Shown here one piece after another: positions 1 through 64,000 of a stretch of 64,000 bases of DNA (within the stretch, counting starts at the first letter, position 1; each line of letters begins with the position of its first letter). Below the pieces are notes generated by a model, which saw nothing but the letters and a program-made list of their open reading frames with translations, did not search any database and was not told where the DNA came from. The translations under genes were made by a program, and so were the position numbers. This stretch comes from Dehalococcoidia bacterium. GTDB taxonomy: Bacteria; Chloroflexota; Dehalococcoidia; Lucifugimonadales; SHYT01. The stretch covers positions 66,389 through 130,388 of the forward strand of contig SHYT01000003.1 in the NCBI GenBank assembly GCA_009692665.1, in the 5' to 3' direction.

Positions 1-62
1 CCGGTGGTCAAACGCTTTCAACACAATGCGGATACGTTCTCTAGCCATATACCCTTACCCTC

Positions 63-2126
63 TTATGCCTGCGCCGCCAGCAGCGTCGCCGCTACCGACT
101 GCGGTACTTCTTCGTAGCTGCTGAACTCCATGGTGTACGTTGCGCGGCCCTGCGTCAGCGAGCGGAGCTGCGTTGCATAGCCAAACGTTTCCGACAGCGG
201 GACCATGGCGTCCACCACCTGGATGGTGCCCTGGCCTTCCATGTTCTGCACGCGGGCGCGGCGTGAGTTCAGGTCGCCCAGCACTTCGCCCAGGAACTCG
301 GCGGGCGTGGTGACTTGCACCTTCATGATTGGCTCCAGCAAATAGGCCCGCGCGCGCCGCATGCCTTCTCGCATTGCGATGGTAGAGGCCGCTTTGAACG
401 CGATTTCAGAGGAGTCAACTGGGTGGAAACTGCCGTCCACTAGGGAGACCTTCAGGTCCACCACTGGATAGCCGCCCAACGCGCCGGACGCGAACATTTC
501 TTTCACGCCCGCTTCCACGCCGGGCACATACTCGCGAGGGACCACGCCGCCGACGATTTTGTTCACGAACGAGTTGCCCGTGCCGCGCGGCTGTGGCTCA
601 AATTGGAGCCAGACATGGCCGTATTGGCCGCGCCCGCCGGACTGCCGGACAAACCGGCCTTCCACCTTGACCGCGTCGCGCACTGCTTCCCGGAAGGATA
701 CCTTCGGCTTGCCCACGGTGGCTTGCAAACCGAACTCGCGGCGCATGCGATCCACCAGGATTTCCAGGTGAAGTTCGCCCATGCCCGCAATGGTCGTCTG
801 GTTGGTCTCCTGGTCAAAGCGGACCAAGAAGGTTGGGTCTTCATCCGCCAGCTTGCGGAGCGCTTCGTCCAGTTTCTCCTGGTCAGCTTTCGTCTTCGGC
901 TCAATGGAAAGAGCGATGACAGGCTCGGGGAACCTAGGCGGCTCCAGCACTATGGGCCGGTCCTCCTCGCAGATCGTCTCACCGGTATACGTGCGCTTCA
1001 GGCCGACCACGGCGCCGATGTCGCCCGCCTGCAGCTCGGCTACTTCCTCGCGGCGGTTGGCGTGCATCTTCACCACGCGGCCCGCGCGTTCGTTCAGGTC
1101 GCGGGTGGAGTTGAATACACTTGCGCCGGACTTGAGCGTGCCGGAGTAGACCCGGACGTAGACCAGGCGGCCAATGTACGGGTCGGTCATGATCTTGAAC
1201 GCCAACGCGCCCAGTTGCCCGTTCGGGTCCGCCTTCAACGTGACCTCTTCGTCCGTTTGGGGGTTCTTGCCGACGGCGGGTTTGGCGTCCAGCGGAGATG
1301 GCAGGTAATCAATAATGGCGTCCAGGAGCGGCTGAATGCCCTTGTGCTGCAGTGCGGTGCCGCAGAGCACCGGCGTCATTTGCACATTGACCGTTGCCTT
1401 GCGGAGGGCTTTCTTCAACTCGTCAACGGTGTAGTCTGTCTTACCGTCCAGGTACTTCACCAGCAAGTCATCATCAGTCTCGGCAATCTTTTCGATCATT
1501 GCCATGCGTTGGAGCGCTGCTTCTTCCAGAAACTCAGCCGGAATCTCACCGACCACGGGTGGCAGCGGCTCCTCTGTTTCGAAGAAGAGGGCCTTCATTT
1601 CAACCAGGTCAATCATCCCCCGGAACTGGTCCTCGGCGCCCATAGGCATCTGGATGGGCACGGGGTTGGCGTTCAGCCGCTTTTTGATCGTGTCCACAGC
1701 GCGGTAGAAGTCGGCACCGATGCGGTCCATCTTGTTGATGAATGCCATGCGTGGCACGTTGTACTTGGTGGCCTGGCGCCAGACAGTTTCCGACTGTGGC
1801 TGCACGCCGGCTACGGCGTCGAAGATGACCACGCCACCGTCGAGAACACGCAGGGAGCGCTCGACTTCGGCCGTGAAGTCCACGTGCCCCGGCGTATCAA
1901 TGACGTTAATGGTGACGTCTTTCCACGAGGTCATTGTGGCGGCGGCGGTGATCGTTATGCCGCGCTCCCGCTCCTGAGGCATCCAGTCAAGCGCCGTCGT
2001 GCCGTCATCAATGTCGCCCACCTTATGGATACGGCCGGTGAAGAACAGCACCCGCTCACTGACGGTGGTCTTGCCCGCATCAATGTGCGCGATGAATCCG
2101 ATGTTGCGAACCTTGCTTAAGTCCAT
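63..2126 (-). CDS. fusA: Elongation factor G
   Basis: [19 protein letters not shown] and NKMD GTPase motifs; 687 aa; downstream of rpsL-rpsG. Confidence 0.98.
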
Positions 2127-2217
2127 GCCCTACACATCCACACAACAAACAATAATTTGACGAACGTCTTTGGTCTCTGTTGGTCTCTAGGGGGAATGAT
2201 CCCGAAGAGGGTTTGCT

Positions 2218-2685
2218 TTACCAGCGGTAGTGAGCGAAGGCGCGGTTGGCCTCTGCCATGCGGTGGAGGTCCTCCCGGCGCTTGGCGGCTGCACCTTCTC
2301 CCTTGGCTGCGTCGAGCAACTCTTGACCCAACTTCAAGTGCATTGGGCGGCCCTTGCGTGCGCGTGCGGCGGACACAAGCCACCGCGACGCCAGCGCAAT
2401 CCCGCGCTCCGGCCTGACTGCAAGAGGCACCTGGTACGTGGCGCCGCCTACCCGGCGGGCCTTGACCTCTAGCAGTGGCGTTGAATTCTTGAGAGCCTCC
2501 TGGAGCACTTCCAGCGGCGGACGCTTGACCTGTGCCTGGATGTGGTCAAGCGCCTGATAGACAATGCGGCGGGCCACGGTCTTCTTGCCGCGCTCCATGA
2601 CGCGGGAAACAAGACCGGAAACCTCAACGCTGTTATAGCGTGGGTCAGGCAATACGGGACGGAGTTCTGCTTGTCGGCGTCGCAT
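2218..2685 (-). CDS. rpsG: 30S ribosomal protein S7
   Basis: [11 protein letters not shown] and [15 protein letters not shown] signatures. Confidence 0.98.
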
Positions 2686-2688
2686 GGC

Positions 2689-3192
2689 TTACTTCTTTCC
2701 TCCAGCAGCGGGAGCAGCCGCGGGCTTGGCGGCGGCTGCGGCGGGCCTAGCGCCTCCGGCAGCAGCGGCAGCGCCGCCCTTGCCGGCCTTGGCGCCGTAC
2801 CGACTCCGGCCCTGCTTGCGGTTGGCTACGCCGGCCGCGTCTAGCGTGCCGCGGACGATGTGGTAACGCACACCCGGCAGGTCCGGCACTCGGCCGCCTC
2901 GCACGAGCACGACTGAGTGCTCCTGGAGGTTGTGGCCTTCGCCGGGGATATACGCGGTGATTTCCACGCCGTTGGTCAGGCGCACGCGCGCGATTTTGCG
3001 CAGCGCTGAGTTTGGCTTCTTCGGTGTCATGGTGCGCACCTGCGTGCAGACGCCGCGCCGCTGAGGCGCCCCGGCGGCGCTCCAGGTGGTCTTATTGAGC
3101 AATGTGTTCTGCCGCCAGTGCAGGGCAGGAGCCTTGCTCTTGGCCTTAGAAGGGTGGCGGCCCTTTCGGACCAGTTGATTTACAGTAGGCAT
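2689..3192 (-). CDS. rpsL: 30S ribosomal protein S12 with Ala/Gly/Lys-rich C-terminal tail
   Basis: [37 protein letters not shown]. Confidence 0.98.
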
Positions 3193-3489
3193 GCCAAGCT
3201 CCTAAAAGTTCCGCTGAGCCCTGACTCCCAGGGCGATGTCGTGCTGCCAAGTCACGATCAAGCAATGCCCTTGCATTTTGTATCGTGCTCCCAAGTTCGG
3301 CCCCAAGTCCGGCGATGAAAGGCACAAAAGGAGATGATACGGTTGCAGCCCCTCATTGTCAATCAGCGGAGCCTTCCCGGCTGGGTTCACCGGGGGTCTC
3401 CGGGGGTGCACAAACGATGGCAGAAGTATACCTGAAATGGGCGCGGTTTTCCAGCAGGGCTTCTTACGATGATCCTAGGGCTGTTGATC

Positions 3490-3813
3490 CTAGAACCAAA
3501 GCCATCCAAACATGGGCCAGTTCCATTCAAACATAGGTTTTCCAAGGCTTTTATTATGGAGGCCTACGAGTAAGAAAAAGACTCCAAAAAGGATAACGAG
3601 TGCTGAGAATGGATCGCCGTTGCCAACGAAAAGCCATAAGAGACAGCCGGCCAGGAGTGCAGTGCCTAACAATGCAAAAAGTATCTCCCTAATGAACCAC
3701 CGCTTCTGCTTTTGTTTTGGCACGGTCAACTCGACCCTCAAATCTTTTAAGTACGCGGTTGGCATCATCATGGGTGCAAGTGAATTGTAGCTTCTCCGAA
3801 AAAACTTAAACAC
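3490..3813 (-). CDS. Hypothetical small membrane protein (2 TM helices, Trp-rich C-terminus); start uncertain
   Basis: Two hydrophobic stretches in an AT-richer ORF; no family recognised. Confidence 0.4.
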   Translation of the reverse strand: MFKFFRRSYNSLAPMMMPTAYLKDLRVELTVPKQKQKRWFIREILFALLGTALLAGCLLWLFVGNGDPFSALVILFGVFFLLVGLHNKSLGKPMFEWNWPMFGWLWF

Positions 3814-4272
3814 CAGCGTCGATCATCGCCGTCAGTTCTAGAATGTCTACCCACGCCCCGTCTTCCCGCCTACCTTCACAAAACCGGTGCTAGCTTCAGG
3901 ACACCAAACCCTTGCAACACTTCCCTGACTCCGCCATCATCAATAAGCAAGGCTGCACTGACGGACCGCCTTGACGAGTGCCATCCTGCCTGTATGCACA
4001 ACCAATACGCATTGTCACAACCCTATCCTCCCAGACGACGAGAGGAGGCGCCCAAATGCTCCACGCGACCCCGGCCCCCTTTAAAGAGCACGCTCTAGCC
4101 GCGTTGCCTCCCCACACGACACACGCCGAGTGCGTGGTCCTATGCGACCCAGTTGTGACACTCTACATGCATATTCGTCATGTATAAGCAGCGTCCCGGC
4201 GGAATTCGTCGAGGCAGGAACAACAGAAACTTCGTGCTGAGATTCAGAATGAGGCCAACAAGCAGGTGACCA

Positions 4273-5151
4273 ATGCGTATTGACGCACACACGCACATCT
4301 TCCCGGCCAGCTTCGCGCAGCGCCGCACTGCCGCCGATGAACGGTTGCTGCGCGATGACACCTTCCGCGAGACCTACCAGAATCCCAAGGCAAGAATGGC
4401 TACCGCAAAAGAGCTCGTGGCCACGTTGGACGAAGCGGACTTCGACGCTGCGGTCGTTGCGGGCATCGGCTGGACGGACCTCGATCTCGCGCGGGAGGCC
4501 AACGACTACGCGCTGGAGTCGGCGCAGAAGTTCCCCGGCCGCGTGCTGCCCTTCTGCTCGGTGAACCCCGCATGGGGCGACGCGGCGCTGCGGGAGGTGG
4601 AGCGCTGCGCGGATGCTGGCGCGCTCGGCGTAGGCGAGCTGCACCCGGACACACAGGACTTCCTGCTGAGTGACCCCAAGTTCATGCGTCCCTTGGGGGA
4701 GTTGTTGCGCGAACGCGGCCTCGTGCTGCTCACCCATACGTCGGAGCCTGTGGGACATCTGTACAGAGGTAAGGGGCGCGCGACGCCGGAGCAAGTGATG
4801 GGCTTGGTGCGGCTGGTGCCGGGATTGCAGGTCATCTGCGCACATTGGGGCGGCGGCCTTCCTTTCTATGCGCTCATGCCGGAAGTGGCTGCTGACCTCC
4901 AGCAGTCCGTGTATTTCGACTCGGCCGCGTCTCCCTACCTCTATCAGCCTGATGTGTTCTCGACTGTAGTCAAATTGGTTGGCGCGGACAAAGTGCTGTT
5001 TGCCAGCGATTTCCCCCTCCTGAAGCCCTCCCGCGCAATGAAGGACCTGGAGGCCAGTGGCATGGGGGCAGGCATGCGGAAAAAGCTGCTTGGCGAAAAC
5101 GCGGCGCGGCTGCTGAAGCTGCCACGGACAGCCAGGCGGGCCGGGAAATGA
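4273..5151 (+). CDS. Amidohydrolase family protein (Amidohydro_2)
   Basis: IDAHTH, GVGELHP, ICAHWGGG, VLFASDFP motifs. Confidence 0.9.
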   Translation: MRIDAHTHIFPASFAQRRTAADERLLRDDTFRETYQNPKARMATAKELVATLDEADFDAAVVAGIGWTDLDLAREANDYALESAQKFPGRVLPFCSVNPAWGDAALREVERCADAGALGVGELHPDTQDFLLSDPKFMRPLGELLRERGLVLLTHTSEPVGHLYRGKGRATPEQVMGLVRLVPGLQVICAHWGGGLPFYALMPEVAADLQQSVYFDSAASPYLYQPDVFSTVVKLVGADKVLFASDFPLLKPSRAMKDLEASGMGAGMRKKLLGENAARLLKLPRTARRAGK

Positions 5152-5772
5152 GCGTAGGCATTATCAACAAGAAGCCGGACACTCTCCGCACATTTATTGC
5201 GGTTGAACTTTCAGCCGAGATAAAAAGTGCGCTCATCGATGTCCAGCGGACAATGCAGCGACATGCCGCCGCGCCCAACATACGCTGGGTGCAGCCAGAC
5301 GCTGTGCACCTGACGTTGAAATTCGTTGGAGATATCTTTCCGGCGCAGGTTGCCGGCGTGCAGGCTGGCATGGAGCAAGTCGCGCGTACCATTGCGCTGT
5401 TCGACGTTGCCCTGGGCGGTGTCGGAGCCTTCCCCAGCGAGCGAGCGCCACGTGTACTCTGGGTCGGGCTTGACGGAGACACACAATCGTTGAAGGCGCT
5501 GGCAAAGAACCTGGATGAGGAATTATCAAGGCGCGGGTTTCCCCCTGAGGAGCGTGGCTTTTCACCCCACCTCACGGTAGGGCGCACCCGCGAGGCCCCC
5601 CCGCGAAGGCCGAAAAGGCGCGATGCATCAAAATATCGCTGAGTTAGTAGCCGTAGCACCTCGTATGCCTCATCTCACGATGCACATAGCGTCACTCACC
5701 CTTATTCACAGTGTGCTTCTCCCGAAGGGGCCGGCATATACCCACCTTCATCAATGTGCCTTGAGCGGTTAG
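5148..5772 (+). pseudogene. thpR: RNA 2',3'-cyclic phosphodiesterase (2H family), frameshifted near a C7 run
   Basis: RTFIAV start and two HLT motifs; ORF stops at 5642, but the expected C-terminus (SLTLIHSVLLPKGPAYT) continues in the +1 frame to TAG 5770-5772; C7 run at 5596-5602. Confidence 0.8.
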
Positions 5773-5822
5773 CGCCTCAAGGCGGTAAACAATAGAAAAA
5801 CCTTTCGCGAGGAGGTGTTGGG

Positions 5823-6431
5823 ATGGTAAGTCAACCTCAGCTACCACAAGAGGAACAAGAGGAGTTTTTTGAAGAGGAAGGGCTGGATGGCACGCATATT
5901 AGACACGCCCAGCGCATGATTCGGAGGGTGCCTGACCCAGTGCCAGTAGTAGCGGCGCCTCACGAGCATGTGAGCGACGTAGGAGGCCGGACTGTGGTTG
6001 AGCGCGCCCCCTGGAGCCCGGCGCAGTTCATTGCGCTTGGCGCGGGTGTATTGTTCATCGTTTTCGGCGCACTCACGTTGGCGCTGGGTGGCATCAGCGA
6101 CATCTATAATCCCGTGACGTTTGGGCCGTTCAGCCGGACCCCCCTCATGGGTCTCATAGAGCTTGGGTACGGTATTTTGATGCTGGCTATCGGCTCCATA
6201 CCCGGCATTGACCGGGGAGGCATGACGCTCATCGGGGTTATTGCGCTAGCGTGGGGCATCGTCGTTGTCGCGCTGCCAGCAAACCAGTTCTACAACACAC
6301 TGGGCTTACGGAATGCAGATGGCTGGCTGTATGTGATCGTCGGCGGGCTTCTCCTAGTCGTCGCAGCGGCAGCGCCTGTGTTCATGGGCACCGGCCGCGT
6401 GTTCAAGCGCGTCCATCGCCAAGACCATTAG
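5823..6431 (+). CDS. Hypothetical 4-TM membrane protein with acidic N-terminus
   Basis: Strong SD GAGGAGG upstream; four hydrophobic segments. Confidence 0.75.
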   Translation: MVSQPQLPQEEQEEFFEEEGLDGTHIRHAQRMIRRVPDPVPVVAAPHEHVSDVGGRTVVERAPWSPAQFIALGAGVLFIVFGALTLALGGISDIYNPVTFGPFSRTPLMGLIELGYGILMLAIGSIPGIDRGGMTLIGVIALAWGIVVVALPANQFYNTLGLRNADGWLYVIVGGLLLVVAAAAPVFMGTGRVFKRVHRQDH

Positions 6432-6437
6432 TCTGGT

Positions 6438-6467
6438 TTGACAAATCCCATGGTGCTGCCCTAGCCT
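6438..6467 (+). promoter_or_regulatory. Putative sigma70 promoter for the trp leader
   Basis: TTGACA 6438-6443, 18-nt spacer, TAGCCT 6462-6467, just upstream of the T-box. Confidence 0.5.
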
Positions 6468-6477
6468 GGTATGCACA

Positions 6478-6818
6478 GAGGCGTTGAACGGGACGAGTAC
6501 GTTCCCAGCGAGGCCACAGAGAGTTGGGCATTGGTGAGAGCCCAGCGCCGGCGCAGGGGCCGAATGGATCCGGGAGCCTCAGCCAGAACGTAGTTTCCGT
6601 CACCCCTGGACAAGCGCAGGGTGAACCGCCAACTACAAGTAGGCGCTGACGGAGTGGGCACCGTTATCAGAGCCCTAGGTGGTCATAGTCTTCCAAAAGG
6701 AGGACTCTCACCGACAAGAAGGCATCGTCCCGATGGCTATCGGGACGGGCGAAGTAGGGTGGCAACACGAGGCAAAAAGGCCCCGTCCCTTCAAGGGACG
6801 GGGCCTTTTTGTTGTTTT
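6478..6818 (+). ncRNA. Tryptophan T-box riboswitch (transcriptional)
   Basis: Stem I with AGAGA bulge and GGTGAGA loop; specifier GAA-TGG (Trp codon 6565-6567); AGTA 6638-6641; CCGTTA 6661-6666; T-box AAGTAGGGTGGCAACACG 6752-6769 (UGGC pairs the GCCA end of tRNA-Trp); antiterminator pairs with CCCCGTCCCT; upstream of trpE. Confidence 0.92.
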
Positions 6819-6819
6819 T
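6774..6819 (+). terminator. T-box intrinsic terminator
   Basis: AAAAAGGCCCCGTCCCT-tca-AGGGACGGGGCCTTTTT followed by a U-rich tract. Confidence 0.9.
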
Positions 6820-6834
6820 AACGTGGAGGTTGAC

Positions 6835-6939
6835 ATGGCAAAACTGGAAAGCAGAAGTACGCCAATTCGTGGATTGGCGCAACAGAGATCGTGGATTGGG
6901 CGGCGCTGGCGGCAGGACTCGCAGCACTTCAACCAGTAA
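6835..6939 (+). CDS. Candidate 34-aa Trp-containing leader peptide between the T-box terminator and trpE
   Basis: GGAGG 6825-6829, ATG 6835; MAKLESRSTPIRGLAQQRSWIGRRWRQDSQHFNQ with W20 and W25. Confidence 0.4.
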   Translation: MAKLESRSTPIRGLAQQRSWIGRRWRQDSQHFNQ

Positions 6940-6980
6940 GTACGCCTGGCAGTTCAAAATCGGAATCGTAGGGGAGAGTC

Positions 6981-8459
6981 ATGTACTATCCATCGTTAGA
7001 AGACGTAAAGAAGCTGGCTGACCAGGGAAATCTGGTGCCGGTGTACCGCGAGCTCAACGCCGACCTGGAAACGCCGGTGACGGCCTACCTGAAGGTGGCG
7101 CGCAAGCCATACTCGTTCCTGCTGGAGAGCGTTGAGGGCGGCGAACGGCTGGCGCGCTATAGCTTCATTGGCACGGAACCATCGTGGGTGCTGAAGACGG
7201 GCGCGGGCCAAAAGGCGGGCGAGGTTGACCCACTGACACTGCTTCAGAACAAGCTGGCAAACTACAAAGTCGTGCAGGTGCCGGGCTTGCCGCGTTTCCA
7301 CGGCGGCGCCGTTGGCTACCTGGGTTATGACGCGGTGCGCTATTTTGAGCCGCGTGTGCCAAAGCCGCAGAACGACACGCTTGGGCTGCCGGAATCGGTG
7401 TTCATGCTGACCGATAACATGATCATTTTTGACCATGTGCAACACAAGATAAAAGTCGTGAGTCATATGCCGCTGAAGGGTGACGATGCTGTTGTTGAGA
7501 AGACGTACGCAAGGGCGGTCGCGCACATAGAAAGACTGGTGAGGCGGCTTGAGCGGCCGCTCAAGAGTTCATGGCTCCGTGCATACTCGCACGACGGGCA
7601 GACGGCGCCGGCGCCAAAGTTTACAAGCAACTTCACGCGGGAAGACTACCACCTGGCGGTGCTGCGCGCTCAGGAGTACATCAAGGCGGGTGACGTCATT
7701 CAGGTGGTGCTCTCCCAAAGACTAGCAGTGCCAACCCAGGCGGAGCCATTAGACCTGTACCGCGCGCTACGGGCTATCAACCCGTCGCCGTATATGTATT
7801 ACCTGGCGCTAGACGACTTCGCCGTGGTGGGCGCATCACCGGAACTGCTTATTCGAGTGGAGGACGGCGTGCTGGAGAACCACCCTATCGCGGGCACGCG
7901 GCGGCGCGGATACTCGCCGGAAGAGGACGAGACGCTGGAGAAAGAACTGGTGACAAACGAGAAGGAGCGCGCCGAACACATCATGCTGGTGGACCTGGGC
8001 CGCAACGACATTGGTCGGGTGAGCAAGCCGGGGACAGTTAAGGTCACACAGTTGATGGACGTGGAGAAGTATTCGCATGTGATGCACCTGGTATCGCATG
8101 TGACTGGGGAGCTGCGCACGGACTACTCGGTGTACGACGCGCTGCGTGCATCGTTCCCGGCTGGCACCGTATCAGGCGCGCCGAAGATTCGCGCCATGGA
8201 GATCATCGCAGAGCTGGAGGGCCTGGCGCGCGGAGCATATGCGGGCGCGGTGGGGTACTTCAGCTTTGCGGGGAACATGGACACCGCCATCTGCATCCGC
8301 ACAATGGTGGTGAAGGATGGCGCCGCGTATATCCAGGCCGGCGGCGGCATTGTGTACGACAGCGACCCGGAGGCGGAGTACCAGGAGACCCTGGCGAAGG
8401 CCCAGGCCGCGCTCCGCGCCATTGCCCAGGCGAACGCTGCACTTGAGGTGAAACAATGA
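6981..8459 (+). CDS. trpE: Anthranilate synthase component I
   Basis: LLESVEGG, NPSPYM, PIAGTRRRG, EHIMLVDLGRND, FPAGTVSGAPK. Confidence 0.97.
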   Translation: MYYPSLEDVKKLADQGNLVPVYRELNADLETPVTAYLKVARKPYSFLLESVEGGERLARYSFIGTEPSWVLKTGAGQKAGEVDPLTLLQNKLANYKVVQVPGLPRFHGGAVGYLGYDAVRYFEPRVPKPQNDTLGLPESVFMLTDNMIIFDHVQHKIKVVSHMPLKGDDAVVEKTYARAVAHIERLVRRLERPLKSSWLRAYSHDGQTAPAPKFTSNFTREDYHLAVLRAQEYIKAGDVIQVVLSQRLAVPTQAEPLDLYRALRAINPSPYMYYLALDDFAVVGASPELLIRVEDGVLENHPIAGTRRRGYSPEEDETLEKELVTNEKERAEHIMLVDLGRNDIGRVSKPGTVKVTQLMDVEKYSHVMHLVSHVTGELRTDYSVYDALRASFPAGTVSGAPKIRAMEIIAELEGLARGAYAGAVGYFSFAGNMDTAICIRTMVVKDGAAYIQAGGGIVYDSDPEAEYQETLAKAQAALRAIAQANAALEVKQ

Positions 8460-9487
8460 GCGAAGTCGCCACTAAGCCCGCCGCGGGAGGCCCCATTCGT
8501 GTTCTCTCCGGCATCCAGCCAACAGGCAATCTGCACATTGGCAACTACATTGGCGCAGTCACGCAGTGGGTAGCCATGCAGCAGCCAGACTCGGAGAACT
8601 TCTACTGCATCGTTGACCTGCACGCCATCACGGTGCCGCAGGATCCCAAGGAGCTGCGCAAGAAAACGCGCGAGGTTGCCGCAATTCTGCTGGCAGCGGG
8701 CATTGATCCAAAGAGGTCCGTGCTGTTCGTGCAGTCGCAGGTGCTGGCGCATACAGAATTGGCGTGGATTCTCAGTTGTGTGACGCCGTACGGATGGCTG
8801 GCGCGCATGACGCAGTTTAAAGACAAGTCGCAGAAGCAGCGGGAGGACACCAGCGCGGGACTGCTCACCTATCCAGTGCTGATGGCGGCGGATATCTTGC
8901 TCTACCAGGCAAGCCAGGTGCCGGTGGGCGAAGACCAGAAGCAACACCTGGAGCTCACGCGCGATATTGCCATGCGGTTCAACCGCATGTTTGGCGAAAC
9001 GTTCCGGATTCCCGAGCCTCGCATTTTGGACGTGGGCGCACGCATTATGGGCCTGGACGACCCGGTGAAAAAGATGAGCAAGAGTGAAGAGAACCCTAGC
9101 CACGCGGTAAACCTAATGGACCCGCCGGACGTTATCCGGCGCAAGTTTCAGCGGGCCACCACGGACTCGCTGGCAACAATCGCGTTCACCGAAGAGCAGG
9201 CAGGCGTCTTCAACCTGCTCACCATCTACCAGTCGTTCACCGGCCAGTCTCGCGAGGCAATTGAAGCGCAGTTCGCGGGCAGGGGGTATGGCGACTTGAA
9301 GAAAGCGGTGGCCGAGGCGGTCATTGAAGGGCTAAAGCCGCTTCAAGAACGGTATGCGGTATTTGCCAAAGACCCAGGCCAGCTTGACGCGCTCCTGAAA
9401 GAGGGCGCGGCTAAGGCGAGCGCTGTTGCCAATCGCACGATTGCTACCGTGTGGGAACGCGTTGGCCTCGGTATAGGCGGGGGCTGA
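8456..9487 (+). CDS. trpS: Tryptophanyl-tRNA synthetase
   Basis: SGIQPTG, HIGN, VPVGEDQ, KMSKS. Confidence 0.97.
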   Translation: MSEVATKPAAGGPIRVLSGIQPTGNLHIGNYIGAVTQWVAMQQPDSENFYCIVDLHAITVPQDPKELRKKTREVAAILLAAGIDPKRSVLFVQSQVLAHTELAWILSCVTPYGWLARMTQFKDKSQKQREDTSAGLLTYPVLMAADILLYQASQVPVGEDQKQHLELTRDIAMRFNRMFGETFRIPEPRILDVGARIMGLDDPVKKMSKSEENPSHAVNLMDPPDVIRRKFQRATTDSLATIAFTEEQAGVFNLLTIYQSFTGQSREAIEAQFAGRGYGDLKKAVAEAVIEGLKPLQERYAVFAKDPGQLDALLKEGAAKASAVANRTIATVWERVGLGIGGG

Positions 9488-9813
9488 GCACATGGCAATT
9501 GCAGGGGAGAGCCGGACTAATATGAAACCAGGTCCGGACGGCTCCCGGACATGATGTGGTGTAGGAGATGAGTAGCATGGACGCTTATCGCCCGGAAGAC
9601 ATACGAGTATCGAAGATACTCGGCCAGCCTCAGCAACAGACCTTCTTCGTTAAAACTGTTGGGAATTGTAGGCAAATGTGGACAAGAGCTGGTGAGTTCA
9701 GCCGGCAAAGCTGGTAGGAAATAGACGGCATAGTTGGTGGCAGGTTGGCAGCCTAGGACTACAAATTGGGTTGTTGGGCCAAAGCCGATAACAACACGGA
9801 TAGGGAGACGCAC

Positions 9814-10392
9814 ATGTTAGTGCTCATCGACAATTACGACAGCTTCACCTACAACTTGTATCAGTACCTTTCTGAGCTTGGCGCGGAGGTCGTCGTCGTC
9901 CGCAACGATAAGATGTCTATTGCGGAGATTGAGGCAATGCGGCCGGAGCACATCGTCGTATCCCCGGGGCCATGCACGCCGAGAGAGGCGGGGATATCCG
10001 ATGAGGTCATCCGCCACTTTGGGCCCAAGATACCGGTGCTGGGCGTGTGCTTAGGCCATCAGTGCATAGGTGACGTGTTCGGCGCCAAGGTGGACCGGGC
10101 GGGCGAGATTATGCACGGCAAGACGTCTCTGATTTACCATGACGGCAAGGGCGTCTTTGCTGGACTTCCTAGCCCGTTTGAGGCTATCCGATATCACTCG
10201 CTGGTCATCTACCCGGAGACGCTGCCACCCGATTTGGAGATAACCGCGCGGACAGAGAAAGGTCTTATAATGGGTGTTCGCCACAAGCGGTACCCCATTG
10301 AGGGGGTGCAGTTCCATCCGGAATCCATCATGACCAAGGTGGGCAAGCAACTCCTTAACAATTTCTTGGCGATGCCCGTTCCGGCACAATAA
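9814..10392 (+). CDS. trpG: Anthranilate synthase component II (glutamine amidotransferase)
   Basis: [28 protein letters not shown]; ATG 9814 after SD GGGAG. Confidence 0.95.
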
Positions 10393-10510
10393 GCCCGGAA
10401 CGTCATGTCACGGTGAGTTCTTTTCCCGTACACCGGGACGGGAATAGGTGTGGAGGCAGAGGCTCTTGTTGACGCTGGAAACGCTCAACGGCGAGTGGGG
10501 GAGGTGGCTC

Positions 10511-10738
10511 ATGGACATGCTGACATTAGCAACGAAGCACCAGGAGACCTGCAAAGCGCTCTCGCGCAAACCACGCGCAGATCTGTTGCTTTGGTATGCG
10601 GACTTAGGCGTGGAAGTGGACGATAACGAAGAGGTCGTCGACTACCATTGTCCAATCTGTGGCCGGCGGCGCACCATGCCGCTGGAGTTGTTTGTGTGTG
10701 TGGGCGAACGCACCGACCTCCGCTGCAGCGAGTACTAG
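10511..10738 (+). CDS. 75-aa Cys/His-rich hypothetical protein (possible Zn-binding)
   Basis: SD GGGGAGGT before ATG 10511; HQETC...HCPICG...C...C. Confidence 0.6.
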   Translation: MDMLTLATKHQETCKALSRKPRADLLLWYADLGVEVDDNEEVVDYHCPICGRRRTMPLELFVCVGERTDLRCSEY

Positions 10739-10836
10739 GGCGACCCGGACGAGCGCGACGGCGAATAGCACTACCATAACGTGGATCCAACGTGACCCGG
10801 AAATACCAGCTCATGGGGAGCTGAAGGGAGAGGCGC

Positions 10837-11070
10837 ATGGCCGTTCGAGCATTTGTGCTCATCACCGTGGATGCACTGCGGACTCGTGAGGTGATTGACC
10901 AGCTAAAGAAAGGCAAGCGCATCAAGACGGTCAACGAAGTGCTTGGCCCGTACGACATCGTGGCGGAGATTGAATCACCGGAACTGGATGATGTGACCAG
11001 CATTCTGCGCGAGGACATCCGGCCCGTCTCCGGCATCCGCAATACACTGACCTGCGTGGTCGTGCGCTAG
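10837..11070 (+). CDS. Stand-alone Lrp/AsnC ligand-binding (RAM) domain protein
   Basis: VRAFVLITV...EVLGPYDIVAEI...IRPVSGIRNTLTC pattern; 77 aa, no HTH; SD GGAGAGG. Confidence 0.85.
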   Translation: MAVRAFVLITVDALRTREVIDQLKKGKRIKTVNEVLGPYDIVAEIESPELDDVTSILREDIRPVSGIRNTLTCVVVR

Positions 11071-11112
11071 TATAGCCAGCACCGCGTGCCGAGTTGGTGA
11101 GGATAGGCGCCC

Positions 11113-12126
11113 ATGATTCGTGAAGCAATTGACGCGGCTGTCTCCGGCCGCAACCTGACGGAGCAGGAAGCCGCCGTGTGCATGGAAGAGATCATGACCG
11201 GAACGGCTACGTCCGCGCAGATTGCCGCGCTCCTGACTGCCTTGCGCATCAAGGGTGAGACTGCTGACGAGATCGCGGGCATGGCGCGGGTGATGCGCGA
11301 CAAGGCCTTGCGTGTGGATGTTGCTGGCCCACTTCTGGACGTGGTTGGCACAGGTGGCGACGGCAAAGGCACCTTTAACATTTCCACTACTAGCGCGCTC
11401 GTCGTTGCGGGCGCGGGAGTGCGCATCGCCAAGCACGGCAACCGCGCGGCTTCTGGCATCACCGGCAGCGCCGACTTGCTGGAGGCGTGTGGCGTGAAGC
11501 TGGCGCTAAGTCCTGCCAGCGTCAAGCGCTGCATCGAAGAAGTCGGCATCGGCTTCATGTTTGCGCCCGCCTATCACCCGGCCATGAAGTTCGCCGCGCC
11601 CGTGCGCCGCGAAATCGGCATCCGTACCATCTTCAACGTGCTGGGGCCGCTGACAAACCCAGCATTCGCGCAATACCAACTCGTTGGCGTGGCGCAGGAG
11701 CGATTGGGCAGCCTGGTGGCGCACGCCTTTTTGGCGCTCGGCTCCAAGCACGCGCTTGTGGTGCATGGTGAGGATGGCATCGATGAGCTGACGCTGTCCG
11801 GCCCATCGCGTGTGTGGGAAGTGCAGCACGGCGCCGTCAAGGAAGCCCGCATGACGCCTGAAGACGCGGGCTTGAAGCGCGTTCCCACCGATGCCTTGAA
11901 GGGAGGCGACGCTCAAGCTAACAAGGTCGCGCTGGATAAACTTCTGCACGGCACGCCCGGCCCTATCCGTGACGTCGTGCTGTACAACTCGGCCGCCGCG
12001 CTCTTGGCCGCCGACCAGGTCAAAACGCTCAAAGAAGGCGTACAAAAGGCGGCCGCGTCCATTGACCAGGGCCAGGCGCTGAAGAAACTGCAAGCGCTGA
12101 TGGAACTCAGCCAGAAACTGGAGTAG
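11113..12126 (+). CDS. trpD: Anthranilate phosphoribosyltransferase
   Basis: VGTGGDG, FNIST, KHGNR, GSADLLE, GPLTNP. Confidence 0.97.
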   Translation: MIREAIDAAVSGRNLTEQEAAVCMEEIMTGTATSAQIAALLTALRIKGETADEIAGMARVMRDKALRVDVAGPLLDVVGTGGDGKGTFNISTTSALVVAGAGVRIAKHGNRAASGITGSADLLEACGVKLALSPASVKRCIEEVGIGFMFAPAYHPAMKFAAPVRREIGIRTIFNVLGPLTNPAFAQYQLVGVAQERLGSLVAHAFLALGSKHALVVHGEDGIDELTLSGPSRVWEVQHGAVKEARMTPEDAGLKRVPTDALKGGDAQANKVALDKLLHGTPGPIRDVVLYNSAAALLAADQVKTLKEGVQKAAASIDQGQALKKLQALMELSQKLE

Positions 12127-12129
12127 GCG

Positions 12130-12930
12130 ATGCCCAACCTCCTAGACCCCATCGTCGAAGCCAAGCGCAAAGAAGTCGCTGAGCGCAAGGTGCAGACGCC
12201 GTTGGCGGAGCTGGAAAAGCGCATAGCGGCTGAGCCCATGCCGTTCAACTTCTCCGGTGCGCTCTGGGGCCAGTCCATGCGCCTCATCGCCGAAGTGAAG
12301 AAGGCATCGCCGTCCAAGGGCCTTCTTATGCCTGACTTTGACCCCGTGCGCCTCGCAACCACCTACGCGCGGAACGGCGCTGCCGCTATTTCCTGTCTGA
12401 CTGACCAGCACTTCCAGGGCACCATTGACCATCTGCGCATCGTGAAGGATGCGGTGAAGGCCAAGAAAGTCCCCGTGCTCCGCAAGGACTTTGTGATTGA
12501 CCAGTACCAGCTTTTTGAAGCGCGGGCGTACGGCGCTGACGCCTCGCTGCTCATCGTGGCCATTCTTCAGCCGCAGGAGCTAAAAGACCTCATGAAGCAG
12601 GCGAAGATGCTCTGGCTCCAGTGCCTGGTTGAGGTGCATACGGAAGAAGATCTCGCGCAGGCGGTGGACGCGGGTGCAGAGGTCATCGGAATCAACAACC
12701 GCGACCTGCACACTTTCCACACCACGTTAGACGTGACGGAGCGCATTGCACCGAAGGTGCCGCGCGGCAAAGTCCTCGTCAGCGAAAGCGGCATCAGCAC
12801 GCACGCTGACGTGCAGCGCCTCTCCAAGCTTGGCGTCCACGCCATCCTCGTTGGCGAGGCGCTGGTCACTTCCAAGGACATTGGCGCGAAGATGCACGAA
12901 CTGGTTGGCGCGGGCGTTCCCGCACGCTGA
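12130..12930 (+). CDS. trpC: Indole-3-glycerol phosphate synthase
   Basis: IAEVKKASPSKG, LRKDF, GINNRDL, VSESGI. Confidence 0.97.
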   Translation: MPNLLDPIVEAKRKEVAERKVQTPLAELEKRIAAEPMPFNFSGALWGQSMRLIAEVKKASPSKGLLMPDFDPVRLATTYARNGAAAISCLTDQHFQGTIDHLRIVKDAVKAKKVPVLRKDFVIDQYQLFEARAYGADASLLIVAILQPQELKDLMKQAKMLWLQCLVEVHTEEDLAQAVDAGAEVIGINNRDLHTFHTTLDVTERIAPKVPRGKVLVSESGISTHADVQRLSKLGVHAILVGEALVTSKDIGAKMHELVGAGVPAR

Positions 12931-13583
12931 TGCTCGTCAAAATCTGCGGCCTTCGCGAACCGGCACACGCCTTGGCTGCGGCTGAGTCGGGTGCTGACCT
13001 CCTTGGCATGATTTTCGTTCCCAGTACCCGACGCTACATCACGCCAGACCAGGCACGCGCCATTGTCCAAGCAGTCCGCAAAGCACGCGGCGCAAATGCC
13101 CCGAAGCTCATCGGCGTCTTTCAGAACCAGCCGATTGCCCAGGTGAACGAACTCGCCCAAGGTGTTGGGCTTGACTACGTGCAGCTTGCCGGCAACGAGT
13201 CCAACGATTTCTGCAAGCAGTCCGCTCTGCCTCCACTCAAGGTTCTGCACGTACGTGCAGACCGGCCGCGCGAGCAGACCATTGCCGAATTGGACACGCG
13301 CCTCAGCGAGTTGAACACGGCCGGATGGCTCGCCATGCTGGACAAGTATTTGGACGCGCAGGGCGGCGGGACGGGCCAGACCTTTGACTGGACCATCGCC
13401 GCGGAGCTTGCTGGGCGCGGGCACCGTTTTCTGCTGGCTGGCGGCCTGACGTCGGAGAACGTGTCGCAAGCTGTGCGTGCAGCGCATCCGTTCGGCGTCG
13501 ACGTGTCCAGCGGGGTTGAGACGAGCGGCGCCAAAGACATCGCCAAGATTCAGGCGTTCATTAAGGTGGCACGCACCGCCTAG
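12930..13583 (+). CDS. trpF: Phosphoribosylanthranilate isomerase
   Basis: VKICGL, GGGTGQTFDW, LAGGL, VDVSSGVE. Confidence 0.95.
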   Translation: MLVKICGLREPAHALAAAESGADLLGMIFVPSTRRYITPDQARAIVQAVRKARGANAPKLIGVFQNQPIAQVNELAQGVGLDYVQLAGNESNDFCKQSALPPLKVLHVRADRPREQTIAELDTRLSELNTAGWLAMLDKYLDAQGGGTGQTFDWTIAAELAGRGHRFLLAGGLTSENVSQAVRAAHPFGVDVSSGVETSGAKDIAKIQAFIKVARTA

Positions 13584-13591
13584 CAGGACTG

Positions 13592-14044
13592 ATGTCGTGG
13601 CTCTTCATTGCCGCAGTTGCCGTCGTAGCGCTCCTCGTTCTCGGCGGTGCCATCTACGGCGGCGGCACAAACATCCAGGGCGGCCTGCGCGAGGCGCAGC
13701 GCATCCTGGGCAAGCACAAGCTCGGCATGAAACAGGTGATCCTCATCACGGACGGGCAGCCGACAACGTACACCACCGACGACGGCCACGTGGTGGGGTG
13801 GGGGCGGTTCCGCGCCACGCCGGACGTGCTGGCGGCGACTCTCAAAGAGCTATCGCGATGCACCAAGGACAACATCACCATTAACACCTTCATGATGACC
13901 AACCAGGACCGCACGTTGACGGAGTTTGTGCGGATGATGGCGGAGATCAATAACGGCCGCGCGTTCTTCACTACTCCTAACCACCTTGGCGAGTACATCC
14001 TGGTTGACTACCTGGGCAAAAAGAGCAAGATTTTAGGCGGCTAA
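13592..14044 (+). CDS. C-terminal half of a vWA domain (COG4867-like) behind an N-terminal hydrophobic helix
   Basis: GTNIQGGL, VILITDGQPT, INTFMM, GRAFFTTP..LGEYILVDY; MIDAS DxSxS strand absent. Confidence 0.65.
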   Translation: MSWLFIAAVAVVALLVLGGAIYGGGTNIQGGLREAQRILGKHKLGMKQVILITDGQPTTYTTDDGHVVGWGRFRATPDVLAATLKELSRCTKDNITINTFMMTNQDRTLTEFVRMMAEINNGRAFFTTPNHLGEYILVDYLGKKSKILGG

Positions 14045-14186
14045 CGGGCTCGTCGCGTGAATCTCCGCATCCGCTCCATTGTTGCTGACCCTTCCTCCAG
14101 GTCTTGGGCAATGGCGAGGCGTTTTCAGGGAGCCTGAGCCGCATATCCGCTATCATGGGTGAGTCAGTTCGCCTTCAGGAGATGCC

Positions 14187-15395
14187 ATGGCTACTTCCAA
14201 AACAACAGGGAAAGTGCCTGACGAGCAAGGCCGCTTTGGCCCGTACGGCGGGCGGTTTGTGCCCGAGACGCTCATGGGCGCGCTGGACGAACTGACGAAG
14301 GCGTATGACGCGGCTCGGAACGACGCGGCGTTTCAGGCCGAGCTGGTGTCGCTGCTAAAGAGCTATGTGGGACGGCCTACGCCTCTGACGTTTGCCGATA
14401 ACCTCTCAAGGAAACTCGGGGGTGCCCGCATTTACCTTAAGAGAGAAGACCTGGCGCATACGGGGGCGCACAAGATTAACAACGCCATCGGGCAGGCGCT
14501 GCTGGCCAAGCGGCTTGGGAAGCACCGGATCATCGCGGAGACGGGCGCGGGCCAGCACGGAGTCGCCACGGCAACGGTGTGCGCAAAGCTGGGGATGGAG
14601 TGCATCGTCTACATGGGCAGCGAGGATATTGTGCGCCAAGCTCCGAACGTGCTCCGCATGCGGCTGCTGGGCGCGAAAGTCGTCCCCGTAGTGAGTGGCA
14701 GCAAGACGCTGAAAGACGCTATTAACGAGGCGGTTCGCGATTGGGTAACGAACATCCGCACGACGCACTACCTCCTGGGCAGCGCCGTGGGGCCGCACCC
14801 GTACCCGATGATGGTGCGCGACTTCCAATCGGTGATCGGGCTCGAGGCACGGCAGCAGATTCTGGACGCCGAGGGGCGCTTGCCTGACTACGTGGTAGCG
14901 TGTGTGGGCGGCGGGAGCAACGCCATCGGCACGTTCCATCCGTTTGTGGACGATTCTGGTGTGCACCTAGTGGGCGTAGAGGCCGGAGGCCAAGGTATGG
15001 AGACAGGGAAGCATGCGGCGACGCTGACGGCGGGCCGGCCGGGGGTACTGCACGGGTCGTACTCGTACCTCCTGCAGGACCACGACGGGCAGGTGCTGGA
15101 GGCGTACAGCATATCGGCGGGTTTGGACTATCCGGGGGTGGGGCCCGAGCACTCGTACTTGAAAGATATGGGGCGGGCGACGTACGTGAATGTGACGGAC
15201 GCGCAGGCGCTGGAGGCGTTTCAACTGCTGTGCCGCACGGAGGGGATCATCCCTGCGCTGGAGCCTTCGCACGCGCTGGCGTACGTGCGGGAGCTGGCGC
15301 CTCGGCTGGCGAAGGACAACATCGTGGTGATGTGCTTGAGCGGACGCGGGGACAAGGACATGCCGATTATCACGAAGGCACTCGGCATGACTTAG
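14187..15395 (+). CDS. trpB: Tryptophan synthase beta subunit
   Basis: [51 protein letters not shown]. Confidence 0.97.
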
Positions 15396-15696
15396 TCCTG
15401 CACCATAAGGGCTTGAGATGGGTACATTTATGAGCGGGATGCTCCTCGCGATTTTGATGAGTGCGAGTTCCACTCTGGAAAGCTGTACACGAAGCATCCA
15501 GTCAGCCGCGGACTGTGTCGTCATTTCAGTCTCTCCATACTGGATACACTTCACCATACCTCTCAGCGCAGGTGTAGGAAACCCCTTAGATTTTAGGAAC
15601 TCCTGTAGTGCGGTTAAGCCATTCTGCTAATGTAGAATAGATGCTGGATTTAGCGGCACTCTGTGTTCCTCTTCGTGACCCCATGAAAGGAGCTTC

Positions 15697-16986
15697 ATGA
15701 CAACCGCGCCCAACTACCAGGCGCCCGCCACCCTTCGCAAGCAAGACCCTCAATTGGCAGCCGCGCTTGAAAAAGAGATGCGCCGCCAGGTGGAGTCCGT
15801 CATCCTTATTGCATCGGAAAACTACGCGTCCAGGGCAGTCATGGAAGCCACCGGCTCGGTAATGACGAACAAGTACGCGGAAGGGTATCCCGGCAGGCGC
15901 TACTATGGCGGCTGTGAATTTGTGGACGTTGCGGAAAACTTGGCGATTGAACGCGCCAAGAAGCTGTTTGGCGCGGAGCATGCAAACGTGCAGCCGCACT
16001 CCGGCACACAGGCGAACATGGCGGCGTACTTCGCGCTACTCCAGCCAAACGACGTGGTCATGGGCATGAAACTGGATCAGGGGGGCCACCTCTCCCACGG
16101 CAGTCCTGTGAACTTCTCAGGCAAGACATACAAGTTTACAGCGTACGGTGTTGACCGCGAGACGGAGCGCATCGACTTTGCTGAGGTAGAGCGGCTAGCC
16201 AAGGAGCATCGGCCCAAGCTTATTGTCGCGGGTGCAACCGCCTACCCACGCACTATAGACTTTGCACGCTTCCGCGCTATTGCAGATGAGATCGGCGCAA
16301 TGTTGATGGTCGACATGGCGCACATTGCAGGACTCGTGGCGGGCGGTGCGCACCCAACGCCGGTAGGCCACGCGCAGATTGTGACGACCACTACGCACAA
16401 GTCGCTGCGCGGTCCTCGTGCGGCGATGGTGCTATCCACGCAGGCGCTGGCCGCGAATGTCGACCGTGCGGTGTTCCCTCAGGCACAGGGCGGGCCGTTC
16501 ATGAACGTGATTGCTGCGAAAGCCGTGTGCTTTGATGAGGCGCTAAAGCCGGGGTTCAAGCAGTACGCAGCACGAATTGTGGAGAACGCCAAAGCACTGG
16601 CGCAGACGTTGCAAAGCAATAAAATCCGCATCGTATCTGGCGGCACGGACAACCACCTGATGCTGGTTGATGTGGGATCGCTGGGCCTGACGGGCAGGGA
16701 CGCCGAGGAATCGCTGGGGCGTGCGAACATCCATCTGAACCGCAATACCATCCCGTACGACACGAAGCCCGCGCGCGTAACCAGCGGTCTGCGCATTGGC
16801 ACGCCGGCGGTCGCCTCTCGCGGCATGGGGCCAAAAGAGATGACTCAGGTGGGCGAGGCCATTGTGGAGGTGCTGGCGCACATGGGCGACGCCAGCGTGG
16901 AGAAGCGCGTTGGCGAGCGCATGGCCAAGATGGCGAGCGGATTCCCGGTGCCGGGGATTACAGCGGACAGCGGGTGGCCTCTGTAG
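15697..16986 (+). CDS. glyA: Serine hydroxymethyltransferase
   Basis: [34 protein letters not shown]. Confidence 0.97.
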
Positions 16987-17147
16987 CCCTTAGTAGGCTG
17001 TCGCAATCTCCACGTAAGCATCCGGCTTCTGTGAAGACGCCAATTGACTCCGAAGTCATCTTGCTTGTCCACCGCTAACGAGTTGCCAATTGTTGAAAGG
17101 TGGATGACTTCTGCTGAGGGGCGCCAGTGAAGTCGGTCACGTTGGTA

Positions 17148-17156
17148 TGCTATAAT
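17148..17156 (+). promoter_or_regulatory. Extended -10 promoter (TGnTATAAT) of rpsF-ssb-rpsR
   Basis: TGCTATAAT ~65 nt upstream of the rpsF start. Confidence 0.65.
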
Positions 17157-17174
17157 CTTGCGGCGGGTTGAGAA

Positions 17175-17222
17175 GCCCGAATGGTATCCTTTTGCGTAAT
17201 TGATGATTCCCGAGGAGGCCCC
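17175..17222 (+). promoter_or_regulatory. Possible S6:S18-type ribosomal leader
   Basis: TCCTTTT can pair the GAGGAGG SD, with CCCG directly before it; position fits the known S6:S18 autoregulatory leader. Confidence 0.3.
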
Positions 17223-17555
17223 TTGGCAAACACGTATGATTTGACGATTGTTTTTAATCCTGCGGCTGCGGAGGATCGCGTGGCGGCGGTCATGGATCGT
17301 GTGCAACGTATCATCACGGAGCAGTCTGGCAGCATCCTCAAGCAGGAAAATCAGGGCATCAAAAAGCTGTCCTACCCCATTAAGCACCTGCAAGAGGGCA
17401 ACTACATGTATACGCAGTTCCAGGGCGGCCCCCAGACTGGCCATGAGCTGTCCACCAACCTGCGCGTCAGCGACGATGTGATGCGCTATCTGGTGGTGGA
17501 CACACATGTCAAACGGCCAAAGCCATTCAAACTTCGCCGCAGAAAGCCGCAGTAG
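17223..17555 (+). CDS. rpsF: 30S ribosomal protein S6
   Basis: YDLTIVFNP, GIKKLSYPIK..EGNY, VMRYLVV; TTG start after GAGGAGG. Confidence 0.93.
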   Translation: MANTYDLTIVFNPAAAEDRVAAVMDRVQRIITEQSGSILKQENQGIKKLSYPIKHLQEGNYMYTQFQGGPQTGHELSTNLRVSDDVMRYLVVDTHVKRPKPFKLRRRKPQ

Positions 17556-17558
17556 CAC

Positions 17559-17972
17559 GTGGTTGGCCATATCCGCATCATTGTTATAGGACGCGTAGGC
17601 ACCGACCCTGAAATGCGGTATTCCGCGCAGGGGGTGGCGCGCACCACCTTTCGTTTCGCCAGCAGTCGCTATGTAAATACCCCCGGTGGCGAGCGGCAGG
17701 AGGAAACGGAGTGGTTCACCGTGGTGGCCTTCCGGCAACTAGCGGAGCAAGCCAACCAGTTCCTGGTAAAAGGGCAGCGCGCATACGTTGAGGGTCGCCT
17801 TCATTCGCGGTCATACGAAGCCAACGACGGCAAAGCGCGCTTCGTTAACGAGATTGTCGCCGACCGCATCCTGTTCCTTGATCGGGCAAGCACGAGCGGG
17901 CCTGGCGTCGAAGGCTCTCCTGCACCAGCGCCGGAAGCTGGCCAGGTGGAGGCGGAGGACCTGCCGTTCTAG
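17559..17972 (+). CDS. ssb: Single-stranded DNA-binding protein
   Basis: IGRVGTDPEMRY, ETEWFTVV, VEGRL, acidic EDLPF tail. Confidence 0.95.
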   Translation: MVGHIRIIVIGRVGTDPEMRYSAQGVARTTFRFASSRYVNTPGGERQEETEWFTVVAFRQLAEQANQFLVKGQRAYVEGRLHSRSYEANDGKARFVNEIVADRILFLDRASTSGPGVEGSPAPAPEAGQVEAEDLPF

Positions 17973-18092
17973 CATATCCCTGCCTTTATTCCCAGCGTGC
18001 CTTAGAGTAAGTCCCTTGGCATGGAATACAGTTGGCGCATCAGGTACGGGCACTGAGTCTTTGCAATCACCAGAACTTGAGGAGAGCAACAT

Positions 18093-18626
18093 ATGACCAC
18101 GCGACCGAGCGGAGCAGGCGGAGGATCAGGACCACGCAGGTTTGGGCCTCCAGGCGCTGGCGGACCATCCTCCGGTGGCGCTGGCGGCGGGCCAGGCGGC
18201 GTCAGGCCGCGTACGGGCCGCGGCCGTAGGTTTTTTCCGCCACGCCGCAAAGTGTGTCAGTTCTGCATTGACCACGTTCCATCCATTGATTATAAGGACG
18301 GGGGCCGTCTTCGCAGATACCTGTCGGAGCGCGCACGCATTGAGCCCCGGCGCAAGACCGGCACGTGTGCTAAGCATCAGCGCGCCCTGGCCGTGGCTAT
18401 CAAACGCGCACGGCACCTTGGGCTGCTGCCGTTCATTGGCACCATCCAGAGCGAGTTCCATCGTGAGCGTCCACCGCGTGACTTTGGGCCGCGTAACTTT
18501 GGGCCGCGTCCACCAATGGACCAACAAATGCAGCCACCCATTGAGCCTCCCGCAATGACGGACACGGCGGTGCCAGCACCTGGAGCCGAGCCCGCCGCGG
18601 TGGGCCCGGCTCCAGCACAAGGCTAA
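18093..18626 (+). CDS. rpsR: 30S ribosomal protein S18 (Zn-binding type) with long low-complexity extensions
   Basis: [35 protein letters not shown]. Confidence 0.95.
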
Positions 18627-18685
18627 GCGTCGATTCGCATTACTCTTCTATCTAACTTGCACAGCGTGGTTAGGGGTTAGGGCGT

Positions 18686-19780
18686 ATGGCACAACGAGGC
18701 AAGGCAGTAGCGGCAAAGAATACGGCCCGCACCGAAACGCGAGCCGGTACCCGGCGGCTCTCCAGACGCGCTCAGACGGAGCAGCGCAACATCAGGCGCT
18801 TTCTGGTTATAGCCATCATAGGCCTTGTTGCCATTCTCACTATTCCGGCCGTTGGCTACTACATCACCATCATTGGCCCCACCCGGGAAATGGTGGTCAA
18901 GGTGAACGATACTAAGTACACCCTGGGCTACCTGCTGAAGATTCTGCGCAGCTATCAGTACACCAGTAGCGGCTCCTTAGACTTGTCCCGTGTGCCCTTT
19001 GACGTGGTGCACCTTATCGAAGAGAACGAGTTGGCACGGCAGTTTGCGCCTACACTAAACATTACGGTCACTGATGCAGAGGTGGCCGCAGACATTCGCA
19101 AGACTCTTATGGGCAAACCAAAACCAGGCGATACCACCGCACAAGACCAGCTTGACCGCGAATTTAAGGAGCGGTACCGCAACATGCTCACCGCAAGCAA
19201 GCTGAGCGAAGCCGAGCACCGTGAACTGGTACGCAGCAGCCTTCTCCGCGATCGGGTCACCGAGCGCGTCAGCACAGATATTGCGACCGTAGGGCCGCAG
19301 TACCACATGTACGCGATCACCTTCGACAGCGAGGCGCGTGCCAAGGAGGCGAAAGCCGAATTTGAACGCGGGCTCGCGTTCAAAGACCTGGTCGCCAAGT
19401 ACTCCACAGAAACAGAAGCGGTGCGCAAAGAGGGCGCGGTTGGTTGGTTCGCGCGTGGGCTGTCCAGTTCGCTTGACGACCTTGCGGACAAACTTGCGGT
19501 GAACCAGCTCTCTGACATCACCCAAAACAACACGCCCGCTGCTCCCGGCCAGCCCGGCAAGGTGCAGTACAGCATGTTCATGATCAGAGAGAAGGCGGAC
19601 GCCAGAGAGCTCACAGACGACCAGAAGAGCCAGTTCAAGCAGCAGGCGTTCCAGAAGTGGCTCAACGAGCAGCGCACCAAGAGTGTGGTGGAAACCAAGT
19701 TTGGTTCTGACCAGTACACCTGGGTTGTCCAGCAGCTTCAAAAGAGCGCGCCCAGGCGGCCCCAGGCGCCCCAAGGCTAG
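18686..19780 (+). CDS. Membrane-anchored SurA/PrsA-like peptidyl-prolyl isomerase/chaperone
   Basis: N-terminal TM, SurA-N-like helical region, parvulin-like FKDLVAKYS..EGAVGWF. Confidence 0.75.
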   Translation: MAQRGKAVAAKNTARTETRAGTRRLSRRAQTEQRNIRRFLVIAIIGLVAILTIPAVGYYITIIGPTREMVVKVNDTKYTLGYLLKILRSYQYTSSGSLDLSRVPFDVVHLIEENELARQFAPTLNITVTDAEVAADIRKTLMGKPKPGDTTAQDQLDREFKERYRNMLTASKLSEAEHRELVRSSLLRDRVTERVSTDIATVGPQYHMYAITFDSEARAKEAKAEFERGLAFKDLVAKYSTETEAVRKEGAVGWFARGLSSSLDDLADKLAVNQLSDITQNNTPAAPGQPGKVQYSMFMIREKADARELTDDQKSQFKQQAFQKWLNEQRTKSVVETKFGSDQYTWVVQQLQKSAPRRPQAPQG

Positions 19781-19788
19781 GGCGCAGC

Positions 19789-21102
19789 GTGGCGGCCAAA
19801 GAGATAGGTATTGGCCTGCTAGGCCTAGGCGTTGTTGGCTCGGGCGTTGCCGAGAGCCTGCTTTCCAACCACGCGAACTTGGCGCGGCGTGTGGGCGCTC
19901 CCGTCGCCCTCCGCGGCGCAGTAGTCCGCGACGTCAAGAAGCATCAGACTACCCGCTCCTGGCCTTTTCCTTTGTACACCGATGCCTCCAAGGTGCTGAA
20001 CGCGCCGGACGTCGACATTGTCATTGAGGTCATGGGTGGCGAGCAGCCTGCGCTGAGCTACATGGAGCGCGCACTGCGTGCAGGCAAGCACGTGGTCACT
20101 GCCAACAAAGAGGTGATGGCCAAGCACGGCCCGCACCTGCTGGCCCTGGCACGCGAGATGGATCGCACGCTCAGCTTTGAGGCCAGTGTTGGCGGCGGCA
20201 TTCCCATAATCGGCCCGCTCCAGCGCGACCTGCTGGCGAATGATTTGGTGTCTATCCGCGCCATCATCAACGGCACCACCAACTACATCCTTTCCAAGAT
20301 GGCAAATGAGGGGATGGACTACAGCGTTGCGCTCAAGCAGGCACAACAGCTCGGGTTTGCTGAGGCTGACCCCACGAACGACGTGGAAGGCATCGACGCA
20401 TCCTACAAGCTGGCGGTGCTTGCCAGTCTGGCGTTCCACACACGCGTGACCGCCACGGATGTGCCGCACGAGGGGATTACAAAGCTGCGCGCCAAGGACT
20501 TCCAATACGCGCGTGAGCTTGGCTACGCTATCAAGCTACTGGCCATCGCCACGCGTGAGAACGGCAGTGTGTGCGTGCGCGTGCACCCAACCATGCTGCC
20601 ACAGGAAATGCTGCTGGCAAAGGTAGACGGTGCGTACAACGCCATCGAAGTGAAGGGCGAGCTGACCGGCACGCTCACATTCCACGGCCTGGGCGCTGGC
20701 TCCAAGCCAACTGCCAGTGCCGTGCTTGGCGACGTGGTCAACATCGCCCGCGCTCTTGCCGCCGGTGGCAGAAGCCCGTCACTGCTCACGCCTGAGGACT
20801 CAATGAGTGGCCAGGGCGCCACGCTGCGGAGTATGTCCGAGCTGTATCTGCGCTACTACCTGCGGCTAAACGTGCTGGACCGCGCCGGTGTGCTCGCCCA
20901 AATCGCCAGCGTGCTTGGCGAAGGGGGTATCAGCATCGCGTCGGTCATCCAGAAAGATACCGACGCCGTGGCCGGCACCGCAGAACTGATCTTCACGACG
21001 CATCCGGCCCAAGAAGCTCGGATGCGAGATGCGCTGAAGCGCATTGCGCAACTGCCGGTCATTAAAGAAGTTAGCAACGTAGTCCGAATGGAGCCCATCT
21101 AA
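19789..21102 (+). CDS. hom: Homoserine dehydrogenase with C-terminal ACT domain
   Basis: GLGVVG, HVVTANK, FEASVGGGIP, NGTTNYIL, GFAEADPT.DVEG, DRAGVL. Confidence 0.96.
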   Translation: MAAKEIGIGLLGLGVVGSGVAESLLSNHANLARRVGAPVALRGAVVRDVKKHQTTRSWPFPLYTDASKVLNAPDVDIVIEVMGGEQPALSYMERALRAGKHVVTANKEVMAKHGPHLLALAREMDRTLSFEASVGGGIPIIGPLQRDLLANDLVSIRAIINGTTNYILSKMANEGMDYSVALKQAQQLGFAEADPTNDVEGIDASYKLAVLASLAFHTRVTATDVPHEGITKLRAKDFQYARELGYAIKLLAIATRENGSVCVRVHPTMLPQEMLLAKVDGAYNAIEVKGELTGTLTFHGLGAGSKPTASAVLGDVVNIARALAAGGRSPSLLTPEDSMSGQGATLRSMSELYLRYYLRLNVLDRAGVLAQIASVLGEGGISIASVIQKDTDAVAGTAELIFTTHPAQEARMRDALKRIAQLPVIKEVSNVVRMEPI

Positions 21103-21284
21103 CATGAGACTCGCTGCGCATCCAAGCAAAGCGGGAATTGTAGAGGGTGGCTGCTTCCATTTTTGCGGTCGCATCGGCCTGGTACGAACCGGGCTCTGGC
21201 ATTTCATCAGAGCTAGGTTTGCTGGGCGGTAACCTGGCTTGCGTTGCATACTCGCACAGGTGACAATGGTGCGCAGAGGGAAGC

Positions 21285-22346
21285 ATGGCACAGAGCCTTC
21301 TTGAGAAATACAGCGCCTACCTGCCTCTGAATGACCGCACGCCGATGATTACGCTGGGCGAGGGCAACACCCCTCTAGTGAAGTCGGAGAGCATTGGCAA
21401 AGAGTTGGGCGCAGAGGTCTACTTCAAGCTGGAAGGGTGCAACCCTACCGGCTCGTTTAAGGACCGCGGTATGGTCATGGCCATTGCCAAGGCGCTGGAA
21501 GCCGGCAGCCGGTTCATCGCATGTGCATCCACAGGCAACACCAGCGCTTCCGCCGCAGCGTATGGCGCACATTACGGGCTCACCACACTGGTGCTTGTGC
21601 CAAAGGGCAACATCGCGTCCGGCAAGCTGGCGCAGGCCATCGCCTACGGCGCGCACATCCTCGCCATTTCAGGCAACTTCGACCGTGCGTTACAGCTGGT
21701 GCAGACACTCGCGTCCCGCTACCCCATCACGCTGGTCAACTCGGTGAACCCGTTCCGGCTGGAGGGGCAGAAGACTGGCGCCTTTGAGATTGTGGACGCG
21801 CTTGGTGAAGCGCCGGACTACCTGTGCATCCCGGTCGGGAATGCGGGCAACATTACGGCATACTGGCGCGGCTTTCGGCACTATAACCAGGCGGGCAAAT
21901 CGGCTCGCCTGCCCAAGATGATGGGCTTTCAGGCGGAAGGCGCCGCGCCCATTGTAATGGGCCATCCCGTGGAAAACCCGCAGACCATCGCGTCAGCCAT
22001 CAAAATCGGTAACCCGGCAAGCTGGCAATTCGCCGTTGCCGCGCGCGACGAATCAGGCGGGCGCATTGAAGCGGTGAGTGATGAGGAGATCCTGGAAGCG
22101 TACAAACTGATAGCGCGCAAGGAGGGCATCTTCTGTGAGCCTGCGTCCGCCGCGTCCGTGGCCGGCCTCATGAAGCTGGCCCGCGAGGGCGTGAACTTGC
22201 GGGGCAAGAAGGTGGTCTGCATCCTGACGGGCAACGGTCTGAAGGACCCTGAATTGGCGCAGCAGATTGCGGACATCCCCTTGCAAGAGGTCTCAGCTGA
22301 TTTGGAATCCGTAGAGGAAGCCGTCTCCAGCCTCTGGGGTCGCTGA
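21285..22346 (+). CDS. thrC: Threonine synthase
   Basis: NPTGSFKDRGM, CASTGNTS, PVGNAGN, TGNGLKDP. Confidence 0.96.
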   Translation: MAQSLLEKYSAYLPLNDRTPMITLGEGNTPLVKSESIGKELGAEVYFKLEGCNPTGSFKDRGMVMAIAKALEAGSRFIACASTGNTSASAAAYGAHYGLTTLVLVPKGNIASGKLAQAIAYGAHILAISGNFDRALQLVQTLASRYPITLVNSVNPFRLEGQKTGAFEIVDALGEAPDYLCIPVGNAGNITAYWRGFRHYNQAGKSARLPKMMGFQAEGAAPIVMGHPVENPQTIASAIKIGNPASWQFAVAARDESGGRIEAVSDEEILEAYKLIARKEGIFCEPASAASVAGLMKLAREGVNLRGKKVVCILTGNGLKDPELAQQIADIPLQEVSADLESVEEAVSSLWGR

Positions 22347-22539
22347 TGTCTGCGCGTCGCTGAGGAAGCGGCGTGGCGTCCTGTGAAAAAAACGAATCGC
22401 CGCAGTACGGCGGCTCTGCATCCCAACCCACTGCTTCCGCATCACAATCACAGTCAACTTGAATATTGCCCGGTATACACGAAGGCACGCGCCCGTATAC
22501 TTGAAGGAGACCCTCGTTGCTCAGTGCAGGAACTAGCTC

Positions 22540-23538
22540 ATGACCTTGCAGGTGACCCAGGGAACCTTCAATTCGGTGCGGGATATCTGGAAGGAGCTCC
22601 TCCCAACCTGCGCGGCCAACACCATTTTCCTAACGCCCCTCTGGCAGCAGACGTGGTGGGAGACGCTTGGCTCTATGGAGGGCGCAAGCGCTGGGCGTGA
22701 GCTGCTGCTTCTGGTAGTCCAGTGTGCGGGGCAGCCGATTGGTCTGGCGCCGCTGCAGCGCATGGGCAGCACCATCGCGTTCCTGGGCGATACCGATGTG
22801 TTTGATTATCACGATTTTATCTTTAAGCATGGCGAAGAGAAAGACTTCTACAGCGCACTCTGTAGCCACCTGAGCACGCTGGCATGGGACCATCTGTATT
22901 TTCCATCGGTGCCGCAGGAGTCGCCCACGCTCCAGTTTTTACCGGAAGAGGCGAAGCGTTTGGGCTGGCAATGTACCATTGAGCAAGAAGATGTGGCCCC
23001 TGGGCTTTCCCTCCCCAAGACCTGGGATGACTATCTCGCCAACAACCTCAACAAGAAAGACCGCCACGAACTCCGTCGCAAGATGCGGCGCCTCTTCTCC
23101 ACCGGCGAACCCAAGTTCCAGACCGTTTCCGACCCGCAACCTCTTGCTGACTACCTCACCCGTTTTCTGGACCTTATGCGCGCAGGACGTGAGGACAAAC
23201 GCACGTTCTTAACGCCGGAGCGTGAAATATTCTTCCGTGCCATCTGCGGCGCCGCTGCGAGCGCGGGCATGCTGCGGCTGCACTTCCTGGAGCTACAGGG
23301 GAAGGCCGTAGCCGCCGCGATTTCGTTCGATTACAACGGGTGTCGGCTGCTCTATAACAGCGGCTTTTCTCCAGAGCACGCATCGTTGAGCGTGGGCTTG
23401 CTCATGAAAGCGATGTCTGTGCAAGAGGCTATCGAAAAGGGGATGTCGTATTACGACTTCCTGCGCGGGAACGAGCCGTACAAGTACGACCTGGGTGGCA
23501 AAGACCGCGCAGTGTACCGGATCAATATATGGCGCTAA
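22540..23538 (+). CDS. GNAT/FemAB-fold protein (CelD/BcsL-like, Acetyltransf_6)
   Basis: FLTPLWQQTWW, WDDYL...RHELRRKMRRL, YNSGF..SVG, YDFLRGNEPYKY. Confidence 0.85.
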   Translation: MTLQVTQGTFNSVRDIWKELLPTCAANTIFLTPLWQQTWWETLGSMEGASAGRELLLLVVQCAGQPIGLAPLQRMGSTIAFLGDTDVFDYHDFIFKHGEEKDFYSALCSHLSTLAWDHLYFPSVPQESPTLQFLPEEAKRLGWQCTIEQEDVAPGLSLPKTWDDYLANNLNKKDRHELRRKMRRLFSTGEPKFQTVSDPQPLADYLTRFLDLMRAGREDKRTFLTPEREIFFRAICGAAASAGMLRLHFLELQGKAVAAAISFDYNGCRLLYNSGFSPEHASLSVGLLMKAMSVQEAIEKGMSYYDFLRGNEPYKYDLGGKDRAVYRINIWR

Positions 23539-23570
23539 CGCGCCACACTGGAAGAAAGAAGGCGAATTCG

Positions 23571-24788
23571 ATGCGTGCGGCTGTGATCAGCTTTCACACC
23601 TGCCCGTTGGATGCGCCTGGCGAGAAGAACGCCGGGGGCATGAACGTCTACGTCCGCCGCCTGGCGCAGGAGCTGGGCGCGCTGGGCTGCCGGACTGATA
23701 TCTTCACGCGCAAGCACGGCCACGAGCACCAGCCCATCGAAGAGATTGGCGAGGGAGCGCGGGTCATTCACATTCCCGCCGGCCCAGTCACGACTCCCAA
23801 AGAAGGTTTGTATGATTTCGTCCCGGGTTTTACGCTTGGCGTTTTGCAGTTTGCGGAGCGCAATGGCCTGCGCTATGACGCCATCCATGCGCACTATTGG
23901 CTATCCGGTGTGGCCGCGCTGCAGCTGCGTGCGGCGTGGAATGCGCCGGTGATCGCCACGTTCCACACGCTTGCGGAGATTAAGAAGCAGGCGCGGTTGG
24001 GAGAAAGCGAACCCGATATTCGCATTGAGCAGGAGAGGCGCATCATCGCGGAGGCGGATGCACTCCTCGTCTCCACCAGCCACGAGCAGATAGCCCTGGA
24101 ACGCCTGTACGAAGTGCAGCCCGCCAAGGTGCTGGTGCTGCCGCCGGGTGTTGATACGGAGCTCTTCCGGCCCGTTGAACGCACCGCAGCGCATGATGCT
24201 CTGGGCCTGAACGGGCGGCGGCACATGCTCCTGTTTGTGGGAAGACTTGATCCGCTCAAGGGGCTGGACATTGTCCTTGAGGCAATGGCGCTCCTGGAAG
24301 ACCACGACGACGTGGAGCTTGTAGTTGTCGGCGGTGAGCAGGAAGGTAAGTCGGAGACAGTGCGCCTTCGTCGTGTCGCGGATGTGCTCGGCCTTGGCGA
24401 CCACGTGCGGTTCGTTGGCATGGTTCCACATGAGGAGTTGCCCTATTACTACAGCGCCGCCGAGGCGCTGGTGATGCCCTCATACTATGAGAGCTTTGGG
24501 CTTGTGGCGCTGGAGGCGATGGCCTGCGGCACGCCCGTGGTGGCGGCGCGCGTGGGCGGACTGCCCACTATAGTGCGTGACGGCGAAACTGGCTTCCTGG
24601 TGCCCTGGCACTGCCCGGAACCGTTCTCCCAGCGCATCGAGATGCTGCTGACCAACAAGGGCCTGCGCGATTCTATGGGCCGCGCGGCGCGTGAGCGAGC
24701 GGCGCTGAGGGATTGGAACACGGTAGCTCAGGAAACCTTGGCGCTCTATGCGGAGGTCGCGCACACGCGGCGCTCACGCAACGCGTAG
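23571..24788 (+). CDS. mshA: GT4 glycosyltransferase, MshA (D-inositol-3-phosphate GlcNAc transferase)-like
   Basis: [48 protein letters not shown]. Confidence 0.8.
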
Positions 24789-24817
24789 CCCTCTACAAAA
24801 TTTCGTGAGGTGGCTGC

Positions 24818-25510
24818 ATGGAAACTCCCGGCATAGTGCTTGTGGTCTTTGCGCACCCGGATGATGCAGAATTTGGATGCTGTGGCACCATTGCCAAATG
24901 GTGCAAAGACGGCGCTGAGGTGCATTACCTTGTCGCCACCTACGGCGACAAGGGTTCACAGGACCCGGACATGCTGCCGGAGCGGATGGCGATCATCCGT
25001 GAAGCGGAGCAGCGCGCCGCGGCCGCCGTGCTGGGCGTGAAGTCGGTGGAGTTCATGGGCTATCCGGATGGTGAGGTTGAGCCTTCGCGGGAGATGCTGG
25101 GCAAGATTGTGCGCCGCATCCGCCAGGTGAAGCCGGACGTGCTGCTCACCATGGAGCCGCACCCTCGGCTAACCCACTCGCACCGCGACCACCGGATGGT
25201 AGGGCTGACCGCAGAGGATGCATGCTTCCCCTATTGCCGCGATCGCCTCCACTTCCCGGAGCACCTGCGTGAAGGGCTGGAGCCGCACAAAGTCGGCGCT
25301 GTCCTTTTTTTCGGCGGCAGCGATGAGCACCATGAGTTCGTGGACATTTCCGATGTGATGGACACGAAGATCGCGGCCATTAAGAAACACGCCAGCCAGG
25401 TGGGCACTCGCGAGATTGGGCCTCAGCAGTTCGAGCGCGCCAAGGAGATCGGCAAGAAGTTTGGCGTGCAGTACGCCGAAGCATTCCGAAAGATAGAGTT
25501 CAGGCGGTAA
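24818..25510 (+). CDS. PIG-L/LmbE family N-deacetylase (MshB/BshB/Mca-like)
   Basis: AHPDDAE, IREAEQRAAAAVLG, HRDH, HASQ. Confidence 0.9.
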   Translation: METPGIVLVVFAHPDDAEFGCCGTIAKWCKDGAEVHYLVATYGDKGSQDPDMLPERMAIIREAEQRAAAAVLGVKSVEFMGYPDGEVEPSREMLGKIVRRIRQVKPDVLLTMEPHPRLTHSHRDHRMVGLTAEDACFPYCRDRLHFPEHLREGLEPHKVGAVLFFGGSDEHHEFVDISDVMDTKIAAIKKHASQVGTREIGPQQFERAKEIGKKFGVQYAEAFRKIEFRR

Positions 25511-25603
25511 GGGGTAGCCTGCCGGTGGAAACCGCCAGCGTAGCCGCAATAAGCAAGGCAACGGTGGTACACCGTGAGATGGTAAGATGAGGCGCGTCTC
25601 CAA

Positions 25604-26848
25604 GTGGAGATTGTCGGAGAATTCGCTTTGGCTTTCCGAGCGTTGCGGTACAGCAGCTACCGCTGGTTCTTGTCCAGCAGTTTGTGCCAGGCCTGCGCTA
25701 TGGGGATGCAGCAACTCGCGCTGGGCTGGCTGGTGTTACAACTTACTGGCTCCGTTGCGCAGCTTGGCCTGGTTGTGTTTCTGCAGGGGCTTCCAGGTAT
25801 GGTCCTCATGGTCTTTGCGGGAGCATTTGCGGACCGGGTTAACCGTAAAACGCTGCTGGTGGTCAGCCAAATACTGCTTACGAGTGTCATCCTCGCGCTA
25901 GCCTTACTGTATTTTACAGGGGTCATCCAGGTATGGCACATCTACGTGGGCGGTGTGCTTTCAGGCATAGTGCAGGCATTCAATATGCCAGTGCGGACAG
26001 CCATTGTTCGGGATCTGGTGGACCGCGAAAGCATCATGAATGCCGTGTCCCTCAACAACGCTATCGGGATGCTCTCACGCATCATCGCGCCGGCGGCCGC
26101 CGGGTTTATCATCGACTGGATCGGCATCGGCCCTGCTCTCTTGATGAACGCTGGCTTCTACACTGGTGGGGTGGTTTGCCAGCTGTTTATGGGCGGACTG
26201 CCTCGCCAGTCGCCAAAAGCCAGCGTTGGGCGTGAAGTCCTTGTTGGCGTGCAGTTCGTGGCGTCGCATCCGCAGCTCTACACGTTTATCTTGCTCACAA
26301 TGACAATGGGTTTCTTCGGGCAACCATACATGCAACTGACCCCTGCATATGCCACCACGGTCCTAGGTCTGGGAGCCCAAGGCACAGGCATGCTCCTCAC
26401 GGCGGGCGGGGTTGGTGCACTGTGTGGGAGTCTATTACTAGCTGCACTAGGGGATTACAAGTACAAAGAGCGTCTGCTGTGGACTACCATTTTCCTCTAC
26501 AACGCAAGCCTTTTCCTGTTCAGCTTGGTGCCAAACTTTGCGCTGGACCTGTTGATCTTGCCCATCGTGGGCTTTGGCGGCACAACCTTCCTGGCGTTGG
26601 CGAATATCATGCTGCAGCTCAACACTCCGCCAGGGCTGTCCGGCCGGGTCCTCAGCATCTGGATGATTGGCGGATCGCTTGTGTCTGTCGGAGCTTTACC
26701 CATGGGCATGGTGGCTAGCGAGTTCGGAATCCGCTTTGCGCTTGGCGGCGGCGCATTTATCTCCATGCTGGTGACCATTGCGCTGGCGCTCCTATACCTT
26801 CGTACGCGCAAAACAGTACGGCAAGAGCCTCTGCCTTTAGAGGCATAG
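25604..26848 (+). CDS. MFS transporter (~12 TM)
   Basis: GAFADRVNRK motif A; regular hydrophobic helices. Confidence 0.9.
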   Translation: MEIVGEFALAFRALRYSSYRWFLSSSLCQACAMGMQQLALGWLVLQLTGSVAQLGLVVFLQGLPGMVLMVFAGAFADRVNRKTLLVVSQILLTSVILALALLYFTGVIQVWHIYVGGVLSGIVQAFNMPVRTAIVRDLVDRESIMNAVSLNNAIGMLSRIIAPAAAGFIIDWIGIGPALLMNAGFYTGGVVCQLFMGGLPRQSPKASVGREVLVGVQFVASHPQLYTFILLTMTMGFFGQPYMQLTPAYATTVLGLGAQGTGMLLTAGGVGALCGSLLLAALGDYKYKERLLWTTIFLYNASLFLFSLVPNFALDLLILPIVGFGGTTFLALANIMLQLNTPPGLSGRVLSIWMIGGSLVSVGALPMGMVASEFGIRFALGGGAFISMLVTIALALLYLRTRKTVRQEPLPLEA

Positions 26849-27036
26849 CCTTCACACCTATCGTCGTGTCACCCTGGAACTATTTCGTCCAGGAGTTCGC
26901 CCATGCCGCCTCCCGTGGGACAGCCTCCAAAAGCCTTCGGAGCACGTCACACCGTCTTGCACAACCACCGCATCTCTCTAATGAAGACGTTCCGTGTCCC
27001 TTCCTGCGTACCCACGCGCGCTACAGCGGCCAGCAA

Positions 27037-27514
27037 GGCGGCGGTGCGGGCGTCATCGTGCACCAAGAGGGGCTGATAGTGACGAACGGGCGCGTGGTGC
27101 CGGCCCGCGTGCTGGCCATTGAGCGCGAACGTGATCTGGCGGCGCTGACCGTTGACGTCCACGGCCTGACGTCCATCGAGCTTGGGCGACTCAAAGGCGT
27201 TGCAGCTTGGGCAGTACGTCATCGCCATGGGCCATCCGTGGGGCATGACGAACGCAGCCACGGCGGGTGTTGTGGTTGGAGCTGCGGCGCATCCGGGGAT
27301 TCCGCGCATGGGGCGTGATTGGGTGGTGGTGAATCTCCACCTGCGCCCCGGTTACTCCGGCGGCCCGCTGTTTGACGACCGCGGCAGGCTCATTGGCATC
27401 AACACAATGATGGCCGTTCACGACGTGGGCATGGTAGTGCCGGTGCACGCAGCCAAGCGGTTCCTGCGGGACACCCTCGCCGTCACGGCAGATGAGTCTG
27501 CCGTGACGGTCTGA
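27037..27514 (+). pseudogene. Degraded trypsin-like (S1C/HtrA-type) serine protease
   Basis: GAGVIV..GLIVTN and RDLAAL in one frame; GDS..LQLGQYVIAMGHP and PGYSGGPL..GRLIGIN in another (shift near 27185); catalytic-His segment (TNAHV) missing. Confidence 0.75.
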
Positions 27515-27595
27515 CGGCAAGAGACATCCGGGCAAAGATGAAAGAGGGCCGCTCCGTGAACGGGGTGTCCTTCTTTTCCGATGCCTCATGATTCC

Positions 27596-28027
27596 CTAAG
27601 AGATGTTCGCCGCCGCGCCAACAAGATGCTCCGGCAGGATTTTTATCTTGATGCGGACCTCCGAGGTCTTCCCGCGGCCCGCGCCGGCGAGCCATCCCGC
27701 GTAGGCTCGACCGCTGTACTTCATGGACAGCTTGTCGATGTGTTCATCTGCGCCCTGCGTCGTCACTTCAACAACCCGCCCACGAATCTGGAGGTCGTTG
27801 CGCGTGCCGTTCTTCACGTCCGCGATGGACAGGGCAACGAGAGCATCTTTCTTAAGGTTGCGCGCTTTAGTGCGGCCCTGCGCGGTGTTTATATAGACGT
27901 ACTCACCGTCCGTGTCTACCCATACGGGGGTCACCTGCGGCGAGCCATCCCGCATCAACGTGGCAACGTGCGCGAGTACCGGCCTGTCCAGGAGTTCGCA
28001 GACTGCCGCCGGAAGTTTTTTGGGCAT
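27596..28027 (-). CDS. PPOX-class F420-dependent oxidoreductase (split beta-barrel)
   Basis: AHVATLMRDGSPQVTPVW, GRTKARNL, IDKLSMKY. Confidence 0.85.
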   Translation of the reverse strand: MPKKLPAAVCELLDRPVLAHVATLMRDGSPQVTPVWVDTDGEYVYINTAQGRTKARNLKKDALVALSIADVKNGTRNDLQIRGRVVEVTTQGADEHIDKLSMKYSGRAYAGWLAGAGRGKTSEVRIKIKILPEHLVGAAANIS

Positions 28028-28110
28028 TATTTTATTCTCCTCGCTTGTGAATGAAGCCTGCTCGAGGCAGGCTTTGTTCCCATGTGCAGGATATGCCGTG
28101 GGTAGCCGGG

Positions 28111-28935
28111 CTACTCGATGCGCGCGATGCGGTACCGCAGTGTGCCGCGCGGGCTGGAAACGGAGACTTCTTCGCCTGTACCCTTATCGATGAGTGCGCG
28201 GCCCAGCGGGGATGCGATGGAGATTTTCCCCTCGTGAGGGCTGACCTCTTGCGGATCGACCAGCAGGTACGTCACTTCTTTGCCGGACACGACTTCCTGC
28301 AACATTACTCGGCAGCCGTGGTAGACCTTAGAACGTGCAGTCTGGTGCTCGCCACTCAGCACCTCGGCACCTTCGAGCGTGGCCTCAATCTGCCGGAGCT
28401 GTCCCATAAGGTGTCCCTGCTGCTGGCGCGCGGCTTCTAGAGGGAAGTTCTCCCGGAAGTCTTTGTCGGCGGCCGCCTTTTTGATATCCTCAGAGTTCTT
28501 GATGAGGTCTTCTTTGAGCTGTACCAGCTTGGCCTGGAGGCTGGCATGGCCCTCAACGGTGAGCTGCGCGGGTTCCCTGGGCCGCCTCTTGGAGGCGTCG
28601 GAAGCCTTGCCAACCCGGCGCGCCTTTACGTGCGACGCCAGGCCCACAGGCAGCGCTGCCTGTTCAACGATATATGTGAAGAACTCCTTCAGCACCTTGA
28701 CTCGCTTGGATGCCGTCTCCATGCTGGTAGATATGGTGCTGGAGTACGCTTCAATATCTCGCGGTGTGAGTTGGGCAAGCTGATACTGACGCCCAAAATG
28801 CCGCAGAAGGCTACTCAGTTCTTGTTGCGTCGCGGCGTCGACTTTAGAGAGGCTCTGAAGGTAGAGGGTAGCCGCTGCTTCTAAAGTAGACGGGGTAAAC
28901 TGGGTGCTCACGAACGTCTCCGGCCTGTTAACCAT
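28111..28935 (-). CDS. greA: GreA/GreB transcript-cleavage factor with extra N-terminal helical domain
   Basis: LTVEGH..L, KDFRENFPLEAAR (acidic tip D/E), ISIASPLGRALI; ~110-aa N-terminal addition. Confidence 0.85.
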   Translation of the reverse strand: MVNRPETFVSTQFTPSTLEAAATLYLQSLSKVDAATQQELSSLLRHFGRQYQLAQLTPRDIEAYSSTISTSMETASKRVKVLKEFFTYIVEQAALPVGLASHVKARRVGKASDASKRRPREPAQLTVEGHASLQAKLVQLKEDLIKNSEDIKKAAADKDFRENFPLEAARQQQGHLMGQLRQIEATLEGAEVLSGEHQTARSKVYHGCRVMLQEVVSGKEVTYLLVDPQEVSPHEGKISIASPLGRALIDKGTGEEVSVSSPRGTLRYRIARIE

Positions 28936-29007
28936 GTAACTAGTGTATCGAGCACCCTTTCGCGCTGTCAACCAAACGATGAGCCCCAGCCAAGATCACG
29001 CGCGTGC

Positions 29008-29976
29008 TCATGACGCTTTGCCCGCGCGCTCCAGGATCTCTTCTCTACTGAACGGTGTTTGTAGCGGAGCAATCACCTCGCGGGCTAATGTCTCTACCTG
29101 CGACATGAACTCTTCCGGCCTGCACACCGCGCGCATCACCAGTTTTGTGGCACCGGCGTCTACGAACTCGTTCACCTTGCGCCGAACGTCGTCCGGCGTG
29201 CCCAGCGCCACCACTTCGCGTATTGGTTTCTCACGCCCAAGGTACAAGAGATCCGCGGCGCTCTCGGCAGCTTCTTGAGGTGTCCTGCCAAAGCGAAACT
29301 GCACGTAGGCGCCGAAGTGGTCCTCCGGGATTGCCCGGCCTGCCTCCGCCGCGTACCGCTTAATGGTGGTAACACCCTCAGCCACCTCGGCAGGGCTTGC
29401 CGTGCCCACCAGCCAGCCGTCACCATGATAGCCGGTGCGCCGATATGCGCCGTCGCTCTTCCCGCCGATCCAGATGGGTGGGCCGGGCTTTTGCCAGGGC
29501 TTTGGATACACCGTGATATCGTCTACCTGGTAGTACTTTCCGTGGTACGTCACGTGGTCTTCTGACCACAGCTTCCGCATGAGCGCGATGGACTCATCAG
29601 CTCTGCGCGCCCGCTCGATGGGCTTCACACCAGTAGCCTCCAGGTCGCGCGTTGCTGGGCTGCCAATACCAACCACGACCAGCAGCCGTCCCTGCGAGAG
29701 GAAGTCGAGCGTGGCGAGTTGCTGCGCCAGCGGTACAGGGTGCCGCGTGCCCAGCACAATCGCGCTTGGGCCGAACTTCATAAGCTTGCTGCGCGCCGCT
29801 ACGAATGCCATGGTCGTGATGGGATCAAGGTTCATGTTGGTAGAGACGAGCCGGTCGCTGAACCAGAGCGAGTCGATTTGCCACTCATCGCACCGATCGA
29901 TGAACTTAACGAGTGCATCGGGTGTTTTTCTTGGAAACGGCCACGCGCCAAAGCTAAGGCCCAGCCGAACTTTCAT
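29008..29976 (-). CDS. LLM-class (luciferase-like) flavin/F420-dependent oxidoreductase
   Basis: DSLWFSD, RHPVPLAQQLATLDFLSQGRL, PPIWIGG, GDGW. Confidence 0.9.
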   Translation of the reverse strand: MKVRLGLSFGAWPFPRKTPDALVKFIDRCDEWQIDSLWFSDRLVSTNMNLDPITTMAFVAARSKLMKFGPSAIVLGTRHPVPLAQQLATLDFLSQGRLLVVVGIGSPATRDLEATGVKPIERARRADESIALMRKLWSEDHVTYHGKYYQVDDITVYPKPWQKPGPPIWIGGKSDGAYRRTGYHGDGWLVGTASPAEVAEGVTTIKRYAAEAGRAIPEDHFGAYVQFRFGRTPQEAAESAADLLYLGREKPIREVVALGTPDDVRRKVNEFVDAGATKLVMRAVCRPEEFMSQVETLAREVIAPLQTPFSREEILERAGKAS

Positions 29977-30137
29977 TGTCCCTCCCCATCTCACGTCAAG
30001 CGTATTCTGCGCCGTGCACGCGTGTTGTCAAGCTTGACGGGAACTGAGTGAAAGGGGAAACTCCAAGGAAGGAGTGCTCCTCCTTCCCCTAGTACTCGGG
30101 ACAGGCTCTCTGGATACCCTGCTTAAGGATTTAGCGA

Positions 30138-31175
30138 GTGCGCATTCTTGGAATAGAAAGCTCGTGCGATGAGACTGCTATCGGCATTGTTGAAGATGGC
30201 CGCAAGCTGCTCTCTAACGTGGTCAGTTCACAGGTGGAAATCCACGCACGCTACGGCGGCATCGTACCAGAAGTCGCCTCGCGGCAACACGTCCTCGCTA
30301 TCCTGCCCATTTACCACCAGGCGCTGGAGTTAGCGCGCACCCGTCCGCAGGACCTCGATGCTATCGCCGTGACCAACGGACCGGGACTCGCAGGCTCCTT
30401 ACTTGTTGGGCTGAATTTCGCAAAAGGGCTCGCGCTGTCGCTTGGCATGCCGCTCCTGGGCATGAACCACATGGAAGGGCACATCTACGCATTCTGGCTG
30501 GAAGACGCGCCAGACCCCTCAAAAGAGCCAGGTTTCCCCCTCATCATCCTCCTCGCTTCCGGCGGGCACACAGAACTGGTACTCATGTCCAACCACGGCC
30601 AGTACCGCCTCCTTGGGAAAACACGCGACGACTCCGCAGGTGAGGCATTCGACAAGGCAGCCCGCTTGCTGGGCCTTGGCTTCCCTGGCGGACCAGAAAT
30701 TCAGCGCGCAGCAGCAGGCGCAAAATCATCCGAGCCGTTCACGCCGCCCATGCTCCATGAAGGGGGACTCGACTTCAGCTTCAGTGGTCTCAAAACTGCA
30801 CTGGTGCGGCGCGTGCAGGACACCCCTGTCCCTGTCGTTGGGCCATTCGCTGCGGGGTTTCAGCGCTCCGTAGTAGAGGTCCTCGTTACCAAGACACTTC
30901 AAGCAGTAGGGATACACGGGGCAAGAGGCGTCATCCTCGGCGGTGGCGTAGCGGCCAACAGCCTCCTTCGCGAGCAGATGCAGGCTCGCGCTCCCGTGCC
31001 AGTGCTCCTGCCGAGGCCGGGTCTTTGCACGGACAATGGCGCTATGGTTGCGGCGGCGGCGGCCTTCCGATATGGCAGTGCGCTGCCGCGCACGGGCTAC
31101 GGATTGGACCTGGACGCAATACCGAGTTTAAAGATTGATGATGTCCCAGGGGGTTATCAAACCCTCCGGACTTGA
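30138..31175 (+). CDS. tsaD: tRNA t6A threonylcarbamoyltransferase
   Basis: ILGIESSCDET, GGIVPEVASRQH, HMEGH, SGGHT, GEAFDK, CTDNGAM. Confidence 0.97.
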   Translation: MRILGIESSCDETAIGIVEDGRKLLSNVVSSQVEIHARYGGIVPEVASRQHVLAILPIYHQALELARTRPQDLDAIAVTNGPGLAGSLLVGLNFAKGLALSLGMPLLGMNHMEGHIYAFWLEDAPDPSKEPGFPLIILLASGGHTELVLMSNHGQYRLLGKTRDDSAGEAFDKAARLLGLGFPGGPEIQRAAAGAKSSEPFTPPMLHEGGLDFSFSGLKTALVRRVQDTPVPVVGPFAAGFQRSVVEVLVTKTLQAVGIHGARGVILGGGVAANSLLREQMQARAPVPVLLPRPGLCTDNGAMVAAAAAFRYGSALPRTGYGLDLDAIPSLKIDDVPGGYQTLRT

Positions 31176-31399
31176 AGATTTACGTGGAGGCATTACACCG
31201 CCGTCCAACTACTGCAATCGCACGTTCAGGGTGTTCTCGCAATTGATTCTGACGCCTTGACTGCTAAGCGGAATTGCTAGATGGCAAGGGTATCCAGATG
31301 CCGCCCCAACAGCAAGTGAGCACGACGTTCAAGAAGGCACCACGGGCAAAGGAACCAAAGGGCACCAACCTAGCCTTGCCGCTAGGTTGACCCTGCGTC

Positions 31400-31781
31400 A
31401 AGCGTTACATCACCTTCGCAAAAGGACTGTGCCCTGTGGTGGCTGCGGGAGATGTGGCGGAGATACAGCAGGCGCTTCTCGTAGAAGCGCCTGCGTCGGC
31501 CTTGGCTACGAAACATGCACCGAAACTCATTGGCTTCTCAACGCGCCGGCGAGATTGCTGTGAACATCCTTCTACCGTTCGCAGCAGCCTTTGGGAAGGC
31601 AAAAAGTGACACTAATTTGGCAAGGAAAGCATTCGCTGCCTACGAGGCTTGGCCGGCGCTAGAGACAAACCACAAAGTGGGAGAGGCTGTACGGGTTTTC
31701 GGGCTACGCGTGCCAGTGTCCCAGTTGACCGCCCGGCAGCAACAGGGATCGCTGCATCTTTATAAATCTCACCTTGGTTAA
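31400..31781 (+). pseudogene. C-terminal remnant of a DUF2851-like gene
   Basis: KLIG/RAGEIAVNILLPF (frame change near 31535) and TARQQQGSLHLYK; no N-terminal part recognisable. Confidence 0.55.
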
Positions 31782-31982
31782 CGAAACAAGGAGGGTGATG
31801 TCCCTTAGAGAATGGATTCGTGCATAAAATCGCACAGGGTGGTATCAAGGACGTAATCCATAAACCTTGTAAGTAGGATTTATAACAAGCATAGCTTGTA
31901 GGCCGTGCGCGGCTGTGTTACCCTTAGAATAGGCTCATCTAAAAGAGCCGTGCGTTACCACAGGATCGGAAAGGAGAATGAC

Positions 31983-33533
31983 ATAGCGATTACTATACCT
32001 GTCATCCTTTTCGCCATCGTGGCCTTGGTCATTGGGACCGGTATCGGATACCTAGTCCAGGCAAAGCGCGCCAGCAAGATACTGGCCGGCGCTGAGGCGA
32101 AGGCCCGAGAGGCCGACGCTGAGGCAAAAGATGTGCTGCAGAACGCTGAGGCCCAGAAGAAGACGTTACTTCTGGAGGGCCAAGATGAACTGCGCAAGCT
32201 GCGAGTTGCTCAGGAAGCTGAGCTTCGAGAGCGGCGCAGCGAACTGCAGCGGCAAGAACGCCGCGTTGCGGGCCGTGAAGAAGCCCTTGATCGGCGGTCG
32301 GACAGCCTGGAGCGGCGGGAGCGCGCCATTGGCTCGCGCGAGCAGGAAATGGAGCAGCGCCTTGCCGAGGTAGAGGACCTTAAGAAGCGTCACCTCAAGG
32401 AGCTAGAGGTAGTGGCGAACCTGAACGCTGCCGAAGCTCGCGAGTTGGTGCTGAAGAAGGCTGAAGAGGATACGAAGCAGGATCTTGCGCGCCAGTACTA
32501 CGAGTTGCAGCAGCGATTCGCCAGCGAGGCCGACCAGCATGGTCGCAGGCTCCTGGTGGAAACGATGCAGCGGCTGGCGTCCGATGTTGTTTCCGAGTCC
32601 ACCGTTACTGTCGTCCCGTTGCCCAATGATGAGATGAAGGGTCGTCTCATTGGCCGTGAAGGGCGGAACATTAGAGCAATAGAGCAGGCCACCGGGGTAG
32701 ACCTGATCATCGATGATACGCCGGAAGCAGTTACTATATCTTGCTTCGATCCCGTGCGCCGTGAAATCGCTAGGCTCGCGCTCACAAAGCTGATTAGTGA
32801 CGGGCGCGTGCAGCCGGGACGCATTGAGGAAACGGTTGAGAAGGCCCGCCAGGAAGTCGAAAAGACCGTTTGGGAGTCCGGCGAGCGTGCCTGCTTGGAG
32901 GTAGGCGTCACTGGTCTGCATCCGGAGGTAATCAAGCTGCTGGGCAGGCTCATCTTCCGGACCAGTTATAGCCAGAATGTGCTGAAGCACAGCATTGAAA
33001 TGTCATTCATGGCGACGATGATAGCCACGGAATTGGGAGCCAACGTCAACGTGGCCAGGGCAGGCGCACTGCTGCACGACTTGGGCAAAGCTCTCACCCA
33101 TGAAGTGGAGGGTCCCCATGCGGAAATTGGCGCAGAGTACGCCGCCAAGTACAACGTGCCTGAGCCAATCCTGAAGTGCATTCGCGAGCACCACGATCCG
33201 CAGCAGACTACAGTTGAGTCATGCATAGTGCAGATGACGGACGCGCTTAGCGCAGCGCGTCCCGGCGCACGGCGTGACACGCTGGAGCGGTACGTGAAGC
33301 GCCTAGAGGAGCTCGAAGCAGTCGCCAATAGCTTCCCTGGTATCGAGCGGTGCTTTGCCATCCAGGCAGGCCGTGAGGTGCGGGTGATAGTGAAGCCGGA
33401 GCAGGTGGATGACGCCAATGCTTTGATGCTCGCCAAAGACATCGCTAAAAAGGTGCAAGACAAGCTGGCGTTCCCGGGCCAAATCAAAGTCGTAGTCATC
33501 CGCGAAACGCGGTCGACTGAATACGCCCGGTAG
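31983..33533 (+). CDS. rny: Ribonuclease Y (probable non-canonical ATA start)
   Basis: N-terminal TM, coiled coil, KH (KGRLIGREGRNIR), HD (LLHDLGK); SD AAGGAG 6 nt before in-frame ATA 31983. Confidence 0.93.
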   Translation: MAITIPVILFAIVALVIGTGIGYLVQAKRASKILAGAEAKAREADAEAKDVLQNAEAQKKTLLLEGQDELRKLRVAQEAELRERRSELQRQERRVAGREEALDRRSDSLERRERAIGSREQEMEQRLAEVEDLKKRHLKELEVVANLNAAEARELVLKKAEEDTKQDLARQYYELQQRFASEADQHGRRLLVETMQRLASDVVSESTVTVVPLPNDEMKGRLIGREGRNIRAIEQATGVDLIIDDTPEAVTISCFDPVRREIARLALTKLISDGRVQPGRIEETVEKARQEVEKTVWESGERACLEVGVTGLHPEVIKLLGRLIFRTSYSQNVLKHSIEMSFMATMIATELGANVNVARAGALLHDLGKALTHEVEGPHAEIGAEYAAKYNVPEPILKCIREHHDPQQTTVESCIVQMTDALSAARPGARRDTLERYVKRLEELEAVANSFPGIERCFAIQAGREVRVIVKPEQVDDANALMLAKDIAKKVQDKLAFPGQIKVVVIRETRSTEYAR

Positions 33534-33563
33534 CGACGACGCCACGGCAAATTGGTGTCCGGT

Positions 33564-33594
33564 AGGTAGGGGCGAGGTAACCTCGCCCCTACCT
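33564..33594. repeat. GTAG-type REP-like palindrome
   Basis: Perfect 14-bp inverted repeat AGGTAGGGGCGAGG-taa-CCTCGCCCCTACCT. Confidence 0.7.
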
Positions 33595-33660
33595 GTTTAT
33601 GGATGCACGATAATAGGGGCCAAAGTTTCGCCCGCGCAGAAGCGGTAGCAAGGGAATGTC

Positions 33661-34428
33661 GTGCGTATCTTGATGATTGGTGACGTGGTGGGGCGACCAG
33701 GACGACGCGCCCTGGAGTTGTTCGTCCATGGCTTGCGGAAAGAATTCGCCATTGACATGGTCATTGCCAACGGGGAGAACTCCGCAGGCGGTTTCGGCAT
33801 TACGTCTGAGACCGCAGGCGAAATATTGCGGGCGGGCGTAGATGTCATCACTACTGGCAACCACATTTGGGACCAGCGGGAAATAATCCCGCACCTGGAC
33901 GAAGGGCTTCCTATTCTGCGGCCGCTGAATTACCCGCCGGGCTCTCCGGGGCGGGGGTTCATGCTCAAGAGTGGCGTGCTCGTCATTAATGCGATGGGCC
34001 GCGTCTTCATGGACGCGCTCGACTGCCCGTTCCGTGGCATTGATGCTGTGCTCCAGTCCGTTAATCCGCTGCCGAAAGTCATTGTCGTAGACCTGCACGC
34101 TGAGGCGACCTCTGAGAAACAGGCTATGGCCTGGTATTTGGACGGCAGGGTAAGTCTCGTCGTGGGTACGCACACCCATGTGCCTACTGCGGACACCCGC
34201 ATCATGCCCAAAGGCACTGCCGCTGTGACTGATCTTGGTATGGCAGGCCCAGCACTTTCGGTTATTGGCATGGACCCTGCTACTGTACTTGAGAAGTTTC
34301 TGACTCAGACCCCGCGCCGATTCACCGTTGCCAGTGGACCCGTCAAGATGAATGCCGTCCTCGCTGATATTGATGAGACTACTGGCAGAGCGCGCTCTAT
34401 TGTCCGTGTGGACAGGGAGGCGGCATGA
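33661..34428 (+). CDS. ymdB: YmdB-like metallophosphoesterase (TIGR00282 type)
   Basis: GDVVG, NGEN, TGNHIWD, DLHAEATSEK, GTHTH; follows rny. Confidence 0.92.
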   Translation: MRILMIGDVVGRPGRRALELFVHGLRKEFAIDMVIANGENSAGGFGITSETAGEILRAGVDVITTGNHIWDQREIIPHLDEGLPILRPLNYPPGSPGRGFMLKSGVLVINAMGRVFMDALDCPFRGIDAVLQSVNPLPKVIVVDLHAEATSEKQAMAWYLDGRVSLVVGTHTHVPTADTRIMPKGTAAVTDLGMAGPALSVIGMDPATVLEKFLTQTPRRFTVASGPVKMNAVLADIDETTGRARSIVRVDREAA

Positions 34429-35285
34429 CGATTGGCAACGCCCAAGTCGACCTGCACCTGCACACCACAGCATCCGACGGGCGGCGCACTCCACAAGAAC
34501 TAGTGCAGCTGCTCGTGAAGCGCGGTGTGCGCTATGCCGCCATCACCGACCACGACACCACTGAGGGCCTGGACGCCGCGTTTGAAGAAGCTGCAAAACA
34601 CCCTGGCCTGACGCTTATTCCCGGGATTGAGCTTTCCTGCGACATACCCGGCAGCGAAGTGCACATGCTAGGGTTATTCATGGACTACAGGAACCCGGAA
34701 CTGCAAACGACGCTCAGGCGCTTTCGCGATGGGCGCGCCCATCGGGGCCAGCAGATGGTGGAAAAGCTCACCGCGCTGGGCTATTTACTTGAGTGGGCTG
34801 ATGTCCAGCGCATAGCTAATGGCGCAGCCATCGGCCGCCCCCACGTTGCGCTTGCGCTTATGGAGCGCGGCTACGTGTCCAGCACGCAAGAAGCCTTCGA
34901 CCGCTTCTTGGGCAGGAACGGCCCTGCCTATGCCGAGCGGGAAAAGATGACGCCGGTGGAGGCCATCCACATGATTTCCGCCTACAAAGGGCTGGCGGTG
35001 TTCGCGCACCCCACATTCACTGAAAACGCGGATGCTCTGATATCAGAGATGTGCCAGGCCGGCTTAGTAGGTATGGAAGTGTTCTATAAAAGCTACCCGC
35101 CGGACGTAGTTGGATATTTATTCCGCTTGGCGCGCAAGCACAATCTGGTGCCGTGTGGTGGCACGGACTTCCACGGCTTGAGCACACACGGCGAAGTGGA
35201 GCCCGGCACAGCTGGCCCCCCCATCGAGGTGTTCACGCAGCTTGAGCGTCTCGCAAACGCGAAGAGGAGCGTTACCACCGCGTGA
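34425..35285 (+). CDS. PHP-domain phosphoesterase (TrpH/YciV-like)
   Basis: DLHLHTTASDG, AITDHD, GRPHVA, AHP, GGTDFHG. Confidence 0.9.
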   Translation: MTIGNAQVDLHLHTTASDGRRTPQELVQLLVKRGVRYAAITDHDTTEGLDAAFEEAAKHPGLTLIPGIELSCDIPGSEVHMLGLFMDYRNPELQTTLRRFRDGRAHRGQQMVEKLTALGYLLEWADVQRIANGAAIGRPHVALALMERGYVSSTQEAFDRFLGRNGPAYAEREKMTPVEAIHMISAYKGLAVFAHPTFTENADALISEMCQAGLVGMEVFYKSYPPDVVGYLFRLARKHNLVPCGGTDFHGLSTHGEVEPGTAGPPIEVFTQLERLANAKRSVTTA

Positions 35286-35992
35286 ATGCGCTGACACCCT
35301 CATCTTGGCTTGTCGCGCTTGTTGTTCTGGCAGCCTACCTGTGGGGTGGGGTGCCTTCCTCGTATCTCGTGGTTCGCCTCAAGAAGGGTGTAGACCTCCG
35401 CAAGACTGGCTCCGGTAACGTTGGCGCCACTAACGTTATGATGCACCTGGGCTTCAAGACCGGCCTTCTTGTGGGCGCGTTTGAGGCCATTGGCAAAGCC
35501 ACCATTCCTATTCTGTTGGTGCGTCTCTTCGGCCTCAGCTTAAGCGTCCAGGTCGCCGTTGCGCTTGCGGCCATCGCAGGCCACAACTGGTCGCCGTACT
35601 TAAAGTTCACAGGCGGACGAGGTATTGCTACCATGGCAGGCGCCATTATCGGCCTACTGGCCTGGAGTGATTTTATTGTTATGCTCTTCTTTGCTATCCT
35701 CATCGGCCGCATCATCACCAAGCAGTTCGCGCTGTGGACTACGGTTGCCCTTATCTTAATGGCGCCGGTCTCGCTGCTGATCCGTGCACCGTCCGAAATC
35801 ATTTGGTTCAACATCGGCGCATTCGGTATCATTGCGGCGAAGCGGTTCACGGCGAACTGGGAGCGTCCTGCCAAGGGCGTGCCGCTCTACAAGGTCTTTT
35901 GGTACCGTTTCCTGTATGACCGCGACATAGCAGACCACACGCAGTGGATCACACGTGGCATCACTAACACCTATCGCCCCAGTACGCGGTAG
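35282..35992 (+). CDS. plsY: Glycerol-3-phosphate acyltransferase
   Basis: GSGNVGATN, GHNWS, FTGGRGIAT; hydrophobic. Confidence 0.88.
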   Translation: MNALTPSSWLVALVVLAAYLWGGVPSSYLVVRLKKGVDLRKTGSGNVGATNVMMHLGFKTGLLVGAFEAIGKATIPILLVRLFGLSLSVQVAVALAAIAGHNWSPYLKFTGGRGIATMAGAIIGLLAWSDFIVMLFFAILIGRIITKQFALWTTVALILMAPVSLLIRAPSEIIWFNIGAFGIIAAKRFTANWERPAKGVPLYKVFWYRFLYDRDIADHTQWITRGITNTYRPSTR

Positions 35993-36115
35993 CGCGCAGG
36001 CGCGCGCCGACCTGCTGAAGAGACCCTGTTATTGAGAGAGATGAGTCTCCACAGTCAACAATTTATCGAAGGGAAGAGAGTCCAGAGGGTTGCAGTCCTC
36101 TGGCGTAGCAAACCG

Positions 36116-36628
36116 ATGGCCCAAGAAATACTCTATTGCTCAAACCACAAAGACATTGAAACGACGCTTCGCTGCGCGAAGTGCGATAAGCCCATCTGCG
36201 GCAAATGTGTCGTCTTCACCGACGTGGACACCCGGTGCCGTGAGTGTGCGCGGCTGCAGCGCATTCCCACCTATAATGTCAGCCCCATCTACCTCGTGCG
36301 CGGTCTGGTTGGCGGCCTTGCGATAGGTGTGGCCGCTGGCTTTACACTTGCGCTGCTGCTGACCGTCGGTCTGCCGGGCCAGCTTGGGCGCGTGGCGGGC
36401 ATCGTTGGGCCGCTCGCCATCATAGCCATTGGGTATACCGTTGGCGAGACCGTGACGCTGGTCACCAACAAGAAGCGAGGCCCGGCGCTTCAAGCTGTTG
36501 GTGTGGCAAGCCTGGTAGTCGGCTATCTGGTGCTTGAAGCGCTGACACCATGGCTCATAATCGGTAGCCTGTTCGGCATCATAGCGGCCATCGTCGCCAT
36601 TGCGATTGTTGTTGGGCGGCTTCAATAA
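36116..36628 (+). CDS. B-box-like Zn finger fused to membrane helices
   Basis: CSNH..ETTLRCAKCDKPICGKC....RCREC followed by 3-4 TM segments. Confidence 0.8.
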   Translation: MAQEILYCSNHKDIETTLRCAKCDKPICGKCVVFTDVDTRCRECARLQRIPTYNVSPIYLVRGLVGGLAIGVAAGFTLALLLTVGLPGQLGRVAGIVGPLAIIAIGYTVGETVTLVTNKKRGPALQAVGVASLVVGYLVLEALTPWLIIGSLFGIIAAIVAIAIVVGRLQ

Positions 36629-36780
36629 CCTGACCCCTGAGGCTGGTCCACTTTATCAAAAGCACTTCGTTTTGCATGGCGCGCCCCTCAATTTAGGTGG
36701 CGCTATACTGTTTTCGTATCACAGAATTAATCAAACTATAGTTTGCGCCCCAGAAATGGCCATATCAGGGAGGGACACGG

Positions 36781-37968
36781 ATGCCCATCTCCGCAAAAGT
36801 CCGCCAGGCCATGCAGTCGCAGTCCTGGATACGCCAGATGTTTGAGCTCGGCATTGCGCTGAAGAAGCAGTACGGCGATGAGAACGTCTATGACCTCTCG
36901 CTGGGCAACCCCATCCTGGAGCCGCCCGCAGCGTTCCAAGCCGAGTTGAAGAAGCTGGCAGAGCACCCCGGCAAAGGCACGCATCGCTACATGCCCAACG
37001 CGGGCTATTTGGAGACTCGCCAAGCGGTAGCCACGCACATTGCTACAGACACCAGCCTGTCCTTTACAGATGCCCACATAGTCATGACTGTTGGCGCAGG
37101 TGGCGCCATTAACGTGACGCTCAAGGCGTTGCTTGACCCTGGCGATGAAGTGCTGGTCCTTGCGCCATTCTTCCCGGAGTACATGGCGTACGCTGACAAC
37201 CATGGCGGCTTAGCGCGCATTGTGAAAACCGATGAGTCCTTCCAACCGGACCTGGAAGCACTGGAGAAGGCCATCACGCCGCGCACGAAAGCGCTTATCG
37301 TCAACTCGCCCAACAATCCCACCGGCGTCATCTACACAGATGAGAAGCTGCGGGGCTTGGGACAGGTGCTGGCTCGCGCCCAAACCCGTATCGGCCATCC
37401 CGTCTACATGATCAGCGACGAGCCGTACGCCAACCTCGTGTACGACAGCCAACCATTTCCACGTCCAGTGCACTACTACGAGACGAGTATCATAGCAACG
37501 TCCTACTCTAAAGACCTCTCCCTCGCTGGCGAGCGCATTGGCTATGTGGCAGTGCATCCCTCTTGCCCGGACGCACAAGAACTGGTGAATGCCTGCATTT
37601 ACACGAACCGTGTGCTCGGGTTTGTGAATGCACCAGCGCTCATGCAACATCTAGTCCGAGCGCTTCAGGACTCGCACGTGGACGTCGCCTGGTACCAGCG
37701 GCAGAGGGACACGGTCTACAACGCCTTGAAGAAAATGGGCTATACCTTAGCCAAGCCGCAGGGTGCCTTCTACGCTTTCCCGCGTTCGCCCATTCCGGAC
37801 GACGTTGCGTTTGTGCAAGAGCTTCTCAGGGAGCGTGTCATCGTTACGCCGGGTACGGGGTTTGGAGCGCCGGGATACTTCCGGATCTCCTATTCTGTAG
37901 AAGAGCGAGTGCTGAACGGCGCGTTAGAAGGTTTCGCGCGGGTGGCAAAGGCACATAAACTCGGCTAG
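36781..37968 (+). CDS. PLP-dependent class I/II aminotransferase (aspartate aminotransferase-like)
   Basis: NSPNNPTG, SDEPY, SYSKDLSLAGERIG. Confidence 0.93.
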   Translation: MPISAKVRQAMQSQSWIRQMFELGIALKKQYGDENVYDLSLGNPILEPPAAFQAELKKLAEHPGKGTHRYMPNAGYLETRQAVATHIATDTSLSFTDAHIVMTVGAGGAINVTLKALLDPGDEVLVLAPFFPEYMAYADNHGGLARIVKTDESFQPDLEALEKAITPRTKALIVNSPNNPTGVIYTDEKLRGLGQVLARAQTRIGHPVYMISDEPYANLVYDSQPFPRPVHYYETSIIATSYSKDLSLAGERIGYVAVHPSCPDAQELVNACIYTNRVLGFVNAPALMQHLVRALQDSHVDVAWYQRQRDTVYNALKKMGYTLAKPQGAFYAFPRSPIPDDVAFVQELLRERVIVTPGTGFGAPGYFRISYSVEERVLNGALEGFARVAKAHKLG

Positions 37969-38040
37969 CCGCACGCCACTGCATGTGGTCACAGTACATC
38001 CCCTCGACATCCACCAAGAGCGCGGCACGTGATTCTACGC

Positions 38041-38079
38041 AATAAAAAGGGCGCCTCCAATGGAAGCGCCCTTTTTATT
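38041..38079. terminator. Bidirectional intrinsic terminator
   Basis: AATAAAAAGGGCGC...GCGCCCTTTTTATT between convergent units. Confidence 0.85.
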
Positions 38080-38118
38080 GCTGTGGCTCCACCCCTTGAA
38101 GCGTGCCTAACCCGAAAG

Positions 38119-38172
38119 TTAAGCAATCCCCTCAAAGGAGGGAGCCAATGGTTGTGCTGGGTTGGTACGCAT
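38119..38172 (-). CDS. 17-aa small ORF (MRTNPAQPLAPSFEGIA) in a structured short transcript
   Basis: Perfect SD AAGGAGGTGA (38179-38188) 6 nt before ATG; own promoter and terminator. Confidence 0.6.
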   Translation of the reverse strand: MRTNPAQPLAPSFEGIA

Positions 38173-38200
38173 AGGCTCTCACCTCCTTCCATGTAAATTC

Positions 38201-38229
38201 AGTCTATCAAAGCAAAGTCTAGGGTGCAA
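38201..38229 (-). promoter_or_regulatory. Sigma70 promoter of the small transcript
   Basis: TTGCAC (38229-38224), 17-nt spacer ending TGA, TAGACT (38206-38201), i.e. an extended -10. Confidence 0.65.
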
Positions 38230-38258
38230 TGGCTGTCGAATAAATGTGCTGATTATTG

Positions 38259-38804
38259 CTACGTGGCTTGGTGTACGCTCACGCGACCATATGCCATCTC
38301 AATCTCGAGGTGAAGCTTGCTGCTGGCTGCGGCGTATTCAGGCGAAGTATGCATAGCGCGGCGAAGGACTCCGCTCATTTGACACCCAAGGACCCTGACT
38401 TCACCCACCGTCACCTCTGCGTCCACGCTGGCGACAACCTCGGCCGGGAGCCACACTTCTACCACCCCAACGACGCCATTCACGATGACGGAGTGCTCGC
38501 CTGGCACTGCTGTGGCTTGTCTGAAGTCCAGCACAATGGAGCCGAGACCGACCTGATAGACGCTATCGCTGATGGTTGTTGGGGCTGCGCGTATGGAGCC
38601 GAGTGTCTTGTCCTGAAAGACGGGTGGTGGGTTTCGGTGGTAGCGACGGAGCGTGCCGAGTATGAGGGGGAGCAGGAGCAGCACGCTGGCGCCCAGCGCG
38701 GCATCGCCGAGGCTGATGTCCACGACGCCTGTGCCGTTCAACAGCGCCACTGCCGCCACGATGACAAGCACCAGCAGCAGCACCTGCCGCCAAACGGCTC
38801 CCAT
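38259..38804 (-). CDS. LiaF-like (DUF2154) cell-envelope stress protein
   Basis: 2 TM segments, then beta-rich GLGSIVLDFRQA..VVGVVEVWLP..VTVGEV..MAYGRVSV. Confidence 0.75.
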   Translation of the reverse strand: MGAVWRQVLLLVLVIVAAVALLNGTGVVDISLGDAALGASVLLLLPLILGTLRRYHRNPPPVFQDKTLGSIRAAPTTISDSVYQVGLGSIVLDFRQATAVPGEHSVIVNGVVGVVEVWLPAEVVASVDAEVTVGEVRVLGCQMSGVLRRAMHTSPEYAAASSKLHLEIEMAYGRVSVHQAT

Positions 38805-38972
38805 CTACTGGGTGCGGCCGCGCCAGGGACCCTTGAAGTTGCCAAGCAAAATGCCGAGGCCGATAACAATCAAGATAACGGGCCAGTACGTGCCAAGGCC
38901 CTGCGTAATGATACCTAGCTTCTCCAGAAGCAGCAGCACACCGACTGCGATGAGGACCAGACCGAACAACAT
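38805..38972 (-). CDS. LiaI/LiaF-type small 2-TM protein (DUF5668-like)
   Basis: GLVLIAVGVLLLL..LG....YWPVILIVIGLGIL pattern; abuts the LiaF-like gene. Confidence 0.75.
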   Translation of the reverse strand: MLFGLVLIAVGVLLLLEKLGIITQGLGTYWPVILIVIGLGILLGNFKGPWRGRTQ

Positions 38973-38985
38973 TGCTTGACCTTTC

Positions 38986-41982
38986 TTACGAACGTCCGCT
39001 TGCGACCTTTTGTCGAGCTTTGCCGGCAGCTTTCTTTCCGTTGGTGCGGGCGCCATTATTGTGCACTTCCGGTACTGCGCCGTTTGTCTCGTTCGTTGGC
39101 GCATGGATTTTGGGCTTCCCGCCAATGAGCGATTGCAGGTACTCGCCGGTTATTGACTCAGGGGTGCGCGCCACATCTTCCGGCGTGCCCACGGCGATGA
39201 CGCGGCCGCCGCGCTCGCCCGCGCCGGGCCCAAGGTCTATGAGCCAGTCCGCGTTCTTGATCACGTCCAAGTGATGCTCGATAACGATGATGCTGTTGCC
39301 CGCGTCCACCAACCTGTGCATCACGCGCAGGAGCGCGGCCACGTCCTCAAAGGACAGTCCTGTGGTCGGCTCATCAAGGATGTAGAGCGTGCGGCCCGTG
39401 GCGCGTTTGGAAAGCTCCGTGGAGAGTTTGATGCGCTGCGCCTCGCCGCCGGACAGCGTGGTGGCTGGCTGGCCCAGGCGCATGTAGCCAAGGCCCACTT
39501 GCTGCATGGTCTCCAGCTTGTTGCGGATGGATGGAATGTTCTTGAACAGTTCCGCCGCTTCATCCACGTTGGAGTTCAGGATGTCCGTGATGGACTTGTC
39601 GTGGAACTTTACTTCCAGCGCTTCGCGGTCGTAGCGGGCGCCCTTGCAGACTTCGCAGGGGACCGTGACGTCCGGAAGGAACTGCATTTCGATCTGGATG
39701 TAGCCGTCGCCCTGGCAGGCTTCGCAGCGGCCGCCCTTTACGTTGAAGGAGAAGCGGCCCGGCTGATAGCCGCGCGCCTTTGCTTCAGGCAGTGAAGCGA
39801 AGAGCTCGCGCATGGGCGTGAACGCGCCCACGTATGTTGCCGGGTTGCTGCGCGGCGTCCGGCCAATGGGCGACTGGTCAATGTTGATGACCTTGTCTAT
39901 GTTCTCGATGCCGGTGATGGAATCGTGCTCACCCGGCTTGTCCTTGGCCCGGTACAGGATCTGCGCCAGTCGCTTGTAGAGCACGTCGTAGACAAGCGTG
40001 CTCTTGCCGGAGCCCGAGACGCCCGTAATGCAGACCATCTTGCCTAACGGGAAGTCCACGGTCACGTTTTTAAGGTTGTTTTCGCGCGCGCCCTTGAGCA
40101 CCACGGACTTGCCGCTGCCGGCCCGTCGTGTCTTGGGGACAGCAATCTGCTTCCTGCCGGACAGGTACGCGCCGGTCAGGGAGTTGGGATTGTCCATGAC
40201 TTCTTGCAGCGTGCCCGTGGCCACCACGTAGCCGCCGTGCTCGCCCGCGCCGGGGCCCATGTCCACGATGAAGTCCGCCGCGCGCATGACCGCCTCGTCA
40301 TGCTCCACCAGCAGGACCGTGTTGCCCAGGTCGCGCAGGCGCTTGAGGGTTTCCACCAGCCGGTAATCGTCTGCGGGGTGCAAGCCGATGGTTGGCTCGT
40401 CGCAGACGTACAGGACGCCCATGAGGCCTGAGCCGATTTGCGTCGCCAGACGGATGCGCTGCGCCTCACCGCCGGAGAGGGTCGCGGCCATGCGCTCTAC
40501 GGTAAGGTATTCCAGGCCAATGTCGGCCAAGAATTTTAGGCGCGCATAAATCTCTTTTAGGATTTGCTTCGCGATGAGCAGGTCACGCTCAGAGAGCGCG
40601 GTCTCGTCCGCCACGCGCTCCGGCGACGTCTTCTGGATGTCGTTCACCCATGCCAGCGCCTTCTCCACGCTGAGCGCGGATACCTGCATGATGTTCTTCC
40701 CGCAGACAGTGACCGCGAGCGCTTCGGGCTTCAGCCGCTTGCCCGTGCACTTCGTGCAGGGCCGCTGGGCCATGTACCGCTCGATTTCCGCCTTAACGAA
40801 ATCGGATTCGGTCTCCTTGTAACGGCGCATGAGGTTGGGGATAACGCCCTCAAACGTGGTCTCCCACGAGTACGTGTGCCCCCGGTGCGTGCGGTGGCGC
40901 ATGGTGAACGAGTTCTCTCGGTCGCCGTAGAGGATGAGGTCGAGGGTGTCCGGCATCAGGTTGCGCACCGACGTCTTCGTTGAGAAGCCGTGCTTCTTGG
41001 CCAAAGACTCCAGCAAGCTGGTGTACCAGACGCTGGACGAGCCTGAGCGCACCCACGGTTGGATGGCCCCCTCTGCCAATGAAAGATCCCGGTTGGGGAT
41101 GACCATGTCCGGGTCAACCTCCAATTTGAACCCCAGGCCGGTGCACTCCGGGCACGCGCCGTGCGGGTTGTTGAAGCTGAACGACCTCGGCTCCAGCTCG
41201 CCGAGGCTGACGCCGTCGTAGGGGCAGGCGAACTGCTGCGAGAAGACCATCTCTTGCTCTGGCGCGCTCAGCACAGAAACGCCTACCACGCCCTCGGCAA
41301 GCTTGATGGCGGTGTCGACCGAGTTGGCGACGCGCGACTGCTCCAGTGATGCGTTGGCGACCAGGCGGTCAATGACGATCTCCACCGTGTGGCGCTTGTT
41401 CTTGTCGAGCGTGATCGTCTCGGACAGCTCGTGCATCTTCTTGTCCACGCGGGCGCGGACGAAGCCTTTCTTGCGCGCGTCTTCCAGCACGTCCTTGTAC
41501 TCGCCCTTGCGGTCACGCACGGCGGGGGCCAGCACTATGAAGCGCGTGCCCTGCGGCAGCGCCATGATGGAGTCCACGATTTGCTGGGTGGTCTGCTTCT
41601 GCACGGGCCGCCCGCACTGCGGACAGTGCGGCTTGCCTGCGCGGGCGTACAGCAGGCGCAGGTGGTCGTACACCTCCGTGATGGTGCCGACGGTGGAACG
41701 CGGGTTATGTGACGCGCCCTTCTGGTCGATGGAGATGGCGGGAGAAAGCCCCTCGATGTAGTCCACATCGGGCTTTTCCATGCGGCCCAGGAACTGGCGG
41801 GCGTACGCGGACAACGACTCGACGTAGCGGCGCTGGCCTTCGGCGTAGATGGTGTCGAAGGCCAGGGAGCTTTTGCCTGAGCCAGAGACGCCGGTGATGA
41901 CCACCAGCTTGTTGCGGGGGATGGTGACGTCAATGCCCTTGAGGTTGTGCTCTCGGGCGCCTTTAACAACGATGTTTTCCAG
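38986..41982 (-). CDS. uvrA: Excinuclease ABC subunit A (probable CTG start)
   Basis: GAREHNLK, two GVSGSGKS Walker A motifs, two LSGGEAQR, Zn fingers; SD AGAAGGAG 7 nt before CTG 41982. Confidence 0.96.
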
Positions 41983-42026
41983 GAGAGTGCTCCTTCTACG
42001 TGTGGGGAATTGGGATAAAAGCCGCA

Positions 42027-42041
42027 AGAACTATTGTACCA
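42027..42041 (-). promoter_or_regulatory. Gram-positive-type LexA (SOS) box overlapping the extended -10 of uvrA
   Basis: GAAC-tatt-GTAC 42028-42039 overlapping TGgTACAAT on the minus strand. Confidence 0.65.
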
Positions 42042-42394
42042 GCCAGAGGCGCGGACGCGGCACGCTGCGCGAGGTGTTAGGGTGTGTCTGGCGGGCGAAC
42101 GCCTGGTGCCTGATAGGGTCTGGTGTTTACATACGACCGTTTGACTTCGCGGGGCCTGACAGGTTTTCAGGCCGTGGCGCGGCGCCCGGTTTGATGTCCT
42201 GTAGAGGTTCGTGGGTTTCACGCGAGCGATAAGCGGGGGGGGCACGAGCGCTAAACGGCTGAGTCTATTGGGTCGGCAATCCTACGTTGCCAGCGCACGT
42301 GAGGCTTCGTGGTAGATATAACCCATTCCTGGTTTGTGCTTTTCTGAACGTACCCGTTCGCCGCATCGTACCCGCGTTTACAGGCTCCTGAGAT

Positions 42395-42424
42395 TTGACA
42401 TTGGAGTGGGCCGAATGCTATAGT
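42395..42424 (+). promoter_or_regulatory. Sigma70 promoter of the nuo operon
   Basis: TTGACA 42395-42400, 18 nt, TGc-TATAGT 42419-42424. Confidence 0.7.
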
Positions 42425-42443
42425 CTGGCTGTTTGGAGGGTGC

Positions 42444-42812
42444 ATGCCTCAGGAATACGCCATCAATTACGGCGCAGTGGTACTGGCGGCAATCGTAGGG
42501 CTCATGGCAGTGCTTTTCATGTTCCTGACCAACTATTTGTTGGCTCCCCGGCGTTCCTCAGCGATAAAAGGTCTTCCGTTTGAGTGTGGCGTCCCCGCCG
42601 CACCGTTCACCTGGTCACAAATCAACATCCGGTACTACATCTTCGCCATTTTGTTCCTGGTGTTTGACGTTGAGGCGGTGTTCCTATTCCCTTGGGTCAT
42701 CATCTACCTGAAGAGTGCACCCATCGTCTTCTACGAAATGCTCGTGTTCCTCGCCATCCTGCTTTTCGGCCTGCTGTACGGCTGGAAGAAAGGGATGCTT
42801 GAATGGCAGTAA
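42444..42812 (+). CDS. nuoA: NADH-quinone oxidoreductase subunit A
   Basis: [34 protein letters not shown]. Confidence 0.95.
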
Positions 42813-43504
42813 CTGGCAACACTCCTCCAGGGAATTTTGGGCCGGAGAACCCAGGAAAACCGGGACTTCTTCCGGCTGACAAAGCACGCCAGGTCATCTG
42901 GAAGAGCATTGGGCCAAGAACGCCGGCAGAAGAGGGCATTACTGTAGGCACGGGCAATAGGCCTGCCCCCGCGCCCTACCAGAAATACGCGCCTGCAATG
43001 ATCACGACGACCACGCAGAAGCTCTTTGCCATGGCGCGCGCGAACTCGCTGTGGCCGCTGCAGTTCGGGCTGGCGTGCTGCGCCATCGAGATGATTTCCA
43101 CCTACATGGCGCACCACGACCTCGACCGGATTGGCGTCGTCACGTGGCCATCGCCGCGGCAGAGCGACGTGATGATTGTGGCTGGCACGGTGGTCAAGAA
43201 AATGGCGGAACCTATCAGGCTGCTGTACGAGCAAATGCCGGAGCCGAAGTGGGTCATTGCCATGGGCGCGTGCGCGACCAACGGCGGGCCGTATTGGCGG
43301 TCATACTCGGTTGTCATGGGTGTAGACCACATTATCCCGGTCGACATCTACATCCCTGGTTGCCCCCCGCGCCCCGAAGCACTTCTTGACGGCATCTTCA
43401 AACTGCAGGAAAAGATACAACAGGACGCGAAACGCAGTGGTCAGTCAGGAACCGCCCAGGCCGGCGACACCGCCACCCTCGAGGCCCCCCGTCCCAGCGG
43501 CTAG
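42803..43504 (+). CDS. nuoB: NADH-quinone oxidoreductase subunit B
   Basis: [33 protein letters not shown]. Confidence 0.96.
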
Positions 43505-44003
43505 CGCTGGTCATGGGGCCGCCGAGGCTCCCTCAAAATTGAATGCCAAGGGCCTGGCGTTGATGCGCCTGCTGCCTGAAGTCCTCGCTCCTTTTTCACC
43601 ACAGATTGCCGCCAGCTACGACGACGTGGTCATTACGGTGGACAAGAGCAAGCTCGTCCAGATGGCCCGTGTCCTGCGCGACGATAGCCGCCTGAGCTTT
43701 GACCTGATGCGTCTACTCACCGTGGTTGACTACAATGACCACTTCCAAGTCGTGTACCATCTATGGTCGCTGGGCAAGCGGCACCGCACGGTAGTGAAGG
43801 TGGACACGCCCGCCGCTGAGGCTTCAGTCCCGTCCGTCACATCGGTGTGGAGGACGGCAGACTGGTACGAACGCGAGGGCAAAGAGCTGTTCGGCGTGAA
43901 CTTTGAAGGGCATCCCAAGCTAGAGCCGCTCCTGTTGTGGGAGGGCTTTGAGGGATACCCGGGGCGCAGGTCCTACCAGCTCTTCGATTACAAGGAGTTC
44001 TAG
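43437..44003 (+). CDS. nuoC: NADH-quinone oxidoreductase subunit C (start uncertain)
   Basis: [31 protein letters not shown]. Confidence 0.9.
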
Positions 44004-44004
44004 C

Positions 44005-45123
44005 ATGGCGCAATCGCGTCCACTGCAATCGCTGGACATGATGGTGAACATGGGGCCGCAGCACCCCAGCACGCACGGCGTCTTCCGCATGGTGCTGTGG
44101 GTGGACGGCGAGTACATCGTGGAGGCCGAGCCATACATCGGCTACCTGCACCGCGGCACGGAGAAGCTGTGCGAGGGCGAGCTGTACCCGCAAATCATCA
44201 CGCTCTTTGACCGGCTGGACTACCTGGCGAACTTCAACAATGAGTGGACGCTCTGTCTGGCGATGGAAAAGCTGATGAGCGTGCAGGTGCCGGAGCGCGC
44301 CGAGTACATCCGCCTCATCCTCTGTGAGCTGAACCGTATCGCGAGCCACATGCTGTTCTACGGTACGATGGGCCTGGACGCGGGCGCTATGACGCCGGTG
44401 ATGTGGGGTTTCCGCGAGCGCGAGCGCATCCAGCGCCTATTCGAGGCGACGAGCGGCGCGCGCATGATGCACAACTACTTCCGGATCGGCGGCATTAAAG
44501 AGGATGTGCCAGAGGACTGGAAGGCCCGTGTGAGCGGGCTGGCCTCAGAGCTGGAAAAGAGCATCGAAGAGTGCGACAAGCTGCTCACTTATAACGAGGT
44601 GTACCTGGTCCGCTCCGTCAACGTCGGTAAGCTTTCCGCCAAGGAAGCACTGGAGTGGGGCGTAACCGGCCCGTGCCTGCGCGCTTCCGGTATCCCCTAC
44701 GACGTGCGCACGTCTGAACCGTACTCGCTCTACAATCGGTTCCAGTTCGACATCCCGGTGGGCAAGAACGGGGACACGTGGGACCGGTACGCGTTGCGGG
44801 TTGAAGAGATGCGGCAGTCGGTGAAGATCATCAAGCAGGCGCTGGGGCAGATGCCGGATACCGGGCCGTTCATGGCGACCGGCGTGCGGCGCATCCCCAG
44901 ACCGCCCAAAGGCGAGGTGTACCTTGGCACTGAAAACCCACGTGGCGAGTTTGGCGTGTACATAGTGAGCGACGGCGGCGATAAGCCGTACCGCTTGAAG
45001 ATTCGCCCGCCGTCCTTTGTGAATTTGCAGGCGCTGAAGGCCATGCTCCGCAACTCGTACATTGCGGACTCGGTCATGATCCTTGGCTCCCTGGACATTG
45101 TGCTTGGCGAGGTGGACCGTTAA
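44005..45123 (+). CDS. nuoD: NADH-quinone oxidoreductase subunit D
   Basis: NMGPQHPSTHGV, GYLHRGTEK, ELNRIASH, DIVLGEVDR. Confidence 0.96.
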   Translation: MAQSRPLQSLDMMVNMGPQHPSTHGVFRMVLWVDGEYIVEAEPYIGYLHRGTEKLCEGELYPQIITLFDRLDYLANFNNEWTLCLAMEKLMSVQVPERAEYIRLILCELNRIASHMLFYGTMGLDAGAMTPVMWGFRERERIQRLFEATSGARMMHNYFRIGGIKEDVPEDWKARVSGLASELEKSIEECDKLLTYNEVYLVRSVNVGKLSAKEALEWGVTGPCLRASGIPYDVRTSEPYSLYNRFQFDIPVGKNGDTWDRYALRVEEMRQSVKIIKQALGQMPDTGPFMATGVRRIPRPPKGEVYLGTENPRGEFGVYIVSDGGDKPYRLKIRPPSFVNLQALKAMLRNSYIADSVMILGSLDIVLGEVDR

Positions 45124-45233
45124 TGACGTGGTTTGGATGGGTCGCGAGTCTCGGTGGCATCCTGTCAGTTCTCTGCGTGTGCGGCGTCTTGGGCGTGTTC
45201 CTGGCGACCATGAAGGGTGAGCTGGAGCGGTAA
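45123..45233 (+). CDS. 36-aa single-TM microprotein inside the nuo operon
   Basis: MTWFGWVASLGGILSVLCVCGVLGVFLATMKGELER; TAATG stop/start overlaps with nuoD and with nuoH. Confidence 0.75.
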   Translation: MTWFGWVASLGGILSVLCVCGVLGVFLATMKGELER

Positions 45234-46504
45234 TGGACCACTGGTTTGCGGTCGCCGCGTCCATAGGCGGCGTGCTGGCGATAAGCTGCTTCCTGGCCGT
45301 GGGCGGGATGTTCGTGGCCATGATGTTCGGCTGGAAGTTCGCGGTGCTGACCGGGCTGGCGCAAACCGGCGCGGCGCTGGTCACGGCTATTGTGGCGCTG
45401 CTGCTCATCTTTGGCGGATGGCGCATGGTGTTCATCGCCGCGGGCACTGTGGGTCTGTTCGCGTTCCTGTCCGTGGCGGTCCTGGCTATCACGCTCTACG
45501 AACGAAAAGTGCTCGCGCGGTTCCATCAGCGGCTCGGGCCGATGCGTGTGGGGCCGCACGGCATTCTGCAGCCGCTTGCGGACGCCATTAAAATTGTGAC
45601 CAAGGAAGACATCATGCCCGCGTGGACAGACCATGCGGTGTTCTGGTTGGCGCCCATTGCGTTCTTCATCCCCACGTTCCTCATCTGGCTGGTGGTGCCG
45701 TTTGCAGACGGGTGGGTCGTCGCGGACATGGAGCTGGGCCTGCTGTACCTGGTGGCGTTCTCTGTGCTGGCCATTGCGGGACTGTTCATGGCGGGATGGA
45801 GCTCCGCGAACAAGTACAGCATGATAGGCGGCCTGCGGGCGATTGCGCAGCTCATCAGCTATGAGATCCCCATCATCGTGATTGTCATCACGCTGGGCCT
45901 GACCGCCGGGTCGCTGAACATCAGCGCCGTCGTGAACGCGCAGAACACTGCGTGGTACATCCTGACGCAGCCGCTGGCGTTCGCAATCTTCTTCCTGGCG
46001 GGCCTGGCGGAGATCGGCCGGACGCCCTTCGACATCTACCACGCGGAATCGGAAGTCATGGGCGGTCCGTTTCTGGAGTACAGCGGCGCACACTGGGCCA
46101 TCTTCTATCTGGCCGAGTACATTAACACCTTCCTGCTAGGCGTGTTCGTCACGCTGCTGTTCCTTGGCGGCTGGCTCGGGCCAGTGCTGCCCGCCATCTT
46201 ATGGTTCTTCATCAAGGTGTTCGCGGTCATTGCGGTGATGTTCTGGTTCCGCGGCACGTTCCCGCGCTTCCGCATTGACCAACTGATGTCGCTGGGGTGG
46301 AAGTTCCTGATTCCACTGGCCTTCGTGAACTTCATCGTCACGGCTGTGGTAGCCTTCTACGGGCTGCCCGCGTATGTGTTGGCAATTATCGAACTGGCGG
46401 CACTGGTGGGGATCGCAGTCCTGGTGCAGTCGAAGCTGACTTCACCGAGCCGGCGGCCGACGCTGCGGCTCATATCTGCGAGGGAGTTGCGTGATGCTCA
46501 ATAG
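45233..46504 (+). CDS. nuoH: NADH-quinone oxidoreductase subunit H with N-terminal extra TM helices
   Basis: ERK..R..QRLGP, QPLADAIK, AQLISYE, AEIGRTPFD..AESE, PRFRIDQL. Confidence 0.95.
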   Translation: MDHWFAVAASIGGVLAISCFLAVGGMFVAMMFGWKFAVLTGLAQTGAALVTAIVALLLIFGGWRMVFIAAGTVGLFAFLSVAVLAITLYERKVLARFHQRLGPMRVGPHGILQPLADAIKIVTKEDIMPAWTDHAVFWLAPIAFFIPTFLIWLVVPFADGWVVADMELGLLYLVAFSVLAIAGLFMAGWSSANKYSMIGGLRAIAQLISYEIPIIVIVITLGLTAGSLNISAVVNAQNTAWYILTQPLAFAIFFLAGLAEIGRTPFDIYHAESEVMGGPFLEYSGAHWAIFYLAEYINTFLLGVFVTLLFLGGWLGPVLPAILWFFIKVFAVIAVMFWFRGTFPRFRIDQLMSLGWKFLIPLAFVNFIVTAVVAFYGLPAYVLAIIELAALVGIAVLVQSKLTSPSRRPTLRLISARELRDAQ

Positions 46505-47066
46505 CTTGAAGGGCCTTTTGCTGACGCTCCGAATCGCGCCGCGCAAGCCGGTGACAGCGGAGTACCCGAAGAAGCATCTGCCTATCCAGGACAGCTACAT
46601 GGGCTTTCCTGTGCTGACCTGGGATAGCAGGATTGGCGAGCCGTACTGCACGGGGTGCATGGTGTGCGTCCGGATGTGCCCCACGAACTGCATGAGCGCA
46701 CTCATGAAGGACAACCCGCTGAATAAGGAAGGGAAGAGCCCTCGCAAGAAGATTATCGAAGCGTTCGAGATCAACTACGGCCGGTGCATCCTGTGCGGCA
46801 TCTGCGAAGAGGTGTGCGCCTTTGACGCCATCACGATGAGCCACCAGCATGAGCTGGGTTCCATGGCGCGCAACGGCCGCCGCGTGGATTTGCCTCGCCT
46901 GCTGGAGCTTGGCAAGCTGTACCAGGACGAGTCCGGCTGGCGTCCGCCAACGGAGATAGAGAAGGAGAAGCAAGCTGCGCTCAAAACAGTCCAGGCGAGC
47001 GCCGCCGCAGGCGCCATTCCGCCGCCCGTCGTGCAGCCGACGAGCCCGCCGCAGGCAGGCCCATAG
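46494..47066 (+). CDS. nuoI: NADH-quinone oxidoreductase subunit I
   Basis: CTGCMVCVRMCP and CILCGICEEVC 4Fe-4S motifs. Confidence 0.93.
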   Translation: MLNSLKGLLLTLRIAPRKPVTAEYPKKHLPIQDSYMGFPVLTWDSRIGEPYCTGCMVCVRMCPTNCMSALMKDNPLNKEGKSPRKKIIEAFEINYGRCILCGICEEVCAFDAITMSHQHELGSMARNGRRVDLPRLLELGKLYQDESGWRPPTEIEKEKQAALKTVQASAAAGAIPPPVVQPTSPPQAGP

Positions 47067-47591
47067 GTGGGAAGTCTTATCGCCTACAGCTTCCTGGCAG
47101 CCCTGATTGTGGGCGGCGCGCTCGGTGTGGTGACCAGCCGCAATGTGGCCCATGCCGCGCTGTTCCTGCTCACGACGCTCGCGGCCGTGGCGGGCATCTT
47201 CATCCTGTCGCTGGCCGAGTTTCTGGCACTGGTGCAGGTGCTCATCTACGGCGGCGCCATCACCATCGTGCTGCTGTTCGCGTTGATGCTCACCCGCCTG
47301 GAAGAGTTCTCCAACGTAAGAGACAACACGCAGTGGCCGATGGCGATTATCGCATCGGTGGCACTGCTGGTCGTGCTGGTCGGCGCCATCTTCGCCTCGC
47401 GACCATCCGGCGCCGCGCTGCGCGGGGCGTCGTTTCAGGAAGTCGGCACTCAATTGTTCACGAAGTGGGCGGTGCCGTTTGAGGTCGCGTCCCTTGTCCT
47501 GCTGGTCGCGCTTGTGGGCGCGTTCCTGCTAGCCCGCGGCGGCGGCAACCCCGGCGACGACGGCATACGTGACGGAGGGAATCGCTCATGA
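47067..47591 (+). CDS. nuoJ: NADH-quinone oxidoreductase subunit J
   Basis: AEFLALVQVLIYGGAI, PFEVASLVLLVALVGA. Confidence 0.93.
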   Translation: MGSLIAYSFLAALIVGGALGVVTSRNVAHAALFLLTTLAAVAGIFILSLAEFLALVQVLIYGGAITIVLLFALMLTRLEEFSNVRDNTQWPMAIIASVALLVVLVGAIFASRPSGAALRGASFQEVGTQLFTKWAVPFEVASLVLLVALVGAFLLARGGGNPGDDGIRDGGNRS

Positions 47592-47893
47592 CGCTGCTGC
47601 ACACGGAGCTCCTTAGCGCAGTCCTCTTCGTCATTGGCCTGTACGGTGTGCTGGCGCGTCGCAACGCAGTGCTGGTGCTCATGTCGGTAGAGCTGATGCT
47701 GAACGCGGTGAACATTAACCTGATCGGATATGCCGCGTTCACCGACCCGGGCCGGGTGCTTGGCCAAGTGCTCGCCATCTTCGTCATCACGGTGGCCGCC
47801 GCGGAAGTGGGTCTCGCGTTGGCGATCATCCTGAGGCTCTATCGCAATCGGGGCACCGTAAACCTGAACGAAATCAACCTAATGAAATGGTAG
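47588..47893 (+). CDS. nuoK: NADH-quinone oxidoreductase subunit K
   Basis: RRNAVLVLMSVELMLNAVN, VAAAEVGLALAI. Confidence 0.95.
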   Translation: MTLLHTELLSAVLFVIGLYGVLARRNAVLVLMSVELMLNAVNINLIGYAAFTDPGRVLGQVLAIFVITVAAAEVGLALAIILRLYRNRGTVNLNEINLMKW

Positions 47894-48004
47894 GCGCTCA
47901 TGCGCGCGCGGCTGTGGGAACATCGTCCATTCGGGTGCATATGAGGCGTCTCAGTGAAGTGAAATAGCTCGAATACGACAAGGCAATCGGTGGGGGGGTG
48001 AGGT

Positions 48005-48031
48005 GGTCAGTCTGAGGGGACTGGCCTTTTT
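48005..48031 (+). terminator. Terminator-like hairpin between nuoK and nuoL
   Basis: GGTCAGTC-tgaggg-GACTGGCC followed by T5. Confidence 0.4.
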
Positions 48032-48059
48032 ACGGACTACATGGTAGCGAGGAACACTG

Positions 48060-49943
48060 GTGTTAGGGATGGAACAGGCCTGGCTGCAGCCCGCGATCTG
48101 CGCGGTGGCGTTTGTGGTGATCGCCCTGCCGGGTCGCGTGCTGCCGCGCAGCGGCGCGTGGCTGGGGCCGCTCGCTATCCTCTCCGCGTTCGTCATCTTC
48201 TGGTTCGTGCTAAGTGACCTGCTGAAGAACGGCCCCGCGACGTTTAGCTTCACGTGGCTTGAGGCCGGTGACGTCCGGATCATGTGGGGCATGATTCTGG
48301 ATAACCTCTCGGTGTCGATGCTCGGCCTGGTGAGCTTTGTAGCCCTTGGCGTGCAGGTCTACTCATGGGCGTACATGTCGGGCGAGCCGCGGTTTGGCTG
48401 GTATTTCGCTGTCCATTCGCTCTTTGCCGCGTCCATGATGGTGCTGGTTCTGGCGGACAACCTGCTGTTCATGTACATCGCGTGGGAGCTGGTCGGGCTT
48501 TGCTCCTACCTGCTGATTGGCTTCTACTACGAGCGCCGCTCCGCTGCCGAGGCGGCGAAGAAGGCATTCGTCACGACCCGCATCGGCGACGTGGGGATGC
48601 TCATCGGCATCCTTTTGCTTTATAAGACAGTGGGTACGTTCGACATTTCTGGAATCATCCATGCCGCCCAACACGTTGGCGAGCCGGGTAATCCCCTTTC
48701 CTCGGTAATGCTAACGGTCTCCATGCTCCTCATCTTTGCGGGCGCGGTGGGCAAGTCGGCCCAGTTCCCGCTGCACGTCTGGCTGCCGGACGCCATGGAA
48801 GGCCCCACGCCGGTCAGCGCCCTCATCCACGCAGCGACGATGGTGGTGGCGGGCGTGTACTTGGTGGCGCGCATGTTCCCCGCCTTTGAGATGGCCCCCA
48901 CCGCGATGACCGTGGTGGCAGTTATCGGGCTGATTACGGCGCTGCTTATGAGCTTCTTGGCCGTTGTCATGACGGACATCAAACGTGTGCTCGCCTACTC
49001 GACGGTGAGTCACCTGGGCTTCATGATGCTGGCACTTGGCTCGTTTGGAGTGGGCGCGGCCATCTTCCACCTGTTCACACACGCCTTCGCCAAGGCGATG
49101 CTCTTCTTGAGCGCGGGCAGCGTCTCGCACGGCGTGCACGGCAAGCTGGACATGCGCGAGATGGGCGGGCTGCGCTCCAAGATGCCGGTTACGTTCGCGT
49201 GCATGGCCATCGGCGCACTGTCGCTGGCGGGGCTGTTCCCGCTGAGCGGCTTCTTCAGCAAGGACGCCGTTCTTGGCACAGTCTTGGCTGGGCGCGGGCC
49301 GGTGTTCTTTATTCTCACATTGGTTGCAGCGTTCTTCAGCGCGTTCTACATGGCCCGCCTGGTGCTGGTGGTGTTCACCGGTCAGCCGCGCAGCCACGAG
49401 GCCGAGCACGCGCACGAGTCGCCGGTGCTGATGTTGATTCCGTTGGTTGCGTTAGCGCTGCTGACTATTGGCGCGACCGTCCTGGCCTTCCCAATCGCGG
49501 GCCACGCGAACTTTGGCCAGTTTATTTATCCGGCAGGTGAGGCCGAGCACTTCCAGTTGTGGCTTGCGGGCCTGTCCACGGTGACGGCCGGCGCCGGCCT
49601 GCTGATGGGCTGGCTCATCTACGGCACGCACGCCATCTCGCCGTCCTTCTTCCGTGACCGGTTCCCGGCCGTCCAACGCGTTCTGGAGCACAAGTACTAC
49701 ATCGACGACTTTTACCAGTGGGTCATCGACCACATCGTGCTCGGCGTCGGCGGCTTCGTGGCCCTCTTCGACCGGATCGTCATCAACGACGTGGGCATAA
49801 ACGGGCCGGGCAGGTCGGTCGTTCAGACCGGGAACAAGCTGCGGTTGCACGTGACCGGACAGCTTCCGAACTACGCGATGGTCATGGTGTTGGGCGCCAT
49901 TGTTATCGGCGTTATCTGGTGGCTCTTCGCGGTCAGGGCCTAG
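48060..49943 (+). CDS. nuoL: NADH-quinone oxidoreductase subunit L
   Basis: WELVGLCSYLLIGF, GKSAQFPLHVWLPDAMEGPTPVSALIHAATMV. Confidence 0.96.
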   Translation: MLGMEQAWLQPAICAVAFVVIALPGRVLPRSGAWLGPLAILSAFVIFWFVLSDLLKNGPATFSFTWLEAGDVRIMWGMILDNLSVSMLGLVSFVALGVQVYSWAYMSGEPRFGWYFAVHSLFAASMMVLVLADNLLFMYIAWELVGLCSYLLIGFYYERRSAAEAAKKAFVTTRIGDVGMLIGILLLYKTVGTFDISGIIHAAQHVGEPGNPLSSVMLTVSMLLIFAGAVGKSAQFPLHVWLPDAMEGPTPVSALIHAATMVVAGVYLVARMFPAFEMAPTAMTVVAVIGLITALLMSFLAVVMTDIKRVLAYSTVSHLGFMMLALGSFGVGAAIFHLFTHAFAKAMLFLSAGSVSHGVHGKLDMREMGGLRSKMPVTFACMAIGALSLAGLFPLSGFFSKDAVLGTVLAGRGPVFFILTLVAAFFSAFYMARLVLVVFTGQPRSHEAEHAHESPVLMLIPLVALALLTIGATVLAFPIAGHANFGQFIYPAGEAEHFQLWLAGLSTVTAGAGLLMGWLIYGTHAISPSFFRDRFPAVQRVLEHKYYIDDFYQWVIDHIVLGVGGFVALFDRIVINDVGINGPGRSVVQTGNKLRLHVTGQLPNYAMVMVLGAIVIGVIWWLFAVRA

Positions 49944-49956
49944 GTCAAGAGGATAG

Positions 49957-51468
49957 ATGGAAACGCTCGGCGAATACATCCTGCTCATTCTGACGGCACT
50001 TCCGTTCGTCGGAGCGCTCGCGCTGATCTTGTTCCCGACTAACCGGCCCAAGGCGGTTGCGCCGCTTGTTCTGGTCATCACCAGCATTACTCTGGTGTTG
50101 AGCGTGTATGTCTTCGTTGCCTACGACCGCGTTGCGGGCGGCTACCAGTTCATAGAGCGCTACGAATGGCTCCCGCAGATCGGCGCGTCACTGCACCTTG
50201 GCATCGACGGCATTGCGGCGGCGATGATGCTGCTGAACGGCGTGGTGGCATTCACCGGCACGCTCGTGTCGTGGAAGCTCGTGACCCGTCCCAAGGACTT
50301 TTTCATCTTGTTCCTCCTGCTGGTGTCCGGCGTGTACGGCACCTTCGCCTCGCTGGACCTGCTGTTTTTCTTCTTCTTCTACGAACTCGCCGTGCTGCCC
50401 ATGTACCTGCTCATAGGCGTGTGGGGCAGCACCACCGACTTCAAGACGTTCTTCCGGCCGAAAGAGTACGGCGCGTTGAAGCTGACGCTTATGCTGGTGG
50501 CAGGCAGCGTGCTGGTGTGGATCGCGCTGCTAGCCATGTGGCAGCAGGGCAGCGATTCTATTGGCAGGCTGACGTTCAACTTCTTCGATCTGCGCGAGGT
50601 CGCGTTCCCACCCACATTCCAAAAGATATTCTTCCCGTTCCTGTTTGTAGGCTTTGGCGTGCTGGCGGGTCTCTGGCCTTTCCACACCTGGTCGCCGGAC
50701 GGCCACGTGGCGGCACCGACGTCTGTGAGCATGCTGCACGCGGGCGTGCTGATGAAGCTGGGCGCGTTCGGTATCCTGCGCGTGGGCATGGAGCTGCTGC
50801 CGGAAGGCGCGCGGTCCTGGGGGCCGGTAATGATCGGGCTCGGCTCCGTCAACGTCATCTACGGCGCCGTCTCAGCGTTGGCGCAGAAGGACCTCAAATA
50901 CGTTGTCGGCTACTCCAGCGTCAGCCACATGGGCTACGTCATCATGGGCCTGGGGACGCTCGACCAGATCGGCATAAACGGCGCGGTGATGCAGATGTTC
51001 TCCCATGGCATCATGACCGCTCTCTTTTTCTGCATGGTAGGCGTCATCTACGAGCGCGCGCACCTTCGCGACATCACCGTGCTGGAGGGTCTGTCCAAAC
51101 GGATGGGCTTCGCGGCTGCGTTTCTCACGATTGCCGGTCTGGCGTCGCTTGGCCTGCCCGGACTCAGCGGCTTTGCCGCCGAGCTGGTGGTGTTCATCGG
51201 CATCTTCCGCACGTATCCAATCCTGGGCGTGCTCGCCGTAATTGGCGCAGCGTTGACCGCCGTGTACATCCTACGCCTGCTCGGCAAGGTCTTCTTTGGC
51301 CCTGTGAGCGAGCGCTGGGCGCACCTGACCGACGCTTCGAAGCTGGACATCGCAGCCGCGAGCATTCTGGTGGGCATGCTAGTGTTATGGGGACTCTACC
51401 CGCTTTACATCTACCGCATCATTGACAGTGGTGTGCTGCCCATTGCCAAACGCCTGGTAGGTGGATAA
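49957..51468 (+). CDS. nuoM: NADH-quinone oxidoreductase subunit M
   Basis: FYELAVLPMYLLIG, PFHTWSPDGHVAAPT, YSSVSHMG, LGLPGLSGF. Confidence 0.95.
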   Translation: METLGEYILLILTALPFVGALALILFPTNRPKAVAPLVLVITSITLVLSVYVFVAYDRVAGGYQFIERYEWLPQIGASLHLGIDGIAAAMMLLNGVVAFTGTLVSWKLVTRPKDFFILFLLLVSGVYGTFASLDLLFFFFFYELAVLPMYLLIGVWGSTTDFKTFFRPKEYGALKLTLMLVAGSVLVWIALLAMWQQGSDSIGRLTFNFFDLREVAFPPTFQKIFFPFLFVGFGVLAGLWPFHTWSPDGHVAAPTSVSMLHAGVLMKLGAFGILRVGMELLPEGARSWGPVMIGLGSVNVIYGAVSALAQKDLKYVVGYSSVSHMGYVIMGLGTLDQIGINGAVMQMFSHGIMTALFFCMVGVIYERAHLRDITVLEGLSKRMGFAAAFLTIAGLASLGLPGLSGFAAELVVFIGIFRTYPILGVLAVIGAALTAVYILRLLGKVFFGPVSERWAHLTDASKLDIAAASILVGMLVLWGLYPLYIYRIIDSGVLPIAKRLVGG

Positions 51469-52929
51469 ATGCCAGTGGTAAACCTGTCGCTTCTATTGCC
51501 TGAGTTCCTGGTGGCGGCGCTCGCGTTCGCGGTGTTCGCCGCCGACCTGTTCATGCGGCCCAGGCAGCGGAACGTGCTGTCGGTCGTTTCGGCCGTCGGC
51601 CTCGTCGCCATCGGCGTCTTCACATACTGGTTCCTCCAAGGCAAGAGCGAGAGCCTGTACAACGGCGTCTTGAAGATTGATAACTACAGCCTCTTCTTCA
51701 AAGTCTTTTTTCTAGCGATGGGTGTAATGATCGTCATCGCGTCCGCATCCTTTGTGAAGCAGTACCTCTCGCACCCCGGCGAGTATTACGGCATCCTGCT
51801 CTTTTCCGTGGTGGGCATGATGCTCATGTCCGGCGCGGGTGAACTCCTCACGGCCTACATCTCGCTGGAGTTGCTCAGCTTCAGCCTGTACATCATGGCC
51901 TCATACGCTCGCGATAACCCCAAGTCCAACGAGGCGGGCATCAAGTACGTGCTGCTCGGCGCGCTGTCGTCCGCCATTCTGCTGTACGGCATCAGCATGA
52001 TCTACGGCGCAACGGGGACGACGACGTTCTCCGACATTGCGGCGGCGCTGCGCAATCTTGATGCAGTCAACCCGCGTTTGCTCATCGGCATGGCTCTTGT
52101 GTTGGCGGGACTGGGGTTCAAGCTGGCCGCGGTGCCGTTCCATATGTGGGCACCAGACGTGTACGAAGGCGCGCCGCTGCCAGTGACAGCGTACATCGCC
52201 ATCGGCTCCAAGGTGGCGGCTTTCGCACTCATGCTGCGCCTCTTCGGCGAAGCCTTTCTCCCTGCCATTGACCAGTGGCGCATGCTCGTCGCCATTCTGG
52301 CCGCGCTCACCATGAGCGTCGGTAACCTGGTGGCGCTGGCGCAGACCAACATGAAGCGGTTGCTGGCGTATTCAAGCATCGCGCACGTGGGCTATCTGCT
52401 CATAGGCATTGCGGCCCTCTCGCCAATGGCGTCCACCGGCCTCATGTTCTATCTGGTCGGCTACTCCGCCACCAACATGCTGCTGTTCGCCGCGGTCATC
52501 GCGTTCTACAACAAGGAGCCACGTGACGACATCAGCGCGCTGGCGGGTCTCGCGGACCGCTCTCCCTTCCTAGCTGGAGCCATGGCCGCCGCCCTCTTCT
52601 CGCTGTCCGGCCTGCCATTCTTTGCGGGGTTCATTGTGAAATTCTACCTATTCAGCGCGGCAACACATGAGGGGCTGCTCTGGCTGGCGGGGCTCGCCAT
52701 CTTTAATAGTCTTGTCTCGCTCTACTACTACCTCATGATTATTAAACAGATGTACATCAACCAGTCGCCGGACAAAACGCCTATCCGGGTATCGGGCGGC
52801 ATGGCTGCGCTTGTCATTGCGCTGGTCATCGCCGTATTCGTGATTGGCCTCTATCCCGCCCCATTCGTCGATGTGATTGAAAGTGCCACCCGCACCATCT
52901 TCCCAGCAACGATGATGGCATCCTACTAG
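51469..52929 (+). CDS. nuoN: NADH-quinone oxidoreductase subunit N
   Basis: SNEAGIKY, FKLAAVPFHMWAPDVYEGAP, KRLLAYSSIAH. Confidence 0.96.
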   Translation: MPVVNLSLLLPEFLVAALAFAVFAADLFMRPRQRNVLSVVSAVGLVAIGVFTYWFLQGKSESLYNGVLKIDNYSLFFKVFFLAMGVMIVIASASFVKQYLSHPGEYYGILLFSVVGMMLMSGAGELLTAYISLELLSFSLYIMASYARDNPKSNEAGIKYVLLGALSSAILLYGISMIYGATGTTTFSDIAAALRNLDAVNPRLLIGMALVLAGLGFKLAAVPFHMWAPDVYEGAPLPVTAYIAIGSKVAAFALMLRLFGEAFLPAIDQWRMLVAILAALTMSVGNLVALAQTNMKRLLAYSSIAHVGYLLIGIAALSPMASTGLMFYLVGYSATNMLLFAAVIAFYNKEPRDDISALAGLADRSPFLAGAMAAALFSLSGLPFFAGFIVKFYLFSAATHEGLLWLAGLAIFNSLVSLYYYLMIIKQMYINQSPDKTPIRVSGGMAALVIALVIAVFVIGLYPAPFVDVIESATRTIFPATMMASY

Positions 52930-52998
52930 GCGACTGCGGTTTCAGCACCTCTGCCTTGCGTAGCCCATTGGGCCTCGTCGAAGGGATGTCTTCGTCGG

Positions 52999-53920
52999 CT
53001 ACCGGTCTTGCGGAACATTTGAATCGTGCGCATTGTGATGGCCCTCCACGCACGCCTCACCATTCGGGCCTTCCAGTTGGATAGTGACGTGAGAAATGCC
53101 AAGCTCTCCGGTTGCAATATTCCTCAGGAGTTGGAGCACCTAGGCCGGGTGCAACATGCCGTTTTGGTTGGTCGTGACGTGTGCGCTCAGGACTTCGTAT
53201 CCAGGTGAAATGGTCCACACGTGGATGTCATGGACAGCGCTGACACCGTCAACCTGCTCCAGCCGCTGGCAGAGAACGCCTGTGCGGGGTGCCTTCCATA
53301 AGTACGTGTGTCACTCTCCACAAAAGGCGCGTGGAGCTTACCAGGATAAGACACGCGGTGATTGCACCAAAAATTGGGTCAGCAACGGACCAGCCAAACA
53401 GAATGGTAAGACCGCCCGCCACAACGACTCCGATAGAACCGAGCAGGTCTCCAATGACGTGGAGGAAAGCACCTTCTACGTTGACATTGCGGCCGGCAGA
53501 CCGTTTTAAAATCAGGGCGACAGGGGCGTTCACAACGAGTCCGGCAAGGCCTATGACGACCATGAGTGGAGCTTGAGGTTGGATCGGCGCTAGGAAACGA
53601 CGGTACGCCTCAAAGAAAATCCAGCCGGCGATAATCCACAGACTGACTGCATTGAGCAGGGCTGCCAGAACTTCAGCCCGTTGGAAGCCGAATGTGCGGC
53701 CAGCCGACGCCGGGCGCGTGGCTACCCATATTGCAAGCAGCGCGAGCAAAAGCGAAGCGGCGTCCGTGACCATATGGCCTGCATCCGCTAGCAGGGACAG
53801 GCTGTTGGCGCGAAGTCCCCCAACGACTTCAACCACCATGTAACAGGCCGTGAGAGCCAACGCGAACATGAGGCTGTTACGGCTAGCCTGGTAGGAATCA
53901 TGCTGGTATTTTTCGTTCAT
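52999..53920 (-). pseudogene. Cation diffusion facilitator (CzcD/ZitB-like), disrupted C-terminal domain
   Basis: SLLADAGHM..D, TFGFQRAEVLAA, GAFLHVIGD, LMEGTP; frameshift near 53280 into VHDIHVWTI..LSAHV..SHVTIQLE, with an extra TAG at 53140-53142. Confidence 0.85.
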
Positions 53921-54046
53921 TTCTCAGTCAATCGGGTGCGTGCATCGCGTGCGTGAAAGGGCAGTAAAGCGGTCACTACCTCAATTTCATCTTAGGTTGC
54001 TAGGTTAGGAGGGTCAAGAAATAGCGGGCAACCCTAGAAAACTGGC

Positions 54047-54076
54047 TTGACATAGCCCGAATTCCGCTTTTACAAT
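54047..54076 (+). promoter_or_regulatory. Sigma70 promoter of pyrG
   Basis: TTGACA 54047-54052, 18 nt, TACAAT 54071-54076. Confidence 0.65.
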
Positions 54077-54211
54077 CTTAGGCAAGCATAGTCATGGTAC
54101 CAACACTCTATTTCCAGGCGGCTATGCAGGCCACATGAGTTATCAATCCCTCTTGAACTCCACTCCGTTGTCATGGCATACGCCCGAATACCATTGGTTA
54201 GGGTAGTGTAG

Positions 54212-55894
<1,683 letters not shown>

Positions 55895-55944
55895 GGGCTT
55901 GAACTAAAAGGCCCTAGTTGAAAAATTCCTACCCCTTCTCCCAC

Positions 55945-55982
55945 AGAGCCTGTCCTGAGCAGAGCGTAGTGGAGTCGAAGGA
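55945..55982 (+). repeat. Short dispersed intergenic repeat (CCTGAGC...GTCGAAGG type)
   Basis: AGAGCCTGTCCTGAGCA matches the reverse complement of 30093-30109 at 15/17; GCGTAG..GTCGAAGG recurs near 52958-52986. Confidence 0.5.
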
Positions 55983-56074
55983 AGAAGGGTGCAGAAAAAG
56001 ATGAGGTATCGCTGAATGTATATGCGCCAACCAAATGCACGAACAACGAAATCCTGCTATACTAGGAGGCACCA

Positions 56075-56740
56075 ATGAGACTCTTCCTCGATACCGCTAA
56101 CGTCGAGGAAATTCGTGAGGCTGCCGCCCTCGGCGTTATCAGCGGCATTACAACAAACCCCTCACTAGCTGCCAAAGAGCGCATCGGCGATTTGGAGTCC
56201 TATAAAGCAGCCATCCTCACTATTACAAAACTCATAGACGGCCCCATCTCCGTGGAAGTAACCGCCTTGGACACCGCCGGCATGGTGCATCAGGCGGAAG
56301 ACATCGCAACGTGGCACCCCAACGTGGTGGTCAAGTTGCCCAGCACCGTAGACGGCTTCAAGGCCATGGCCGTCATGCGCAAGAGGCACATCCCGGTCAA
56401 CCAGACCCTGTGCTTCTCCGTGAACCAGGCTATCCTCGGCGCCGAGCTTGGCGTCAAATACGTCAGTCCATTCATAGGCCGGTTTGACGATGAGGGGCAG
56501 GACGGGATGGAAGTGGTAAAAGACATCGTAGAGGTCTACAGGACACAAAAGGTGCGTACCCAAGTACTGGCAGCAAGCATCCGCCATCCGCTGCACGTCG
56601 TGCAAGCGGCCAAAGTCGGCGCGGACGTCGCCACCCTCCCCTTCAAAATCCTCATGCAAATGACCCAACACTCCCTGACAGACGTCGGCATGGCCAAGTT
56701 CACGCAAGACTGGAAAAACGCGACAGGAGGGAGGCGGTAG
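56075..56740 (+). CDS. Transaldolase / fructose-6-phosphate aldolase (short TalC/FSA type)
   Basis: FLDTAN, GITTNPSL, VVKLP, YVSPFIGR, LAASIRHP. Confidence 0.93.
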   Translation: MRLFLDTANVEEIREAAALGVISGITTNPSLAAKERIGDLESYKAAILTITKLIDGPISVEVTALDTAGMVHQAEDIATWHPNVVVKLPSTVDGFKAMAVMRKRHIPVNQTLCFSVNQAILGAELGVKYVSPFIGRFDDEGQDGMEVVKDIVEVYRTQKVRTQVLAASIRHPLHVVQAAKVGADVATLPFKILMQMTQHSLTDVGMAKFTQDWKNATGGRR

Positions 56741-56908
56741 GATATGTTCCTCCCTTCCTTACCCGCGCAGCGCACCATAAGGCCGCCCATGTGCCCTTAA
56801 AGCACCGCCTGTAAAGCGCCACACGCCAAATCGACAGTCCAAACCAACCCACGCCGCACCATTCCAATGCCACAACAGGCACTCGGCACAACAGAAGAGG
56901 AGAACCCC

Positions 56909-58192
56909 ATGAACCTAGCAGAACTAGAAACAAAGACCAAAGAAGAATTGATAGAAATGGCCCAGTCCCTGGGCCTTGAGAACGGGGCCGGCGCGGGCGC
57001 GGTCAAGCGCGAGGACTTGGTCTACCAACTCCTCGAAGCCGAAGCCAAGCAGCAAGGGCTCGTCCTTTCCACCGGCATCCTGGAGCTTGCGCAGGAAGGC
57101 TATGGGTTCCTCCGCGCCAACATGCCCAAGAACGGCCCGGGCGACGTCTACGTCTCCCAGTCCCAAATCCGCCGATTCGGCCTCCGCACCGGCGACCAGG
57201 TCACCGGTCAGGTGCGACCGCCCAAGGAAGGGGAGCGCTACTTCGGCCTCATTCGCGTCGAAGCCATCAACGGCATTGACGCCGAGCAGGCCCGCAACCG
57301 CCCCAACTTTGATAACCTCACCCCCATCTACCCAACGCGCCACCTGAAGCTTGAGACCAATCCCGGCAACCTGGCCCAGCGGATGATTGACGTCATCGCG
57401 CCCATCGGCGCAGGCCAGCGCGGCATGATCGTATCGCCGCCAAAAGCCGGCAAGACCACCCTGCTTAAGAACATCGCCGCCGGCATCAGCCAGAACCACC
57501 CGGACGTGCAGCTCATGGTCGTGCTCGCCGGTGAGCGCCCTGAAGAAGTCACCGACATCAAACGCTCCATCAAAGGCGAAGTCTACAGCTCCACCTTTGA
57601 CGAGCCTGTCGAAGACCACTGCCGCATCGCCGAGCTCTCGCTGGAGCGCGCCAAGCGTCTCGTCGAAAGCGGCAAGCACGTGGTCCTGCTGCTCGATAGC
57701 CTGACCCGCCTCGTCCGCGCCTACAACCTGGCGCTGCCGTCCACGGGCCGCACGCTCTCCGGCGGCGTTGACCCCGCCGCACTCTATCCGCCCAAGCGCT
57801 TCTTCGGTGCCGCCCGCAACACGGAAGAAGGCGGCAGCCTCACCATCATCGCCTCCTGCCTTATCGACACCGGCAGCCGCATGGACGAAGTCATCTATGA
57901 AGAGTTCAAGGGCACCGGCAACTGCGAAATCCATCTTGACCGCCGCCTGGCTGAGAAGCGCGTCTTCCCAGCCCTGGACATCCAGCGTAGCGGCACCCGC
58001 CGTGAAGACCTCATCCTGACCGAGTTGCAGATGAAGCAGGTCGTGCTGCTCCGCCGCATGAGCTCCCTGCTCACCAGCGGCCAGAACGCCCTCGACCCCA
58101 CAGAAGCCACCGAGAAAATCCTGGACCGCCTCTCCCGCACCAAGTCCAACGAAGACTTCCTTAAAAACCTCACCCGCGCCGGCAGCGACTAA
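56909..58192 (+). CDS. rho: Transcription termination factor Rho
   Basis: [41 protein letters not shown]; ATG after GAGGAG. Confidence 0.97.
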
Positions 58193-58218
58193 CACCGTCC
58201 TGCCTCAACCGACACGAG

Positions 58219-58254
58219 AAGAGGGGAGCCAGTTGGCTCCCCTCTTTTTATTTG
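58219..58254 (+). terminator. Intrinsic terminator after rho
   Basis: AAGAGGGGAGCCA-gt-TGGCTCCCCTCTT followed by TTTATTT. Confidence 0.85.
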
Positions 58255-58274
58255 TAGGTTCACACCGTCGCGCT

Positions 58275-58958
58275 TTAACTCCTCGTCTTTTGCCAGCAAC
58301 TACGGCACAGGGGCTTCTTGTACGATGTCTCAGCGTGGTTCCCGCAGATGTGGCAACACTTCTCCGGATAGTCGGGGTTCTGGTATTCAGCCCAAGAGTC
58401 ATAGCAAGGATCACAGAGGGGCTTCGACGGCCCTAGGAAAAGAGAGCGCTGGCATCGAATACAAAATCCGGTGTTGGATGTTCGCGCCTTTCTGTCTTCG
58501 ATAGATTGGTCAATTTGTGCCTTTGATACATCGATGAATGTGGCACTCTTGAACAACTGTCGGTTGACGTACTCGCGAACCTCTTCAGCATCCCGAGGAT
58601 TGGTAACAAGATAGGCAATTTCCCAAGAGTTATCGGCTGATGACTCGTACAAGTTCATAGAACTTAGGAGGGTGTTCTTTTCACTGAAATATATTTTGGC
58701 GTGGAGATCCTGGAGAACGTATAGTTTGGCTCCGTTCGCTACCAACCAACGAAGACAATCAAAGTCCGGATTGTCCTGATTCTCACGGACCAAGACTCAA
58801 ACTTCTACGCCCCTCTGGACAGCTAACGTGAGTGACTTCTCTACATGTCCCAATAGTTTCATGTAAGGGGCAATAAGTACAATGTGGCGCTCCGCCTCAT
58901 TGAGAAGGGAAAGCAGTTGGGCCGCAACCTCACTATTTACAAAAACCGCTTTCTCCAA
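58275..58958 (-). pseudogene. Single-HKD phospholipase D/nuclease-fold protein with C-terminal Zn ribbons, interrupted by an in-frame TGA
   Basis: TTG 58958 frame gives LLNEAERHIVLIAPY..AVQRGVEV*VLVR (TGA 58797-58799), then LHAKIYFSE..LLSSMNL and CIRC/CDPC/CHIC/CRSC; lower GC than flanks. Confidence 0.8.
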
Positions 58959-59193
58959 ATCTACCACCTTTAGCTTCTAGGACTGCTGCAATGCCCCCCT
59001 AGTCAGTCAACATCCTGCGTCTCTACTTGTCGTCGCGCAAACGCGGGAGCATCCTCATGTCCGGGGACGGATCACTGCCCGTCTCTCTGCAGGCTTAATC
59101 GTTATCACCGCCACGGGGCTGCGACGCATCACCTGCTCCGCAGGAACCAGTCGTACGGCACCCTCACCCTCTGGTGGGTTCTAGGCCACTGCC

Positions 59194-60438
59194 CTAGTCG
59201 TCGAACCTTTTGAGCACCAGGCAGGCGTTTTGCCCGCCAAAGCCGAAGCTGTTGGACAATACCGTGCGCACATTCTTCTTGCGCGCCACGTTCGGAATGT
59301 AGTCCAGGTCACACTGCGGGTCCTTTTGCTCCTGGTTGATGGTTGGGTGCATGATGCCATCACGGATGGTCATCACGCAGGCCACCGCCTCCATCGCGCC
59401 GGAGGCGCCTAGGCAGTGGCCGATCATGGACTTGGACGAGCTAATGGGGATCTTGTACGCCTGTTCGCCAAACAGCCGCTTGATGGCCAGCGTTTCCACC
59501 TGGTCATTGATGGGTGTGGACGTGCCGTGCGCGTTGATGTAATCAAGCTCCGTGAAGCTAAGGTGCGCTTTCTCCAGCGCCATTTTCATGGCGCGGCGGG
59601 CGCCGTCGCCGGTCTCATCCGGCTGCACCGGGTGGAACGCGTCTGCGGACACGCCGGAGCCGACGATTTCACACAGCGGTATCGCGCCGCGGTCCATGGC
59701 GTGCTCCAGCGATTCCAGGATGAGGCACGCCGCGCCCTCGCCGGGAACAAAGCCGTCGCGTCCTGCGTCAAAAGGGCGGCTGGCCTTTGTCGGCTCTTCG
59801 TTGCGTGTGGAAAGCGCGCGCATGACACAGAAGCCGGAGAGGCCCAGCACGCTGATGCCTGCTTCCGTGCCGCCGCTCACGATCACGTCCGCGTCGCCGC
59901 GCTTGATAACCTCCATTGCGTCGCCAATGGCCTGCGTACTCGCAGCGCATGCCGTGATGGCCGTAGCGTTATAGCCCTTCAATCCAAGCAGGCGGCTGAC
60001 GTTGGCCGCAGCCATGTTGGGCAGAATCATGGGAATGAAGAACGGCGAGACGCGCATGGGCCCCTTGGCAACCATAACGCGCGCGTTCTCTTCGGTCGTG
60101 GGGAAGCCGCCATTGCCGTTTCCCAGCACCACGCCAAGCCGCTCCGGATCCTCCTTGGCAATGTTCAGCTTGGCATCCTCCACCGCCTTCACCGCAGCCG
60201 CGACTGCAAGCTGGCTGAAGCGGGCCATGCGGCGTGCTTCCTTGGAGTCCATGTACTTGCCAGGATCGAAGTTCTTGACCTCCCCCGCAATTTTTGTGGG
60301 TAATTCTGAAGGGTCGCAGAGCGTCATTGGCCCAATGCCGGACTTTCCTGCTAAGAGCCCTTGCCAGTACTCCTGCACGGTCTGGCCCAGCGGGCTCATG
60401 ATGCCCATGCCTGTAATGACAACGCGATGTGGTTCCAT
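59194..60438 (-). CDS. fabF: Beta-ketoacyl-ACP synthase II
   Basis: RVVITGMG, TACAAS, INAHGTST, KSMIGH, SNSFGFGGQN. Confidence 0.96.
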   Translation of the reverse strand: MEPHRVVITGMGIMSPLGQTVQEYWQGLLAGKSGIGPMTLCDPSELPTKIAGEVKNFDPGKYMDSKEARRMARFSQLAVAAAVKAVEDAKLNIAKEDPERLGVVLGNGNGGFPTTEENARVMVAKGPMRVSPFFIPMILPNMAAANVSRLLGLKGYNATAITACAASTQAIGDAMEVIKRGDADVIVSGGTEAGISVLGLSGFCVMRALSTRNEEPTKASRPFDAGRDGFVPGEGAACLILESLEHAMDRGAIPLCEIVGSGVSADAFHPVQPDETGDGARRAMKMALEKAHLSFTELDYINAHGTSTPINDQVETLAIKRLFGEQAYKIPISSSKSMIGHCLGASGAMEAVACVMTIRDGIMHPTINQEQKDPQCDLDYIPNVARKKNVRTVLSNSFGFGGQNACLVLKRFDD

Positions 60439-60440
60439 GG

Positions 60441-61820
60441 TTATACCGTCCTTTGTGCCGTGGGCTGCTCAATCTCCGGATACAGCTCCGGGGGGATGCC
60501 TTTGATAAACTCGCGCATCTCAGCCGCCACAAACAGCGAGCCGATGCCGAGCACGAGGTCAAAGCGTCCAGCGTGCGCCAGCGCTTGATTGGTAGCCTCT
60601 TCAATCGTTGGAGCCTCAATGGCCTTGGCGCCGCGCGCGCGGAACATCTCGGCCACCTGCGCTGCGGGCACCGAGCGGGGGTGCCGCGACTGCGTTGCAA
60701 TCACAAGCGCCGGGTTCAGCTTTGCGGCCTGCTCCACAATGCCGTCCCCATCGTGGCCCTTAGTCAGGCCGGCAATCAGAAAAAGCTTGTTGTGCGGAAC
60801 GTAGTCTTGCAGCGTTTCGCCAATCACCCGCATGGAGTACGGGTTATGCGCACCGTCCGCAACCACTAGCGGCACGCGCTGGAGCACTTCCAGGCGGGCA
60901 GGCCACTGCACCTGCGCCAGGCCCTGTATCATCCCCGCGATGGTCAGGCCCCCCCCGCGCGTCTGCATCTCTTCCACCACACCAACGGCGCAGGTTACGT
61001 TCTCGATTTGGTGGCGTCCCAACAGCGGCAGCCGGATGCGGTACTCCTGGTCTAGCCCCGCCACAAAAATGGTCTGCCCGTCCAGGTCGCACTCCACCAT
61101 GGTGGCGCGATAGCGGTTGGCCACATTCACCAATTTCACGCCTCTTCGAGCTGCCGCCCGCTCAATAATGCGGAGCGCGCCCGGCTGTTGGGGCGCCGTC
61201 ACTACCACGGCGCCAGGCTTGATTATGCCGGACTTATCGCGCGCTATCGCCTCAACGGTGTCTCCCAGGACCTGTGTGTGGTCCAGGCTGATAGACGTGA
61301 TGACGCACGCCTTCGGGTCCTTGATGACGTTGGTGGCGTCCAGCTTGCCGCCAAGGCCAACCTCCAGCACCTGAAGCTCGCAGTGCTCTTGGTGGAAGCA
61401 CAGGAACGCCATCGCCGTCAGCATCTCAAACGTAGTGACTGGCCCGTCGGGGTCTGAGGCGTTCATCGCTTCCAGATGCGGCCAGATCTGCTCCACCAGT
61501 GCGGCAAACATATCCTCGCTGATCGGCTCGTTGTTCAACTGGATGCGCTCGCAGAATGTATGCAGGTGAGGAGACGTGTAAAGGCCCGTCTTCAGGCTGG
61601 ATGCCTGGCCAATAGAGCTCAGCATCGCGGACACGCTGCCCTTGCCCTTGGTGCCCGTAATGTGGATGGCCGGCACTTGCAAGTGCGGATTGCCCAGGCG
61701 CTCCAGCAGCCGGTCCATCCGGGATAGGTCATAACGCCGCTGGGGGTTCACCTGCCCGGCGGTGCCGCGCTCAAAGTCAGTCAGGCTCAGCAGCCGTTGA
61801 AGGGCGCTGCGGTAGGACAC
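60441..61820 (-). CDS. folC: Folylpolyglutamate synthase/dihydrofolate synthase
   Basis: HITGTKGKGS, TSPHL, EVGLGGKLDATN, DGAHNP. Confidence 0.95.
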   Translation of the reverse strand: MSYRSALQRLLSLTDFERGTAGQVNPQRRYDLSRMDRLLERLGNPHLQVPAIHITGTKGKGSVSAMLSSIGQASSLKTGLYTSPHLHTFCERIQLNNEPISEDMFAALVEQIWPHLEAMNASDPDGPVTTFEMLTAMAFLCFHQEHCELQVLEVGLGGKLDATNVIKDPKACVITSISLDHTQVLGDTVEAIARDKSGIIKPGAVVVTAPQQPGALRIIERAAARRGVKLVNVANRYRATMVECDLDGQTIFVAGLDQEYRIRLPLLGRHQIENVTCAVGVVEEMQTRGGGLTIAGMIQGLAQVQWPARLEVLQRVPLVVADGAHNPYSMRVIGETLQDYVPHNKLFLIAGLTKGHDGDGIVEQAAKLNPALVIATQSRHPRSVPAAQVAEMFRARGAKAIEAPTIEEATNQALAHAGRFDLVLGIGSLFVAAEMREFIKGIPPELYPEIEQPTAQRTV

Positions 61821-61886
61821 GAAAGAGGCCTCCTAGGCCGGAAGACTGGGAAATTATCTGTGCCCCCCATTGTAACGTTTTCATGC

Positions 61887-62858
61887 CTACGATGCTGTCG
61901 GGCCTTGCTCCATCAGCTGCTGTGGCAGCCCAAGCCCTATGAGCACACGCACCCCGTCCAACCAGCGCACCTGCTGCAGATAGCCAAGATTGCCGCGTAC
62001 TGGCCGCGGCGCAAACCCGAAGGCCTTCACAATGGCATCGGTCTCGGTAACGTTGTCTCTGTTCAGCAGTTGAAGTTGCTCAGAGGTGACGGGTGGCGTA
62101 GGCAGCAAGCGTCCCATGAGCCATGCCATGCCCCGCATGAGCGGCATGGGCACGTGAAGCTTGAGCCGCTTGCGCACGCCCATCGCTTCAGCCACACGGT
62201 CCAGTATCTCGTTATACGAAAGTGTCTCCGGCCCGCCGATGTTCAGCGCCCGGCCCGCGTACCCAGGGTCGCTGAGTGAAAGCGCTATGCACCGCGCCAC
62301 ATCCTGCACAGCCACTGGCTGGAACCGCGTCCGTCCGCCGCCTGCGACAGGCACCACCGAGCCCAGGCGTTGCAGGGCCGCCAGCAGGTTAAAGAACTCG
62401 TCGCCGAGGCCGAACAGAAGGGAGGGCCTCAGGATCGTGTACGGCACGTCGCTTTTGAGGACCTCTTGCTCGCCAAGCCACTTGGAGCGGAAGTAGTGCA
62501 GTCCCGGCTCGTCCGCCGCGCCAAGCACGCTGATGTGAACAATGCGCCGCACACCTGCCTCTTGCGCGGCCTGAGCAACCGTGCGCGTGCCCGCCACGTT
62601 CACCAAATCAAATGTGCCGGCATGTTTGGACTCGCGGATGACGGCAACCAGGTGGACTACTGCGTCGATGCCTTGCATGGCGCTGCGCACAGATGCTGCG
62701 TCGCGCACGTCACCGGTAACCAGCGCAGGGCGTGGGCCGAGGACCTGGCGGGCGCGTTCTGGGTTGCGCACCAGGCAGCACACCGGCATGCCCTGCGCAG
62801 CCAGTTCAGCCACGGTGTAGCGGCCAAGAAGTCCGGTGGCTCCGGTGACCAGGATCAT
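61887..62858 (-). CDS. NDUFA9-like atypical SDR (NAD(P)-binding)
   Basis: ILVTGATGLLG, YFRSK, LRPSLLFG, FQPVAVQDVA. Confidence 0.85.
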   Translation of the reverse strand: MILVTGATGLLGRYTVAELAAQGMPVCCLVRNPERARQVLGPRPALVTGDVRDAASVRSAMQGIDAVVHLVAVIRESKHAGTFDLVNVAGTRTVAQAAQEAGVRRIVHISVLGAADEPGLHYFRSKWLGEQEVLKSDVPYTILRPSLLFGLGDEFFNLLAALQRLGSVVPVAGGGRTRFQPVAVQDVARCIALSLSDPGYAGRALNIGGPETLSYNEILDRVAEAMGVRKRLKLHVPMPLMRGMAWLMGRLLPTPPVTSEQLQLLNRDNVTETDAIVKAFGFAPRPVRGNLGYLQQVRWLDGVRVLIGLGLPQQLMEQGPTAS

Positions 62859-63055
62859 ACACATCCTATGCGGCCGGCATTCGGAGTTTATGTGTTCTTG
62901 TTTGTACTGCCAGGCTTGAAGACCAAAGTGCTGAAATGAAGAACGCAAGCACCGCGAACGCCATAGCCATGCACCCCACTGGCCTCCACTGACGATGAGG
63001 CACACGCGATGCGGTCTAGCCCAGACTTCTGCGCCTGTTCCCCATACCGTTCTTC

Positions 63056-64000
63056 CTAGCGCGTCAACCTAACAAGGACGCGCCGGAGCGCTGCGGTCAG
63101 GGTGTCAACTTCCTTTTCAGTGATTGCCGTGGACAAGCTCCCCAGCATCGTGGGGTACAGGAAAACGCCCTCGTTGAGCAGGCCTAGGAACACTTCATGG
63201 CGGAACTGGGTGCCCACTGTCAGCACGTCCCGGTAGCTGCGCACGGGCTGTCGCGTGAAGTGAATCCCGAACAGCGGGCCGAGTCCAGTGACCTGCGCTG
63301 GTGTCTCCAACTCATTGCACAACTGCTGCACCTGCTGCCGCAGACGGTCGCCAAGCGCGTTTAGCCGCTCATGAGCCGCCGGCGTGAGCATCTGGAAGGT
63401 CGCTATGCCCGCGGCCATAGCGAGCGGATGGCCATTGAATGTGCCCGCGTGGTTGAGCGGTGCGGGGCCTTGCTGGTGTTCGTACACAGCCATGACGTCC
63501 TTGCGCCCGCCAAACGCGCCGGCGGCCAGGCCGCCGCCAATGATTTTCCCGAACGCGGTCATGTCCGGCTTGATGTTGTACCACTCCTGCGCGCCGCCGG
63601 TAGCGACTTGGAACGTGATGACTTCATCAAAGACGAGCAGAATACCATACTTGCTGGTGACTGACCGCAGCATAGCCAGGTATTCAGGGTCTGCCGGAAT
63701 CATGCCGCCGGAGCCGAGCATAGGCTCAAGAAAGACAGCTGCCAACTCTTTATGATGCTCCGTCAGCAGTTGGCGGGCGGCTTCCGTGTTGTTGTACGGC
63801 AAGACCACTACGTTTTCAATGACCGACTGTGGAAGACCCACGTCTGCGGGTACCTGATTAGGGCGCTCAGCGCGTCCCAGCACGGCTAGACTGGAGGGCT
63901 GCACACTGACGGCCAATGCTTCATGTGTGCCGTGATAGCCGCCCTCGCATTTGGCTATCTTCGTCCGGCCGGTAAAGGCACGGGCTGCGCGTACGCAGTT
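63056..64000 (-). CDS. Class III PLP aminotransferase (GSA-aminomutase-like), 5' end outside the window
   Basis: KCEGGYHG, LEP.LG.GG, LVFDEVIT, TAFGKIIGGGL, HAGTFNGHP. Confidence 0.9.
   Translation of the reverse strand, partial: NCVRAARAFTGRTKIAKCEGGYHGTHEALAVSVQPSSLAVLGRAERPNQVPADVGLPQSVIENVVVLPYNNTEAARQLLTEHHKELAAVFLEPMLGSGGMIPADPEYLAMLRSVTSKYGILLVFDEVITFQVATGGAQEWYNIKPDMTAFGKIIGGGLAAGAFGGRKDVMAVYEHQQGPAPLNHAGTFNGHPLAMAAGIATFQMLTPAAHERLNALGDRLRQQVQQLCNELETPAQVTGLGPLFGIHFTRQPVRSYRDVLTVGTQFRHEVFLGLLNEGVFLYPTMLGSLSTAITEKEVDTLTAALRRVLVRLTR

Follow-up and report, generated by a model that had tools for sequence, protein, structure and literature searches.

The window analysed here is a stretch of 64,000 nucleotides from a member of the Dehalococcoidia, and the feature under study is a unit of about 150 nt on its minus strand (38229-38041). 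Sequence reading together with RNAfold divides this unit into a promoter, a Shine-Dalgarno (SD) sequence, a 17-codon ORF, a 64-nt hairpin and an 18-bp bidirectional terminator; an initial annotation, made from the letters alone, had placed these five elements on the minus strand here, and all of them are found in those positions. The unit faces a convergent class I/II aminotransferase gene (36781..37968, plus strand; Pfam 4.6e-54; NCBIfam NF005305 / PRK06836, 553 bits), with which it shares the terminator region. Upstream, on the strand of the unit, lie a LiaF_C-like gene (38259..38804, minus strand; Pfam PF09922, 4.4e-16) and, in the wider surroundings, uvrA (38986..42027, minus strand). On reading, no terminator was seen between the stop codon of the LiaF-like gene and the promoter of the unit.

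The putative promoter consists of a -35-like hexamer TTGCAC (38224..38229), a 17-nt spacer (TTGCAC to TG-a-TAGACT) and an extended -10 element, TG-a-TAGACT (38201..38209), from which transcription would probably start near 38194 (+/-3). TTGCAC is identical to TTGACA at three positions of six, a weak match to the consensus, so the promoter call rests on the conserved position of both elements in the relatives of the unit. The SD block GGAAGGAGGTGAGAGCC (38174..38190) holds the 10-mer AAGGAGGTGA (38179..38188), which pairs with the 3' tail of 16S rRNA, and a GAGCC that pairs with GGCTC of the hairpin arm. It is followed by the ATG start codon (38170..38172) of the 17-codon ORF (MRTNPAQPLAPSFEGIA and TAA, 38119..38172). 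Codons 9-14 of this ORF coincide with TGGCTCCCTCCTTTGA (38132..38147), which is at once the 5' arm of the long hairpin P1 (38084..38147; -37.1 kcal/mol) and an alternative, anti-SD partner of the SD block. The stop codon TAA (38119..38121) is close to the hairpin apex; it had been described as lying inside the apical helix, and it does fall in that helix, more precisely in its 5' arm, 3-6 nt before the loop. The terminator (38041..38079) has an 18-bp stem, AATAAAAAGGGCGCTTCC / GGAGGCGCCCTTTTTATT; it carries an A run at one side, a T run at the other, so that it can be read as a terminator on either strand, and it matches itself on the plus strand also. The T run is situated within the stem; a consensus promoter/terminator scanner listed no promoter and no terminator for the unit. 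RNAfold of 38200-38041 returns the hairpin and the terminator at -73.2 kcal/mol (z = -5.98), and none of 200 shuffled sequences is as stable.

Family membership and distribution

The unit is single-copy in its own 1.58-Mb genome, where the second match is to the palindromic terminator on the other strand only; a repeat or a mobile element is thereby ruled out. BLASTN found matches in three of 41 related genomes, the window's own included, and a genome of the same family carries a 17-codon homologue, MRKISDQPWAPSLEVKA. The exact 17-mer GGAGGTGAGAGCCTATG occurs at 63 loci among 185,579 species genomes, which is about the number expected by chance as we estimate it; 15 of these loci belong to assemblies of Dehalococcoidia/Chloroflexota and show, without exception, the layout of the unit. 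With a looser, degenerate pattern, 19 of 35 loci in genomes and 14 of 35 in metagenome contigs belong to the family. A covariance model built from family sequences matched 10 of 151 genomes of the order (that of the window among them), and all 10 matches look genuine; among 151 genomes sampled from the class, the sole match outside the order was a false positive, an ordinary gene for a 4Fe-4S protein with a similar SD. Another 17-codon ORF, located behind AGGAGGTGA on contig C11, has neither terminator nor hairpin and was set aside as unrelated.

Altogether, there are 29 distinct homologous sequences with Dehalococcoidia/Chloroflexota labels or from metagenome contigs, many of them close kin, so that counts over the family overstate independent support. 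The search patterns demanded GGAGGTGAGAG, and later GGCTC as well; the invariance of these two segments is partly a matter of ascertainment. Promoter geometry is retained in 26 of the 29 sequences, with TTGnnn 16-18 nt ahead of a hexamer of the -10 type whose distance from the SD is fixed; 24 of these 26 also have the TG extension, and in most relatives the -10-like hexamer ends 13-15 nt before GGAGG. On the opposite strand, the family shows no ORF that recurs consistently.

Rfam 15 gave no matches at gathering thresholds anywhere in the window. A permissive Rfam scan of 37950-38300 returned only terminator-centred matches, the best being RmaA (26.2 bits, cut-off 57) and CC2171 (19.7 bits, cut-off 75). 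Full-text literature searches, in the result listings and the opening parts of abstracts, yielded nothing on such an element. As far as these searches go, the unit is a member of an undescribed, narrowly distributed family. The initial view of a self-contained gene is thus borne out by a conserved set of 29 distinct sequences that share one layout, and of what it had named as counting against it, neither a match to a known Rfam family nor a lack of homologues was encountered.

The SD block, the hairpin and the reading frame

The block GGAGGUGAGAG is unchanged throughout the family, and GGAGGTGAGAG is invariant in 29/29 sequences, partly by ascertainment; the consensus of the SD block reads G(A/G)AAGGAGGUGAGAG(C/U)(C/U)nAUG, and the covariance-model matches show the same core. 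The 16S gene of the window's genome ends at a contig edge, and the 3' tail, GGATCACCTCCTTT / GGAUCACCUCCUUU, was taken from three relatives. The SD is complementary to this tail over 10 nt in the window and over 12-13 nt in most relatives. The 1.58-Mb genome contains AGGAGGTGA 13 times and AAGGAGGTGA five times, and of the five copies of the latter that of the unit alone precedes a start codon at normal spacing, in keeping with the perfect SD that had been read from the sequence at the outset. Genome-wide, complements of at least 11 nt to the 5' block occur only on the antisense strand of the block itself and on the reverse strand at two other SD-like sites.

Both the 3' arm and the SD block of the same RNA are complementary to the 5' arm of the hairpin (UGGCUCCCUCCUUUGA in the window). 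In the window, the SD:arm pairing combines GAGCC with GGCUC and AAGGAGG with CCUCCUU, for a total of -21.0 kcal/mol, a value reached by 3 of 500 shuffles. Such complementarity is present in all 29 sequences (-10.6 to -22.2 kcal/mol), and RNAalifold proposes the GAGCC:GGCTC helix unprompted. When this helix is enforced, the resulting fold differs from the SD-free fold by -9.5 to +6.5 kcal/mol and is equal or better in 24/29 sequences. In the window itself, enforcing the closed fold costs 3.3 kcal/mol relative to the SD-open fold, and the overall minimum free energy (MFE) fold is 8.2 kcal/mol better than the closed one; by these models, the SD-closed state may be rare there. Both partners of the SD:arm helix are invariant, and compensatory changes that would prove it are accordingly lacking. 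The arm:SD complementarity is the best-conserved feature of the family after the SD itself. The computed features of an SD-masking switch, an internal anti-SD in 29/29 sequences and a competing alternative fold, are therefore present, and the early suggestion that CTCCTT of the stem could pair with its own SD as a switch has gained from the universal complementarity and from the energetic balance of the two folds.

A long hairpin that begins at GGCUC is found in 22 of the 29 sequences; the reading frame enters it and stops at its apex. The apical parts are unrelated in sequence between subclades. The 13 pairs of the basal stem, in a 20-sequence alignment, have 86.1% of cells paired, a level that none of 500 shuffles reaches and that compares with 41-57% in slid controls; five of the 13 pairs are altered on both sides. 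After the hairpin, the family has a strong terminator.

All 29 sequences have a frame of 17-22 codons that opens with AUG, and GGCUC (AGCUC in two of them) starts 26 or 29 nt after the A of this AUG. The stop codon starts 25 nt after GGCTC in 19/22 sequences and is either in the apical loop or at most 6 nt from it; its position is held, in stem or in loop, despite the differing apical sequences. One member, L139, has a 1-nt deletion relative to L092 that shifts the frame; a new in-frame stop appears in the loop, and compensatory changes keep the stem. An ORF that ends within the hairpin was part of the original proposal, and the family indeed conserves the ORF together with its length and the placing of its stop codon at the apex.

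The peptides are polar, with a high content of Ser, Pro, Ala and Glu. Their N-termini are almost wholly different between clades, with Ser-rich N-termini confined to some subclades, and a run of codons for one amino acid shared by the family is absent. Variation in the Ala-Pro-Ser stretch is confined to third codon positions: Pro is encoded by CCA, CCC, CCT and CCG, Ser by TCT, TCC and TCA, and first and second positions are fixed. The variable third positions are stem positions with covarying partners, so that constraint on the peptide and constraint on the RNA are inseparable there. A Glu follows two residues after Ala-Pro-Ser in most sequences of the window's clade, and divergent members have other residues in place of the motif (EAPVGRD, ALPPQGD, AHSSER). 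In the window's clade, pN/pS is 0.72 for codons 2-9 and 0.63 for codons 10-17; it is 0.83-1.0 in a sister clade, called MK here, and 1.2-1.3 for codons 10-17 of two close subclades. Between L029 and L033, codons 2-9 differ by three synonymous changes and no replacement. The peptide sequence thus appears to be weakly constrained, and the pN/pS pattern agrees with a reading frame of greater importance than the peptide it encodes. The idea of an unannotated small-protein gene accordingly stands as regards the conserved ORF and becomes doubtful as regards a peptide gene, with pN/pS at 0.6-1.0. That the ORF is translated is suggested indirectly by the invariant AUG at normal spacing from the SD, by the long match of the SD to the 16S tail, by the single copy of AAGGAGGTGA with a start codon properly placed behind it, by the steady position of the stop codon and by the new stop of L139.

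The terminator and the convergent aminotransferase gene

The terminator lies 77 nt beyond the stop codon of the aminotransferase gene. Among 22 genomic loci of the family, the unit is tail to tail with an orthologue of this gene in 16, and the orthologues are 57-74% identical; the five that were scanned score 520-553 bits with NF005305/PRK06836. The unit and the aminotransferase gene are separated by 0.8-1.4 kb in two of the 16 loci, and in the largest subclade the aminotransferase stop is some 5-15 nt from the shared hairpin, as estimated from coordinates. One of the six genomic loci without the aminotransferase ends at a contig edge. In metagenomes, the tail-to-tail arrangement is seen at 9 of 14 loci, with two loci cut. 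Upstream neighbours vary by clade (LiaF-like, Vut_1, beta-lactamase, MFS_3, lactate permease, hydrolase). One genome has two copies of the unit, of which one faces an NF005305-type aminotransferase gene and the other a class-III (HemL-like) aminotransferase gene. The shared bidirectional terminator may be enough to freeze the tail-to-tail arrangement; a cis-antisense relation to the aminotransferase gene is at most conceivable.

Pairing of the RNA with the start region of the aminotransferase mRNA was considered and gained no support from the scores. The arm of the window pairs with this region at -18.8 kcal/mol, rank 95 of 3685 in the genome, and the rank is largely due to the strong SD of the aminotransferase gene. 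Across the family, cognate arm:start pairs average -16.0 as compared to -15.7 for all pairs (permutation p = 0.26). Pairing of the whole RNA with the start region gives meaningless long-bulge duplexes, with means of -44.2 for cognate and -43.7 for non-cognate combinations.

A short ORF, here a predicted one, just upstream of an intrinsic terminator is a feature of attenuators, and it is present in the window. Modelled masking of upstream RNA by a stalled or a terminating ribosome leaves the terminator intact in 15/15 sequences that have it in view, of 16 tested, and forbidding the 5' arm of the terminator costs 19.3 kcal/mol in the window and 10.9-30 kcal/mol in the window's clade. In folding models, the terminator of this clade is constitutive. 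An attenuator was consequently rejected for the window's clade: the masks never broke the terminator, its loss is costly, and no gene follows on the same strand.

The MK clade is different in this respect. It comprises five distinct sequences, with peptides of the pattern MK..L..GEA(P/L)…, in which an ORF segment, GGGAGAGGCTCCGG / GGGAGAGGCUCCGG, nearly repeats the 5' arm of the terminator. This segment pairs with the 3' arm of the terminator in 5/5 sequences, and does so within the MFE fold in three. The next confirmed downstream gene is co-directional in four of the five; these genes are mutually unrelated and encode an alpha/beta hydrolase (twice), a TPP enzyme and an MtnA-like protein. To judge by its sequences, the MK clade does look attenuator-like. 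The initial statement that the unit is not an attenuator therefore holds for the window's clade, where there is neither a co-directional downstream gene nor an antiterminator, and does not extend to its sister.

Possible modes of action and related systems

The reading that we favour, with a confidence that falls a little short of even, is a self-masking translational switch with two states, formed by an RNA of about 150 nt that is transcribed on its own and has a translated 17-codon mini-ORF. Within this ORF lies the 5' arm of the hairpin, with its GGCUC and a CU-rich segment similar to the 3' tail of 16S rRNA, and this arm would have two possible partners: when it is paired with the 3' arm the SD would be open, and when it is paired with the SD block of the same RNA the SD would be closed. 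The SD can pair with 10-13 nt of the 16S tail, and a 30S subunit could on this account outcompete the internal competitor. The initiating ribosome would then melt the 5' arm and halt at the hairpin apex, and transcription would end at the constitutive bidirectional terminator that the unit has in common with the convergent aminotransferase gene. We infer that the act of translation, or the conformation of the RNA, matters here rather than the peptide.

A bolder version of this switch, to which we give little credence, is that the unit serves as an RNA sensor of free 30S subunits, or of translational capacity. The mimic of the 16S tail would compete with the real 30S subunit for the near-perfect SD of the unit; the share of open, translated molecules, relative to those that are closed and expose the purine-rich 3' arm, would report the availability of ribosomes; and this state might be relayed, for example, to the aminotransferase gene that shares the terminator or to other targets of the exposed arm.

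Four other explanations have to be weighed against the switch. The unit may be a micro-protein gene, in which the 17-residue peptide, with its variable N-terminus and Ala-Pro-Ser-x-Glu, is functional, and the hairpin, the terminator and the anti-SD stabilise the mRNA or tune its translation. We consider this unlikely, if still a serious contender. It would account for the conserved AUG, frame length and stop position, for the synonymous variation of the Pro and Ser codons with their fixed first and second positions, for the Glu two residues further on in most sequences of the window's clade, for the three synonymous changes without replacement between L029 and L033, and for a pN/pS below 1 in that clade. 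However, the same third-position variation is also explained by covarying stem pairs, the ratio rises to 0.83-1.0 in the MK clade and exceeds 1 over codons 10-17 of the two close subclades, the N-termini of different clades are almost entirely unlike, the divergent members do not have the motif, and the frameshift between L139 and L092 alters the C-terminus while the RNA stem is kept. A non-coding small RNA, in which the ORF is incidental and the 5' GGAAAGGAGGUGA block binds the 3' tail of 16S rRNA, as a 'sponge' that titrates or senses 30S subunits, or binds some other CU-rich target, appears to us rather improbable. A ribosome sponge or hibernation RNA, as first suggested, is speculative, and we know of no ribosome sponges of such a kind. 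The block is conserved beyond the needs of an SD and its complementarity to the 16S tail extends over 10-13 nt, the internal mimic of that tail would make 30S binding conditional, and the weak constraint on the peptide agrees with an ORF of no consequence; yet an invariant, normally spaced AUG and a stop at the apex across unrelated apices are hard to explain in an untranslated RNA, the genome holds no further complement of at least 11 nt to the block, and the similar SD before the gene for a 4Fe-4S protein in the class indicates that the block may be simply an optimal SD.

The two remaining explanations assign the unit to its neighbours. As a ribosome-mediated attenuator, it would allow read-through that runs antisense into the convergent aminotransferase gene and lowers its expression. 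This has the trp-leader-like layout to recommend it, with an ORF over the 5' arm, a stop near the top of the hairpin and the terminator next, as well as the MK-clade segment that pairs with the terminator, the co-directional genes in that clade, and an adjacency to the aminotransferase gene that persists at 16 of 22 loci while the upstream genes vary, with a second copy that faces a class-III aminotransferase gene. We nevertheless hold it to be very unlikely: the terminator of the window's clade survives whichever upstream part is masked and is costly to forbid, the peptides do not share a codon run for a single amino acid, the MK downstream genes are unrelated to one another, the gap to the aminotransferase gene reaches 0.8-1.4 kb in two loci, and a shared bidirectional terminator could keep the adjacency by itself. 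Least probable of all, to the point of being barely credible, is a 3'-end or terminator module that serves the neighbouring genes (an operon of uvrA and the LiaF-like gene on one strand, the aminotransferase gene on the other), has no role of its own and owes its other features to chance. From the stop codon of the LiaF-like gene (38259) to the unit no terminator was seen, and a bidirectional terminator lies past the aminotransferase stop, as such a module would have it; but the promoter, SD, AUG, frame and hairpin are kept although the aminotransferases have diverged to 57-74% identity and the upstream genes differ, and neither the fold z-score nor the covariation of the stem is expected of fortuitous features.

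The favoured switch combines properties of three known kinds of systems. Leader peptides of ribosome-mediated attenuators (trpL, hisL, pheL and the 17-codon mgtL) likewise have a short ORF with its own SD that covers the 5' arm of a hairpin, a stop near the top and a terminator after it, and in these leaders, too, the peptide is poorly conserved while the frame is kept; the unit in the window differs from them in that it has no co-directional gene, no competing antiterminator and no regulatory codon run, and is predicted to be a closed transcript with its own promoter. Dual-function small RNAs that contain a tiny ORF (SgrS/SgrT, SR1/SR1P, Spot 42/SpfP, RNAIII/hld) resemble its predicted layout, an intergenic unit of about 150 nt from promoter to terminator with a very short ORF and extensive structure. 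In contrast to these, our searches of the genome found no base-pairing target for the unit, its peptide appears weakly constrained, and its sole conserved single-stranded stretch is the SD. Finally, mRNAs that mask their SD and refold, such as RNA thermometers and the type I toxin mRNAs hok and tisB, share with it an internal CU-rich anti-SD and two mutually exclusive folds that set access to the SD. Unlike those of hok and tisB, the peptide of the unit is polar and not a hydrophobic toxin, and no antisense RNA gene is evident; in distinction from these mRNAs, its anti-SD sits within the ORF and doubles as an arm of the long hairpin.

If the favoured reading is true, the unit represents an undescribed RNA/small-ORF family of an uncultured freshwater and marine lineage, in which parts of leader peptides, dual-function small RNAs and SD-masking mRNAs are merged into a closed unit that regulates no downstream gene. 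Its narrow distribution limits the immediate reach of the finding. The family would then provide a compact natural case of an SD set against an internal mimic of the anti-SD of the ribosome. The adjacency to the aminotransferase gene and the attenuator-like MK clade suggest, moreover, an evolutionary passage from an attenuator to a free-standing RNA gene, or the reverse.

Aminotransferase neighbours of the unit

One genome (G001) carries two copies of the unit, L084 and L107; one lies tail to tail with a PRK06836-type aminotransferase gene, and the other with a gene for a class-III, HemL-like aminotransferase, so that both copies face genes of PLP-dependent aminotransferases. In the window, the unit (38229-38041, minus strand) converges with a PRK06836-type gene at 36781-37968 (+). 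A conserved block, GATGCTA(G/T)CAGAGG(G/T)(A/G)GC, is found immediately 5' of the aminotransferase start codon, both in the window (36750-36781) and at the unit loci L080, L091-L094, L097, L103, L113 and L114. Its TGCTAGC core resembles the extended -10 region of the unit (TGTGCTAGCGT); the two may have the same type of promoter, or a regulator site in common. Between plsY and the aminotransferase gene there is also an ORF of 198 residues (36032-36628, plus strand), whose only match, to a B-box zinc finger, is weak and sub-threshold (22.8 bits; cut-off 24.1).

Mini-ORF, stem and Shine-Dalgarno context

Comparison of the homologous loci L139/L148 with L092 reveals a deletion of one nucleotide in the apical stem, which shifts the frame of the mini-ORF. 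The ORF thereby grows from 17 codons to 19 and acquires a new stop in the loop; the stem is preserved via compensatory changes. The window organism's own anti-SD tail is unreadable, because the sole 16S rRNA gene in its assembly (contig C4:58-923, model positions 9-902) is cut at the contig end. At L155, a match outside the family (G191:C22, another order of the same class), the start of an ordinary 4Fe-4S protein gene is preceded by GGAAAGGAGGTGAGACTCTATG; some normal genes of the class thus have a strong SD context similar to the SD block of the unit.

The sister MK clade

Outside the window, the sister clade (L048/L101, L075/L102, L119, L128/L143 and L144) has peptides of the pattern MK..L..GEA(P/L)…. 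Here the ORF segment GGGAGAGGCTCCGG nearly duplicates the 5' arm of the terminator, and it pairs with the 3' arm in all five distinct sequences. The next confirmed downstream gene is a co-directional ORF in four of the five, and these genes show no kinship among themselves. The MK-clade unit looks like a working attenuator, or else like a promoter-leader cassette that has passed from one gene to another.

Follow-up and report, generated by a model that had tools for sequence, protein, structure and literature searches.

The nuoD–nuoH junction in the complex I operon of a Dehalococcoidia bacterium holds a 36-codon open reading frame (the micro-ORF) that probably encodes a conserved single-helix microprotein. 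The micro-ORF is a chimera, with a helix copied from NuoH and the last four to five residues taken from NuoD, and a tandem duplication of 110 nt that spans the nuoD/nuoH junction is the simplest account of its origin. Judged from sequence comparison, the balance leans toward a micro-ORF that is translated and retained because of its peptide. Position, coupling and descent make a role in complex I plausible.

A micro-ORF fills the nuoD–nuoH gap of the complex I operon

The window (the whole 64,000-nt stretch of DNA that was analysed) contains a complex I operon with a Pfam match for each of its genes (Table 1). A Pfam search of all ORFs places nuoE, nuoF and nuoG outside the set found in this operon (42444-52929), and the Complex1_51K family, which represents NuoF, has no match anywhere in the genome, which is 91% complete. 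Eleven-subunit Nuo complexes that lack the N module have been reported from Chloroflexi (PMC5736913). The preliminary description had assigned the micro-ORF to a "nuoEFG slot". That label holds for position only; in relatives, nuoD simply abuts nuoH.

The flanking genes match Complex1_49kDa (nuoD) and NADHdh (nuoH), and the nuoD frame is open from a TTG at 43948, upstream of the likely ATG. The sequence confirms the earlier observation that an ORF fills the gap between these genes and is joined to both by TAATG. At the upstream end, the last A of the nuoD stop codon (TAA, 45121-45123) is the first base of the micro-ORF ATG, and at the downstream end, the last A of the micro-ORF TAA is the first base of the nuoH ATG at 45233. 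Two antisense ORFs in this region (44545-45492 and 45074-46093) were set aside as shadow ORFs over nuo genes.

The encoded peptide of 36 aa (P0001, MTWFGWVASLGGILSVLCVCGVLGVFLATMKGELER) consists of one hydrophobic helix, spanning residues ~3-29, and a C-terminal KGELER. The best 19-residue Kyte-Doolittle window has a value of 2.50, relative to the usual threshold of 1.6. The GC content by codon position (0.57/0.46/0.78) resembles that of the nuo genes. The exact peptide is already present in a public protein collection, where it is listed as an unnamed gene call.

Table 1 Features of the nuoD–nuoH region in window coordinates.
Feature	Position	Strand	Description
Complex I operon	42444..52929	+	nuoA-B-C-D-(micro-ORF)-H-I-J-K-L-M-N, 11 genes; Pfam match for every ORF
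nuoD	44005..45123	+	Likely start ATG 44005 with AAGGAG ahead; C-terminal end ...LGEVDR
Duplication copy 1	45109..45218	+	Last four nuoD codons (GAG GTG GAC CGT) + TA + 32 codons of nuoH-type 5' sequence
Shine-Dalgarno-like GAGGTG	45109..45114	+	8 nt before micro-ORF ATG; equals the E-V codons of the nuoD tail; putative function
micro-ORF	45123..45233	+	36 aa; ATG 45123, TAA 45231-45233; between nuoD and nuoH
Duplication copy 2	45219..45328	+	Diverged nuoD tail (GAG CTG GAG CGG TA) + first 32 nuoH codons
Shine-Dalgarno-like GGAG	45224..45227	+	5 nt before nuoH ATG, inside the duplicated nuoD-tail copy; putative function
nuoH	45233..46504	+	423 aa; Pfam NADHdh at residues 73-371, E 1.2e-109
NuoH N-terminal extension	45233..45427	+	Residues 1-65; lineage-specific; two extra helices before canonical TM1 (hydropathy, AlphaFold2)
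NuoH residues 4-33	45242..45331	+	Paralogous partner of micro-ORF residues 3-32 (ungapped peptide alignment)

The micro-ORF resembles an extra N-terminal helix of NuoH

In an ungapped alignment, residues 3-32 of the micro-ORF are identical to residues 4-33 of NuoH at 14 of 30 positions, with a BLOSUM62 sum of 77, which reproduces the match that had been given for these residues. The peptide was compared with every ungapped window of 30 residues in the seven membrane subunits, 2233 in total, and the next best reached 8/30. Shuffling the peptide 20,000 times with its composition preserved never gave 14 identities against any NuoH window. These comparisons confirm that the match is not a by-product of hydrophobic composition. 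At the DNA level, the two copies (122 nt vs 125 nt) align with 75 identical columns out of 128 and a score of 12. Shuffled sequences scored −21.3 ± 5.2 (z ~6), and 0 of 2000 reached the observed score. Tandem Repeats Finder returned 0 rows on the duplication because the copies are too diverged.

To place the copied segment within NuoH, hydropathy and a predicted structure were used. Three hydropathy peaks (residues 5-32, 37-60 and 65-86) lie ahead of the conserved ERK motif, with K35 and R64 between them. The AlphaFold2 model of NuoH, which was built from 37 sequences, has helices at residues 2-32, 34-61 and 63-101, with pLDDT values of 67-79 over the extension. Based on these three N-terminal peaks and helices, and on the start of the NADHdh match at residue 73, the copied segment is the first extra helix and not canonical TM1. 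The preliminary description had stated that the micro-ORF duplicates the NuoH N-terminus. NuoH residues 4-33 were indeed copied, but they form a clade-specific extra helix ahead of the canonical N-terminus, and the tail of the micro-ORF comes from NuoD instead. A Pfam search of P0001 gave 0 families, and the NADHdh profile, which covers NuoH 73-371, excludes the copied segment 4-33.

An origin of the first extra helix of NuoH from the second extra helix or from TM1 was not supported by a shuffle test in five genomes, in which 751, 191, 2, 46 and 753 of 1000 shuffles reached the observed score. Fusion of the micro-ORF to NuoH was ruled out, as the two frames differ; a third helix would also be expected to invert the topology of NuoH. 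Fused forms were sought among proteins of 82-2000 aa, and none was found at E<=1, a weak result from a search that also missed the motif-bearing NuoH of the related genome G002.

A junction-spanning duplication accounts for the start, the stop and the tail

The C-terminal end of the micro-ORF (K-G-E-L-E-R-stop) resembles that of NuoD (L-G-E-V-D-R-stop), and the DNA pattern ggNgagNtggaNcgNtaatg is common to both tails. The NuoD ending itself is nearly invariant: the 30 loci compared comprise 29 that end in GEVDR and one that ends in GDVDR. In the arrangement given in Table 1, the breakpoint can be placed to within a few bases, near a shared glycine codon. This codon (GGC/GGT) is found at both ends of the 110-nt unit and may represent microhomology at the breakpoint.

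The length of the unit also bears on the reading frame. A length of 110 nt equals 2 modulo 3, which is the offset between the nuoD and nuoH frames. The frame that opens at the first nuoH ATG therefore continues through copy 2 in register with nuoD and ends at the TAA copied there, which overlaps the second ATG. The start of the micro-ORF corresponds to the original nuoH start position, which overlaps the nuoD stop, and TAATG occurs at both ends of the micro-ORF because the duplicated unit carries this stop/start overlap with it. Between the two copies, 13 of 30 third codon positions have remained identical, a value near saturation, vs 20 of 30 for second positions. The proposal of an old duplication is borne out, with the added detail of its anatomy as a tandem unit that spans the junction.

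Both the micro-ORF and nuoH are preceded by Shine-Dalgarno-like motifs (Table 1). In a comparison of all nuo start contexts, these motifs are comparable to the purine-rich motifs of the other nuo genes. The duplication would have carried the ribosome-binding site along, so that nuoH keeps a putative start signal in its altered surroundings. Conservation of the E-x-x-R tail may reflect the ribosome-binding site of nuoH rather than the peptide. One duplication across the junction explains where the micro-ORF starts and stops, both of its overlaps, its helix and its tail, as well as the ribosome-binding site that nuoH has kept.

Two types of micro-ORF occur within one family

To visualize where NuoH has been extended, the spacing between the nuoD stop and the codon that aligns with NuoH residue 65 was measured for 30 loci, drawn from as many genomes of the order. 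This distance is 18 nt or less in 18 loci, which corresponds to a NuoH without an extension, and is larger in the other 12. The highest figures come from the three genomes of the window's family and G031 (192-426 nt) and from one genome that has an insertion (850 nt). A marine group has a 386-aa NuoH with one extra helix. In a tree of the NuoH core, the rows with one- or two-helix N-terminal extensions fall in one 13-row clade with support of 99/96.

The window's family is represented in the genome set by three genomes: G000, which contains the window, G001 and G002. Among relatives, a comparable ORF lies in the nuoD–nuoH gap of G002 and of the loci L111 and L112, but not of G001. In G001, the NuoH extension is present, the micro-ORF is absent, and nuoD and nuoH overlap directly by TAATG. 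In G002, an ORF of 39 aa starts on the nuoD stop and is followed by a 78-nt spacer and then by nuoH; it matches the first 30 residues of the G002 NuoH at 22/30 positions. The same layout is seen in L111 and L112, which are metagenome contigs from a sister species of G002. The G002 spacer contains a colinear 14/16 match to the segment of nuoD that lies ~55-70 nt before the nuoD stop, a score reached by 12 of 1000 shuffles. The duplicated unit of G002 would then measure ~198 nt, to which nuoD contributes ~70-85 nt and nuoH 115-130 nt, and its breakpoints differ from those of the 110-nt unit in the window.

A profile of the micro-ORF was searched against 401 genomes of the order and gave strong matches in G000 and G002 only, with partial matches (E 0.003-0.009) in four further genomes. 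The same approach applied to 1.84 billion representative proteins gave five matches at E<=0.001. Four of these are small, namely P0004, P0006 and P0007 (36 aa each) and P0005 (46 aa). The fifth, a 467-aa cysteine-rich repeat protein, is regarded as unrelated, with only 18 positions aligned. A word-index search with the alignment yielded seven proteins among 29 candidates, of which P0009, P0010 and P0011 were new; P0009 is identical to the G002 ORF and P0010 to the L111 ORF. The total comes to eight distinct peptides that belong to two types. The window (G000) type comprises four peptides, all of 36 aa and all with the E-x-x-R tail, whereas the four peptides of the G002 type vary from 37 to 46 aa and share a conserved MSWLG...KFVGEDP with free tails. 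P0005, P0006 and P0007 come from one contig each, and these three and P0011 were compared as peptide sequences. AEVDR is the ending of the ortholog P0006 and SEVNR that of P0007, which can be compared with the GEVDR of NuoD. In addition, two short contigs from relatives that are ~91-92% identical span the ORF/nuoH junction without gaps.

The distribution of the micro-ORF is narrow: it is confined to one freshwater Dehalococcoidia family. The host of the window is an uncultured freshwater Dehalococcoidia bacterium, and the stretch was found in four sequencing runs from two studies, all of them freshwater metagenomes and with no RNA run among them.

The relationship between the two types was approached with an identity matrix of both ORF types and the NuoH copies, which is star-like. 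The window ORF shares 13 of 30 residues with its own NuoH, 8-10 of 30 with the G002-type ORFs and 9-11 of 30 with the G002-type NuoH copies. In the NuoH tree, G000, G001 and G002 form an open three-way fork; the NuoH proteins of G001 and G002 are 78.5% alike, and either is 68-69% alike to that of G000. The 110-nt and ~198-nt units have different breakpoints, so the two ORF types may stem from two independent junction-spanning duplications. Alternatively, one old event may have been followed by an in-frame deletion of ~88 nt, loss in G001 and gene conversion in G002.

Conservation of the helix

Selection on the micro-ORF helix is moderately supported by sequence comparison. In the sister-type ortholog pair L003/L111, the micro-ORF differs at 8 of 117 nt, relative to ~20 differences expected under neutrality (binomial P of 0.0011 to 0.00013). 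The neutral background for this estimate, pS of 0.17-0.19, was taken from synonymous sites of nuoD and the nuoH core. Codons 1-33 contain three synonymous and two conservative changes (I>V and F>Y), and the six tail codons contain three non-synonymous changes. The resulting counts for dN/dS are tiny, with 3 synonymous vs 2-5 non-synonymous changes. In the spacer behind the ORF, 9 of 77 positions differ and a 1-nt indel is present, which puts the ORF and nuoH in different frames between L003 and L111. The paralogous helix of NuoH itself has changed more than the micro-ORF in the same pair, at 16 of 99 nt. Among the 36-aa forms, 20-22 of 36 residues are common, the length is always 36 aa and no indels are seen. 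In three of the four forms, positions 4-29 are free of D, E, K, R, H, N, Q and P.

These observations can be weighed against a functionless duplication scar, which would be open because stop codons are rare in GC-rich DNA and hydrophobic because decay is incomplete. In neutral simulations that started from the nuoH copy, 79-92% of the runs stayed open in the GC-rich context. The openness of the micro-ORF is, for this reason, weak evidence, and this outcome is what a scar would give. In contrast, the polar-free core was kept in 17% of the runs at d=0.1, in 3.5% at d=0.2 and in no more than 0.5% at d>=0.35. A scar also sits poorly with second positions that have been retained, in a core without polar residues, while third positions approached saturation, with three 36-aa orthologs without indels, and with a sister-type ORF that changes more slowly than neutral sites and than the copy within NuoH. 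It would fit the near-identical assembly variant P0004, in which V22D places a charge in the middle of the helix at an otherwise conserved position, and also the absence of the micro-ORF from G001 and its limitation to one family. Among the variant rows listed for read-derived contigs, none falls inside the micro-ORF. The searches for known relatives agree with a scar as well: an NCBIfam profile search gave one row only, which is noise at E 0.22, a PDB profile search gave 0 matches, and the best ESM Atlas score of 0.84 is below the lead level of 0.9. Taken with the evidence from the core and the orthologs, a scar is considered unlikely. The statement in the preliminary description that the copy has been kept under protein-level selection has moderate support. 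The slow change in the sister type, the retained core and the same-length orthologs speak for it, whereas V22D, the absence from G001 and the tiny codon counts speak against it.

A second explanation is that the micro-ORF serves only to relay translation, with ribosomes handed from nuoD to nuoH by way of the two TAATG overlaps and a peptide that is irrelevant and degraded. The exact overlaps at both ends, the Shine-Dalgarno-like motif for nuoH inside the ORF tail, and the invariance of both the E-x-x-R tail and the ORF length in the 36-aa type would all be consistent with such a relay. In the sister type, however, the stop/start overlap that is expected of a leader peptide is absent, the ORF ends 78 nt before nuoH, and the spacer tolerates a 1-nt indel. 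The sequence of a leader peptide should also be free to vary, whereas the helix is conserved and stays hydrophobic, and in the sister type it is the most conserved piece of the ORF. A polar-free core of 26 residues is not required for a relay, and we regard this explanation as improbable. A micro-ORF that is retained for its peptide remains the preferred reading.

Comparison with known small proteins

The manner of origin proposed here has a parallel in AcnSP of Synechocystis, a protein of 44 aa that copies the N-terminus of aconitase, binds this enzyme and is presented as a representative of small proteins that arise when part of a gene is duplicated and that bind the enzyme they derive from (PMC11848123). 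As in that system, the micro-ORF stands apart as a short reading frame that has a start and a stop of its own, is similar to the N-terminus of a larger protein, and has a divergent tail where the duplication ends; here, the parent is the proposed target. The two differ in that AcnSP, as described in that source, is soluble, plasmid-encoded, far from acnB and nearly identical to its parent, while the micro-ORF encodes a transmembrane helix, lies in tandem within the operon, is 47% identical to its parent and forms a chimera with the tail of the upstream gene.

This precedent suggests that the peptide could be a transient mimic or assembly factor, a free copy that competes for the docking site of the outermost helix or chaperones NuoH insertion. 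The peptide is a paralogue of a helix in its presumed target and would be made just ahead of NuoH from the same mRNA, and AcnSP illustrates a partial duplication that binds its parent enzyme (PMC11848123). Nothing in the data tells a mimic from a stoichiometric subunit. Tight 1:1 coupling mildly favours a stoichiometric partner, and no regulatory signals accompany the micro-ORF: a promoter scan found 0 promoter-like sites, terminator-like sites are at chance level (2 found vs 1.1 in shuffles), and Rfam gave 0 matches at E<=1. A mimic is considered quite unlikely, and an accessory subunit is the reading that is followed below.

In its features, the micro-ORF resembles a group of small membrane proteins exemplified by CydX/CydH/CioY, CcoQ and KdpF. 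These proteins of 29-58 aa have a single helix, their genes lie within or next to the operon of the complex, and they are often overlooked in annotation (PMC12648545). The micro-ORF is alike in its size below ~60 aa, its single hydrophobic helix and its position inside the operon of a complex, a position between nuoD and nuoH that is likewise seen in G002 and L111/L112. It has no sequence relation to them in Pfam, NCBIfam or the PDB, and the known members, as that review describes them, co-purify with their complexes. The word NADH occurs 0 times in the same review (PMC12648545), and no small membrane protein is described there for NADH dehydrogenase.

Extra membrane subunits are known from the cyanobacterial NDH-1 complex, which has 11 core subunits and contains NdhL, NdhP and NdhQ, with NdhL adjoining NdhA (PMC6992706). 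This complex is similar to that of the window in being an 11-core-subunit complex I without an NADH module, and NdhA is the homologue of NuoH. In contrast to the micro-ORF peptide, to which they have no sequence relation, NdhL, NdhP and NdhQ are specific to oxygenic phototrophs and structurally proven, and they are not known to have originated as copies of NdhA. A different kind of elaboration is found in complex I of Mycobacterium smegmatis, where NuoB, NuoC, NuoH and NuoJ carry terminal extensions and a soluble extra subunit is present (PMC10068793). The likeness lies in a lineage-specific elaboration, as the N-terminus of NuoH has been lengthened by one or two helices in the clade studied here. 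The mycobacterial extensions of NuoH and NuoJ, however, are reported to be C-terminal and to bridge to the peripheral arm, and they are fused parts of the subunits rather than free peptides. A search of the main texts of the literature returned no related report of a small ORF between nuoD and nuoH.

Proposed role and significance

On the simplest account, the 110-nt tandem duplication created a chimeric 36-codon gene that runs from the nuoH start into the copied NuoD tail. No fewer than three diverged lineages have retained this gene with its length unchanged and its core hydrophobic, and a second form occurs in the sister genus. Its translation would be coupled to that of nuoD, which would yield about one peptide per NuoD and NuoH.

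In established complex I structures, the N-terminus of canonical NuoH lies on the outside. If the two extra helices preserve the canonical topology of TM1, the N-terminus of the copied NuoH helix would also be outside, and the peptide is expected to insert as a single-pass protein in the same orientation as the helix from which it was copied. It could then dock peripherally on the NuoH "heel", next to the two extra helices of that subunit, and act there as a small stabilising accessory subunit. This account as a whole, from a gene born by duplication through coupled translation to a single-pass peptide that stabilises the heel, is put forward tentatively, at slightly less than an even chance.

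A bolder form of the proposal is that the micro-ORF represents a supernumerary complex I subunit near its birth, assembled from the outermost helix of its host, the tail of a neighbour and a ribosome-binding site, and possibly born twice independently. We consider this doubtful. Two independent births would suggest that selection has repeatedly favoured an additional helix at the NuoH heel, and, if true, this proposal would provide a concrete route for the first rise of single-helix accessory subunits around ND1/NdhA.

Small membrane proteins regularly escape annotation, and it is seldom possible to trace where they came from, whereas the origin of the micro-ORF can be read from the DNA. If the peptide sits on complex I, it would, within the literature searched, be the first accessory subunit of this small, single-helix kind to be proposed for complex I of a non-photosynthetic bacterium, and it would provide a natural example of a complex that gains a subunit by copying part of itself.

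Gene content and spacing of the nuo operon

The window's genome, a 1.58-Mb assembly that is 91% complete, encodes a single NuoH, whereas two NuoH genes are present in many other members of the order, and no NuoF-type domain was found anywhere in it. In the window's operon, the mechanically called starts place nuoC (43386-44003) 118 nt inside the gene before it and nuoD (region 43948-44005) 56 nt inside nuoC; the true start of nuoD is probably the ATG at 44005, which lies downstream of an AAGGAG motif. The nuoK stop is followed by a gap of 166 nt (47893-48060) before the GTG at 48060, the first start listed for nuoL; this gap is unusually long for an operon that is otherwise tightly packed.

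Locations of the features compared
Feature	Location	Remark
NuoH N-terminal helix extension	window 45233-45427; loci L002, L004, L005, L031-L037, L107, L111, L114-L120	
nuoD/nuoH insertion, ~850 nt	locus L016, 2586-3424	genome G021
Fused first helix, metagenome contig	L113, 1-200	NuoH 67% identical to window's NuoH

Variation between nuoD and nuoH

The insertion in G021, another genome of the order, contains two small ORFs of 99 and 110 residues. Based on a weak PIN-domain match of the second (20.2 bits, below the Pfam cut-off of 23.6 bits), these ORFs are possibly a toxin-antitoxin-like pair within the nuo operon. In P0004, a public peptide from a near-identical assembly, the 36-residue micro-ORF product (window 45123-45233) is unchanged except for V22D, which places a charged residue in the middle of the helix. 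Either the assembly is in error here or constraint on the peptide has relaxed in the strain concerned.

Stepwise extension of NuoH

The L113 contig begins within the NuoH extension. The motif VLTMFKFVGSDP closes the fused first helix of its NuoH; in G002, a second member of the window's family, the same motif is found on the free micro-ORF and not on NuoH. Across most of the order, NuoH has no extra N-terminal helix. One is present in a marine group, in which the 386-residue protein starts with MILLIPL, and two are present in the window's family and in G031, another genome of the order. N-terminal helices were added to NuoH stepwise, within one clade of the Dehalococcoidia.
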